Positions 1-64,000 of a stretch of 64,000 bases of DNA are shown in pieces. The position numbers and the translations under genes were made by a program. How positions within the stretch are numbered: the first letter of the stretch is position 1; each line of letters opens with the position of its first letter. Where the stretch lies: the NCBI RefSeq assembly GCF_902713615.1, contig NC_052158.1:30297990-30361989 (forward strand), written 5' to 3'. The notes under the pieces are model-generated. The model saw only the letters and a list, made by a program, of their open reading frames with translations. It did not search any database and had not been told where the DNA came from. This DNA is from Scyliorhinus canicula. Taxonomy: Eukaryota.

Positions 1-83
1 AGAGCATGTGTTAAACGCCACATCGGAAAATCGGCCCTTCGGGTAGTTCAGCATGCCCGTCACACTTGCCTTACGTTTCTACC

Positions 84-97
84 CCAGTAGATGGCGC
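84..97 (+). promoter_or_regulatory. candidate CTCF-binding motif
   Basis: CCAGTAGATGGCGC matches the vertebrate CTCF core consensus and lies in non-repeat sequence; motif match only. Confidence 0.3.
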
Positions 98-310
98 GGT
101 CTTACTGCATCTACTTCATTATCACAGGCGTTATTGATTTTTTAAAAAACGTTTATACTGGATTTTCACATTTAATATTCAACATTTTAAAGTTAGAATA
201 TACAAAGCCGCACCAAAGATGAAAGAAAGAAAAATATTAACCAACGCACATATTTACAAGCAAATGTCTTCCCTCCCATTATGGCTGTGACCGCCCTTTT
301 GCTGGCAGAT

Positions 311-566
311 TATCATAGAATTTACAGTGCAGAAGGAGGCCATTCGGCCCATCGAGTCTGCACCGGCTCTTGGAAAGAGCACCTACGCAAAGTCAACACC
401 TCCTCCCTATCCCCATAACCCAGTAACACCACCCAACACCAAGGGCAATTTCGGACAATAAGGGCAATTTATCATGGCCAATCTACCTAACCTGCACATC
501 TTTGGACTGTGGGAGGAAACCGGAGCACCAGGAGGAAACCCACGCACACACGGGGAGGATGTGCAG
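311..566 (-). mobile_element. V-SINE (HE1-like), truncated
   Basis: Reverse complement of the V-SINE core (gtgggtttcctcc...ggtttcctcccacagtccaaagatgtgcaggttagg) plus CR1-like 3' tail; abuts the L1 3' end. Confidence 0.8.
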
Positions 567-3500
567 ATATATGTTAAAATCCCCAATATGGCCATAGCTG
601 GTATTCACAAGTGTCTACTTGCAGTTTCGTTGGGCTTTAGGTTGCCCTTGGACCCGTCCCCCTGCCGGTTTGACCCTTATCCTTCGCGGTGTCTTTGCAT
701 GTCTTTTCCCGGCCCACTTTCTCCCCCCCCCCCCCCCCCCCCCCGTTCCTTTTGTTTTTTGTGCCCGGCTCGTCCATGCCACCCCTCCCCCTTCTGTACT
801 GGTTGCTGGCTACCAACAGTTCTTGAAAAAATTTGGTCAACGTCCTCCACGTCCTGTGGAAGGCCTTTACCGACCCATGGATGGCCGATTTTACTTTCTC
901 CAGCCTGAGAAGTTCCAGCAGGTCAGACAGCCAATCTCTAGCCTTCGCTGGTACTGGCGATCGGCAGCCGAGAAGGATTCTCCGGTGGGCAATCAGGGAA
1001 GCAAAGGCTGGGGTGTAGGCCACCCTTCCCATGAAGAGTTCTGGTCGATCTGATACCCCGAAGACCATCATTTTGGGGAATGGCTCTATTCTCCCTCCCA
1101 CAGCCCTGGGAATTGCCGCAAAGATGGTCGAGCACCCGAAATGTTTGAGGCAAGCCAGGGATATATCGGTGTGGTTGGCTGGGCCACTCTGCCACAAGTC
1201 ACATTTGTCCTCCACCTCCAGAAACATTGAAGTTCTGCTTAGGTGCGGTCTGAACCACATTTAGCGATGTTTGGCTCAGCCCTACGCTTGTGGAGGTAAG
1301 ATCCCCCACTGTTGCTGCTCAATTATCCTTGTACGTATCACTAAACGGCAGAGTCCCCTCGTCCTGTCTCCACCGTTTAGCACCTGTTATTGCAGAGCAA
1401 AACTGTGATTATTGTAGATGGCTGCCAGGGCGGACATTTGGTTAGGCCGAAGTGTTGCCTCATTTGGTACCATATCCGTACCATGACTGCTACCACTGGG
1501 CTCCTCGAGTATTTGGTCTGGGGAGATGGGAGGGCAGCTGTGGCTAGGGTTCAGGGGGGCATCCCTATGCAGGAACTCGCCTTAATTTCATCCACTCTGC
1601 TCCCGGTTCCTTCACTCATCACTGTATTCTTTCTGTGGTGGCTGCCCAGTGATTGAACCGTAGGTTCGGGAGGGCTAGACCTTTCATTTGTAGGACATTC
1701 TTTTGCATCCTCGGGCTCCCTGCCTCGGGACTCTGTGCAGCCAGAAGTATTTAGATTTGGTGGCGCTTTTCCGTTCACTCGCCATGGGAGCACTCAACAG
1801 TAGTTTCACCCAGGAGCTGAACCCTGGTCCAAACCTAAACCAGTACTTCTATGAGATAATTGCATTCAGTCTGTTGAATGACTTTTCTACGTCCAGGGAG
1901 ATGATCACTTCTGGTGTTCCCTCCCCAGATGGGGTAATTGTCACTTTCAGCAGGCACCTACTGTTCGGTGACAGCAGTCTACACTTGACAAAGCGCGCCT
2001 GGGCTTCCGTGACTACCTCTGGCATTAAGTTCTCGAGCCGCTTTGCCAGGACCATAGGTTCTTTACATTGACGTTATTTAGTGAGATGGGCCTGTAGGAC
2101 TCAGACTCAGTTGGGTCTTTGTCCTTATTGGGTATCAGCGATGTTGAGGTTTGTGCAGTGTTGTTGGCTGTGTGGCCCTTACATGTTAAATATGTTAACA
2201 CATGCGCCTGCGCCTTCCCTGCCTCCATGGAGCTGATACTCTCCATGACTTCCACCAGCTCCAATGGCGCTTTCAGTCTATGTCTCTAATTTACACCCAT
2301 GCTCGACATGTCCTGTCCATCGAGGTACTGCTTCATCTTCGATTCGCCCGCCGGGAGTTCTGAGGTGTACAGCTCTCGTTGGGAAATCTTTGTTGAATTT
2401 TCTGGTGCCGTGACTAGCCTCCTCCTTCTGTCTTTAACCTTAACTATTTCCTTCGTGGTTGCCTGCTTTCTCAGCTGGTGAGCCAGCAGGTTGCTGCCTT
2501 TGTCTCCATGTTTGTAAAAGCCACCCGCCCCACCCGTGTCTGGCGGAGCATGTGCTCTACTTTCCAGTGGACAACAGATCAAATTCCACCTCTAGCTTTT
2601 CCCTCTCCACCAGTGATTCCACGGCCAGAATCTCGGAATCCCCCTGTTCCACCTCCAGTATATCGTCGATCAGCTGTTGCCCAGCTGCCCTCTCCTTCCT
2701 ATCTTTGCGCAATAACTACCCCTCATCACAGCTTTCAGGATCTCCCAGAACATGGAGGGAGAGACTTCCCTGTTCTGGTTGTTAGTACCGTACCTATCTA
2801 TGGATTGTGATATTAATTGACAGAATGCGTCATCGACCAAGGGGTCTAACCTCCAAGGGCGGGGGGGAGGGGGGGGGGGGGGCGTGAGCCATTGCGCTCG
2901 GAGTGTGATCGGTTTTTACGATTCTGGATCTGCTCCAAGTTCACCACGAAGCATCACTTTCCTGACTACAAAGACGTTGATCCTGCTATATAGCCGGTGT
3001 ACCTGGAAGAAGAAGTATTCCTTCTCCCCTGGGTATGTGAAGTTCCATGGGTTCATTGACTCCATCTATTGTATGAAAGCATTCAATTCCTTTGCCATGT
3101 TTGATCTCTTCCCTGACCGGGTTTGTTCTGTCTGGCCGTGGGCCCTGCATACAGTTAAAGTCCCCTCTTCCCACCCCTCCCACGATGGGTGGACCCTCCT
3201 AGACCTCGTCCCGTAGCAAGGTTGGTAATTCTGTCACACCCAGTTCCTTCTTTCCCCTAGTCGGTGCTTCTTCCCCAGATGGGTCGGTTATGTCGGCGCT
3301 CAGACCTTTCAGATGGTTAAAGGGTCTGGATCTTTTCACTGGGCTGATAAATCGCCTGTAATCCAGGTGAATATTTTGATGGGGAGTGGGATGAGTTCTC
3401 TCCCCCGAACACCCCTCCACCTATCCCAACGTGCGGAGTCAGCCATAATTAGCTTGCGGATGCACGCTGCACTCTGGGGTTCCCCTTTGTTTGGGGCCAT

Positions 3501-5134
3501 CCAAAATGGCGGCATCGCCATGCTCACCATGTGGATGTGCCCCTGCACTCCTGGGTTTCCCTTTCTTTGGAGTGCTCCATGATGGCTGTTTGCGGTGCCC
3601 TTGTTTCCTTGTCGCCATTTACGATCTGCCATTGCCAGCGTTCTGTCCCCACACACACCTCGGCTTTTCCCCTGTCTGCCATCCCCCCCCCCCCCCCCCC
3701 CACACGCCCTTGCGGGCCTCCCCCCAGCTTAAACCCACCCCCTTATTTTTGCCGCGAATTTTCTCCCAATTAGAGTATTCTCATACCCTGCTTCCAGTCT
3801 TTCCCTCCCCACTGGTGGTTGTGGTGCGAATTCCCCTCGCCCGTGCTCACCTGTGATAGCTCACCCCCTATTGTGGTGCCCTCCAACTCCCCGCCGGGAG
3901 CCATCTTTGCCTTCCCACCCGCATTGCATTTCTCTCCCGCCTTTCCTCCTCCCCTCCCCTTTCTGTGCCCTAATACTCTCACCACCTCCTCCCTGAGACT
4001 CCAGTCAGATCAAAGATGAGGCAGCTCTGTCCAAAGCTATTTCTTTTTAAACCGATGAAACTAGAGTTCTGCTTCACTGCTGGTGTCGATGCCTTCCATG
4101 CCCATGCTTGCGCAAATATCTGCTTCTGCTGGTGCACTGAAATAGTACTGCTTACCCTGGCTAGTCACCCAGTATTAGGCAGGATGCAGCATCCTAAACC
4201 ACACTTGACTTTTATATAAGGCCACCTCGGCTGCAGTGAATTCCGCCGGAGGCTTGACCAGGCCTCTCCCAATGTCTAGGGTACACATGGATCGAATGAT
4301 CCTCCCACTTATTGTGCCTTGCTCAATTCAGGATCTCTTCCCTGTCTGGATAACCGACAAATTTAGCGATGATGGCCCACGGCTGCTCCCTGGATTTGGA
4401 TTTTGTCTGGAGTGACCAGTGGGTTCTGTCCACCTCTCGGGGTTTGGGGATGCGTTTCCCTCCAACAAGCTTGCGCAGCATCTGGCCCAAATACTCTGTA
4501 CGGTTACTGCACTTGGTATCCCCTGGCAGGTCCATGATGCAGAGGTTTTAATGGCATGAACAGTTCTCTTGATCTTCAACCTTCCCCCTCAGCATCACTA
4601 CGCTTGTCATCTCTGTGTCCAGTGAGGCGATCCGGTCGCTCTGGCTGGTCGCAACTTTCTCCAGCTCTCTGAACATCGTCTTCCGTCGCTGCTCCACCTG
4701 CTGCAGCGCCGCTTGAAAGGAGACTACTGCCGCCTTCACCGTCGCCATCATTTCTAATTTGAAGACGTCTCTGTGATTTTTTGAGCTCCAGTGTTAGGAG
4801 GTCTATCGATTCATTTACCTATCGGAGGTAGCCTGGAATATGTCTTGACGGCCATTCCGTTCGGGTGTGACCAAACCCTCGTCACATGTTCGTCGTTGCC
4901 TCAATCTTCCTTGACAGGCTTTTGTAGGTGCTGGCATCCTTTCGGCTCTTCAAGCTACTGCCTGGCATGCCTCGTTCATTCTGCTGGTGTTGGTGGAGAA
5001 TATCCACCTCCCACCCCTCACAGACACACACCCTGGGTTTAGCGGCCTGTTTTGGGGCTAAAGGTGCCTGATCTCTAGTTTTCAGGAGAGCTACCTTTCA
5101 CGCATCCGCTCAGCGCATCTCGTCACCGGAAATC
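567..5134 (-). mobile_element. L1/Tx1-clade LINE, decayed, near full extent
   Basis: ORF1 remnants (4323-4751, EVDRTHWSL...IIAKFV), endonuclease remnants (YSFFPGVH-like, 2986-3420), RT remnants (YRPISL, SLDVEKSFNR, 1849-2264) and C-terminal FASLIAHRRILL...LEKVK (637-1260). Confidence 0.9.
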
Positions 5135-5144
5135 AATTATTTTA

Positions 5145-6150
5145 ATTTATGGGATGCACACGTGGCTGGCTAGGCGACCATTTACCGCCCATCCTTATTT
5201 ACTCCAGGAACCTGGTAGCGACCTGCCTTCTTGAAACACTGCAGTTCATGTGGTGCAGGTACACCCATAGTACCGTCAGGGAGGGAGTTTCAGGATTTTT
5301 GGCGCAGCGACCATGAAGGAAAGGCTGGTATATTTCCAAGTCAGGATGGTGAGTTACTTGGAGGGGAACCATTAGGTCGTGGTTCTCCCATGTACCTGCT
5401 ACCCTTGTTCTTCTAGATGGTAGCAGTCGTGAATGCTGGCTAAGGAGCCTTGGTGAGTTGGGGTGCATCTTGAAATGAAATGAAATGAAAATCGCTTCTT
5501 GTTACCAGCAGGCTTCAAATGAAGTTCATGTGAAAAGCCCCTAGTCGCCACATTCCGGCACCTGTTCGGGGAGGCTGCTACGGGAATTGAACCATGCTGC
5601 TGGCCTGCCTTGGAATGCATTACAAGCCAGCATTTTAACCCTGCGCTAAACCAGCCCCTCTTTAGATAGGAAACACAACTGCCACCGTACATTGGTGGTG
5701 GAGAGAGTGGGTATTTGTGAAAGATGTGCCAATCCACCGAGCTGTTTTGTCCTGGATGGTGTCGAGCTTTATGAGTGTTGTAGGAGCTGCACTCGCCCAG
5801 GCAAGTGGAGTGTATATCACCACACTACTAGATTGTGCACTGTGGCTGGTGGGCAGGCTTCAGGAAGTCGGGAGGTGAGTTACTTGCTGCTCGATTCCCA
5901 CCCTCTGACCTGCTCCTGTAGCCAAAGTATTTACATGGCTGGTCCAGTTCAGTTTCTGGTCAATGGTAACACCCAGGATGCCGACGGTGGGGGTTCAGCG
6001 ATGGTAATGCCATTGAATATCAAGAGGAGTATTCTATCTGGCTAGAGATGGTCATTTCCTGGCACTTGTGTGAAACGAATATTACTTGCCACTGGTCAGG
6101 TCAAGCCTGGATATTGCCCGCAACGTTCTGCATTTGGACATTCTATGGTG
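5145..6150 (-). mobile_element. CR1-like LINE 3' fragment (family also at 10830-12400)
   Basis: Nucleotide similarity to 10830-11700, which encodes the RT C-terminal QDLDNIQAWADKWQVTF. Confidence 0.7.
5471..5658 (-). mobile_element. short tRNA-type SINE with (TTTCA)n tail, inserted in a LINE
   Basis: Head ggggctggtttagc and tail gattttcatttcatttca; same element at 32849-33026, 34613-34799 and 58213-58391. Confidence 0.85.
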
Positions 6151-6789
6151 TTTGTGAATGGTTAGAAAGAACTGTCGTAAAATCGGCTGAGGTCTAGCGC
6201 TAATGATTCGACTCTCTCTGTGTGCCTGAAATTGCATTTACCTGACACCCAATGCCTATTTAGCACTTGCTTGTGCAACCCGAACCACACATTAGCTTCT
6301 ATTGAACAGAATGGGAAGATTGAATATAAAGATTTCACCAATTATTTATTTGGTTTTACTTTTCTTGTCATGATGCACAATCCTGTACCAACCAATTGCT
6401 TCCTCGCTTTATCTTCCCCTCTTTCCCGTACAGAGTCTCTACCTTTGTTCGGGCGATCTTGGCATAGCGATGGTCATCTATAGTTCTCTCTCTTGCTCCG
6501 AAATGTTGTATCATATGTTTTTCCTCCCACTCCCGTGCCAACTATTGAAGACACTGTCAAGGGCTCAAGCCAATTACCCGGGCCTTTGTTGGGGCATTTA
6601 TTTGTTTCATTCATTCAGGGTGGCATTGGTTAGTCCAACATGTATTGACAGTTGAGATTAAGAGAACGAACGGAAATTTCCTTCTGTGTTCCGTCATAAC
6701 TTTGCTAACTTTGTCATTATTTTGGAAACAATTGAACTGAATTGAGCTCTAGAAGCCTTAAAATGTAAAATTCAAACGGCTAAATATCA

Positions 6790-9350
6790 GGGAAAAATAA
6801 TTACTTCCTATCCTTTTATACGGCACGAAAGCACGTTCTGGCCTAATGAGCGTTTAATACAGCTCCAGTATAAACTCCCTGCTCTTATGCCTCTTCGAGT
6901 AAAGGAAGATGATCCATATGCCATCTTAACCATCTTATCTACCTGACCTGCTGCCATCAGAGATCTATCGACATTCAGCTCATGTTCCCTCTGTTCCTCT
7001 GGACCTCCTATCATCCTAGCATTTATTGTATATTCGCACCATGCACCACATCAAAATTTAAGGGTTAAATTCCATTTGTCACTGTTCTGCGTATCTGACC
7101 TGCCCAGCCACAACTTTCTATAATGTAAGGCTTTCGTCCCCTCATAATTTAAGACATCACCAATTTTAGTTGAATCTGCGAACTTACAGATCATACTTCC
7201 TATTTTCATGTCAAGATCATTAATGCACATTACTAACAGCAAAGGACCCAGCACCGATCCCTCTGGTGCAGCACTGCACACAGGCTTCCAGTCGCCAAAA
7301 CAAACTACGACCATTACCCTCTGTCTCCTGCGAGTAAGCCAATTTCGGTCCAATTTGCCAAATTGCCCTGGATCGCATGGCCTCTTACGTTTCTGATCGG
7401 TCTCCCATGTGTGACCTTGTGAAAAGCCTTATTGACGTCCATAGAGAACGCACTGTCCTCATCTACACACCACAAGACTATAAGACCACAAGACATAGGA
7501 ACACAATTAGGCCACTCAGCCCATTGAGTCCACTCCGTCATTTGATTATGGCTTATACTTTCTCATCGCAATTCTCCTGCCTTCTCCCCGTAACCCCTGA
7601 TCCCCTTATTCATAAAGAACCTATTTATCTCTGCCTGAAACTCAGTGATTTGTCCTCCACAGCCTTCTGCGCAAAAAATTCCACAGATTCACCACACCCT
7701 GGCTGACGAGATTCCTCCGAATCTCTGTTTTAAAGGATCGTCCGTTTAGCCTCAGATGGTGTCCTCTCGGTCTAGTTTTTCCTGCATGTGGAAACATTCT
7801 CTCCGCACCCACTGTATCCAGGCCTCACAGTATCTTGCCAGTTTCAATAAGATGCCTCCTCATCCTTCTAAAACTCCAAAGATTACTGACCCACAGTCCT
7901 CAACCGTTCCACATACTCCAAGCTCTTCATTCCAGGGATCATTCTTGTGAGCCTTCTCTGGATCCTTTCCAAGGCCAGAATATCTGTCCTTAGATACAGG
8001 GCCCACAACTGCTCACAATACTCTAAATGGGGTCTGACCAGAGCCTGAAACAGCCTCAGAAGTACATCCCTGGTCTGGTATTCTATACCTCTTGACATGA
8101 ATGCTGTCATTGCATTTGCCTTCCTAACTGCCGACTGAACCTGCACGTTAACCTTATGAGAACCCTGAACAAGGACTCCCAAGTCCCGTTGTGGTTCTGA
8201 TTTCCTAAACATTTCCCCATTGAGAAAATAGTCTATGTCGCCATTCCTTCCTCCAACGTGCATAACACTTTTCCACATTGTATTTAATTTGCAACTTCAT
8301 TGCCCATTTTCCTACACTGTCCAAAACATTCTGCAGCTCCCCTGCTTCCTCAATACTATCTGTCCCTCTACAGATCTTTGTATCACCTGCAGACTTAGCA
8401 ACAACGCCTTCAATTCCTTCTTCCAGATCATTAATGTATATTGTGAAAAGTTGTGGTCCCAGCACACACCCCTGAGGCACACCACTAGTCACTGGCTGCC
8501 ATCCTGAAAAAGACCCCTTTATCCCATCTCTGCCTTCTGCCAGCCAACCAATCCTCTATCTATGCCAGAATCGTACCCGTAACACCATGGGCTCTTAACT
8601 TAATTAACACTCTCCTATGAGGCACCTTGTCAAAGGCCTTCTGGAAATCTAAATAAATCAGGACCACTGGTTCTCTAACTTCCTTGTTACCTCCCCAAAG
8701 AACTCTAACAGTTTTGTCAGACATGACCTCACTTTGACAAAGCCGTGCTGACTCAGTCCTATTTTACCATGTACTTCCAAGTACTCCGCGATCTCATCTT
8801 TAATATTGCTCTGAAATCTTACCAATGACTGAAGTCAGGCTAATCAACCTAGAATTTCCCGTCTTTTGCCTCCCTCCCTTCTTAAACAGCGGTGGTACCA
8901 GCCACTTTCCAGTCCTCTGGGACTCTCCTGCGTCCAATGATTCCTATCAGATCCCCGTCAATGCCTCCACAATCTCTTCAGCTATCTCTTTTGGAACCCT
9001 GGTGTGTAGTCGATACGATACAGGTGATTTATCCACCTTCAGATTTCAGTTTCGCCAGGACCTTCTCCTTACTGAAGGCCACTGCACTCACCTCTGCCCC
9101 CTGATTCTCCTGGATCTCTGGCATTCTACTGGTGTCATCCACCGGGAAGACTGATGCAAAGTAACCACTCATGTCCTCAACACATTGAATTAAATTGGTT
9201 ACACACAACTGTCCTCACAAAACCATGCTGACCATTCTTGATAAATTCTTGTCTCTCTGCGTGGAGATTAACTAGTTCCCTCAGAATTTCTGCCAATCAC
9301 TTCCGTACGCTTGCTGATCTGTAATGACCTGTTTCGTCCCTAGTTTCCTC
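6790..9350 (-). mobile_element. stacked CR1/L3 LINE fragments
   Basis: RT motifs [43 protein letters not shown]; a 3' end with short tandem tail at about 7475. Confidence 0.9.
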
Positions 9351-9367
9351 CTTGAATAATTATATTA

Positions 9368-9635
9368 TAGAAACACCATACAGCGCAGAAGGAGGCCATT
9401 CTGCCCATCAGGTCTGACCCTTCAAACGACCACACCACACTACCCAGGCCTAATACCCCGCCCTAACCCTGTAACCCTATGGTGAGGGGCAGTTTATCAG
9501 GGCCAAACCCAGATTACACTGTAGGCTGAAACCGGAGCACCGGGTGGAAATCCACACAGTCACGCGAGGTCGGAAGCGAACCCGGGTCCCTGGCATTGTG
9601 AGGCAGCATGCTAATTACGGACACCACTATGCCGT
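9368..9635 (-). mobile_element. V-SINE, decayed
   Basis: V core and CR1-like tail in reverse orientation. Confidence 0.7.
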
Positions 9636-10423
9636 AACAATGGCAGCCTATTAACCGTCCTCCAGCCCTTTTGCTCCAATCCTGTGATCAGAGAGTACTT
9701 GAAAATTAATGTTATGTTGCTGGTTTTGAAAGTGCTGTCCGAACCCAATTCGCTACAATGCAAGACAAGTGGGTCTGACACACAGTTCACAATTTAAGGT
9801 TTTTCTCATGTGTCTTTCTTTTTGATTATGGAAAATCGAACATAAATGTTTTCACTTGTCAATTTAGTCTTTGCACTCATATTAGAGTTCTACGCGTTAT
9901 TATTTCTTCATTGCGTTTGTCATAGTTTTATTTTCTGTACAACATACCGCGGTAACCATGAGACTGAAAGTATGTTCTATTTTGAAAATTATTGTTTCGA
10001 TCTTTACTTCAACTGCTTCGGATTTCCCAGAAGGGTCGAGTAAACCAGTGTCGGCGGCAATTTTTGAAAATCAGTGTTGGAAATATATTTCGCAAAGAAT
10101 CCAAACTGTCAAATGGTTAAAAAAAATACGCATGCACATGCACGCATACACATTCGCCCGCCTGATGAGTGAACTCGTCTCTGCTATGTTTTAATTGCTT
10201 AATACGTGCTGCGAAAGTAACATATCAGCGCGAGTTTGCAGCTGACCACACGGGCTGCTCGTCATTCATAACTTGCAGCAGAAGGGCCTTGCGATCTCAC
10301 GTCTGGGGAGCTAGACAGGGAGGCCACTAGAGCCATTAGAGAATGAGTTGTCTGGACTGAACACAGCAGCATCTTGTTTCTTAGATTTTGGCTAACTTAA
10401 TTCCAAGGCTGATTATTCCAAAA

Positions 10424-10735
10424 TGGCCAGCACGGTAGCACAGTGGTTAGGTCTGTGGCTTCACAGCGCCAGGGTCCCAGGTTCGATTCCCGGCTGGGTC
10501 ATTGGCTGTGCGGAGTCTGCATGTTCTCTCTCTGTCTGCGTGGGTTTCCTCCGGGTGCTCCGGTTTCCTCCCAATAGTCCCGAAAGACTGCTGTTAGGTA
10601 ATCTGGACATTCTGAATTCTCCCTCTGTGTACCCGAACAGGGGCCGGAATGTGGGGACTAAAGTATTTTCACAGTAAAACCATTGCAATGTAAGCCTACT
10701 TGTGACAATAAAGACTATAACAATAATAATTATAA
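10424..10735 (+). mobile_element. V-SINE (subfamily with cctacttgtgacaataaa-(ATA)n tail)
   Basis: tRNA-like head with A/B boxes (tagcacagtgg, ggttcgattccc) and V core; relatives at 23010-23290, 34291-34557 and 36710-36952. Confidence 0.85.
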
Positions 10736-10829
10736 ATAGTGCAGTTGGATTGGTTTCAAATTCCCATAAGATTAGCAAAGAAATATCAATGGGTCATTTT
10801 ATTTAACAGGACTATATTTTCAAAAATCA

Positions 10830-12400
10830 ATTAATGGGATGTGGGCGTCGCTGGTGAAGCAAACATTACTGCCCATCCCGAGTTGCTCTTCAGAAGGTGG
10901 TGGTGAATTTCCTCGTTCAACCACTGCAGTCCTTGAGCTGTTGGTACATCTGTCACTGCTGTTCGGAAGGGAGTTCCAGGATTTTGCCCCAGCAACAGTA
11001 AATGAACGGCGATATATTTCCAAGTCAGGCTGGTAAGTGATTTGGAGGGGAGCCTCCATGTGGTGGGGTTCCCAGCTATCTGCTGCTTTTGTCCTTCCAG
11101 ATGATAGTGGTCCTGGATTTTCAAGGTGCTGTCTAAGGAATATTTGATTAGTTAGTGCAGTGCATCTTGTAGATGGTACATACGGCTGCCACTGTTCGCT
11201 GGTGGTTGAGGGTTTGAATATTTGAGGAAGGAGGAGCAATCAAGGGGGCTGCTTTGTCCTGGATTATGTCGAGCGTCTTGAATTCTTGCACTCATTCAGG
11301 CAAGTGGAGAGTATTCTATTACGCTCCTGACTTGAGCTTTGTAGATGGTGAACAGGCTTGGGCGTAGGGTGGGGAGGGGGGAGGGTGCAGGAGGTGAGTT
11401 TACTCGCCGTATGAATCCTAGCTTTTGACCTGCTTTGGTAGCTACATTGTTAATAAGGCTAGTTCAGTTCAGTTTCTGATCAATGGTAACCCTCAGGATA
11501 TTGATTGTGGGGTTAGTGGAAATGCCACTGAATGTCAAAGGGCGATGGTTAGATGCTGTCTTGCAGCAGATGGTCATTGCTTGGCACTTGTGTGGCGCGA
11601 ATGTAACTTGCCATTTGTCAGCCCAAGCCTGGATATTGTCCAGGTCTTGCTGCATTTGGAATGGACTGCTTCATTCTCCAATAAGTTGCGAATGGTGCTG
11701 AACATTATGCAATCATCTGCAAACATTCTCGCCTCTGACCTTATGATGGAAGGGAGTTCACTCACGAAGTAGCTGATGACCGTTTGGCCTGGGACACTGC
11801 CCTTAGGAGCTCCTGTAGTGATGTCCTAGAGCAGAGACGATTGACCTCCAACCACCACAACCATCTTTATTTGCGCCAGGTATGACTCCAACCAATAGAG
11901 AGTTTCCTCCTTGAGTCCTTTTGACTCCAGCTTAGCTAGGGCTCCTTAATGATATATTCGGTCAAATGCTGCCTTGCTGTCAAGGGCAGTTAATCTCACC
12001 TCACTTCTGGCATTCAGCTCTTTGTCCATGTTTGAACCAAGGTTGTAATGAGGTCAGGAGCTGAGGTACCCCTGTGGAATTAAAACGGAGCTTCCGTAAG
12101 CTGGTTATTGCTAAGTAAGTGGTGATTGATAGCACTGTTGATGACTTTTTCCATCCATTTGCTGATGATAGAGAGAAGACTGATAGGGCGGTAAATGGCA
12201 GGGTTGCATTTTTCCCGTGTTTTGTGTACAGGTCACCCCTGGGTAATTTCCACATTGTGGGGTAGATGCCAGTATTGTTGCTGCACTGCAACAGCTTGGC
12301 TGGGGGTACAGCAAGTTTTGGTGCACACTTCTTCAGTACTATTGCCGGAAAATTGTCAGGGCCCCTAGTCTTTGAAGTGTCTACGTGGACTTCAATAAGG
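10830..12400 (-). mobile_element. CR1-like LINE 3' fragment
   Basis: RT remnants RMFADDCIMF, QQDLDNIQAWADKWQVTFAPHKCQAM, PGPDNFPAIVLKKCAP. Confidence 0.85.
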
Positions 12401-12404
12401 CCTT

Positions 12405-13150
12405 TCACACAGTCCCTCATGGCAGATTGATGCAGAAGGTGAAGTCATATGGGATCAGAGGTGAGCTGGCAAGATTCATACAGAACTAGCTTGGTCATAG
12501 AATATAGAGAGCAGCAGTGGAAGGGTGCGTTTCTGAATGGAAGGCTGTGACCAAAGACGTTCCTCAGCGATCAGTGCTGGGACCTTTGCTGTTTGTAATA
12601 TATATAAATGATTTGGAGGAAGTGTAACTGGTTTGATTAATAAGTTTGCGGATGACACAAAAGTTGGTGGAATTGCAGATAGCAACAAGGACCGTCAGAG
12701 GATGCTGCAGGATATAGAGGCTTGGGCGTAGAGATGGCAGATGGAGGTTGAAGAAACTCCGGTTGTTCTCACTGGAATGAGGTTGAGGGGCGACCAGATA
12801 GAAGTCTACAAGATTATGAGGGGCACGGATAGAGTGGCCAATCAGAAGATTTTTTCCCAGGTTAGAAGATTGAATTACTCAGGAGAATAGGCTTAAGGTA
12901 CATGGGGCAAGATTTACAGGAGATGTGCAAGGCAAGTTTTTTACACAGAGGGTGGTGGAAGCCTGGAACTCGCTGACAGAGCAGGTAGTTGATGCAGATA
13001 GGATACTAACTTTTAAGCGGTATCTTGACAAACACATGAATAGGATGGGAATAGAGGGATATGTTCCATGAAATTGTAGGGTTTTTTAGTTCAGACGGGC
13101 AGCATGGTTGGTGCAGGCTTAGAGGCCGAAGGGCCTGGTGCAATTTTCTT
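12405..13150 (+). mobile_element. CR1/L3 LINE fragment
   Basis: VPQRSVLGPLLFVIYINDL and KFADDTKVGG coding sequence with CR1 3' UTR. Confidence 0.85.
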
Positions 13151-13895
13151 TGTTATTTGTTCTTATCGAGTGCCTTCGGCCGTTTCTTGATATCTAGTGG
13201 AATGAATCGCATTGTCCGAAGACTGACATTTGTGATGTTACGAAGTACATGCTTGCTGGTTAAGTTCATCAACCAGAAAGGTACACACTTGATTCTGGGC
13301 CTGAAACCTCGCCTGTCGTGGGGAGTGGCGGGAGGTTGAAATAGTCCTGAAGTGAATGATTGAACCTAATATAAGCTTTATTCAATAGAAGGAAATTCGG
13401 TGGGCTCCACAAGAGACCAGTGGAATATTCCCCTATATTTTTATTGATGTCTGCGCCCACGTGGCGCTTTAGACCCCGGCAGTAGACGAAAATATCCACC
13501 CCAATTGGAGAAAATCCGCGAGGTTCCCCGCCAGCCTTCCTGTGGGACCCTGGTTAGCGATGTTCAGCCCAGTAGATCGAGCCGATGGAAAAGTCCTTGC
13601 ATGTGTATCCGAAATCTCCCTGGAAGTTGTCCCCTGCCGCCCTGGGCGTAAGAACGACTCTGGTCTGGGAAATAATGAACCCATCAGCAACTGGATTGAC
13701 TTTGCTCTGTTTAGAAAGTCTCTTCCTGGTTTTGGGATTAGCGGTGCCGCTGTGGTCCCTACGCTGACGGTTTCCCGTGTCTTGAATGTACTGATGTTCA
13801 TCCCCACCATTTCCCTCCTCCCGTCCACCATTTGTTCATTTTTATTACATGTGGAGTGTTCAGTTTCAGAAATTGCCCATTTCATATGTCAGCAG

Positions 13896-14232
13896 GAATG
13901 GCTGCAGGAAACATCAGAATCACCCAATACCCATTCTGCATTTTTGTCAACCAGGGGCAGTCTACTGCTGAACTGCACGTATGAAAGGCCCTCGGGAATC
14001 GGCGTCTTCAAATGATACAAAGACACTAAAGACGGGCCGGAACTCAGCGAGCAATCTGTGGAATTCAGAGGGGGAGTGTCTCGAGCAAGTGCAGAGGTCT
14101 TTAAAGCCAAGAGGGAGGCTTCCATTACTATGACAGACTTGAGGCCTTACAATTCAGGGAGATATTACTGCCAAGTGAAATTAGTGGGACTTCAGGGAAC
14201 AGATGGACCAGGAACAGAACTAAATGTACTGC
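13896..14232 (+). pseudogene. NCR3: NKp30/NCR3-like VJ-type Ig V-domain exon, pseudogenised
   Basis: Phase-1 exon bounded by cag| and |GTGAGT. Reads GMAAGNIRITQYP...GQS/LLNCTYERPSGIGVFK*YKD...EFRGGV...REASITMTDLRPYNSGRYYCQVKLVGLQGTDGPGTELNVL. Frameshift near 13963; core Trp is TGA at 14013-14015. Confidence 0.85.
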
Positions 14233-14819
14233 GTGAGTTAACTGCTTAGCACAAGCTAAATGAATCACGGTAGCCATTGGGCCGGTCATTCCATTGCTCA
14301 ATACTAGTGAAATTAACACCTACATGTAAAGAAATATTAGCAGGGTATTGACATTCAAGATAATATTGTTTTTCTATGACAGGGTACATATTTATATCAT
14401 TTAACCGACTATGAACATTCAGAACACCTCCGTTCTGTTTAATAGTTGTCTATATTAAATAATAAAATATTTATTAAGCAATCATGAATATTTCTGCAAA
14501 CACACGGAATGTCCTGCCCCTTACTCTAAAACTATGCCCCCTTGTGATTGACCCATCAGTGTCCCAAACGCCCCAATTATTCCATAATGTGACCAGTGTT
14601 ACTCCGTAACTATTTTGTGCAGGAATGGTTAGGTTTTTATATTCACATTTTGTGAGCTTCCCTATGCTATTTGCTGATTGCGAACAGGAAACTACATTAA
14701 ATTTTACACTATATGTTTTAATATCCGGTATTTGCAGATGACCAGAAATTGAGTCAGTTGACTTAGGCAAATAGTACTGGAGAAGTGTAGTATGAGTATA
14801 AGAAGTATGAGCCAATCTC

Positions 14820-15520
14820 AAAGAACAATGAACAATACAGCACAGGAACAGGCCTTCAGCCTGCCAAGCTTGGGCAGACCATTGTTCCTGTCGAAACTAA
14901 AACCATCTACATTTACGGAGTCCGTATCCTTCCATTCCCACCCTATTCATATATTTGTCCAGATGCCCCTCAAATGCCACTATAGTCTCTGCTCCCACCA
15001 CCTCCCCAGGCAGCGCGTTCCATATATTTACCACCCTCTGTTTTTTAAAAATTGCCTCGCACAGGGCAGCACGGTAGCATAGTGGTTAGCATCAATGCTT
15101 CACAGCTCCAGGGTCCCAGGTTTGGTTCCCGGCTGGGTCACTGTCTGTGTGGAGTCTGCACGTCCTCCCCGTGTGTGCGTGGGTTTCCTCCAGGTGCTCC
15201 GGTTTCTTCCCACAGTCCAAAGATGTGCGGGTTAGGTGGATTGGCCATGCTAAATTGCCCGTAGTGTCCTAAAAAGTAAGGTTAAGGGGGAGTTGTTGGG
15301 TTACGGGTATAGGGTGGATACGTGAGTTTGAGTAGGGTGATCATTGCTCGGCACAACATCGAGGGCCGAAGGGCCTGTTCTGTGCTGTACTGTTCTAAAT
15401 CTAAATCTGTTCTAAACATTTCCCAACGCACTTTAAACCTATGCCCCCTAGTACTTGACTCTCTTACCTTACGAAAGAGATCTGACTATCCACTCTGTCC
15501 ATGCCACTCATAACCTTGTG
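14820..15520 (-). mobile_element. CR1 3' fragment interrupted by a V-SINE
   Basis: CR1 tail at 14820-14880; CR1 3' sequence resumes after the SINE at about 15409. Confidence 0.65.
15064..15408 (+). mobile_element. V-SINE, young full-length copy
   Basis: Near-identical to 17992-18335 and 24899-25242; tRNA head, V core, CR1-derived tail ending (TTCTA/TCTAAA)n. Confidence 0.9.
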
Positions 15521-15531
15521 GACGAAGGCAG

Positions 15532-15633
15532 ACTCTGGTTGGAATACCATAATGTCGACATACGAAAATATAATGATGTCCATTCTCTATTAGTTTGGCC
15601 TTCAGCAACTACGGACCCTGTAGCCTTACACCG
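15532..15633 (+). pseudogene. possible decayed TM exon of the upstream NKp30-like pseudogene
   Basis: AG...CG|GTCAGT boundaries. With indels it reads IM(S/W)T..NIMMSILLLV, which aligns loosely with [15 protein letters not shown] of the intact gene; weak. Confidence 0.25.
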
Positions 15634-17234
15634 GTCAGTGAATTTTGAAGAACATATACATATTCCATCCAGTAAAATTATTGTTTCCCGTTGATTCTAA
15701 AGCAATGTTGCGCCTCGCAATGATATCCATTCAAAGGTGAGTAAGACATGGTGAGTAAATGGACTTAACTGGTCGATTACTGAATCATCCTTTATGCATT
15801 TAGAATAAGATTTGTCATTAATAAAGGACTCAAATGTTTTTATTGATCACTGCTGGAACGATTTAGTAGGTGCTTTTAATTGTAATTTAACTTGACTGTA
15901 TTAATCCTGCTTTCATCGAAAGATACGTTTCAGTTTTCGACTTGTATTTCCACAGATTTCGACGCACAAGTACAAAGGTTAGTCGGTGGTTGTGGCAGTA
16001 ATGAGACTATGTTTGAAGTTATCTGGAGTTTTGTTCCATAAGTCTGCGTTTTTTGTTTTATCTTGTGCAGGCCCTTGTTGGATTTTGGTGCTTCCGGCAA
16101 TGATGACATTAACCCACCTGGTAAATAAAGCATATTCATAGATATTGAACCTGCTTCTCAACAGATTTAGCTGGCTTGGAGATTGCACGCGCGCTGCCTG
16201 GGAAACATCTGCATCTCTTGCAAGAAAGCAATGCCATGACTGATTCTTGACATATTCTTTTAAAAAAATCTTTATATTGGCCTTTCCCATATTCATAAAC
16301 AGTTGTATATATACACATCACATTTTTCTCGCCCGCGATAATTTCCTTTTTTATACAGCGATATTTAGTTTGTCCTTTGTTTAACAGACCCAATGTGCAT
16401 TCCGTTGCCCTCTGGGTCGGTCCGTGGTTCCTCCCCATTCCCCTTTGTCTCCCCCACTCCCCCTCTCCCTCCCTCCTCCTCCCCCCCCCCCCACCCCAGC
16501 TTCGGCTGTGCTTTTCTTTTATTTTCCGGACAGAATGGAAAAAGAAAAGTTGGGGTGGGGTGGGTGGGGTGGCCCGGTGGCCCGTCCCTCATCTCTCATG
16601 TTTTCCCCACCTTCCGTCCGCCTCCCCCTCCCGGGTTGCGCATCTTTTGGTACCTCATCTATCTTGGTGTTTGTTTTTAAAAAATTACTCCTGTTGCTGG
16701 CCTCGAACAGGTTTTGGAACACGCCGACAAACCGCCCCAAGTATCCAGGAAGCCTTCCTCTGACCCTCGGATGGCGTACTGAATCTTCTCCAGGTGGAGA
16801 AATTCCAAAAGGCCACCAAACCAGTCTGCAGCTGTGGGTGGTGCTGCCGATCGGCAGCCGAGCAGGATTCTCCGCCGTGCGATTAGGGAAGCGAAAGTGA
16901 GGGCATTGGCCCCCTTTCCCATGTGTACCTTCGGCTGCTCCGATACCCCGAAGATTGCAACTATTTACATGGCTTCACCCTCACGCCCACAACCTTGGAC
17001 ATTGCCTTGGAGAAGGCTGTCCAGAACCCAGCAAGCTTGGGGTAAGCCCAAAACGTGTGGGTGTGGTTGGCCGGGCCCCTCTGGCACCATTTACATTTGT
17101 CCACCACCTCCGGGAAGAACCTGCTCATTCGGGTCTGGTCAGGTGCGCTCTGTGCACCACTGAGCTGCATTAGGTTGAGCCTTGCGCAGGAGGAGGTGGA
17201 GTTCATCCTGCTCAGTGCTACGCTCCAGAGTCAT

Positions 17235-17890
17235 GGAAAATAGAAAAGTACAGCACAGAACAGGCCCTTCAACCTCCGATGTTGTGCCGAACTTTTGCCT
17301 AGATTAAGAACAATTTCATCTACACCCCATCATTCTACCGTAATCCATGCACCTATCCAAGAGCCGCTTGAAGGTCCCTAATGTTTCCGACTCAACTACT
17401 TCCCCAGGCAGTGCATTCCATGCCCCCACGACTCTCTGGGTAAAGAACCTACCTCTGACATCCTCCCTATATCTTCCACCATTCACCTTAAATTCATGTC
17501 CCCTTGTAATGGTTTGTTCTACCCGGGGAAAATGTCTCTGACTGTCTACTCTATCTATTCCCTGATCATCTTATAAACCTCTATCAAGTCGCCCCTCATC
17601 CTTCTTCGTTCTAATGAGAAAAGGCCTAGCACCCTCACCCTTTCCTCGTAAGACCTACTGTCCATTCCAGGCAACATCCTGGTAAATCTCCTTTGCACCT
17701 TTACCAATGCTTCCACATCCTTTCTAAAATGAGGCGACCAGAACTGCACACAGTACTCCAAATGTGGCCTCAGCAAGGTTTTGTACAGCTACATTATCGC
17801 CGCACGGATCTTAAATTGAATACATCTGCTAATGAACACTAGCACACCATCGGACTACTTCACAGCGCTATCCACTTGAGTGGCAACTCT
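17235..17890 (-). mobile_element. CR1 3' fragment nested in L1
   Basis: [20 protein letters not shown]...LERRRMRGDLIEVYK followed by CR1 3' tail. Confidence 0.85.
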
Positions 17891-17991
17891 CAAAGATCAA
17901 TGTAGATAGGACGACTAGGTAGTCCCTATACTACCTCTGCCCCCAGTTCGGCCTCACATTTTGATCTCATTCAGTGGAGTCCGGGCTATGT

Positions 17992-18335
17992 GGGCAGCAT
18001 GGTAGCATGGTGGTTAGCATAAATGCTTCACAGCTCCAGGGTCCCAGGTTCGATTCCCGGCTGGGTCACTGTCTGTGTGGAGTCTGCACGTCCTCCCCGT
18101 GTGTGCGTGGGTTTCCTCCGGGTGCTCCGGTTTCCTCCCACAGTCCAAAGATGTGCGAGTTAGGTGGATTGGCCATGCTAAATTGCCCGTAGTGTCCTAA
18201 AAAGTAAGGTTAAGGGGGGGATTGTTGGGTTACGGGTATAGGGTGGATACGTGGGTTTGAGTAGGGTGATCATTGCTCAGCATAACATCGAGGGCCGAAG
18301 GGCCTGTTCTGTGCTGTACTGTTCTATGTTCTATG
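17992..18335 (+). mobile_element. V-SINE, young full-length copy
   Basis: Near-identical to 15064-15408. Confidence 0.9.
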
Positions 18336-19659
18336 TCCAGTACTGTCCGTATGTTTTCCCACATAGCCCCCCCCCCCCCGATCCCCCACTTCGTTGCTTG
18401 TGCCTATCAGATCCTCAAGTACTGTGGTTTCTGGGGCCCAGTGTACCCTCCTGTCTATTTGCGGAGGAAGTGTTTTATTTGGAGGTGCCTCATTTCCTGC
18501 CCTTTTCCTAGCCTACACTTCCTAGTCAGTTCATCTAGTGTTGCCAGTCTCTGCCCTACGTAGAAGTCCCCAACCGTCAATGTGCCCCCGTCCCGCCTCC
18601 ATCTTTTGAAGGTGGTATCTAGCCTGGCTGGGGGGAATCTGTGATTGCGGCAGATGGGGCACATAACGGACATTTTGGTTATCCCGAAGAGCTGTGTCAA
18701 CTGTGTGTACATTCTCAGCGTGGCCGCTACCACTGGGCTCGTTGTGTACCTTGTTGAGGAGGGTGGGAGTGATGCTGTGGCCAGGGCCCATAGCATAGAG
18801 GAGCAGGTCATCTGCATAGACTGAGACTCTGTGCTCTCTGGCTCCTCTCCAATTCCCTTCCAGCTTTTCGCGTCCCACATTGCTATCGCCAGGGTTTTGA
18901 TCGCTAGTGCAAACAAAAGTAGGGACAGGGAGCAGCCCTGTCTTGTTCCTCTCCGCAGCTAGACCTAACTACCCCAACCCACTTACTCGTCTATTGCTAC
19001 CAAATTGTCCTATCTCCGAGTTCAGCATAAATTCCAAATCATTTTAGATATCTGGGCGTCGCTGGCTGGGCCAGCATTCCTTGCCCATCACGAATTGCTC
19101 ACCACCGCCTTCTCATGGCAGGTACCGACGTGCAACAATTGCTGGTAAGGCCAGCGACGCCCATATCCGGTAAAATTATTTTTTAAAAGATGTAAGTTGA
19201 TTGACGTCAAGTGCTCCTCATCTATTGAGTACTCGAAACACGCTTGTATTTTTTAATTTCAGATTTTCAGCATCCGTCGTGTTACCTTTCGCTTTTATTG
19301 GAATGTCGTAGCTCTTTGTCAATCCAAAGTATCCCTAATAATCCGGGATTCATGCTTGGGAAAGTTTACACAGCAGAGCCAGCGAGGAATTATAGTCCTC
19401 CAGGAAATTAATGATTTCCCAAAACGAAAATACAGCTCCACTCAAATATTCCAATGGCCTCTGTGTTCGTTAGGAAGCAGTTACGCCACTGCTGGTCTGG
19501 TACCAGATATGTTCAGGATATTTTAAACATTCTAGACAGGCGCATAACATCTTTGCACCTAAAACACTCAGAAACTAGCCAGTTTCGTACAAGACTCTTT
19601 CAAAAAGTTACTCAGTCTCCACGTAACTCATGAAATAATAAGGCCAGCATACTTACCTG

Positions 19660-20060
19660 TGTCATAATCTACACACAAATATATGATGGGTGCACAAACA
19701 TTGATTGACACACAGGATGACCAATGAACACACAGAACACAGGAGCCAATCACCAGACAGGACATGGCCACTATAAAGCCAGAGGGCACTAGTTTTCCCG
19801 CTCTCTTGGGCTGCAGCCTCTGAGACAGTCAGAGCCCATGAGAAACAACTAGAACGTCCACCATGTGGTAGTAAGATAGTCTGGTCAGGTTAGCCTCAGT
19901 TCTCCAGTCAACTCAGTATCGTTTCAACCCACAGTTAAAGTATGTTTAATAGTTAAGAGTTCAATAAAATAGAGTTGCATTTCTTCAAGTGTTGGAAGTC
20001 TGTCTCTTTCACTATTATGGTAAACGCAATCGTCGCAGACGCAGCATACCCAGCACATCA
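19660..20060 (+). repeat. 5' LTR
   Basis: TGTCATAATC...CACATCA; contains TATAAA and AATAAA; roughly 90% similar to 22533-22935 by eye. Confidence 0.95.
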
Positions 20061-22532
20061 TGGTACCAGTGAGTCATGTTAGAGTTTGACGGGCCTACCT
20101 TGAGATAGTCTGCCTTTGACCAGCGATCAGCCATTAGGTAACATGGACAGCGTCAGCCCTTCCCCGCTGCTCTGCCTCGCCGGCAACCTTGGTGCCAACT
20201 GAAACATGTTTAGGCAGACGTTTTAGCTGTATCTTGAAGCCACTGACCTCGAAGACGCATCGGATGCTAGAAAGATTGCTCTCTTCCTCTCTCCAGCTGG
20301 GGACCACGCTATCCAGTTTTTTAACTCCCTCGCCTTTGTTGAAGGTGAGGACAAGACAAAGTTCAAAACAGTCCTGCTGAAGTTCGACAGCCACTGTGAC
20401 ATTGAAGTCAACGAGAGTTTTGAACGCTACATGTTCCAGCAGAGGCGTCAGGGTAAGGATGAACCTTTTCGGTCCTTCTTAACCCATCTCCGTATCCTTG
20501 CGCAATCCTGCAACAATGCTCCACTTCCGACTCCATGATCCACGACCAGATCGTTTTCGAGGTCCACTTTGATCCCCTTTGCCAGCAGCTCCTTAATGTA
20601 AAGCAGCTCACCCTCACCATCGCCATCGAGACCTGCATCCTACATGAGCACTAATAACTGGTACTCCCATATGAAGGCATCAGAGATGGTGCGGCAAAGC
20701 CCCCACGATGTGGAGTATGTGCAGGTCGTAAAACAGCTCCAGGGCCTGTCTGGATGAGGGAAGCCATTTGGCACGATTTTCCCGGGCTCCTGCGCATGCG
20801 CGCAATGACCGAGGGGACGTCGAGGCCAAGGATCGAACTGCGCAGGTGCGCACATCGTTTGACTGCACCGCGCATGCGCGGTGGCGCACGGAGCGGCCTG
20901 ACGTCAGCGCCATGACGTACAACAACTCTAGCTCCGCCCACTTAAAGCAGCAATATCTCACAAAATCTCAATGATGTCTCCAGTGCGGCAAGCTTGGCCC
21001 CGACGCAGCCCTGTGCAGATCTGTTCAACTGCCCACCACACATCGATCCCAGCAGCAGCCAGGAACGTCCAGTCAGTGCAGCAACCCGTTCCACACTCCG
21101 ACATGGTTCCAGATCCCGACACCGAGGATCTCACATCCCCATTCCGGGTGGGCATCATCACCAAGCATACAATGCTTTCCACAAAAAAGGCTAACCACTC
21201 CCAGTGATGAGCATTGATCCGGATGACGAGTGGTGTGCCACCCTTACGGTCAACAAATCTTGCATATGTTTCAAGCTGGACATTGGTACTTCAGCTATCC
21301 GCATTTCGCAGTCTGACCAGGATACCATCCACGTCAAGCCGAACATTCTTCCATCGGCGTACTAGCTTTTCGACTACAATGGCAATGCCATTGCTGCCAG
21401 TGGCTCATGACAGCTTGTGGTATCTCATCGTTCTTCAAGAGTCACCGTGCGTTTCGAAATTGTAGGGTCCAACAAAGCTTCCTTGCTCGGTGCTCAAAAC
21501 TGCAAAATCCTGAATCTTGTGCAGCGGGTTCACTCCATGTCGCCCACTGAGGCATCAGCCTCGCCAAATGCCAACTTCAAAATCCAATTAATTGACATCA
21601 TAGCACGATACCACAGCGTCTTCAAGGGTATGGACACACTCCCCTACACATACAAGATTCTTCTGAAACCGAATGCCACACCTGTGGTTCATGCACCATG
21701 TCGAGTGCCGGCACCCCTTAATGACCGCCTCAAGCAGCAGCTGCAAGACCTCCAGGACCAGGGCGTAATTTCTAAGGTCACGGAACCCACGGACTGGGTC
21801 AGCTCCATGTTTTGTGTCAATAAACCATCAGGTGAACTGCGTATTTGTATCGAACCCCAAAGATTAGAACCGTAACATCATGAGGGAACAGTACCCTATC
21901 CCTAAGCGCGAAGACCTCAGCAGCGAAATGGCTCACACAACGTTTTTCACGATTCTGGATGCCTCCAAGGGGTTTTGACAGATACGACTGGTCGCATCCA
22001 GTCGAAAGCTCTGCACATTTGACACCCTGTTTGGTCGTTATTGTTACAAACAGATGCCCTTTGGCATCATCTCCGCCTCGGAGGTGTTCCACTGAACAAT
22101 AGAGCAAATGATGGAGGGCATCGAGGGGGTGCGAGTGTACATCGATGACATCATTGTCTGGTCCACGACTCCACAGGAACACATCGATCGCCTCAAACGA
22201 GTGTTCCAGAGGATCGCACATGGCCTCCGACTCAACAGATCCAAATGCTCGTTCGGTCAACCAGACTTTTTCGCCCACCACAGATACTGAATTTATAGAC
22301 TGAATGTTTCATTGCCTTGAGCTTCGTTTACACATCTGTACGTATTGTTTCTTCTTAATTTGTTGTATGCACTCTATCTGCACTCGACACCTTCCCATGT
22401 AAATACGTTCACGTATTTTGTATATAGTCAGGCTCCTACTCATGTAAATATGCTCACATATTTTGTACATAATCAGGCTCATACACACACTCACTATTTA
22501 TTGACAAATACACATTTTTTAAAAGGGGGAGA

Positions 22533-22935
22533 TGTCATAATCTACACATAAGTATATGATGGTACACTGACAGACATTGATTGGCGCACAGGATGACTAA
22601 TGAACACACAGAACACAGGAGCCATTCACCAGACAGGACACGGCCACTATAAAGCCAGAGGGCACTAGTTTTCCGCTCTCTTGGGATGAAGCCACTGAGA
22701 CAGTCAGAGCCCGTGAGAAACAACTAGAACATCCACCATGTGGTTGTAAGATAGTCTGGTCAGGTTAGCCTCAGGTCTCCAGTCAACTCAGCATAGTGTC
22801 AACCCACAGTTAAAGTTTGTTTAATAGTTAAGAGTTCAATAAAATAGAGTTGCATTTCTTCAAGTGTTGGAAGTCTTTCTCTCTCACTGCTGTGGTAAAC
22901 GCAGTCCTCGCAGACCCAGCATACCCAACTCATCA
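22533..22935 (+). repeat. 3' LTR
   Basis: TGTCATAATC...CTCATCA preceded by a polypurine tract. Confidence 0.95.
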
Positions 22936-23009
22936 ACCTGTACTTTTAATATTTGGGTGGAGGACATGCTTCTGTGCATAATCATAATCTGTATTGTCAC
23001 AAATAGGCT

Positions 23010-23290
23010 TAAATTAACACTGCAATGAAGTTACTGTGAAAATTCCCTAGTCACCATATTCCGGCACCTGTTCGGGTATATAGTGGATGAATTCAGAAAA
23101 GCCAAATTACCTAACAGCTCGTCTTTCGGGACTAGTGGGAGGAAACGGAGCGCCCCGAGGAAACCCACGCAGACACGGGGAGAACGTGCAGACTCCGCAC
23201 AGACAGTGACCTAGCCGGGAACCAAACTTGGGACCCTGGTGCTGTGAAGCCATGGTGCTAACCACTGTACTACCGTGCTGCCCCATGTGC
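23010..23290 (-). mobile_element. V-SINE
   Basis: Reverse complement of the 10424-type SINE. Confidence 0.85.
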
Positions 23291-23880
23291 TACCCTGCTG
23301 CCCCATAATGTCGCACCAGAAGATTCTATGAGGATTCACGCTTAATATAAGGAACTTCCTAACCGAAATGGTGGCTTTCAGCCTTTCAAAATATATGACT
23401 GTGTTTGCAAATGCCACATAAAATCAGGAAACTGCGAGTTCTTGGGATATGTGAACGGGTATATGCTGATAAAGGTTACCTCATCTTTGCATGTCACCCT
23501 GAGTGCAACCTATCATTTGCACCTTGCAGAAATAATTGCATTTCAGCTCTTTATCCACAATACAGTTCACCAACTCAGTGCAATTAACAGAGCCGAGTGA
23601 ACTTGTATTTATTAAATATGGCAAGCTTATTCCGCTGAGAGATGAACACTTTTTATTGTCACGAAGTACCATCATCACCATCTGCATATCGCATTCGAAC
23701 AAAGATTGCTAAATGCAACTCAAACTGACATATTGTACGTGTATTTTTCAATCTTGTCTGACGTGTCGTGTGAAACAAATTACTTTGAGGTTCAACTTGC
23801 AAGTAAAGTCGCTAAGTTTAGTGTGAAATTGTTTATTCCTTTCTCAGCATTATTAAACCAATGGCAGTCGGCAGCTTGTA

Positions 23881-23897
23881 GTTCCGGACAGACCACA
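23881..23897 (+). promoter_or_regulatory. candidate ETS + RUNX promoter element of the NKp30-like gene
   Basis: TTCCGG adjacent to GACCACA, upstream of a strong donor GAG|GTAAGT at 24045/24046; motif-level evidence only. Confidence 0.3.
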
Positions 23898-23914
23898 CAA
23901 TCTTTTAATGTTTA

Positions 23915-24045
23915 ATCGCAGCATCTGTCTCGCACATCTTGGTCTGTTGTGCTTTATCTCCGAGTGCACAGCTCACACATCTGGTTCCACACCGTCGAAT
24001 GGAGACGTGACTCCTAAGCATTTCTTTTCTTCAGAAGAGTTTGAG
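23915..24045 (+). other. putative non-coding exon 1 of the NKp30-like gene (5' end uncertain)
   Basis: Ends at consensus donor GTAAGT (24046). A pyrimidine-rich acceptor ...gcgcag at 24315 precedes the leader ATG. Confidence 0.4.
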
Positions 24046-24330
24046 GTAAGTTCATTGCGGTAGCTCTCCATGTCTTCAATTTCAGCTACCCTAGTGTGCG
24101 AAAGGAAAATTATTGCCAACAGAATTTCGTTGGAAATAATTCTTTATATATTCAGATACCTACGTGTTTGCAAACGTAGGAAGGTATTTAAACAGATAAT
24201 GTCAGTTGGCAGGATGTTGCGCAATTGTTCGCGTTATGTATTCTGTGCATCTCCACTTTTAACATTCTATTGTCTACCCCTTCTATTCCTGTTGTTGAAC
24301 CGACTTCATGCGCAGAACTGTGCCGACATC

Positions 24331-24379
24331 ATGAACTTCCGTGTTTTCGGGACAATCTGGATAACGAACATGTTCGCCG
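24331..24379 (+). CDS. NCR3: leader exon [16 protein letters not shown]
   Basis: gacatcATG context, 16 codons + G, donor GTAAGA; G+CA gives Ala in frame with the V exon. Confidence 0.7.
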
Positions 24380-27300
24380 GTAAGAAACTATTTTACGCGA
24401 TGCCGGGTTCCAAACGAAAGCTTTTAAATGCATGCTCATATCATGATCACTGATCAATTTTTGTTTCATCAATCCCGCCCCCTCCCCCCGGAATCCAAAG
24501 CTATCCTTTGGGGGGAACTATTGGGGGGGGGGGGGGGGGAACTATTGCTAAACTATAGCCAACTATTGCTTCTAAAGTCATGAAAGCAGAACAAGCTTCA
24601 TCAATGGAAACAAGTGAAAATGACGTTTTGACGACAGCGAAGAATCATTGTTGGTTGAAAATTTTAACGATTGTTGTGATCTATACAGAGAACAACAGAG
24701 ATTAATATCGGTACCGCTCAAATTTCAAGTAAATTGTATGGGTGAGGATTCATGTCACAGAGTTTGTTCTTCGTGAGCTTGAGGATGATTTCACTGCTAC
24801 ACATTCCTTATCTCCCATGTGAAATTAGATCATTTAATATTTTCTATACACCACTAACTGAAAACACAGGCGATTTGCAATGTCACAAAAGTCTCATAGG
24901 GGCAGCAGGGTAGCATGGTGGTTAGCATAAATGCTTCACAGCTCCAGGGTCCCAGGTTCGATTCCCGGCTGGGTCACTGTCTGTGTGGAGTCTGCACGTC
25001 CTCCCCCTGTGTGCGTGGGTTTCCTTCGGGTGCTCCGGTTTCCTCCCACAGTCCAAAGATGTGCGGGTTAGGTGGATTGGCCATGCTAAATTGCCCGTAG
25101 TGTCCTAATAAAAGTAAGGTTAAGGGGGGGTTGTTGGGTTACGGGTATAGGGTGGATACGTGGGTTTGAATAGGGTGATCATGGCTCGGCACAACATTGA
25201 GGGCCGAAGGCCTGTTCTGTGCTGTACTGTTCTATGTTCTATAACCCCTACAGTGCAGAAGGAGGCCATTCGGCACATCGGGTCTCCACTGACCATCCGA
25301 AAGAGCCGCCTGCCCAGGCCCACGCCCTATCCCTGTCACCCCACCTGTCCTTTTGGGTACTAAGGGGAATTCAGCATGGCCAATCCACCTAAGCAATACA
25401 TTTTTAGACTGTGGGAGAAAATCGCAGCTCCCGGAGGAAAAACATGTAGACACGGGGAGAATGTGCGAACTCCTCACAGTCAGGCAAGGTTGGAATTGAA
25501 ACCGGGTCCCTGAAATGAAACGCATGCTTTTCTGAATATAAAGACACATTAACTTACTGATTCGAGCACCGTATCGTAGGTAATATATGACTGCTGTTAT
25601 ATTTCTTTCATAGAATTTACAATGCAGAAGAAGGCCATTCGGCCTATCGAGTCTACACCGACCCATGAAAGAGCACCCTATCTAAGCCCGCACCTCCACC
25701 CTATCCCCGCAATCCAGAATTCCACCTAACATTTGGACACAAGGGACAATGTAGCGTGACCAATACACCTAACTCGCAAATCTTTGGACTGTGAGAGGAA
25801 ACCGGAACACCGGGTGGAAACCCACGCACACACGGGGAGAACGTGCAGACTCCGCACAGGCAGTCACCCAAGCCGGGAATCGAATCTGTGTCCCTGGCGC
25901 TGTGAACCAACAGTGCTAACCGCTGTGCTACCCTGCCGCCCCAAATCCTGAATTGAATACAAAAGTTGTGTTTCAGTTATACTGAGCACTAGTGAGACGT
26001 CATCTGGAATATTGTGTACAGTGTTGGTGAACTTATTTAAGGGAGGATGTAAATGCTTTTCAAGCAGTTTAGAAAAGATTAACCTGGAATGGGCGGGTTG
26101 TCTGAAGAGGAAAGATTGGGCACGCGAAGCTTGTATCCATGGAGGTTAGTAGAGTAAGAAACGTAGACGATCACGATGAGTATTCGTTAGGCAGATGTGG
26201 AGACTTACTACTCTCATGGGAGAAAATAAACCCAGAATTCCTACAGTGCAGAGCGATGCCATTCGGCCCATTTCATCTGCACCGAGCCTCAGAAATTGCA
26301 TCCTTTCCACGCCCAATCACCCACCCTATCCCCGTAACCCGAGCTACGGGCAATTTAGCATTGCCAATCCACCTAATCTGCACATGTTTAGACTGTGGGA
26401 GGAAACCGGAGGACCGGGAGGAAACCCACGTAGACACAGGGAGAAACTGCAACCTCCATAATCACCTGCGTTTAGAATTGAAGTATTGCTCTGGCGCTGT
26501 GAGGCTGCAGTGCAAGGGGCTACTGTATAAAAGTAGAAAAATAAGCGTCTTCCACTTAAAATAGAGATCAGGCTAATTTAGTTCTCCAGTGTCACGAGTC
26601 TCTCTTACTCAAAAGCGAGACTTTGAATATTTTTAAGGCAAACGTGGACAGATTCCTGGTAACATAAGAACATAAGAACATAAGAACTAGGAGCAGGAGT
26701 AGGCCATCTGGCCCCTCGAGCCTGCTCCGCCATTCAATTAGATCATGGCTGATCGTTTGTGGACTCAGCTCCACTTCCCGGCCCGAACACCATAACCCTT
26801 AATCCCTTTATTCTTCAAAAAACGATCTATCTTTACCTTAAAAACATGTAATGAAGGAGCCTCAACTGCTTCACTGGGCAAGGAATTCCATAGATTCACA
26901 ACCCTTTGGGTGAAGTTCCTCCTAAACTCAGTCCTAAATCTACTTCCCCTTATTTTCAGGCTATGCCCCCTAGTTCTGCTGTCACCCGCCAGTGGAAACA
27001 ACCTGCCCGCATCTATCCTATCTATTCCCTTCATAATTTTAAATGTTTCTATAAGATCCCCCCCTCATCCTTCTAAATTCCAACGAGTACAGTCCCAGTC
27101 TACTCAACCTCTCCTCATAATCCAACCCCTTCAGCTCTGGGATTAACCTAGTGAATCTCCTCTGCACACCCTCCAGCGCCAGTACGTCCTTTCTCAAGTA
27201 AGGAGACCAAAACTGAACACAATACTCCAGGTGTGGCCGCACTAACACCTTATACAATTGCAACATAACCTCCCTAGTCTTAAACTCCATCCCTCTAGCA

Positions 27301-30300
27301 ATGAAGGACAAAATTCCATTTGCCTTCTTAATCACCTGTTGCACTTGTAAACCAACCTTCTGTGACTCATGCACTAGCACACCCAAGTCTCTCTGAACAG
27401 CGGCATGCTTTAATATTTTATCGTTTAAATAATAATCCCGTTTGCTGTTATTCCTACCAAAATGGATAACCTCCCATTTGTCAACATTGTATTCCATCTG
27501 CCAGACCCGAGCCCATTCACTTAACCTATCCAAATCCCTCTGCAGACTTCCAGTATCCTCTGCACTTTTCGCTTTACCACTCATCTTAGTGTCATCTGCA
27601 AACTTGGACACATTGCCCTTGGTCCCCAACTCCAAACCATCAATGTAAATTATGAACAAATTGTAAGCAGAAGTTTGTCGGGGGAAAGTCGGCATGCAGA
27701 TTTGAGGGCATTATCAGATCAGCCATGATCTTATTAATTGTCAGGGCAGGCTCGAGGCATCGAATGGCAAACATTGTTCCTTGTTCACACAATCGTATCA
27801 AAATTGCCACTTTGAATTGAGCAGAACTATCATCCACTCAATCAGAATAACGATTTTAATATTAAATGGTGGAGGCCTCCTTGAAATGATGTAAGCGTTC
27901 TTGCAATGAAAGAAAAACCAATTCATCCTACTTTTAATCTTGTTAACTTAATCCATTCACAGCAATTATTTTTGGAAATATCACCGTCATTCAGAGCCCG
28001 CGATCCCTCACTAAAGCCTCGGGACAGACTGCAGACCTGGGCTGTACATATGAAGGTCCCACTTCTGTCGGTAGTTACAGATGGTACAGGGGCAGCAAGG
28101 AGAGGAATGATGTTTCCAACAGTACAGCGGAATTCTGGGGAAGAGTTTACGAGGCAACTCAGGAGGATTTCAGCAACAAGCGGGACGCATCAATTCGAAT
28201 CTTTGACCTGAAAGTGGAGGACACCGGCTTCTATCTTTGCAAAGTGGAGCTGCTGGGAATCGGTGCAGCCTATGGAGCAAGGACCACCGTGACCGTGAAC
28301 CGTGACGAAGGGGGTAAGTGTGAGATAGCAAAGTTATTCTTTTGAATCTAGGGCACCCAAAAATGGCTTTTTGTTTCCAGTGACAATCATCATCAGATAG
28401 GCTAATTATTTATGAGACCAACTGAAACTTCAAACTGCGACCCCGCCTCTTTGAAGAAAAGGCAGCAGCTGTACTGGGCACACTATCAAGTGCCCATCCA
28501 ATTCATAGATCATACTGACTTGAAGTATATAGTACATCCTTTCACTGGGTCAAAATTATTTAACATTCTCGCTAACAGCTCTGGGGGTATGAAACATACA
28601 GCAGGTAAGGCGGCAGCGGTTCAGGAAGGCAGACACCACTACCTCATGATGGGAATCTTGGCACAGGCAATTAATTCCAGCTTTGCTAATAGCGACTGTT
28701 TCCTGGACACCAGGTTATAGAAAGGATGTATTTTCAATAGAGAGGAAATGTCGATGAGGTGGTTGAGAAGGTATATGAGATGCTTGGTTTTATTATCCGA
28801 GGCATAGAATACAGAGCAGCGAGGTCACACTGGAACTGTTTAAATTCTGGTGAGGTCACAGTTGGAGTGTATGTGCAGTTCTGGGCATTATAGTAAATAT
28901 GTGATTGCACTGGAGAGGTTGCAGAGGTGATTTCCAGGATGTTACCTTGGATGGAGGGCCTGAGCTATGAGGAAATATTGACTGGACTAGAGATAGTCTG
29001 ACAGGGACCTGTAGAGATATATAGGATAATGAGGGATATAGACACGGAGGCAATTTTTCCATTGTTAGAGGGATCAATAACCGGGGGAGGGGGTATAGAC
29101 TTTCTAGGTATAGATGGGGGTATAGACTGAAGGTAAAAGGTAGAAGATGAAGAACGGAATGGAATTGAAACATTTTCACTCAGAGGGTGGTTGGAGTTTG
29201 GAACTCACTGTCTGAGAGGGTGGTGAAGTCAACAGCTCTCGTATCATTTGAGAAGTCTTTACGTATTCACTTGTAACTACCAGAATCTCATTGAATCAAA
29301 GAATTTAAAGTGCAGAAGGAGGTCATTCGGCCCATCGAGTCTGCACTGGCCCTGGGAGACAGCACCCGACTTAAGCCTACGACTTCACTCTATCCCCGTC
29401 ACCCAGTAACCCACCGAACATTTTGGACACTGCGGGGCGATTTAGTACAGCCAGTCCACCTAATCTCTACATCTATGGACTGCGGGAGGAAACTGGAACG
29501 CTGATGAAGACACGGGGAGGAAGTTCAAACTTCACGTCGAGTCACCCGAGGCCGAAATTCAACCTGGGTCCCTGGCGGAGCTAGGCAGCAGTGCCACTGT
29601 GTCTCCCAAAACATTAGAGTGCCCAATTCGTCTTTTTCCCAATGAAGGAGAAATTTAGTGGCCAATTCACCTACTCTGCACATAGAACATAGAACATAGA
29701 ACATAGAACAGTACAGCACAGAACAGGCCCTTCGGCCCTCGATGTTGTGCCGAGCAATGTTCACCCTACTTAAACCCACGTAACCCGTATACCCGTAACC
29801 CAACAATCCCCCCATTAACCTTACACTACGGGCAATTTAGCATGGCCAATCCACCTAACCCGCACATCTTTGGGTTGTGGGGATGACAACCACGCAAACA
29901 CGGGAAAAATGTGCACACTCCATACCGACAGTTACCTGGGGCCAGGATTGAACCCGGGTGGCCAATTCACCAATTCTGCACATCTTTGGGTTGTGGGGAT
30001 GACAACCACGCAAACACGGGAAAATGTGTACACTCCATACCGACAGTGACCTGGGGCCAGGATTGAACCCGGGTCCTCTGCGCCATGTGGCACCTATCCA
30101 GTGCTGTGGGCCAAGTGCTGGGTAATGCTATTCGTGTGCTCAGATATTTTTTGACTAGCGTAAGCAGGATGGGCCGAATCACCCCCTTTTGTGCTGTGAA
30201 CGACTAGGAATCTATGAATCAAGATGTTCGTTAACTTCGGTCGTAGATAATTTTCGGTAAAACTTCAGTAAAGCCTGCACCATTATTGTGTGCGCGAATA

Positions 30301-33300
30301 TGATTGAGAGAAATAGGGGCACATGATGTGTCTTTTGGGGTGCCTATTTTGAATATGCAATTTAAAACGTTCGTGGTCATTTAGATCTCGCTGCCAGCGG
30401 GCAAATAGAATTAGAGACAGTAACAGTTCCACGTGTGAATATGAGCGAATAGATTTTTCTCCAATAAAATGATCTCCCGCCGGAAGAACCACATTGACTG
30501 GTCTAGGCAAGTCAAATATTTGAACTTTCTTTCAATCTTTGACATCCCATAATTATCAGGAGCGACATTTATTTTGTTTACGCTTGCGGATCTCCAATAT
30601 GCAGTGAATTCAGGAAACCCCGGCGGGAGGGTTGATACCCCTAAGGTAGCACAGCAAATTGCTCCGCCGAAGCCCCACTCCCTCTCAACCGACAATCCTG
30701 ATGAAAAGAAAGAAGCAACAAAGTGTTCAACATACTTATATTAAAACTCACACCGCGTGAAGTAAGGAATGGGAATCTCCCCTGTTGACAGCAAGGTCAC
30801 TTTGCCATTTAACTGGTGACTCTGTACAAACGTAATGAAGAAACTTCACATCACAGTTATTATGGGTACCACACTTCATGAATGATGTGAAGGATTTAGG
30901 TAGGGCGCAACAAAAATGAATGGTTGTCTTCTTCAGTTACATGGGTAGACTGGATAAACTGAGATGGTTCTCCCTAGACAATAGAACGATGAGAGCAGAT
31001 TTATACAAGCTTTCAAAATACGGGTGATTAGACAAGGTAGATAGAGAGAAACTGTTTCAATTGTCAGAGGTGTGGAGTTGCCTGTGTTGGACTGGGTGGG
31101 CACAGAAATAAGTCTCACAACACCAGGTTAAAGTCCAACAGGTTTGTTTTGAATCACTAGCTTTCGGAGCACAGCTCTTTCCTCACCTGGTGTTGCAAGA
31201 CGTCTTACAATTCTCAGAAGGTTGGAGAACAATATGACACCTGAGGATATAGGAACATAAGATATTTGGCAGGATTAGTCGATTCGCTCCCTCGATCCTT
31301 TTCTGCATTGGATAGGATAATATCTGGTCTGATGTGACATTTACTCCAATTTTCTATCTTCCCCCATAGCCCTTAACTCGTTGTCAATCACAAATTTGTC
31401 TAACTCAACCTTGAATAAATTCAATGACCAAGCTTGCATTGCTTTAAAAACATTCCTGGGGGCTGTGGGTGTCACTGGATGGGCGAATATTTGCCCATCC
31501 CAGTTGCCTTTCAACTGAATAGTTCTATTCAGAAGGCATTTAAGAGTCAGCCACATTGCTGTGGATCGGGAGCCACTTGTAGCCAGACCGGGTAAGGATG
31601 GTTGATGTCCGTGCCTAAAGGACATTCGTGATCCAGAGGATTGGGGGTTCCAAATACTAATGACCCTCTGAGTAAATACATCCTCCTCAACATAAGTCTT
31701 GAATGCTTGTTCCCTTATTTATAAACTGTGCCTCCCCACCCCCAGTTCTAGTTTCCTCCATAAGGAGAAACATACGAAAATACGAAGAAACGACAATACG
31801 TACAGATGAATTTTGTGTAGGTGTAGGCCACTTGGCCCCTTGAGCCTGCAACCCCATTCAATAAGATCATGGCGGATCTAATTGTAATTGAAACCTTAAC
31901 GCATGTTCCTGTCTACCCCGATAACCTCGTTAATCAGGATTCTATCTAGCTATGCCCTAAAATATTCAAAGATTCTGCTTCCACCGCCTTTAGACGGTGA
32001 GTTCCAGAAACTCACAACACTGCGAAAAATGTATCCTCATCTCCGTCTGAAATGTGTGACCCATTAATTTTAATCAGTTACTCCAAGCTCTAGATTTCCG
32101 ACAAGAGGAAACATTCGCTCCACACCCACCCCTCTGGATCGATTAAATCGCCTCTTACTCTTCTAAAGTCTAGTGGATACAAATGTAACCTCGCCAAACT
32201 TTCCTCATCAGCCAACCCGTATATTCCGGCTATTATCCCAGTAAACCTTCTCTGAACTGTTTGCAGCATATTTGCATAATTCCTTACCTAAGGAAATGAA
32301 TCTTATATACAATACTGTCGATGTGGTTTCACCAGTATCCTGTGCAACTAAAGCATAACCAAGCAGTAATCAATTCCCCTCATAATAAATTCTGACATTC
32401 TAACCCTAATTAACTTTCCTAATCACTTGGTGTGCCTGTATAGTCGTCTTTTGTGATTAATGCACGAGGACACATATGTTCGTCTTTTCATCAGGGCTGT
32501 GCAATCTCTCACCGTTTAGATACTAGCTTTATTTATATTCTTCCTTCTGGAATGGAAATTACACATTTTCCCACGTTATATTCTATTTGTCAGAGTGTTG
32601 ACAAGTCACGTAACTATCTTTGCCACTTTGGCACTTTCTCACAACCTCTTCGTAATTTGCTTTCTTACGTATGTTTGTGCTGTCAAAAAAATTAGTAACC
32701 CTACCTTCAGAGCTTTATCCAAAACATGTACACAAATTGTAAAATGTTGAGGCCCCAGCACCACATCCTTCCAATATAAAAAGACCCATCTGTGGCAACG
32801 TTATGCTTTCTGTTCGCTGGTAGATGTTTTATCCATACCAGTATACTAGGGGCTGGTTTAGCTCACTCAGCTAAATCGCTGGCTTTTAAAGCAGACCAAG
32901 CAGGCCAGCAGCACGGTTCCCGTACCAGCTTCCCCGGACAGGCGCCGGAATGTGGCGACTAGGGGCTTTTCACAGTAACTTCATTGAAGCCTACTCGTGA
33001 CAATAAGCGATTTTCATTTCATTTCATGTCACCGTACATCATGAGTTTTTACTTTATTCAATAACCTTTGATGTGGCATCTTATCAAATATCTAATCAAA
33101 AATCCTCGCATACTCTACACTGTCAAGTACCTCAATATCCGAGATGTTTCATTTGTCGGAACGAGCATAGGCCCAGCCTGCACAGTCTTTCGTCAGATGA
33201 CAACCAATTTAAGGCAACAGCATAATACTGGATATAATGCTGGATATCTGAAAGAAAAGCAGAAAATCCTGGAAAGACTGAACAGGTTTGGCAGAATCTG

Positions 33301-36300
33301 TGGAGAGTATAAGGTCAGTTATAGTTGTGAGCAAGGAGACATTGCAACAAAGATGAGCAGGGCACGAGACAGATTATGCGTTATTGGTTGTGTCAATATT
33401 TATAGAGCGTGCTGATAGTGACACATAGGTAATATAGCAGAATATGTTCACGGGAAAAGTAAAACTCAGTGAAAGCAAAATTTAAGGACAAGCGAAATGT
33501 GGCCCTGTGGGGAGCAGGTTTGGCGTTCGAACGATAAATGTTTTGGCTAAAAAAGGGAAGGGAAATGTCACAGTGCAAAATTATTGAAGTCAATGTTGAG
33601 TCCTGAAACTGTCACGAGGAAAATAACGGGTGGCACTGACTGAGAAAGTGGTGGAGGCAGATTCAATGGTTGCTTTCAGAAAGGAATTGATAGTGATCCG
33701 AATGAAAATATATCACAGACTGCGTGGAAATGGCAGGGACTGTGACGAGCTGAAACATATTTGCAGAGAGCTAGCACAGATGCGACAGATAGTATTTCTT
33801 TCTGTACTGTAATAATTCTACGATTCTACTTTGATCGGCAAATTGAATATTATTGTGTAATGCAAGGGAAACTGAATATTAAAGTGGTGATGATTCGCTC
33901 CGGTTGTACTAGGGGTCACTGCGGCAATATCTGGTGTATTGTACTGGTTTGGTCTCCATATTTGGCAAAATCTATCTCTCCATTAGAATCGGGTCAGAGA
34001 ATTCTCAGTCCATTCATTTCTGAGGTTATCTCTGATGAGCAGGATTATACAGGTTGGCATGTACCTAGTGAAATTTAGAATAATGATGGGTTTTCTCCCT
34101 CTCCCCCCCCCCCCCAACCCACAGATGTGCAGGTGGTGGGTGGATTTGCCACGCTAAAGTGCTTCGTAATTAAGAAGAATATTAACAAGAATTTTTCTAA
34201 TTGAAACGTATAAGATAATGAGGTGATTTGACAGGCTGGAATCTGAAACGTTGTTACCCCTTGTGGGGGAGAATGAAAATAGGGACAAATGGGCAGCACG
34301 GTAGCAGTGGGCGGCACGGTAGCATAGTCATTAGCACAGTTGCTTCGGAGTGCCAGGGTCCTAGGTTCGATTCCCGGCTTGGGTCACTGTCTGAGCACAG
34401 TCTGTATGTTCTCCCCGTGTCTGCGTGGGTTAGGTGAATTGGATAATCTGAATTCTTCCTCTGTGTGTGGCGTCTCAGTGTGGCGACTCCAAGCTTTTCA
34501 CAGTAACTTAATTGCAGCGTTAATGTTAGCCTACTTGTGACAATAAAAATTATTATAACGTTTAAAAATATGGGATTTTCCATTTAAGATGGACTTGAGG
34601 ATAGATGACAAATGAAATGAATCAAATGAAAATCACTTATTGTCACAAGTAGGCTTCAAATAAAGTTACTGTGAAAAGCCCCTAGTCGCCACATTCCGAC
34701 GCCTGTTCGGGGAGGCTGGTACGGGAATTGAACCGTGCTGCTCGCCTGCCTTGGTCTGCTTTCAAAGCCAGCTCTTTAGCCCTGTGCTAAACCAGCCCCA
34801 TGAAACCAGACACATTTTGTCTTTATTGTGTCAGCTGTTGCTTAGAATAATTTATTAGAATAATTACTACAGCACATATGAATTAGCTGAGTTTAAGAGA
34901 GGGAGAGAATTGCATCAAGATGAAGAAACGTGGCAAAGCGCCAAGAAACTAGTCGCTCTATTTGAGTATCATTGACAACAAAGTGGTAGGTGGCAGCGAT
35001 GGGATAGATTTTCGAGCGTTTGATGTCTTGTGAACGCGGGTGTGAAACAGACGCTTATCAACAGGCTGAGCGAACTGCTCCGCTAGATGACCACCTGGGC
35101 GCCGAGAATATATATTCCAAAAGGTGCATTAGCCACGTGCGTTACACATTGCCTTGAACCAGTAAAACGTACGGAGATTTTAAGAACTGTTCTATCTCCA
35201 TAGATGGCGGGGCAGAACATATCCAAGCAGAGAACTTCTTCAACGATGTCAAGATCATGTGGTGCGTTCGTGCAGTGATCATAAGTTTGCTGGGAGTTAT
35301 TGGAACGGCCTCCGCTGTCTGCCTCCGCCAGAAGAGGTAAGGGTACCAACATCTATCTATGTAATATGTAGATAAGCCCTTTATCTTAGATGAGCTGGCA
35401 AGGTACACAAGGCTGCAGACCAAGTTGGAAACTGGGGTTAAAATTGTTTCTTTTTTTAGACGATGGGCCGAAAGGCCTTTTCTGCGCTGGATATCTCTAT
35501 GACTCTGTGCCGCTATGACTGTTTGGGACACATGTACCTCAGCATGTATAATTACTTAGTGCAACCCTTGCGTACTGCTCCCATGAACAGAGAGTGTTAG
35601 ATGTGTATTAGAGTGCCATATTATAATTTCAGCTGTAAACATTCATGATGAAGATGTCGGTGTGAGGCGGGTTGGTGCGTTCAAGCCAAGTCCTGCTCCG
35701 AAATGGTCTTAGTCTTGGTCTGGTCGCCCCAACACTTCATTGTTAGGAGTTGGCCATACCATAACTACCCCCGCCGCCCTCCCCCCAACTGTCCCGCTCG
35801 GCTCCCCGCAACTTTAATTTATTCTAAACGTGAAATGCGACAACCTGCTCACAAGACATCAGCTTCAGTGCTAAGCTGTCCAGGGAAAGCAAACGGTATT
35901 AATTCCAAAGTGTCCAGTATTTATATTTTCAAAAATGAAAGCTGCGAACCTGACACGAGTTTGATCATTTTCTGGACACTTTGAAATTTCGTGAGCTCCA
36001 TAGTTCGATTCTGACGGATTTATCTGACCATTTGAAAGGAAATTCTAAACACAATGTTTCGACTACACGAAAAGCCATGTTAATATTCACCAACTCATAG
36101 CGTCATAGAGATTTACAGCACAGAAAAGGCCCCTCGACCCATCGTGTCTGCGCTGGTCAAATCCAACCACGTAACTATTCTAATCCCATTTCCAGCACTT
36201 GGTCCATAGGCTCCTAAGCCTTGGCATTGCAGTTACACATTTAAATACTTCTGAAATGTTCGGGTGGGGGAGCCTCCAGCACCCTTTCAGGCATTGAGTT

Positions 36301-37535
36301 CCAGGCTCCCATCACCCTCTGCTTAAAAACATTATTCCTCACATCCCCTCTAAACCTCCTGCCCCTTAACTTAAATCTACGTTCCCTGATCATTGCCTCT
36401 CGACCAAGGGTAAAAAATCCTTCCTATCTACTCTATCCACGCCCCTCAAAATTTTACACATCTCAATCATGTTCCCCACCTCTTTGCCTCCTCTTCTCAA
36501 AGGAAAATAACCCCAGTTCATCCAATCCCTCCTCAGAGATAAAACGCTACAGCCCAGGCAACCTCCTGGTAATTCTCCTCTGCACCCTTTCCAATGCTTT
36601 CACATCCCTCCTGCAACGTGGATTCCAAAACTGCACATGATACTCTAGCTGTGGCCGAACCAATCTATTGCATAATCAACTTAAATTTTATTAGAACGCA
36701 TATCCAATACAGCACGGTACGTCACTGGTTAGCACTGCTGCTTCACAGCGCCAGGGTTTCAGGTTCGATTCCCGGCTTGGGTCACTGTCTGTGCGGAGTC
36801 TGCACCTTCTCCCCATGTCTGCGTGGTTTCCTCCGGGTGTTCCAGTTTCCTCCCCCAAGTACCGAAAGACGTGCTTGTTAGGTGAATTGGTCCGAACACG
36901 GGGCGAGATTTGGCGACCCGGGGATTTTCAATGTAAGGCTACTTGTGACAATTAGGACTTGCCGCAATTGAACGTATTGACGTAGAAATTGATTAAAACT
37001 ACAGCAGAGTTTGTGCTTGGTTTCAGGGGATTCCGGTTATTTCCTTCCAAAGCTCTGGCGAGAAATGTTCCTGTTTAAGTTCGTCTGCACTGTGAGACCT
37101 GCCGTTTAGAATTGGCTACTTTTACCGCCACGTGCATGGCTGATAACCTGACCGTCTTGCCTCAAAATGAAATGATGATGACCCTACAATAACCAGCTCT
37201 ATCACTGACTTACATTTGTGGTACAAATGAACGAATGACGTCCAATGTTATCTGAAAAATTATGTAAAATGATGCTTGGGTTTTTACATTGTCGTATATG
37301 TTGGATGAGAGATAACGTTTTCTCTTGAACTACTTTTTTACATCAATTCAAAATCAAGTGAGCGACTTTATAACATTGGAAATGTAGAGTAGCGCGACAC
37401 ACCCTGATACCACTAGCCCTGCACCCTGAGCAAAATTTACATCAGTGATGTTTGCTCCCCTGCAGAAAGAAGATTCTTTCCCGTCAGCAACAGCACCTAA
37501 ATCCATTAGTTCGCAATCTAGCTCCGAACAACTGA
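24331..37535 (+). CDS. NCR3: NKp30/NCR3-like receptor, 4 coding exons, 200 aa: join(24331-24379,27963-28313,35204-35336,37466-37535)
   Basis: All junctions GT-AG and phase-compatible (1,1,2); 603 nt with no internal stop. Signal peptide, VJ-type V domain resembling human NKp30 (IGSVTWFR/EFRGR/AELHIRD/IYVCRVEVLGLG), TM with Arg, short tail. Confidence 0.8.
24899..25242 (+). mobile_element. V-SINE, young full-length copy (intronic)
   Basis: Near-identical to 15064-15408. Confidence 0.9.
25243..26510 (-). mobile_element. three reverse V-SINE copies (about 25243-25510, 25608-25942, 26235-26510) with a CR1 relic between
   Basis: Repeated cagtgcagaaggaggccattcggcc...ggactgtgggaggaaaccgg motifs. 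Confidence 0.8.
26665..27660 (-). mobile_element. young 5'-truncated CR1 LINE
   Basis: Long open RT frames 27039-27695 and 26765-27034 ([26 protein letters not shown]) with (TTCTTAT)n tail. Confidence 0.92.
27963..28313 (+). CDS. NCR3: Ig V-domain exon (intact)
   Basis: cattcacag|CA...GGG G|GTAAGT, 351 nt. [44 protein letters not shown]...EFWGRV...[43 protein letters not shown] with canonical C-W-C and DTGxYxC. Confidence 0.92.
28710..29280 (+). mobile_element. old CR1 fragment
   Basis: Decayed [19 protein letters not shown]-type CR1 3' sequence. Confidence 0.7.
29303..30090 (-). mobile_element. nested and duplicated V-SINE cluster
   Basis: SINE at 29303-29600, young SINE 3' half at 29684-29862, near-identical 97-bp copies at 29862-29959 and 29978-30074. 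Confidence 0.8.
31113..31200. repeat. small inverted-repeat element, Penelope-type relic
   Basis: caacaccagg (31118) and cctggtgttg (31186) inverted ends; internal tcactagctttcggagc half-hammerhead sequence. Confidence 0.55.
31250..32800 (-). mobile_element. old CR1 fragments
   Basis: Decayed CR1 3' tails and RT-coding sequence. Confidence 0.65.
32849..33026 (+). mobile_element. short SINE with (TTTCA)n tail
   Basis: ggggctggtttagc...cggttcccgtacc...gattttcatttcatttca. Confidence 0.9.
34291..34557 (+). mobile_element. V-SINE with duplicated 5' head
   Basis: gggcagcacggtagcagt followed by gggcggcacggtagcatagt. Confidence 0.8.
34613..34799 (-). mobile_element. short SINE with (TTTCA)n tail
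   Basis: Same family as 32849-33026. Confidence 0.9.
35204..35336 (+). CDS. NCR3: stalk + transmembrane exon
   Basis: ctatctccatag|AT...AAG AG|[51 protein letters not shown]; hydrophobic helix with Arg near its outer end. Confidence 0.82.
36100..36952. mobile_element. CR1 3' relic (-) followed by V-SINE (+, 36710-36952)
   Basis: CR1 tail and SINE head/core motifs. Confidence 0.75.
37466..37535 (+). CDS. NCR3: cytoplasmic tail exon [22 protein letters not shown]
   Basis: gctcccctgcag acceptor, phase-2 compatible, stop at 37533-37535, AATAAA at 37749; alternative tail exons not excluded. Confidence 0.55.
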
Positions 37536-37748
37536 AATCTGTTCTCCTTAGACAGGAAAAGTTAGGATCTGTAATATTCTCGTTCTCCCTCCCACACCTC
37601 AACCCCCCCCCCTCCCCCCCTCACAAGACATTGCCATTATTGGTTTTGTACTGGACATTCACGCATAAGGCAATATTCGACAGGCAATGTTTCCAGTTCG
37701 GGCCCATACATTAATTTCAAGAGTTTTTATATCTGGCGCACATTTTTT

Positions 37749-37754
37749 AATAAA
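37749..37754 (+). terminator. candidate polyadenylation signal
   Basis: AATAAA about 215 nt after the predicted stop. Confidence 0.4.
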
Positions 37755-39314
37755 TGTACGAAACAGATGATTTCTCCTGAAATTTTCATCAGTGATGGGA
37801 CCGTCACAGCCCTTCAACCGGTTAAAAGCCCATGCAGAAATCTCAATAATTCGATTAAAAACACATGTGTTTTGCACTTGATTGTGCTGTACCATGAAGG
37901 CGATTGCAAGCTGTCGCTTTCGGAATTTTAAACTTTCTTTTTGATTATTTCGGGAAATATGTATCCTAATCAAGGAGGAAATGGAAGTCTCCAACATTCA
38001 AGCCGCTTGAATCCCTTTCTTTCCCTCCAAACACTTCATCGAACCCTTGCCTCTGAGTATCCACCCTGCGATAACTCTGGGTTTCTGTTGCCTTGCGGCC
38101 TTTCAGCAGCACCACTTTTCGTTGCGCCCATGACATCCTCCCATGGGCTGCATACAACAATTGATTGCATGCATTTGTGGGAAGCGCGTTTCGTTTGATG
38201 GCGCCTGTGTTCCCCTTCAGAAGGCCCTGGACCTTCTTCTTGAACCACTGCAGTCAATATGGCGACGGCACTCCCAAAAATTCTCAAAATACGGAGTTCC
38301 TGGATTCGGAGTCACAATGAAGGAACGTCGACATGTGTCAAATTCGAGATGGTGAATGACTTGAAAGCGTCACTTGGAATTTGTGAGTCTCCCGTTTCCA
38401 AATTTCCATCAAATTTTAATTATGCCGTGCTGGATAAATTCAGGTTGACCTCAAACCATGTTTGGTTAACAGCAATTCTGTCAGCTGACTTTTAGCTAAT
38501 GCAGTGCTAGCTTAGTGTCAGAATGGAATACAATGCCTTAGATTACATAGGGCTGGTGTCCTTGTCAAAGACACACCATACACCTGACAATTATGAACAA
38601 GACGAGTGTTCTGCGTCTCTCCATACCCATCTGTTTTATTAGAATTATTGAAATAATAATCAGACAATATAATCATAAGAACATGGTGTTAGATTTTGGC
38701 ATAATCTACTATATTCTCCCTTCATCAGCATTCAGTTGGACATACATGCCAATTTCTAAAGTTAATTGTGAGTCAGGCCAATTCATGAAAAACAAAGCGA
38801 ATCACTCTGCAAGTAGTGGCAATAGAAAACATCTGTATGTCCAATTTCAAGGTAAAACATTCCTAATCAGTTCACACAGAAGTTTCCAGAGTACAGTTAA
38901 CCCGAACCGTAAAGGATGAAGTAAAAATGTGAGTTATGGAGGCAAGACATAGGTCAGGGATCACAAGAAACTAAGGTTATATTTACATTGTTTCTTTATT
39001 TCTGTTTACTTATTTCAAACCTCTCAGAAGTTAGAACAGATTTTAAAATCTTCACGTTTTCTATCGGAAAGTCAAGTGGCTGATTCACCAACAACCACAG
39101 GTTTCTGCTGCTAAACTGAATCCTATTATCACACAGGTTGCTCAGAGAAACATAGAAACTACATGCATTAAGAGTTCTGAGTTCTGAATATGAATTCACT
39201 TTTTTGACAGAGAGAAGATAACCATGGAGACGCAGAGAAATGGTAAGGATGGGGCCATGTAAAGAGTCAACGGAGAGAGAAGCCAGTCGTGTTAAAGTGC
39301 TTTCTGCACAGATC

Positions 39315-39650
39315 CATAGAATCCATATAATTACTACAGTGCAGATCGAGGCGTCTCGCCCGTCGAATCCTCATCAAATCTCCAAAAGAGCACCCTAACC
39401 CGGCCCATTTCTCCCCCCGCCCCCATCCCTAAAAAAACATCTAACATGCACATCTTTGGTCACTAAGGGGTACTTTAGCATGGCCAATCCACCTAGCCTG
39501 CACATCTTTGGACTGTGGGAGGAAACCGGAGCACCCAGAGGAAACCCACGCGACGTGAAGAACTCCACACAGTCAGTCAAGGCCGAAATCGAACCCAGGT
39601 GCCTGGGCGCTTCGAAACAACAGTGAAAACCACTGTGCCACCGTGCACCC
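39315..39650 (-). mobile_element. V-SINE
   Basis: V core and tRNA head in reverse. Confidence 0.8.
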
Positions 39651-40059
39651 TAGAAGTATCAATCACATGTCCTGGAATGGTGGCTGGAGTCACATGTAGG
39701 CTAAACTGGATAAATATAGCAGAAGTAAGGGAAAATACGTCTCAGCAATCTATAACCATTAAAGTTGTGGTCTGATAAAACTTCCAACTCAAGATATTGC
39801 CAAACACTCAGATATAATTACATTGTGGACTTTCGACAGGAAAGAGCGTCGAATACGTTCAGATTGCTAAGCTGCTGTTTATACCTGAACCACCTGCACA
39901 GCAGTTCAATTAGTGGTGTTTTTCTTAATTTTCAATCTGTTATTTAAACAGTAATGTTTAAATCTGTGCAATAAATCTGCTTTCCTTCCAAGGCGTCCAA
40001 AAGTCCTGTTGCATTTCCAAGCGAATAATGGGGATCATACGACCAGTATACATAGAAGT

Positions 40060-41150
40060 AGAAGTAGAACATTCGGCCCACAGAGTTTGCTCCACCATTC
40101 AATGAGATCTGATGAAGTGATGACTGATCGGATATGATGATCCTCCACTTATCCGCCTTATCCCCATAACCCTTGATTCACTGACTGATTACATTTCCGT
40201 CTATCTGAGCCGTGAAAACACTTGTTGATCCCTTTCTACAGTTCTCTACAGGTTTGAGGAATTACAACTGCTGTAATTGACTGAAAGCTCAGTGCACGAA
40301 ACTAGTCTAATCATAGAATCCCTCTGAAAGAACACCCTACCTAGGTCCCCGCCGCATCCCCGTAACCCCAGCTGGCCTTTGGACATTATGGGGCAATTTA
40401 GCATCAACCTAACCTGCACATCTTTGGGAGCAAATCGGGGCACTGGAAGAAACCCACGCAGATACATGGGAAGGTGCAAACTTCACGGCAGTAACGCAAG
40501 GCCGGAATCGAACTAGGTGCGCTGGTGCATGAATCAGGGAACGTCATTAAGCAGGTACAGCAAGTGGTTAGGAGGCAAATCGAGGCGAATCAAGCTTATT
40601 GCAAGGAGAATGGAATTTAAAATGAAAGATGAGTTGCTACTGTTGTGCAGGATATGGGTGAGACCACATTTAGAATACGGTGTACAGTCTGGTATCCTTA
40701 TTACTAAAGGATGGAAATACCTTCGCGCAGAGAGGGCTCACTTGACTGATACCTGGATTAGCGCGATAGGTGCGTGGTAGAGGGAGGGGACAGCGGCAGG
40801 TATCTTATGAGGAACAATTGAACAGGTTTAAGAGGCGATATTATTGAAAAATACAGGACCCCGAGGGTGCTTGACAGGGTGGATGCTGAAAGGATGTGTT
40901 TTCCTTTTTGGAGAGACTAGAACTTGGGGACATGGTTTCAAAGTCAGGCTTTTCTATTTAAGACGGAGATGAAGAGATTTTCTTTGTTCTCTCAAATCCC
41001 TTGGGACTATCTTACCCATGAAGAGGTGAAGGTCGGGTCATTATTTTTTTATGCAGAGCTGGAAAGATATCTTGTTGACACAGGTTACCTAGGGCAGTCG
41101 AGAATTAGGCCACAATCAGATCAATGAGTGAATGGTAGGCTTAGAGGCCG
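40060..41150. mobile_element. CR1 relics and V-SINE (40310-40515)
   Basis: WVRPHLEYGVQ CR1 motif; SINE core. Confidence 0.7.
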
Positions 41151-41699
41151 TGTAGCCTGCTCCTGATCAGTATGTTCACAGGGAAGGCAGATTCCCCTGA
41201 GGTTAAGCGGGAAAGGCAAGCAGTCAAACTGCAATCAATGGAATAAGAAATAGATCGGGGGATATTGTCTCCAAATGCCCATAAATTATTTCACGCCAAT
41301 AAACTGTTTCGACGCACTTCACGATAAATCCAGTATTCAGTGTCCGCTCAATGTAGCTTCAAATAATTTCGTAGGCCTGCCACTGGATAACGAACGTTCC
41401 CCTCAGAAAATGTTGGCAGGGTGTTTTTCAACTGAATTGATAAGCCGTACCAGCTGCACAGGCCAGGAAGTGAATGAACATCTCCCCGTAAAATCTTCAA
41501 TCCACGTTACAATTTTGTTCTTCAGCACAAAATGTGTGGAGGCATTTGTTGGTTACGGGTCTCGTGCATCAGTGAATAAGCCCCATGAAAATCATGGCAA
41601 ATATGAAATTAAAGGCTCTATTTGAATGCAACGTATTTGTGCTCCGGTCGATGAAAGAATGGCACAGGTGGCAATACATGTTTTGGATCTAATCACCAT

Positions 41700-42150
41700 T
41701 ACACAGCATTGATACATGTTGAACATGGTTTGGCAATAAATAGTCCAGGATATCAATATTTCAAAAAGACAAAGTGAATGATTAAAGGAGGTGCCGCCTT
41801 ATTAGTAAAGTACAAAATATGAACATTAGTGAGAATGGATCTAGGCTTAGAATATGAGGGAGTCGGATCAGCATAGATGGAGATTAAGGATAACAGAGAC
41901 GATAAAATGACAGTAGGAATAAGTTATTGGCGCCCTCACAACTGTAATAATGTTGAACAGGGCATAAACCAATAAATTATTGGCGTTTGTCAGAATGGAA
42001 ATATGATTATGGGTGATCTTATTGGTCATATTAACTTGAGAAGGGAAGTAATCAAAGCTGTTCTGGAAAGCGTCCAGCATGTGTTCATGGCATTTTCCTG
42101 GAACAGTGCATTATCAAACCAGTTAGGGAAAAAAACAGTTTTAGATGCAG
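41700..42150 (+). mobile_element. old CR1 endonuclease relic
   Basis: GYQYFKKD..KGG-like and IMGD motifs, heavily decayed. Confidence 0.55.
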
Positions 42151-42239
42151 TACTCAGCACAACGTGCTACAAAGCGAAGCCGAGCAGTATCTCCGGCAGC
42201 AGCACATCCCTCCCCTATGAACTAAATGCAATCTCTGGG

Positions 42240-45200
42240 GCATGGATAAAGGGGTCTGGAGCAAAAAACCCCGGGATTTATGGTGCGGACTCGGAGTGGG
42301 GCGTGGAGAAAAACGGCAGTAGCTCCCCTGGAAAAGCGGGGAAAGGTGGACAAGATGGCGGCTGGTGGAGCCCCTGAGGAGTGGAGGCAGTGGGCGGAGG
42401 AGCAACAGGCGGCCCTTCTGCGCTATTTTACGGAGCTGAAAGGGGAGTTGTTGGAATCCCTGAAGGTGACGACTAGTAAGCTGCTGGAGAAGCAGACAAC
42501 CCAGGGTGCAGCGATACTAGAGTTGCAGCAGCAGGCCTCTGAGCGCAAGGAGGAGGTTTCGGCCCTCATGGGGAAGGTGGAGATACACGAGGCGCTTCAT
42601 AAAAAGTGGCAAGATCGGTTCGAGGAGATGGAGCTTCGGTCTCGGAGGAAGAACCTGCGGATCCTGGGCCTCGAGGAGGGGCTGGAGGGGTCGGACCTGC
42701 TGGCCTATGTGGCCATGATGCTGAACTCGCTGGTGGGGGCAGGATCCTTCCTTCTGCCCCTGGAGCTGGAGGGGGCCCACAGAGTACTGGCCAGGTGGCC
42801 TAAGGCGAATGAACCCCCGCGGGAGGTACTGGTGCGGTTCCATCGGTTCAGTGACCGGGAGTGTGTTCTCCTATGGGCCAAGAAGGTGAGTAGCAAGTGG
42901 GAGAATTCAGTAGTGCGTGTCTACCAGGACTGGAGTGCGGAGGTGGCCAAGCGGAGAGCCGGGTTTAACTGGACGAAGGCGGTGCTCCACGGAAAGCAGG
43001 TGAAGTTTGGCATGTTTCGCCTGCGTGCCTGTGGGTCACCTACAAGGACCGGCATTACTACTTTGAGTCCCCGGAGGAAGCGTGGGCCTTTTTGCAGGCT
43101 GAAAACTTGGACTCGAACTAGAGATTGGGGGCTGTGCGAGTTTTTCTATTTCTGTATCACTGTTTATGCTGTGGCTGGTTATTCTGTGTGTTTCTGTTTT
43201 TTCTCTCGCTTTCGGGCGATGTGGGTTATGGTTTTGTGTTCGAAGGTGGGTACTGGGGTTTGTGGTTGATCTGTGTCTTTGTTTGTAGAGTTGGTGGTTG
43301 GGTTGGGACTGCTGTTTGTGAGCTGCGTTGGTGGGGTGGGACTGGGCTTTTCTCTGGTTTCCCACGCTGCAGGACGAGGGGGTGGAGCTGGTGGCGAGGG
43401 GCGTGGTTATTAGACCGGTTTTCCCGCGCTGAAGTGGTGCCAAGGAGCTGATGCAGGGGAGGAAGGGGGGACCTCATATCGGGAGGGGTCGGAGTTAGAG
43501 CGGGAGCTGCCGGGGTCAGCAGAAGTCAGCTGGCTCACGGGAGTACAGTGGAGGGAGCGTTGCGTCTAGGAGGGGCCCTAGCCTGAGAGTGGGGGAGATA
43601 CTGGCCAGAGAGGAGTTGGTGCGGGTCGGGGGGGTCGGGGTGAGGTTCTATCACCGTGGGAAACGGGCCGAATGGGTGCTGGCCAGGGGCGAGCAGTCAA
43701 TGGGCTATGGCTCGTCGACGGGGGAGGGGGACGGGGTGCCCCCTGATCCGGCTGATCATGTGGAACGTGAGCGGATTGAATGGGCCCGTTAAGCGGGCCC
43801 GGGTGTTTTTGCATCTGAAGGGGCTGAAGGCGGACGTGGCCATGCTCCAGGAGACTCACCTGAAGATGGTGGACCAGGTCCATCTGAGGAAAGGGTGGGT
43901 GGGGCAGGTTTTCCACTGAGGGCTCGACTCGGAGAACCGGGGGTCGCAATCCTGGTGGGGAAGAGGGTGGCGTTTGAGGCGTCTGAGGTTGTGGCTGATA
44001 GTGGCGGCAGATATGTGATGGTGAGCGGTAAGCTGCAGGGGGAGAGGGTGGTGTTGGATAATGTGTGCACCCCAAATTGGGATGATTCTGTTTTCATGAG
44101 CGTATGTTTGGCCGCATTCCTGGCCTGGTGGGGGGCTTGATCATGGGGGGGGGGGTGGGGCGACTTCAATATGGTGCTGGATCTCCTACTGGATCGTTCT
44201 AGTTCCAGGACAATCAGGAGGCCGGCGGCGGCCAAGGTGTTGAGGGGTTTTATGGACCAGATGGGAGGAGTGGATCCCTGGAGGTTCCGGAGGCCGAGGG
44301 CTCGGGAGTACTCTTTTTTCTCCCATGTACACAGGGTTTATTCCCGCATTCATTTCTTAGTTTTGAGTAGGGGACTGTTCCCGAGGATGGAGGAGGCCGA
44401 CTATTCGGCTATTATGATTTCGGACCATGCTCCGCATTGGGTGGGACTGGAGATGGGGGTGCGGGACCAGCGCCCGCTTTGGTGTCTGGACGTGGGGTTG
44501 TTGGCTGATGAGGATGTGTGTAGGAGGGTTCGGGGATGTATCGAGAGGTACATCGACGTCGGTGACACTGGGGAGCTACAGGTGGGGATGGTGTGGGAGG
44601 CTCTGAAGGCAGTGATTAGGGGGGAGCTGATATCCATCCATGCCCAGAGGGAGAGGGGGAGAGGAGGGAGAGGGACAGATTGGTGGGGGAGCTGTTGAGT
44701 GTGGATAGGAGGCACGCGGAGGCCCCGGAGGAGGGATTGCTGGGGGAGCGGTGTAGCTTGCAGGCCAAGTTTGATTTATTGACCACCAGAAAGGCGGAGA
44801 CACAGTGGAGGTAGGCGCAGGGAGCGGTCTATGAGTATGGCGAGAAGGCGAGCAGGATGCTGGCGCATCAGCTTTATAAGTGGCACGCAGCTAGGGAGAT
44901 TGGTGGAGTGAAGGATAGGGATGGGAATGTGGTGCAGCAGGGGGCAGAGGTCAATGACGTCTTTAGGGACTTTTATAGGGAACTGTACCGGTCGGAGCCG
45001 CCGACAATGTGAGGGGGAATAGAGAGATTTTTGGACAGGCTCCGATTTCCAAGGGTGCAGGAGGAGCAGGTGGAGGGACTGGTGGCGCCGATCGAGTTGG
45101 AGGAGCTGGTCAGTAGGATTGGCCACATGCAGTCGGGGAAGGCGCCGGGACTAGATGGGTTCCCGGTTGAATTTTATAAGAAATACACGGACCTGCTGGG

Positions 45201-47772
45201 CCCCCTGTTGGTTAGGACCTTCAACGAGGCATGGGAGGGGGATGTTTTTCCCCCGACGATGTATCGGGTGCTAATTTCCCTGATCCTGAAGCGTGATCAG
45301 GACCCCTTGCAGTGCGGATCATACAGGCCAATTTCACTGCTGAATGTAGACGCCAAGTTGCTGGCGAAGAACTTGGCCACTAGAATAGAGGACTGGGTGC
45401 CGGGGGTGATTCATGAAGATCAGACGGGTTTTGTGAAGGGGAGGCAGCTGAACACTAATGTGCGAAGGCTGCTAAATGTGATAATGATGCCGGCAGCAGA
45501 AGGAGAGGCGGAGATTGTGGTGGTATTAGATGCAGAGAAGGCCTTTGACAGGGTTGAGTGGGGGTACTTGTGGGAGGTGTTGGAGAGGTTCGGGCTTGGG
45601 GTGTTTTTTTTTAATGGGTGAGGTTGCTGTACGAGGCCCCGATGGCGAGTGTAGCGACAAATGGGAGGAGGTCCGAGTACTTCCGGCTCCACCGTGGGAC
45701 GAGGCAGGGGTGCCCCCTGCCCCCCTTGCTTTTTGTGTTGGCAATTGAGCCTCTTGCCATGGCTCTCAGGGAGTCGAGGAGGTGCAGGGGTTTGGTGCGA
45801 GGTGGGGAGGAGCACCGAATGTCGCTGTATGCAGACGACTTGCTGCTGTATGTAGCAGACCCGGTGGGGGGAATGCCGGAGGTGATGGAGATTCTTGCTG
45901 AGTTCGGGAGTTTCTCGGGATATAAATTGAACCTGGGCAAGAGTATAAATTGAACCTGAGCTGTTTGTCGTACACCCGGGAGATCAGGAGGAGGGGATTG
46001 GTAGGCTCCCGCTAAAAAGGGCAGTGAGGAGATTTAGGTACCTGGGGGTTCAGGTGGCTAGGAGCTGGGGGACTCTGCACAAGCTCAATTTTACTAGGTT
46101 GGTGGAGCAGATGGAGGAGGAATTTAAAAGGTGGCACATGCTGCCGTTGTCGTTGGCGGGTAGAGTCCAGTCCGTTAAAATGATGGTGTTCCCGAGGTTT
46201 TTGTTTTTGTTTCAGTGCCTCCCCATTTTCGTTCTGAGGGCCTTTTTTAGGAGGGTGAACAGCAGCATTCTGTGATTTGTTTGGGCGCACGGGACTCCAT
46301 GGGTAAGGAGGGTCTTTTTGGAGCGAGGCAGGGATAGAGGGGGGCTGGCGCTGCCCAACCTCTGGGTACTATTGGGCAGCTAATGTCTCGATGGTACGTA
46401 AGTGGGTAATGGATGGCGAGGGGGCAGCATGGAAACGGATGGAGATGGCGTCCTGTGGAGGCACGAGCCTAAAGGCACTGGTAACGGCGCCGCTGCCGCT
46501 CCCTCCAACGAGGTACACTACGAGCCCGGTGGTGGCGGCTACCCTCAAAATTTGGGGGCAGTGGAGGTGACACAGGGGAGAAGTGGGGCTCGGTGGAGGC
46601 CCCGCTGCGGGGGAACCACCGGTTTGTCCCAGGGAACATGGATGGCGTGTTCCTGGGGTGGCACAGGGCGGGCATTAGGAAGTTGGGAGACCTGTTTATT
46701 GACGGGAGGTTCGCGAGCCTTGCTGAACTGGAGGAGAAATTTGAGCTCCCCCCGGGGAATATGTTCAGGTACTTTCAGGTCAAGGCGTTTGCTTGGCAAC
46801 AGGTGGAGGGGTTTCCTTTGCTGCCCCCGCGGGAGGTAAGGGATAGGGTGCTTTCGGCGGTGTGGGTCGGGGATGGGAAGGTGTCTGACATCTACCAGGT
46901 AATGCAGGAGGTGGGGTGGGCGTCGGTAGAGGAGCTGAAGGCTAAGTGGGAGGTGGAGCTGGGGGAACAGATTGAAGAGGGGACATGGGCGGACGCCCTG
47001 GAGAGGGTGAACACCTCCTCTTCATGTGCAAGGCTTAGTCTCACCCAGTTCAAGGTGCTGCACTAGGCCCACATGTCCGGATCTAGGATGAGTAGGTTCT
47101 TTGGGGACGAAGACAGGTGCGTTAGGTGTTTGGGGAGTCCAGCAAACCATGCCCATATGTTCTGGGCATGCCCGGCACTGGAGGAGTTCTGGAAGGGGTG
47201 GCGAGGACTGTGTCGAGGGTGGTGGGATCCAGGGACAAGCCAGGCTGGGGACTCGCGATATTTGGGGTTGGGTTGGAGCCGGGAGTGCAGGAGGCGAAAG
47301 AGGCCGATGTTTTGGCCTTTGCGTCCCTCATAGCTCGGCGGAGGATCTTGCTGCAGTGGAAAGATGCAAGACCTCCGAGCGTGGAGACCTGGATTAATGA
47401 CATGGCGGGGTTCATTCAGCTGGAGAGGGTCAAATCCGCCCTGAGGGGGTCGGTACAAGGGTTCTTTAGGAGGTGGCAGCCTTTCCTCGACTTTCTCGCT
47501 CAACGATAAGGTACTAGGTCAGCAGCAGCAGCAACCCGGGGGGGGGGGGGGGGGGGGAGGTGGGCTAAGGTGTTTATTTTTTAGGGGGAGAGTGTTTAAG
47601 TTAATTTGCTTATTGTTAATTTATTTTGTTGTTTATAGGGTTTGCAGGGGGGTGGGGGTTGTTATAAGCGTTGTTACGGGTGCCGGAGGGTGTTTATTAT
47701 TATTGTTATTGTTATTATTGTTCTGTTGATATATATTTTTCATAAAATTCCAATAAAAATTATTTTTAAAAA
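42240..47772 (+). mobile_element. near full-length L1/Tx1-clade LINE
   Basis: ORF1 42280-43269 (RSRRKNLRILGL, LEGAHR, VRFHRF). ORF2 fragments with WNVSGLNG/LQETHL, YRPISLLNVDAK, LDAEKAFDRVEW, GTRQGCPL, SLYADDLLLY, C-terminal CLGS..NHAH; poly-G and A-rich 3' end; several stops and frameshifts. Confidence 0.97.
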
Positions 47773-47789
47773 AAATGATCTTGAAGAGC

Positions 47790-48205
47790 ATCACCTCCAT
47801 AATCACAGAACACCTTGATCCACTGCAATTTTTATACCTTCGCAAACTGTCCACAGCAGACGCCATTTCCTACACTCCTACACTCATCCCAAGAGCACCT
47901 CGACAACAAGGACTCCGAAATTAGACTCCTATTTATTGACTACAGCTCCGCCTTAAACACCATAATCCCAGCCAAACTCATATCAAAATGACCCTCATGG
48001 ACTGACCTCATTAACACTACACCCTGTATGCTTCATCAGTTGCCGGTGCTTATGTAGTTACATTGTATACCTAGTGTTGCCCTATTGTGTATTTTCTTTT
48101 ATTCTCTTTTCTTCCCATGTACTTAATGATTTGTTGAGCTGCTTGCAGAAACATACTTTTCACTGTACCTCGGTACACGTGATAATACACAAGTCCAATC
48201 CAATA
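47790..48205 (+). mobile_element. Rex1/Babar LINE fragment
   Basis: EHLDPLQF...STADAIS...EHLDNKDS.IRLLFIDYSSA.NTIIPAKLISK, then an internal deletion to the 3' end. Confidence 0.8.
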
Positions 48206-48459
48206 TTGTACAGTGGTGTACAATCAATGGCTAATCGCACAATTGAAAATTCACGACGAAAAATGGGTATAACATAATGCAGTGCCATATTAAGTTCGAA
48301 AGCGACACGCTTCAGACCCACTTAATAGAGCAAGCTTAATCAAAGCATTGGTAGAAGGTGACGGCGGGCCAAGCATGATTGTGAAATAGACTACAATACA
48401 TAGCAACTGATGAACATTGGGAAACAACAAAAATGCGAACAAAATGCGCTCCATTAAAA

Positions 48460-49060
48460 ATAAACTCAGCAGGTTAAGTCATTCCTTGGTTTACTGGGGA
48501 AGGTAAGCTAGAGTATTGAATTAAAGTAGTAGTTAGATTGACGATTGCGATGATATTAGTGATCAGCAAAGCGCCACAAAAATATAAGAGGAAACATGGA
48601 AGATGAGAGCAAACAGTCAGGAAAAAAAAAACAATTGTAAGAGCCGTTACAACTACATGAAAAGAAGAGTTGACATAAACTTTGGTCCCTTAGAGGTAAA
48701 TACACGTACATTATCATGGAGAATGAAAAAATGGCAGGGACATTAAATAAATATTTTGACTGTATCCTGACTGTAGGAGACAGAAAACAAATGTCATAAG
48801 TAGAGCGGCATGTACGGGCGAATTAGGTGATTAATATCAGAAGAATAAAAGTATTGGAAGCAATAAATGATGAAAATCTAACAGTCCCTCTGGATCAAAT
48901 GCCTGCATCCCACAATTCTAGAAGAACTAGTCGCAGAGTTAGTGGCAGCGCTCCCAATTATTTTCCAAAAAATCCTTGATAATCGATCTTCCCAGAAGGT
49001 TGGAGGTTATCAAATTATACTCTGTTATTCAAGAAAGGAGATAAAAGGAAGTTGTACAAA
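48460..49060 (+). mobile_element. old CR1 ORF2 relic
   Basis: Decayed GSNCLHPTIL..LVAELV..LPIIFQKS-type sequence. Confidence 0.55.
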
Positions 49061-49088
49061 ACTTGAATATTGCTAACAAAAAGACGCA

Positions 49089-49122
49089 TGTCAATGCTTT
49101 TCGTCTTGCTTTCATCAGGACA
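49089..49122 (-). ncRNA. decayed minimal hammerhead ribozyme motif (Penelope-type)
   Basis: Minus strand TGTC-CTGATGA-AAGCAAGAC-GAA-AAGCAT-T-GACA; stem I intact, stems II and III mutated. Confidence 0.55.
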
Positions 49123-50058
49123 CTGAAAATGAATATCAGTATGAGATGAAAGCATCTATTTATACAGTATATCCATTTTACAATAAATCAGTAGTCTCTT
49201 CTCACAGTATAAGTTCACGGTGTGCGAACAACAAATTTACAAACATACGTTTTTTACCATGCAAACTTTGCAATAGCAATATATATATATATATATAAAA
49301 ATGATACAACCTTTGGAGCGTCGTCCTGGGCTTGGAAAACAAGTATACCTACAATTGTTGTTCGTCCCCGTGGATTAGGGAGGAGTAATATGCTAAATGT
49401 CACACTCTTGATAAGTGCCTGACGACGGCTGCTTGAACAGTGCATGAATGCCAAAATCACTGAAGGACCCGGACCCCGTAATTTCGCATTTATCAATGGC
49501 CAATTGCGACAGCAACATGAAATGTGACCATTATTTCAATGACGTGCCAACTTCAGGATTACATTGTGTATGGGAAATCAATGCATTAGGTGGATTGATG
49601 CGAGTACGAGGATGTCAATTGGCTCCGCAACCTATACACACAATATTGGTATCATGACATGTAGCCTGAAGATCCCGTTACAACCAATTGGCGGCATTGC
49701 AATTTTTACATACAAGCAATTAGTTGCATTGCATTACTGATAATAAAACTTGCAGCCCATTCCTGTTTTAACCATTTTTTTCCAACTGAGGTCAGATCCT
49801 CTTTAGAAACTTGCACAACTGTCATGGTGCGGAAATTGTAATTCTTACGTTGTGAGGCAATGCTCATAAGTCCTCTATATGTCAAAAAGGCTCTTAAGTG
49901 GGAGATCTGATAATTGTTTGATTACTTAGGATACATTTGAATCCAGGTTAGATTACTGATAGTCTACACTTAATTGTGCTTTTACTATTGGATATCAAAC
50001 CTGCACCAGAAACATTCCATAAATAAACATGAATTAATTGTCACTTAACGGATGTCAC

Positions 50059-50643
50059 TGTCATGTGAGAGTGCCTTTAAGAATTGGATGTTTAAGAAAT
50101 GTACCTTCAAGAAATGAAGCTGATCATATTACTTAAGTGATGTCACGGGGGGGGGGGGGGGGGGGTAGCTGAGCTCACTTCTGCTTTTTGGGAGTTCTAG
50201 TTTCAGTTTGAAGAAAGCTTGGGTGTGGCTGTGAGCTGCATTGCTGGTGATCTCTGCCATGAAGGACTATCTCTTAATCCTTTGGTGAAATCGGAATTTA
50301 AAAAAGGTCTCAATATTGAATATAAATCTAATGTGTCTCTGTTTGAAGAATTTGTTACGTTTTTTGGACGTGTAAAGGAACAGTTTGCAGGATTGAGTAG
50401 TGTTGTATTATTTTCGGGGTTATCTTTGAAGTAAGTGGTGTTAAGAGATCCAATGTGTATTTAAAAGGATAATTTGAGTTCATGGAATAAACATTGTTTT
50501 GTTTTAAAAACCACGTGTCCATAATTCTAATACTACACCCGGGGAACAAGCCGCATGCTTCAAAAGCAACAATCCATTAAAGGTGGGGGTTGGTTGAACT
50601 CCATGATACATTTTGGGGTTCTGAAAACACCTCTCTCGTAACA
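50059..50643 (+). repeat. 5' LTR
   Basis: Direct repeat of 54967-55541. Confidence 0.95.
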
Positions 50644-53600
50644 ATTGGGGGCTCGAAGGGGATAAAATACCTATTGGATTGGCTTTTGTGAACTTAAAGA
50701 CAGTGAAGGATTGTTGCTTTTCCGGTGTGGTGTTTTAGTTTAAGTGTATTGTGGACAATGGCTCTTTCAGAGGCTCAGAAGATTTTGGGGGTGGAGATTG
50801 TCACACGCAGTACCTTACGGACAGAGACTAAAGGCAGACTGTTAGATTTGGCAAAAACATTGCAGTTAATATTACCTGACAAAATGCGAAAAGATGAGGT
50901 AATTATGGCGGTGGCTAAGCATTTAAAGTTGCCTGAGATACAGATTGACTGATTGGAAATGGCAAAACTTTCAGTTGCAAATTAAACTAATGGAAAATGA
51001 GAAAGAATTAAAGCGGCTTGAAAGCGAAAGTGAGAGAGGGGAAAAAGAAAAGGTGAAAGAAGAAAGGAGAAAAGAAAGAATAACCCTAGCAGAACAAAAA
51101 GAAAGAGAAAGGGAGATGCAGATCAGGGAAAAAGATAAAGAGAGTTTGAACGTCAGAAAATGGCCATGAAACAAGACAGTCAGTTCTAATTGGCAGATGT
51201 AAAGGGAAACGTACAGTTGGATGATAGTGATGAGGATAGTGAAAAAGAGCGTCAAAGTCGAAGGCGTGGCAGAGATCTATTTAAACATGTCCAAGCATTG
51301 CCAAGGTTTGATGAGAAGGAAGTGGAAGCCTTTTTCATTTCATTTGAGAAGGTAGCTAAACAAATGAAATGGCCACAGGTCATGTGGGTGTTACTAATTC
51401 AAACAAAGCTGATAGGTAGAGCTTGCGAAGTGTTTGCATCAGTACCAGAGGAGGTATCTGGAACATATGAGGAGGTGAATAAATCCATCTTAAGTGCATG
51501 TGAGCTAGTGCCTGAAGCCGACAGACAAGGGTTTAGAAATTGAAGGAAAGAATTTGGTCAAACATACATGGAGTTTGAAAGGCTCAAACAGATTAATTTT
51601 GATAGGTGGATAAGGGCTTTCAAAATAGACCAAAAGTATGAAGCTCTCAGAGAAATTATATTTTTGGAGGAGTTTAAAAATTCAATTTCTGATGTAGAGA
51701 GACCTCATGTGGAAGAACAGGCTTAAAAGGTTGGAAAGTCCAGTGAAGAGAGGTGAAGTGGTAGCAGGAGTAATAGATAAACCATCTTGTCCAGGAATAC
51801 AGTTTATCTTCGGTAATCATATCGATGGATCGCAGGTGGGAGTGATGCCTACTGTAGTTGATACGCCAGTGGAAAATCAGACAGCTGAAGTATTGAAGGA
51901 CGAATATCCTGGGATTTTTCCGGATTGTGTAGTAACAAGTTTGCAAAGTCACAGGTTAAGCCAAGAAGTGAAAACAAGGAGTGAGGATAAAGTTGAAGTG
52001 CAATTATCAGAAACAATTTTTGATCTGATGGTTGAAAAAAAACAAGAACAGGTGGAGGATAAGGCGGATATTGTTTAGTTCAGGAACATTGGCGGTGTTA
52101 TAACAGAAAGATGTAGAAATAAAACGGATATATCAGAAAGCATATACAGAAGAGGAATCTGAGAGTATACCAGAGTGTTATTACCGTAAAAGTGTTGTCT
52201 TGATGAGAAAATGGAGACCTGTACATATCAGGCGGATGAAAAGTGGGCAGACGTTTGGGAAAATTGGCGGGGTTATAACAGAAAGATATAGAAATAAAAC
52301 GATGTATCAGAAAGTATGGATGGTAAAGGAATCTGAGTGTATGCCAGAGTGCTATTACCATAGAAGTGATGTCTTAATGAGAAAATGGAGACCTTTACAC
52401 ATGCAGGCGGATGACAACTAGACAGAAGTTCATCAATTAGTATTGCCGGTAGGGTATAGAAAGGAGGTGTTGCGAGTTGCACATGAGGTACCAGTGGGAG
52501 GTCATTTGATATAAGGAAAACTCAAGCTGAAATACAAAAATATTTTTATTGGCTTGGACTACATAAAGATGTTGTTAAATGTTGTCAATCATGTCACACA
52601 TGTCAAGTGATAGGGAAACATCAAGCAGTGATTAAACTAGCGCCCTTAATACCCATTCCAGCATTAGTGGAACATTTTACGAGGGTCCTAATTGATTGTG
52701 CAAAGTGGGAATCAATATCTTTTGACTATTATGAATGTGTCTACTAGGTTTCCAGAGGCCATTCCTGTACGTAATATTACAGCTAAAAAGATTGTGGAGG
52801 AGTTACTTAAATTCTTTGCTAGATATGGAGTAGCCACAGAAATACAATCGGGTCAAGGATCACCCTCAAGGTTATTCAAAGAAGTTATGGGTAGCTTTGG
52901 ATTAAAACAATTTAAATCAACTTGCGTGCCATCCAGAATCGCAGGGAGCGTTAGAAAGGTGGCATCAGACATTAAAGACAATGTTGAGGGCTTATTGTCA
53001 AGATTAGCCAGAGGACTGGGATAAAGGAATTCCATTTGTACTGTTTGCAATTAAGGATGCACCTAATGAGTCAACCAAATTTAGTCCATTTGAACTAATT
53101 TTTGGTCATGAGGTAAGAGTCCACTTAAATTGATTAAAGAAAAATTGGTGGGTGAGAAATCTGAAATTACACTATTGGGTTACGTGTCAAATTTTAGGGA
53201 ACGTGTAGAGCAGGTGAATTGGCTGGACAACATTTGAAAGTGGCACAAAATGTGATTAAACGGGTAGCGGACAAGAAATCCACATTTCGTAGTTTAGCAA
53301 GTGGAGATAAAGTTTTAGTGTTGTTACCAGTGGTAGAGGAGCCTTTAAAAGCTAGGTTTTGTGGACTGTATCAGATTGAAAGGAAATTAAGTGAGGTGAA
53401 CTATATGGTAAAACCATCAGATAGAAGGAAGACTCACTGTGTATCATGTAAAAGGTACTTGAAAGGGAGGAGAGAAAAAGGAAGTTTTAATGATTCTAAC
53501 TCAAAGTGACGAACCAAATCCAGATGTCTGTGAATTTGACATACCTCAAATTAAATTGGAAAATGAGGATGTTCGCAAAAATTGGGATGAATTATTAAGT

Positions 53601-54966
53601 TACCTTCCAGAAGAAAAATGAACTGACCTGAAAGAGTTATTGATATCACATGGGCAAGTTTGTAGTGATAAATTGGGAAGTACTAAAATAGCTATACATG
53701 ATGTAGATGTGGGAAATACTGTTCCGATCAAACAACATCCATATAGATTTAACCCTTTAAAATTGGCACAGGTTAACAAAGAGATTGAGAGCATGCTTAA
53801 AAATGGCATAATTGAAGTGGGTTGCAGCCAATGAAGCGCACCCATAGTGATGATACCTAAACCAGACGGTACCCAACGGTTGTGTGGACTATCGAAAGGT
53901 GAATGCAGTTACAAGAACGGTCTCTTATCCTATCCCACGTTTCGAGGATTGCATTGAGAAAGTGGGACAATCTGCTTTTATTTCAAAATTGGATTTACTG
54001 AAAGGTTACTGGCAAGTACCTTTATCTGAAAGGGCAAAGGAAATTTCAGCTTTTGTGACTCCAGATGGCATATACCAGTTCAAAGTGAATTTGGAAAAGG
54101 CCAAGTCACTTTCCTTGGCCATACAATCGGACAGGGTCGAATGGTCCCACGGGATGTGAAAACGAAAGTTATTGGGGAGTTTCCGATACCCTCGACACGA
54201 CGGGAAATATTGCGGTTTCTTGGAATGAGTGGATTTTACCGGAAATTTGTACCCAATTTTAGCAGTGTGGTCACTCCACTGACGACTTGCTCAAGAAGCG
54301 TAACAAATTCCAGTGGGTAGCGGAGTGTCAACAGGCATTTGACGGCCTGAAAGCTGTGTTAACCACTGCTCCTGTGTTCGTCATCCTAAATTATACCAAA
54401 CAATTCAACGTGGCTATTGATGCGAGTGATGTGGGCGGAGGTGCGGTGCTTGTGCAAGATGACGACAAAGGGCTGGAGCGGCCTGTTGCTGATTTTTCAA
54501 AGAAATTGAATTCTCATCAGAAAACGTATTCAACGATTGAGATGGAGACTTTGAGTTTGGTGCTGGCTTTGCAACAATTTCACATTTATGCGATTAGCAA
54601 TCTACCTGACACCATTTTATATATACTGATCATAATCATTTGACGTTTTTGGAGCGATTCTGGAATAACAATGCAAGGCTGTTTGGCTGGAGTTTATTGT
54701 TAGAGCAATTGCATTTAAAAATAATACATGTGGCAGGACGGGAAAATGTGATAGCCGATGCTTTGTCACGAATGTGATGAACGGAAGGATTTCGGTTGGA
54801 GGAAGAAAAACTGGAAAGATGTACTTTATTATTATGCCTGTTTGCGTGTGTTGTTTTTTTTAAACGAAAACGTATGTTTACTGTGTGCATTTCTTAGTGG
54901 ATGGGGCAAAAGTGAAAAGTGAAACAATCTTGAAGTTGATGGTTTATTTTCTTTCTTGGGGGGAGG

Positions 54967-55541
54967 TGTCATGTGAGAGTGCCTTTAAGAATTGGATGTT
55001 TAAGAAATGTACCTTGAAGAAATGCAGCTGATCATATTACTGAAGTGATGTCAAGGGGGGGTGGGGAGCTGAGCTCACTTCTGCTTTTTGGGATTTTAGT
55101 TTTAGTTTGAAGAAAGCTTGGGTGTGGCTGTGAGCTGCATTGCTGGTTATCTCTGCCATGAAGGACTATCTCTTAATCCTTTGGTGAAATCGGAATTGGA
55201 AAAAGGTCTCAGTATTTAATATAAATCTAATGTGTTTCTGTTTGAAGGTTTTGTTAAGTATTTTGGATGTTTAAAGGAACAGTTTGCAGGATTGGTTAGT
55301 GTTGTCTTATTTTCGGGGTTATCTTTGATGTAGGGGTGTTAAGAGATCCAATGTTTATTTAAAATGTTCATTTGAGTTCATGGAATAAATATTGTTTTGT
55401 TTTAAAATCCACGTGTCCGTAATTGTAATACTACACCTGGGGAACAAGCCGTGTGCTTCAAAAGCAACAATCCATTAAATGTGGGGGTTGGTTGAACTCC
55501 ATGATACATTTTGGGGTTCTGAAAACACCTCTCCCATAACA
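54967..55541 (+). repeat. 3' LTR
   Basis: Preceded by PPT ggggggagg; direct repeat of 50059-50643. Confidence 0.95.
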
Positions 55542-55994
55542 TTGCACAGATAATAAAGTAATATTTATTAATTTATCCAGCATACATCATTCATCCAGTT
55601 ATATAGCACATTGCCAACAGAATCCAGCACCCCATCGTTCGTGGGCACGTTGTTTTAGCACGTTGAACTGATTTGTTTGGAATTATCCAAGGATATACTT
55701 AGTGAGTAAGATTTTACAAATTTGAAGCGAAGAGGCGCAGGTTTTCATTTCATACTTATCTTCGCGCATCACACCCACTATGCCATGTATTTCCCACAGG
55801 CACCTGTTTTTCTGCATAGTCAACTGCCTCCAAAGAAAACAACGACGCGGTAATGAGATTCAAACGGGATTTTTTTCAGTCATACACCTTATTCGCATTC
55901 TGTAAAAGTTCATAAAATGAATAATCTTGAAAGGATTTTCTCAAAATGTACAAATTCAATCAGGTATCAACCTATTTGCTTGCTGCTTCACTTA

Positions 55995-56740
55995 AACATC
56001 AACAGATTACCCACTGGGACATGTTTGACCCTCTGGAATTGGGTGGAGCAGTTCGTCAGATATTGTCTTTCGCCCCATTGGGACTGGGTATAGCAGGGTA
56101 TCAGACACTGTATCTCCCCCCCCCCCTCCCCCACCACCCTCCTCGGCACTGGGTATGACAGGTGGACAGATGCTGACCGTTTCACCCTCTTGAACCGGGG
56201 GAGATAGTGGACGAGACAGTTCGATAGCCATTTAGGATATCGCATTGGATCAGGCACTGCCCTTTCTCCCCTCTGGCACTGGGTGGTACAGAGGGTCAGA
56301 CACTGTTATTTCCCCCTTTTGGATAGTATTAGGCAGTGTGTCAGACACTGTCCTTTCCACTTCTGCGACTGGGTGGGGCAATGGGTCACACACTCTCCTT
56401 TCCCGCTCTGGAACGAGATGGGGCAGTCTGTCAGGCTTTGTTCTTTACAGTCTGTCTGGCTGGGAGAGTGAGTGAAGTACTATCATTTCCTCCTCTGGGA
56501 TTGTGTGGGACAGTAGATGAAAACTGACGTTTGCACCTCTGGGACGGGGTGGGACAATAGTTGAAACACTGTCCTTTTACGCCCTTGTACTAGTGGGCCA
56601 GAGGGCCAGATACTATCGGTTCACGCTCAGGAACCGAGTCCGATTGTGAGTCAGACGCTTCCATTTCCTCAACAGTGGAAATTGGGACGGTGGTTCAGTT
56701 ACTGGTCTTTCCCCCTCTGGGACTGGCTGGCACTGTTATC
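55995..56740. repeat. degenerate minisatellite, unit about 43-45 bp
   Basis: Recurrent ctctgggactgggtgggacag...tcagacactgtcctttccc motif. Confidence 0.75.
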
Positions 56741-58212
56741 AGTCATCTTTCTCTTTGCCATCTGAGATTGAAAGTTGCTGGGAGTCAGAAACTCTTATTT
56801 TTCCCATCTGAGCTTGGGTGGCGTAGTGAGTAACTTCTTTCTTCCGAGTCTGTGTGCTGTGCAGGTGCAGATCATTTGCTTTTATCTCCCGGACTGGGGT
56901 GGACAGTGATATAGATCGAGAATAATTGACTAAATAGTTTGATGCTTTTTGCATGTTTAACATTGAGTGAGACTCATGGCGATGAGGCTGCGATTTTAAA
57001 GGTGTGTTTTTGTGCACCATGTAACCGAATGAGGCTAAAATTCACTGGTTTTAAAACATCCACGTTTAAACGGCCTCTTGAAATATATCTCTGGCTTCAG
57101 TGGCCGGTGAGGACATCAGCGCGCAGGCTACAGTTTCGTCACCAAATTATCAACTGCATTTGAAGAAAAATAATGTTTTCAGTGTTGTTGATGACAGAAG
57201 CTTTAGGCCTTGCAACTAGCTTGGAAATAATTAGCATTGTGCTGCTGGATATACTTGCATAGAGTCACGTGCTTCTACTGTGCAACCAAACAGACAGAGT
57301 CGCGTGTTTACTCATATAATGGAACATTTACAAAACAGAGATTATCTAGATACTTCATTATCCTAAGATTAGTAGTCATTATGTGTTGTGTGTCTACATC
57401 GGATATTGTGCTTCTGCCTTTTTGTGGTCAGGGCGAATGGGGGCCGTGGTTGGGTGATGGTGCGTGGGCGGAGTATGGGGATATGGCGTAGCCTTCAACA
57501 TCCAACGGCTGGATTCTTGGGAAATCACGAGTGACCAGAAAGGTTTGTCAGTGCAACAGTGATTTTCCGATGAATGACGGTTTCTATGGGTGCACCGAAG
57601 ACTCTGGGCCAGTATGCACTTTCAGCAACAGCAAAGAGCTGTCTTCATTTGTGGCGGGAGCAAATGTTTCACTCGTGCTGTTTTTTTTTTTTATCTCTGC
57701 GGCTGCCTTCAGCAGTTCCTCCATTGGATATTCTCCCGCATTCTGCTGTTTTAAATTCAAAAAATATATACATTAGAATGATCTGCTTATTTCACTCAGA
57801 CAGAATTCAGAGCGACAAACACTTAATTTCCAACTCGTGATTTTTTTTTCACACAAATGGTTATACGAACTATTTTCTTCATTAACAGGTCTGTCGTGGC
57901 TCAGTAAGTAGCACTTTAACTTCTTAGTCACGAGGTGGTCACTTCAATGCCATCCAAGAGAAATGTAGGCTCTGTTGACCTCTGGTTAGACTCCAATTAG
58001 AGGATTTCACTCAATTATGGGCAATACACCCAGCAAGGGCCTGGTACAACATAGCTGCACCAGATTTTACAGTGGGGGAAATGACTTAAATTATGAGGGC
58101 AGATTGCATATTTGCCTATTTATTCCCTTGCGTGGAGAATACTAATAGGCCAATTGATAAAGGTGGTTAAGGTAGTTTTCAAGTATTTGTAAAGTACAAA
58201 GAGCGAAACTAA

Positions 58213-58391
58213 TGAAATGAAATGAAAATCGCTATTGTCACAAGTAGGCTTTAAATGAAGTTACTGTGAAAAGCCCCTCGTCGCCACATTCCGGCGCATG
58301 TTCGGGGAGGCTAGTACGGGAATTGAACCGTGCTGCTGGCCTGCCTTCGTCTGCTTTCAAAGCCAGCGATTTACCCCTGTGCTAAACAGCC
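58213..58391 (-). mobile_element. short SINE with (TTTCA)n tail
   Basis: Same family as 32849-33026. Confidence 0.9.
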
Positions 58392-58528
58392 TTCATGACC
58401 CATTGATGATAGAGTTCAGGACGAAATGTCTGGGTTGCGACATTGAAATTAGAGCTAAAGAGTTTTTTCTTGATAACAGAAAGCACTCTTTCGAACAGGA
58501 GCGAGTGAAAATTTCTGAAAAAGAGACA

Positions 58529-58562
58529 TGTCGAAGCTTTTAGTCTTGCACTCATCAGGGCA
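58529..58562 (-). ncRNA. decayed minimal hammerhead ribozyme motif (Penelope-type)
   Basis: Minus strand TGCC-CTGATGA-GTGCAAGAC-TAA-AAGCTT-C-GACA; palindromic stem III AAGCTT, core G12 mutated to T. Confidence 0.6.
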
Positions 58563-58625
58563 CTTCGCAAGAAGGCCAGGATAAGGGAACAACAAGTTTC
58601 TCCTTACGCTGGAATTCTTACCCTG

Positions 58626-59532
58626 TGTTGCTCGCTCTGGGTGAGTGTGCTTTACACTCAATTTGGCTCTGTTTCGTTCCTTAGCTCAAGAGTCGCCAGG
58701 TATCGTTAAGATACCGCCACAAGTTTCAAGTTCAAGTTCAGACCAATAACTTCATACACCAGTTAGTAAGTTCAAACACGACACGTTTATTATAATAATT
58801 ATCTACTAATTATGCATATAAAACTACAAGACTAGGCTAATCCTACCACTAACAGGCCAATACTTATCTGGAATGAGGGAACTGCCAGATCAGGGAACAA
58901 CGACCTCTAGCTTTGTCCTGGATCCGCAGGCTTCCAGTCGGTGTGGACTAAAGGGGTCAGGAGTGTCTACACTCGTCGCGTGCGTTGTGTGCTACTTACT
59001 TGGTGGCGGCTGCTGACCAAGCCTCCTCTTCTCAAGGTCTTCTGCTGCAACGGTGGTCAAGGAGAGGGCTGGCTTAGAGGAGCTGGTCAAGAGAAAGAGA
59101 ACTGGGGTCGGGGTCTCTGTCTTATACCTCTCCCAGGGTCTCGCGCCCACTTGGGCGGATCCTCTATACGCTCGCAATCGATTGGGTCCTTCCCAATCGA
59201 TTGATTTGAATTCCCCAATAACGGGGCAGTCCCTCTATCACTGGGCGGTTCTTGGGGCTTATTGTTTTGGACTTCTTTTGGCGCTGAGCAGTCTGGCCTT
59301 CTATTCAATGTAGCGATTTGAGTTAACTTGTTTCCATTGTACCTGGGAATCACTGGTTATCGCCTCATTAGTATGCTAACTTGTTTTCTTTCGCAGTGCT
59401 GTCTGGTTTCTGCAGCAGTCAGAATACACAAGCACTTTTGCAAGCTGCTTGCTTTTGCAACATGTCCATTTTCCCTGCATTCTTTGTAATCTTCCATTTT
59501 GTGTTGGGCAGTGGCCACCCCAGGTGGCTACA
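58626..59532 (-). repeat. 3' LTR (about 907 bp)
   Basis: Starts TGTAGC after the PPT, ends GCAACA; contains AATAAA; partner LTR not in window, so the outer end is inferred from the terminal inverted repeat. Confidence 0.75.
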
Positions 59533-59885
59533 CTCCCTCCTTGTGATCTTCGTGAGAAATCATGAAGGATCACCCAAGTTCGGTGTCTTTGTGTTCCCTG
59601 ACCTCAGCGAGTCCCATGGCCTCTACACTTTCCTCAATTATGGCACAACATTTTATCGAACAGTCTCTGGTTGGCGATATGTCAAAGGGGACATGCATTA
59701 CTAGGGAACCTCTAACTATCCTTTGTAAACTACACTCCTTTACACATTTAAACATTCCAACTTCCTATCCTTAAAACATTATCATCATTACATTCCATTT
59801 CTGGCTCGGCAGTCGAGCTCAGAACATCACAATACGTCAGAAAAAGTCTTTATTTACAACAGCAACTTAAAAATCAAATCATTCA

Positions 59886-60224
59886 TTACACATCAAGGGG
59901 TTGGGGGATCTGGTGGAAGCCGAAAATAGGGGATTGTACTCTGCATATGGCCGAGGCGCGAGAGCGGGAGGCTCTCCTTCTCCATTTCCTTAACCTAAGT
60001 GTCTGTACTACGATGCAGAGAACTGCTATCGCCAAAAGTTATTCTACAACATATGATAGGGAGTACCAATTCATAAATTCTGTGCACCAGGTTGGGTCAA
60101 CGCTGTTCGTTACTGGGCTTTGAGTAGTCGGTGTTTGGGAAACATTAACGGCCGGGGTGGGTGTAAAGGGATTTCAGGTCACATGCAATACAAAAGTGAG
60201 GAAGAAAAATACAATGGCTGTCAT
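59886..60224 (-). pseudogene. retroelement accessory ORF-B: small mucin-like type I membrane protein with two in-frame stops
   Basis: MTAIVFFFLTFVLHVT*NPFTPTPAVNVSQTPTTQSPVTNSVDPTWCTEFMNWYSLSYVVE*LLAIAVLCIVVQTLRLRKWRRRASRSR...; signal peptide, T/P-rich ectodomain, TM, polybasic tail, all in one frame. Confidence 0.7.
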
Positions 60225-60598
60225 CTTTCTTCTCTCTTCTCTTGCTTCTGTTTTTTTTTCTTGTTGATCTTGCTCTGATCCTGCTTTGGTCCCTCCTTCG
60301 AACGTTCGAAAGCTAGGGGATCAAGCATAGTATCTGTCAATGATCCGTTTAATACCTTTAATGCTAGTGTATCTGTCCTATTATTCCAATTGTCCCTTAA
60401 ATGAATGGCCAAGTCACTCCCTGTGACTCCCCTCATTTTTTTTTCAAAGGCGAATTTAGGACCAGACATACACTTAACCACTGTGTTACTGCGAGCCGTC
60501 TCGCAGGTTTTGCGATTTACCATCCCAATGGTCCTGGATGTAAATAGCAAAAGGAGTGGCAACCGAAGGGCTACCTCAAACAAAACAAATGAAACCAA
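60221..60598 (-). CDS. retroelement accessory ORF-A, unknown function, K/E-rich C-terminus
   Basis: 125 open codons (first ATG at 60523) whose TGA overlaps the ORF-B ATG (ATGA). Confidence 0.45.
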   Translation of the reverse strand: MVSFVLFEVALRLPLLLLFTSRTIGMVNRKTCETARSNTVVKCMSGPKFAFEKKMRGVTGSDLAIHLRDNWNNRTDTLALKVLNGSLTDTMLDPLAFERSKEGPKQDQSKINKKKKQKQEKREER

Positions 60599-63500
60599 AC
60601 TTTAGAAATAAGATATCCGAATGAGTTGCGTATGGGCCGCGACGGGTAAGATTTGGATAGAATCCCCGGGTAGGGCGTGCTGTGCTGTACCCGAGCTTTG
60701 CTGACCAGAGGGGGGTCCTCAGACAGGGCGGGTCCTCAATGCCGTTTCTCCACTGCCTGAGCGACCTGGAATGAACGGGCATGAATGTGGTCATCGTGGA
60801 TTTGCAGCCTCTATTCCCAGAATAGAGGGGCTCCTTAAAAAAGGGGGAGCCAAGATGCTTCTAGTGGGGTGAAGGATGAAGACTTAAGTTGGGCTCCAGA
60901 CATTGCAGCTGAGTCAAGTTCTCAGAGATATCTGCGGACAAACTAACGTGCATGTGAGGTGGTCACAAACTTTTCAGCTGAAAATCGTGCGGCCAATCTC
61001 CAAAAACAAACATTAACAAACGAACAAACATCACCAAACATTCGTGCCGGTTCCATCAGAAAGGACACCGTTCATCTCTCAAGCGATGCCTCTTTTTACA
61101 TCATCTGGACACCTCAATTCTCTTCATCCTCTGCAAACACGGTCGCAAAGGGGTTGCCGTGTCGGGAGTCAGACCCAGAGTCATCCTCTTCTCCGGGATC
61201 CCATACCCGTGTATGGATCAGGCATGCAATCATAGCGTTATGTGACCGGGGGTCACTCTCGTCATTTCGGACAAGTCTCCAAGAATTGTCACTGTGCCAA
61301 AGTGTGGGGTCTAAATTTGTATGCGCGTTGTCGGGGTCGTCATACTGGAGCAGTGGGGCTGGGTGTAGGTCTGGTGTTTTAATGTAAGTGATTTCCAAAT
61401 CACTGTAGTCGGGGTCGTAGTTGGTGTGTGTGGGATCTGTTGTATCAGGGCAGTAGAGAGGCGTGCTGTGGCTGTCGTCAAAGTCACAGTCGCTGTCTCT
61501 GCTGTGGCAGCTTGTGGGTGTTTCGGGGCGTGGTCTGAAGTCAGGGGCGGAGTCGAGGTCGAGTCCGATGAGGTGCTGGTCTGTGAGGGGGAGAGTGGAA
61601 ATGTGTCTCTTGTGGGCGGGGCGTGGTGTTCTGCTGCGTCTAGCAGGACATGGTGTGAGTGGTTGGACTGTGTTCCATATGCCTTTAACTCGTTGATATG
61701 GAACCAGGCAGACTTCCCGTTGGGGTACTTTATCTTGTAAACTGAAGGGCTGATTTTGTCTGCAATTGAGTATGGGCCGGAAAATTTTGGGGCCAAAATC
61801 GTGCTGGGGTTATAAACAGATAACATGAGCTGTTGTCCAACCTGGAACTCTGTGGAATGTACTGTCCTGTCGAAATAAGCCTTGCTCTGTTACCTTTTCT
61901 TTCCCAATTTAACTGCGGCTGCTAACTGAGCCGACCTTACAGTTTCCACTAATTGCTTTACTACTGTCTCGTGTGTGAGGGCCGTCACTTATGGGCTGGT
62001 GATGTCGAGTCCTAAAAGGAATTCAGATCCTTTCATGGGGCGTCCGGACATGAGTGTGTGTGGGGTGAAACCTATTGATGCTGAAACAGTATTTCTTAAA
62101 AACATAAGTGCGAATGGGAGCACTAAATCCCAAGTGGTATTGTTTTCCTGGACCATCTTTCGAAGGGTCGATTTTAGAGTCCGATTCATGCATTCCACGA
62201 TACAACTGGACTGGGGGTGGTACGCAATGTGGAAATTTTGTTTAATGCCGAATATGGTCAGGACGTTTTTCATGACCGATTCTGTAAAATGAGATCCCTG
62301 GTCCGACTCAATACTTCTGGGGAGTCCCCATCTAGTAAAGATGTGGTGGGTCAGGATATTTGCGGTCGTTTTTGCTGTGTTTGTTTGAGATGGGAATGCC
62401 TCTACCCATTTCGTGAACGTGTCTATGACCACCAGTACGTATTTATAGCTATTCCTGCAAGGGGGCAATGGACTTATAAAATCGATCTGGAGGTTTGTCG
62501 AGGGGCCATTAACGGGGCGAGTGTGGCTGAGTTGTGCCTCCTTAGAATACCTCTCCGGGTTATTCTGTGTACAAATCAAACAGTTCTCTATGTAGTGCGT
62601 TACATTGTCTCTTAAATTGGGCCACCAACAGAGCTGCCTCAGGTGGGCTGTGGTAGGGTCGATCCATGGATGTCCAAAACAATCATGGACAAGGCAATCA
62701 TTTGATTCCTGTCTTTCTCAGGAACCTCATACAACTTGTCTTTGATAACCACACCCTCGTGTATGGTCAGAGCGTGTTTAAACTTGCCGTAACGTGGCAA
62801 AAACTTTCCTCTACTAATCTCCCTGAGATTGCTGTCCTGTTTTTATGCCTGTACTAGGTCCTCAATGTCTGCCTGTGAGACCTGAACAGAACTCACAGGG
62901 GCGCTAGCTGGTGCACTAGCTGGGGGTGTCCAAAAATGTCCGTGCCTTGAACCTGCTTTTGCCAGGGGGGGGGGGGGGATGACCGATGGTGACTTCTACC
63001 TTTAATGATGCCATAAGTCCTCTCCTTTGCCTGTTCTAGGATTTGGCGGAGCAATTGGGCTGATGGAAGGGGCTTACCATCTGTGGAAACAAAACCTCTT
63101 GTCCTCCACATGGGTAGAAAATCTGTTAGGCTGTTACAGACATATAAGCTATCCGAATATATATCTGCTGGGCTGGGGAACGAAGCTGGGTGATCCACTA
63201 TGTATGCAATGGCCACGAGCTCTGCTGCCTGCGCGCCTAAGTGACCGGGTAACATTAATGCTATCTCCTCTAGTGCGTGTCCCTGTGCACCTTCCACATA
63301 AATTCCACATCCAGTAATGCGTTCGCCATCTAAAACAGTGGATGAACCATCCACATAAATCTTCAAAGGGGCACACATGTCTGCGTGCTGGGGGCTTTGA
63401 GTTGAACTTCCTATCTTCCTGGGGGGACGTTTTTGCAATGAAGGATCCTGTCTTGTGGAGGGGGGCTACTATTTCGCAATCATGGGGTTGTCCTGGGTAT

Positions 63501-64000
63501 TGGAGGTTGTCTGCTAAAAATGTGTGTGTCCTGGTCCGTTTAACTGTTATGTCCCGTCCCTGTAAAAGAAGTGTCCACTTAGCTGCTCTAATCTGGCTCA
63601 CTGAACCGTCCTTCTGTCGTCCGTCCAATAGAAGCTGTGTGGGGGTGTGTTCGGTCAAAATGGTGATGGGGTTGAGTCCGGTAATGTAAGAAACGTATTG
63701 TACTGCCCAGAATACAGCGAGTAGGTGCCTTTCGCAGGCTGAAAATCCTTGCTCTACTGGGTCTAACAGTCTGGAGGCATAAGCCACTGGTTGTAGCTGC
63801 TCGTGCCGTTCCTGAAGGAGCACGGCTGAGAGGGTCAGATCTGTGCTTGCTACCTCAATTGCATAGGGGGAGAGTGGGTCTGGAACTTGTAGTGCAGGTG
63901 CTGCGCTAAGGGCTTTCTTTAAATCTTCCACAGCCTCTGTATGCTGCGGAAGCGATTCCCAAGGGGCTCCTTTCTTAAGGAGGTCTGAAAGTGGTGCTGC

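Follow-up and report, generated by a model that had tools for sequence, protein, structure and literature searches.

Introduction

NKp30 (NCR3) is, to our knowledge, the one NK-cell receptor that can be traced from sharks to humans, and shark NKp30 was reportedly treated by Flajnik et al. in 2012. Its germline-joined V domain is used to model what the forerunner of the antibody and T-cell receptor V genes looked like. Human NKp30 carries one IgV domain and a membrane arginine that pairs with CD3-zeta/FcR-gamma (PMC6514059), and its isoforms vary in exon 4 (PMC12272517). In sharks, a diverse NCR3 family has been described and its linkage to the MHC published (PMC12227049; PMC10751288). It includes the nurse shark NCR3 genes MT914154-MT914161 (Kinlein et al., Immunogenetics 2021, as cited in PMC12227049). 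A further group of comparable systems comprises KIR, SIRP-alpha/beta and the paired Ig-like receptors, in which near-identical ectodomains are mounted either on a charged membrane span with a short tail or on an uncharged span with a tyrosine-motif tail.

Here we describe a gene found in 64 kb of catshark DNA. This whole stretch is referred to as the window, and all catshark positions are counted from its first letter. With a probability of about 75%, we consider the gene to be an intact member of the shark NCR3 (NKp30) family. Its product would be a type I membrane protein of 200 aa, in which a single V domain of the non-rearranging VJ type is joined to an arginine-bearing membrane span and to a tail of 26 aa that lacks signalling motifs. 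The gene would be the activating-type counterpart of inhibitory members of the family. Because a diverse, MHC-linked shark NCR3 family has already been published, the finding is less new than the first-pass annotation of this DNA had assumed. The gene is a further, apparently unannotated member of that family, i.e., one more activating-type copy that leaves the family picture unchanged.

The V domain encoded by a single non-rearranging exon, of VJ type, is a feature that the catshark gene has in common with the shark NCR3 genes, which form a divergent multigene family. The two differ towards the C-terminus, where the catshark gene has an arginine-bearing span and a 26-aa tail without tyrosine, whereas in the nearest named relatives examined the span is uncharged and the tail is longer, in many cases with tyrosine motifs. 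Compared with human and mammalian NKp30 (PDB 3NOI, 3PV6, 6YJP), the length of about 200 aa and the layout of leader, one V domain, stalk and membrane span, and short tail are alike. In both, the membrane arginine is followed by an alanine at the same depth, and an N-x-T site and the stretch C-x-V-E-x-L-G-x-G past the second cysteine are kept. In contrast, V-domain identity to human NKp30 is only about 30%, arginine takes the place of the second glycine in the J-like motif of the catshark gene, and the tails are unrelated. Furthermore, human NKp30 is a single gene, while the catshark gene is one of several in a family that also has inhibitory members.

Results and discussion

Exon structure and coding capacity

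Four exons on the + strand, joined in silico, give 603 nt that read as 200 aa and a stop codon. The features are as follows (a slash marks the exon border):

24331 to 24379, + strand: exon 1, 49 nt; ATG at 24331, the first 16 signal-peptide codons plus 1 nt; donor G/gtaaga at 24380
27963 to 28313, + strand: exon 2, 351 nt; end of the signal peptide and the whole V-set domain
35204 to 35336, + strand: exon 3, 133 nt; stalk, membrane span with Arg156, and start of the basic stop-transfer stretch
37466 to 37535, + strand: exon 4, 70 nt; last 22 residues of the tail and TGA stop; acceptor ..ctcccctgcag/
37749 to 37754, + strand: candidate polyadenylation signal AATAAA, 214 nt past the stop, recognized by motif only

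All three introns run from GT to AG, with the donors G/gtaaga, G/gtaagt and AG/gtaagg and with pyrimidine-rich acceptors ending in cag/ or tag/. The exon phases (1, 1 and 2) are compatible, all six predicted splice sites are strong, and the 603 nt contain no internal stops or frameshifts in any of the four exons. The first-pass annotation had proposed four phase-compatible exons encoding 200 aa, and the exon borders, the frame and every peptide string it quoted were reproduced. Its description of an intact NKp30/NCR3-like gene is borne out by the open frame, the strong splice sites and a V domain that matches NKp30. The arginine-containing membrane span and the short tyrosine-free tail that it reported are likewise present, in alignment with mammalian NKp30.

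Chance is ruled out as the origin of the V exon because it matches both Pfam V-set and human NKp30, and for exon 3 because a conserved counterpart exists in another shark. The same holds for exon 1 because its leader is similar to the one of P0007, an NCR3-family protein of bamboo shark (52% identity, E 0.003 within the hit set). Exon 4 is the least supported exon; it is predicted from the frame, the strong acceptor and the downstream AATAAA, and a homologue was not found in the 3.9 kb searched of the bamboo shark locus L001. However, if intron 3 were retained, translation would meet an immediate in-frame stop (AGG TAA), and the short-tail design is therefore independent of exon 4.

Predicted protein and signs of decay

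In the predicted protein, the signal peptide is followed by one V-set domain, a cysteine-free stalk of 17 aa (residues 134-150), a membrane span at approximately residues 151-174 with Arg156 near its outer end, and a 26-aa cytoplasmic tail containing neither tyrosine nor an ITIM or ITAM. Exon 2 encodes Cys44, Trp57 and Cys109 as well as two sites for N-glycosylation (N22 and N69), and its J-like strand reads YGARTTVTV. The V domain is complete within this exon, including the J-like G strand, and shows no break or recombination-signal-type interruption. The J-like motif reads G-A-R-T-T-V-T-V compared with G-x-G-T-x-L/V-x-V, and the other motif positions are kept. Of 20 family proteins aligned, at least 90% keep the second glycine of G-x-G-T, which is arginine here. 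This Gly-to-Arg change may weaken the fold or be a sign of early decay.

The gene could accordingly be viewed as a silent or recently disabled copy, a relic in a birth-and-death receptor cluster whose frame is still open while expression, fold or function has been lost. Besides the substitution at a nearly invariant position, such a view is favored by a paralogous V exon 14 kb upstream in the same window, which is dead; gene death therefore does happen in this cluster. It also fits that no protein with this V domain was found in the public protein collection by word-index search, and that none of the listed sequencing runs with exon words is recorded as RNA. However, a disabled copy would have had to keep 603 nt over four exons free of stops and frameshifts, together with six strong splice sites. 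The AlphaFold2 model of the V domain folds confidently (pLDDT 92), and dN/dS is well under 1 (V exon, 0.29; stalk/membrane exon, 0.45), though these values are averaged over a long history. In addition, a 177-million-letter run from the same species, whose RNA or DNA nature is unrecorded, contains 78% of the V-exon words and 21% of the words from 35204-37780. These shares hint at spliced RNA rather than DNA. Loss of function is unlikely, and the intact gene would presumably be expressed and be spliced in vivo as predicted.

The membrane exon and its bamboo shark counterpart

A counterpart of exon 3 is located at 19301-19436 of the bamboo shark locus L001 (E 9e-9). It is open, keeps the arginine, the phases and the GAG/gtaagg donor, and lies 5.9 kb behind a related V exon, compared with a V-to-membrane-exon distance of 6.9 kb in the catshark gene. 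Arg156 and the end of exon 3 also align with the membrane arginine and span of four mammalian NCR3 proteins.

These observations bear on whether the V exon might be real and the gene model wrong, such that the V exon joins other exons (e.g., for an uncharged span and an ITIM tail) and the arginine and tail exons are alternative or belong to another transcript. The closest V domains, those of P0001 (first half), P0005 and P0006, are indeed found in proteins with uncharged membrane spans and tyrosine-motif tails, and the junction between exons 2 and 3 is a prediction from the in-silico join. Yet the exon phases fit this join only, and the bamboo shark V exon has the same arginine membrane exon behind it, at a similar distance and in the same phase. 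Moreover, a search of the 64-kb window for exons of the ITIM-tail or uncharged-span kind, using the tails of P0001, P0004, P0005, P0006 and P0038 as queries, returned nothing below E 0.2. Other partner exons for this V domain are therefore very unlikely.

With the four exons joined as listed, the two halves of the protein show different relationships. The identity of the V domain follows lineage, being 80% to the catshark inhibitory type (first V domain of the paralogue P0001) and 61% to the bamboo shark activating type. The identity of the membrane exon follows type instead, with 52% to the activating type of bamboo shark, which is of another shark order, and 12-27% to the inhibitory types. 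As judged from sequence, a receptor family with paired activating and inhibitory members shows this pattern. It resembles the arrangement in KIR, SIRP-alpha/beta and the paired Ig-like receptors, but the Ig domain family differs and the pairing in the shark is a reading of sequence.

A broader proposal, which we regard as tentative and give somewhat less than even odds, is that NKp30 in sharks works as a paired system of activating and inhibitory receptors that is of ancient origin. The signalling halves (arginine span with short tail, and uncharged span with tyrosine-motif tail) would have split before the catshark-type and bamboo-shark-type lineages diverged. Gene conversion, or exon exchange that happened repeatedly, would have preserved the likeness of the ligand-binding V exons inside each lineage. 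An inhibitory gene nearby would then have the catshark gene as its unannotated activating partner. If this is true, NKp30 began as a balanced pair sensing self and pathogen decoys and not as a lone activating receptor. A full-text literature search, whose reach did not extend to the primary shark NCR3 papers, found no account of charged-span versus ITIM shark NKp30. The catshark gene and the bamboo shark locus together provide a pattern open to testing: lineage governs the V domain, and type the membrane exon.

Affiliation of the V domain

The V domain of exon 2 matches Pfam V-set at 8.8e-14. Its best sequence match in the PDB is human NKp30 (3NOI; 2.4e-12, 50.6 bits), compared with 41.9 bits for SIRP-alpha. 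When a shark-only V profile was used against the PDB, NKp30 reached 80.6 bits (8e-22) and a single-domain SIRP 64.8 bits. An exhaustive protein search gave shark NCR3-family proteins as the top matches, including nurse shark NCR3 QTT61898.1, to which the V domain is 65% identical, and the same search recovered mammalian NCR3 orthologues.

In a tree of the search matches, the V domain falls in a starred seven-row clade with NCR3-like proteins of nurse shark, bamboo shark and horn shark, and tetrapod NKp30 forms a clade apart from those of the sharks, with no sister relationship recovered between them. The tree has no named outgroups; CD28, TMIGD2 and TCR/Ig are absent from it, and the PDB ranking was used in their place. 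The earlier proposal that the V domain groups with NKp30 and not with another IgSF family agrees with the top PDB matches by both sequence and fold, and with the clade shared with the curated nurse shark NCR3. The suggestion that the gene might be unannotated also fits our results, since a word-index search of the public protein collection did not find a protein with the exon 2 V domain. Word-index searches with the relatives P0004 and P0001 gave only relatives already known.

It is highly improbable that the gene is SIRP-like, CD28/CTLA-4-like or TMIGD2-like, from another IgSF family with a single V domain, and has no more than a generic likeness to NKp30. In favor of this view, several shark relatives are automatically annotated as 'signal-regulatory protein beta-like', the PDB matches that follow NKp30 in rank are SIRP-alpha and shark VNAR, and the tree lacks named outgroups. 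Against it, the lead of NKp30 over SIRP is 9 bits when the single sequence is used and 16 bits when the profile is built from sharks only, and NKp30 takes the first four places among the Foldseek matches in the PDB (TM 0.79-0.84). A tblastn search with 150 relatives found V exons alone in the window and no C1-type domain exons as in SIRP. The stalk without cysteine and the tail without tyrosine argue against CD28/CTLA-4/TMIGD2, and the top PDB matches include no chain of the CD28 family. The membrane arginine aligns with that of NKp30, and the clade of the protein includes the curated nurse shark NCR3. As for genomic context, the 64-kb window contains no MHC genes.

Proposed function and relevance

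As an activating NKp30-type receptor, the protein would bind a cell-surface ligand through its V domain, and B7H6-like molecules are the obvious candidate. Through its membrane arginine it would pair with the aspartate in an adaptor that bears an ITAM and is of the CD3-zeta/FcR-gamma type; in NK-like cells or T cells, this adaptor would then signal activation. The inhibitory-type counterparts combine an uncharged span with a tyrosine-motif tail, and one of them, from catshark, has a V domain 80% identical to that of the gene described here. A shark catalogue that splits activating-type from inhibitory-type copies is needed to find the NK-like cells of sharks and to test co-evolution with B7H6. 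With respect to the ligand, several positions around the C' strand and the F-G stretch, which we take to be involved in binding, are common to the catshark V domain and human NKp30.

Gene structure and encoded protein

The first-pass annotation had proposed four exons coding for a 200-aa protein, and its coordinates and all the peptide strings it quoted were recovered when the exons were joined in silico. The features of the gene, counted along the window, are as follows.

Features of the NKp30/NCR3-like gene
24331-24379, + strand: exon 1, 49 nt, read directly
27963-28313, + strand: exon 2 (V exon), 351 nt, read directly
35204-35336, + strand: exon 3 (stalk/membrane), 133 nt, read directly
37466-37535, + strand: exon 4 (tail), 70 nt, read directly
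214 nt 3' of the stop codon: AATAAA, motif match

Direct reading of the window shows that all three introns start with GT and end with AG, with the donors G/gtaaga, G/gtaagt and AG/gtaagg in order and acceptors rich in pyrimidines. The sequence holds no N and is unmasked throughout, and scripted splicing of exons 1-4 gives 603 nt, i.e., 200 aa and a TGA stop. On the DNA evidence the gene is real and intact, with predicted splicing.

The protein starts with a hydrophobic leader (predicted cleavage around residue 21), followed by a V domain (landmarks Cys44, Trp57 and Cys109), a cysteine-free stalk of 17 aa, and a hydrophobic span, about residues 151-174, in which Arg156 lies. N-x-S/T sites are found at N22 and N69. 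The tail is 26 aa, basic and devoid of tyrosine, and therefore carries no ITIM, ITSM, ITAM or YxxM.

Family of the V domain

The V exon matches Pfam V-set (8.8e-14), and its best four matches among all PDB sequences are human NKp30 (3NOI, 3PV6, 6YJP and 9FWW; 2.4e-12, 50.6 bits), followed by SIRP-alpha (41.9 bits) and shark VNAR. A profile built from shark relatives only scored NKp30 at 80.6 bits versus 64.8 bits for the best single-domain SIRP. The AlphaFold2 model of the V exon (pLDDT 92, alignment of 20 sequences) again placed NKp30 in the top four positions of a Foldseek search against the PDB (TM 0.79-0.84), with SIRP-alpha and VNAR next; the input alignment included mammalian NCR3, which may slightly bias this fold match toward NKp30.

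HMMER, run exhaustively against 1.84 billion representatives, returned 365 matches. The best named ones include small-spotted catshark XP_038671257 (P0001), nurse shark NCR3 QTT61898.1 (P0004, 65%), two bamboo shark proteins named "NCR3" in UniRef (P0005 and P0007) and horn shark "NCR3-like" isoforms (P0006). True mammalian NCR3 (naked mole-rat, donkey, possum, meerkat) and a newt "NK p30-related protein" rank lower. A maximum-likelihood tree was built from 98 V domains among these matches. In it, the window V domain is sister to the first V domain of P0001 (80% identity, support 96), and both fall in a supported seven-row clade that also holds proteins of nurse shark, bamboo shark and horn shark. 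Since the tree contains no named outgroup, it places the V domain in the shark family but does not establish one-to-one orthology with human NCR3. The NKp30/NCR3-like identity proposed earlier is thus borne out by the PDB ranking, the shark-only profile, Foldseek and the tree, and the gene belongs to the published shark NCR3/NKp30 family. Passages in PMC12227049 and PMC10751288, citing Kinlein 2021 and Flajnik 2012, describe shark NCR3 as MHC-linked.

Word-index searches (64-203, 117-373 and 258-820 aa) found no public protein with the window V domain and none flagged as window-encoded. Within the limits of the index, this fits the suggestion that the gene is unannotated. The gene is a new member, apparently without annotation, of a known shark family.

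Leader, membrane and tail exons

The leader is 52% identical to that of bamboo shark P0007 over 25 aa. Searching the P0007 locus (L001, BEZZ01001198.1) with the window protein revealed an open 136-nt exon at L001:19301-19436, 5.9 kb 3' of the bamboo shark V exon. It shares with window exon 3 identical acceptor and donor phases and an identical GAG/gtaagg donor, and its span is 52-57% identical to the window span, including W-C-V-R-A with the arginine. At the DNA level the stalk/membrane exon alone aligns between window and L001, and the surrounding matches are dispersed repeats. Between the two species' copies, the V exon has a dN/dS of 0.29 and the stalk/membrane exon one of 0.45; dS is close to 1. 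The public P0007 model (GCC38509.1, 166 aa) is truncated: it runs past the V-exon donor into a stop and so misses the Arg-bearing membrane exon.

Arg156 aligns with the membrane arginine of mammalian NCR3 (W-C-V-R-A versus L-L-L-R-A), and the end of exon 3 coincides in the alignment with the end of the mammalian span. No counterpart of exon 4 was found in the 3.9 kb of L001 available for the search, and this exon is the weakest part of the gene model. Retention of intron 3 gives an instant stop (AGG TAA) in window and bamboo shark alike, and the design of a charged span with a very short tail is therefore independent of exon 4.

Activating and inhibitory types

In human NKp30, a single IgV domain is combined with a membrane arginine, which pairs with an aspartate of CD3-zeta or FcR-gamma (PMC6514059); the human isoforms differ in exon 4 (PMC12272517). 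The window protein shares this design, and its arginine lies at equal depth. Most likely, its V domain would therefore bind a ligand and an activating signal would pass through an ITAM adaptor. Of the activating receptor proposed by the first-pass annotation, the type stands, as the predicted Arg156 span and tyrosine-free tail are activating by design. Counted against full function are the G-A-R-T of the J-like motif, in place of the G-x-G-T found in at least 90% of 20 aligned relatives, and a dead paralogous V exon upstream (about 13899-14237).

The relatives with the closest V domains (the first half of P0001, P0005 and P0006) have uncharged spans and V/I-x-Y-x-x-L/V/I-type tail motifs and are, judged by these sequences, inhibitory-type receptors. 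No uncharged-span or tyrosine-motif tail exon was found in the 64-kb window when searched with the relatives' sequences. The window V domain shares 80% identity with the catshark inhibitory type versus 61% with the bamboo shark Arg-span gene; between the V domains of the two bamboo shark genes, identity is 74%. The window membrane exon, however, shows 52% identity with the bamboo shark Arg exon versus 12-27% with uncharged spans. Hence V identity tracks lineage, while membrane-exon identity tracks type. This pattern fits an old split between activating and inhibitory genes, combined with homogenisation or exchange of V exons inside each lineage, as is known from other paired receptor families.

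The RefSeq model P0001 (XP_038671257.1, 469 aa) runs from a V domain through an uncharged span and a tyrosine-motif tail to a second V domain and an Arg-bearing span, and looks like two adjacent family genes merged into one. The nurse shark P0004 (QTT61898.1) tail has 28 aa with Y-A-D-M, which is YxxM-type as in CD28/DAP10, and no ITIM; the shark NCR3 family may include a third signalling type.

Expression and neighbouring elements

The sequencing run X1 (177 million letters, same species, library kind not on record) contains 78% of sampled V-exon words and just 21% of the words of 35204-37780, of which exons make up about 15%. Whole-genome runs 10x larger contain 28-47% of that stretch. The exon-weighted content of X1 suits a spliced transcript, which is only a hint.

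Other elements in the window
about 13899-14237, + strand: second NKp30-family V exon, dead, 14 kb upstream
27039-27695, - strand: weak reverse-transcriptase fragment inside intron 1, transposon remains
about 36092-36890: repeat in intron 3, with several copies in bamboo shark locus L001
45031-45621, + strand: clearer RVT_1 ORF downstream of the gene, transposon remains
61311-63931, - strand: retroelement with integrase, RNase H and RT-RNase H domains, at the window end

The dead V exon shares 60-70% identity with the second V domain of P0001 and keeps a canonical G-P-G-T J motif. It has a frame shift ahead of the first cysteine and a TGA at the invariant Trp codon, and no leader or membrane exon that would go with it was found in the vicinity.

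In the bichir Polypterus senegalus, a two-V relative (P0017/P0163) falls in the same 90% cluster as a 596-aa model titled "PRC2A protein, partial". In the human MHC class III region, PRRC2A lies close to NCR3, and the bichir clustering may reflect conserved synteny.
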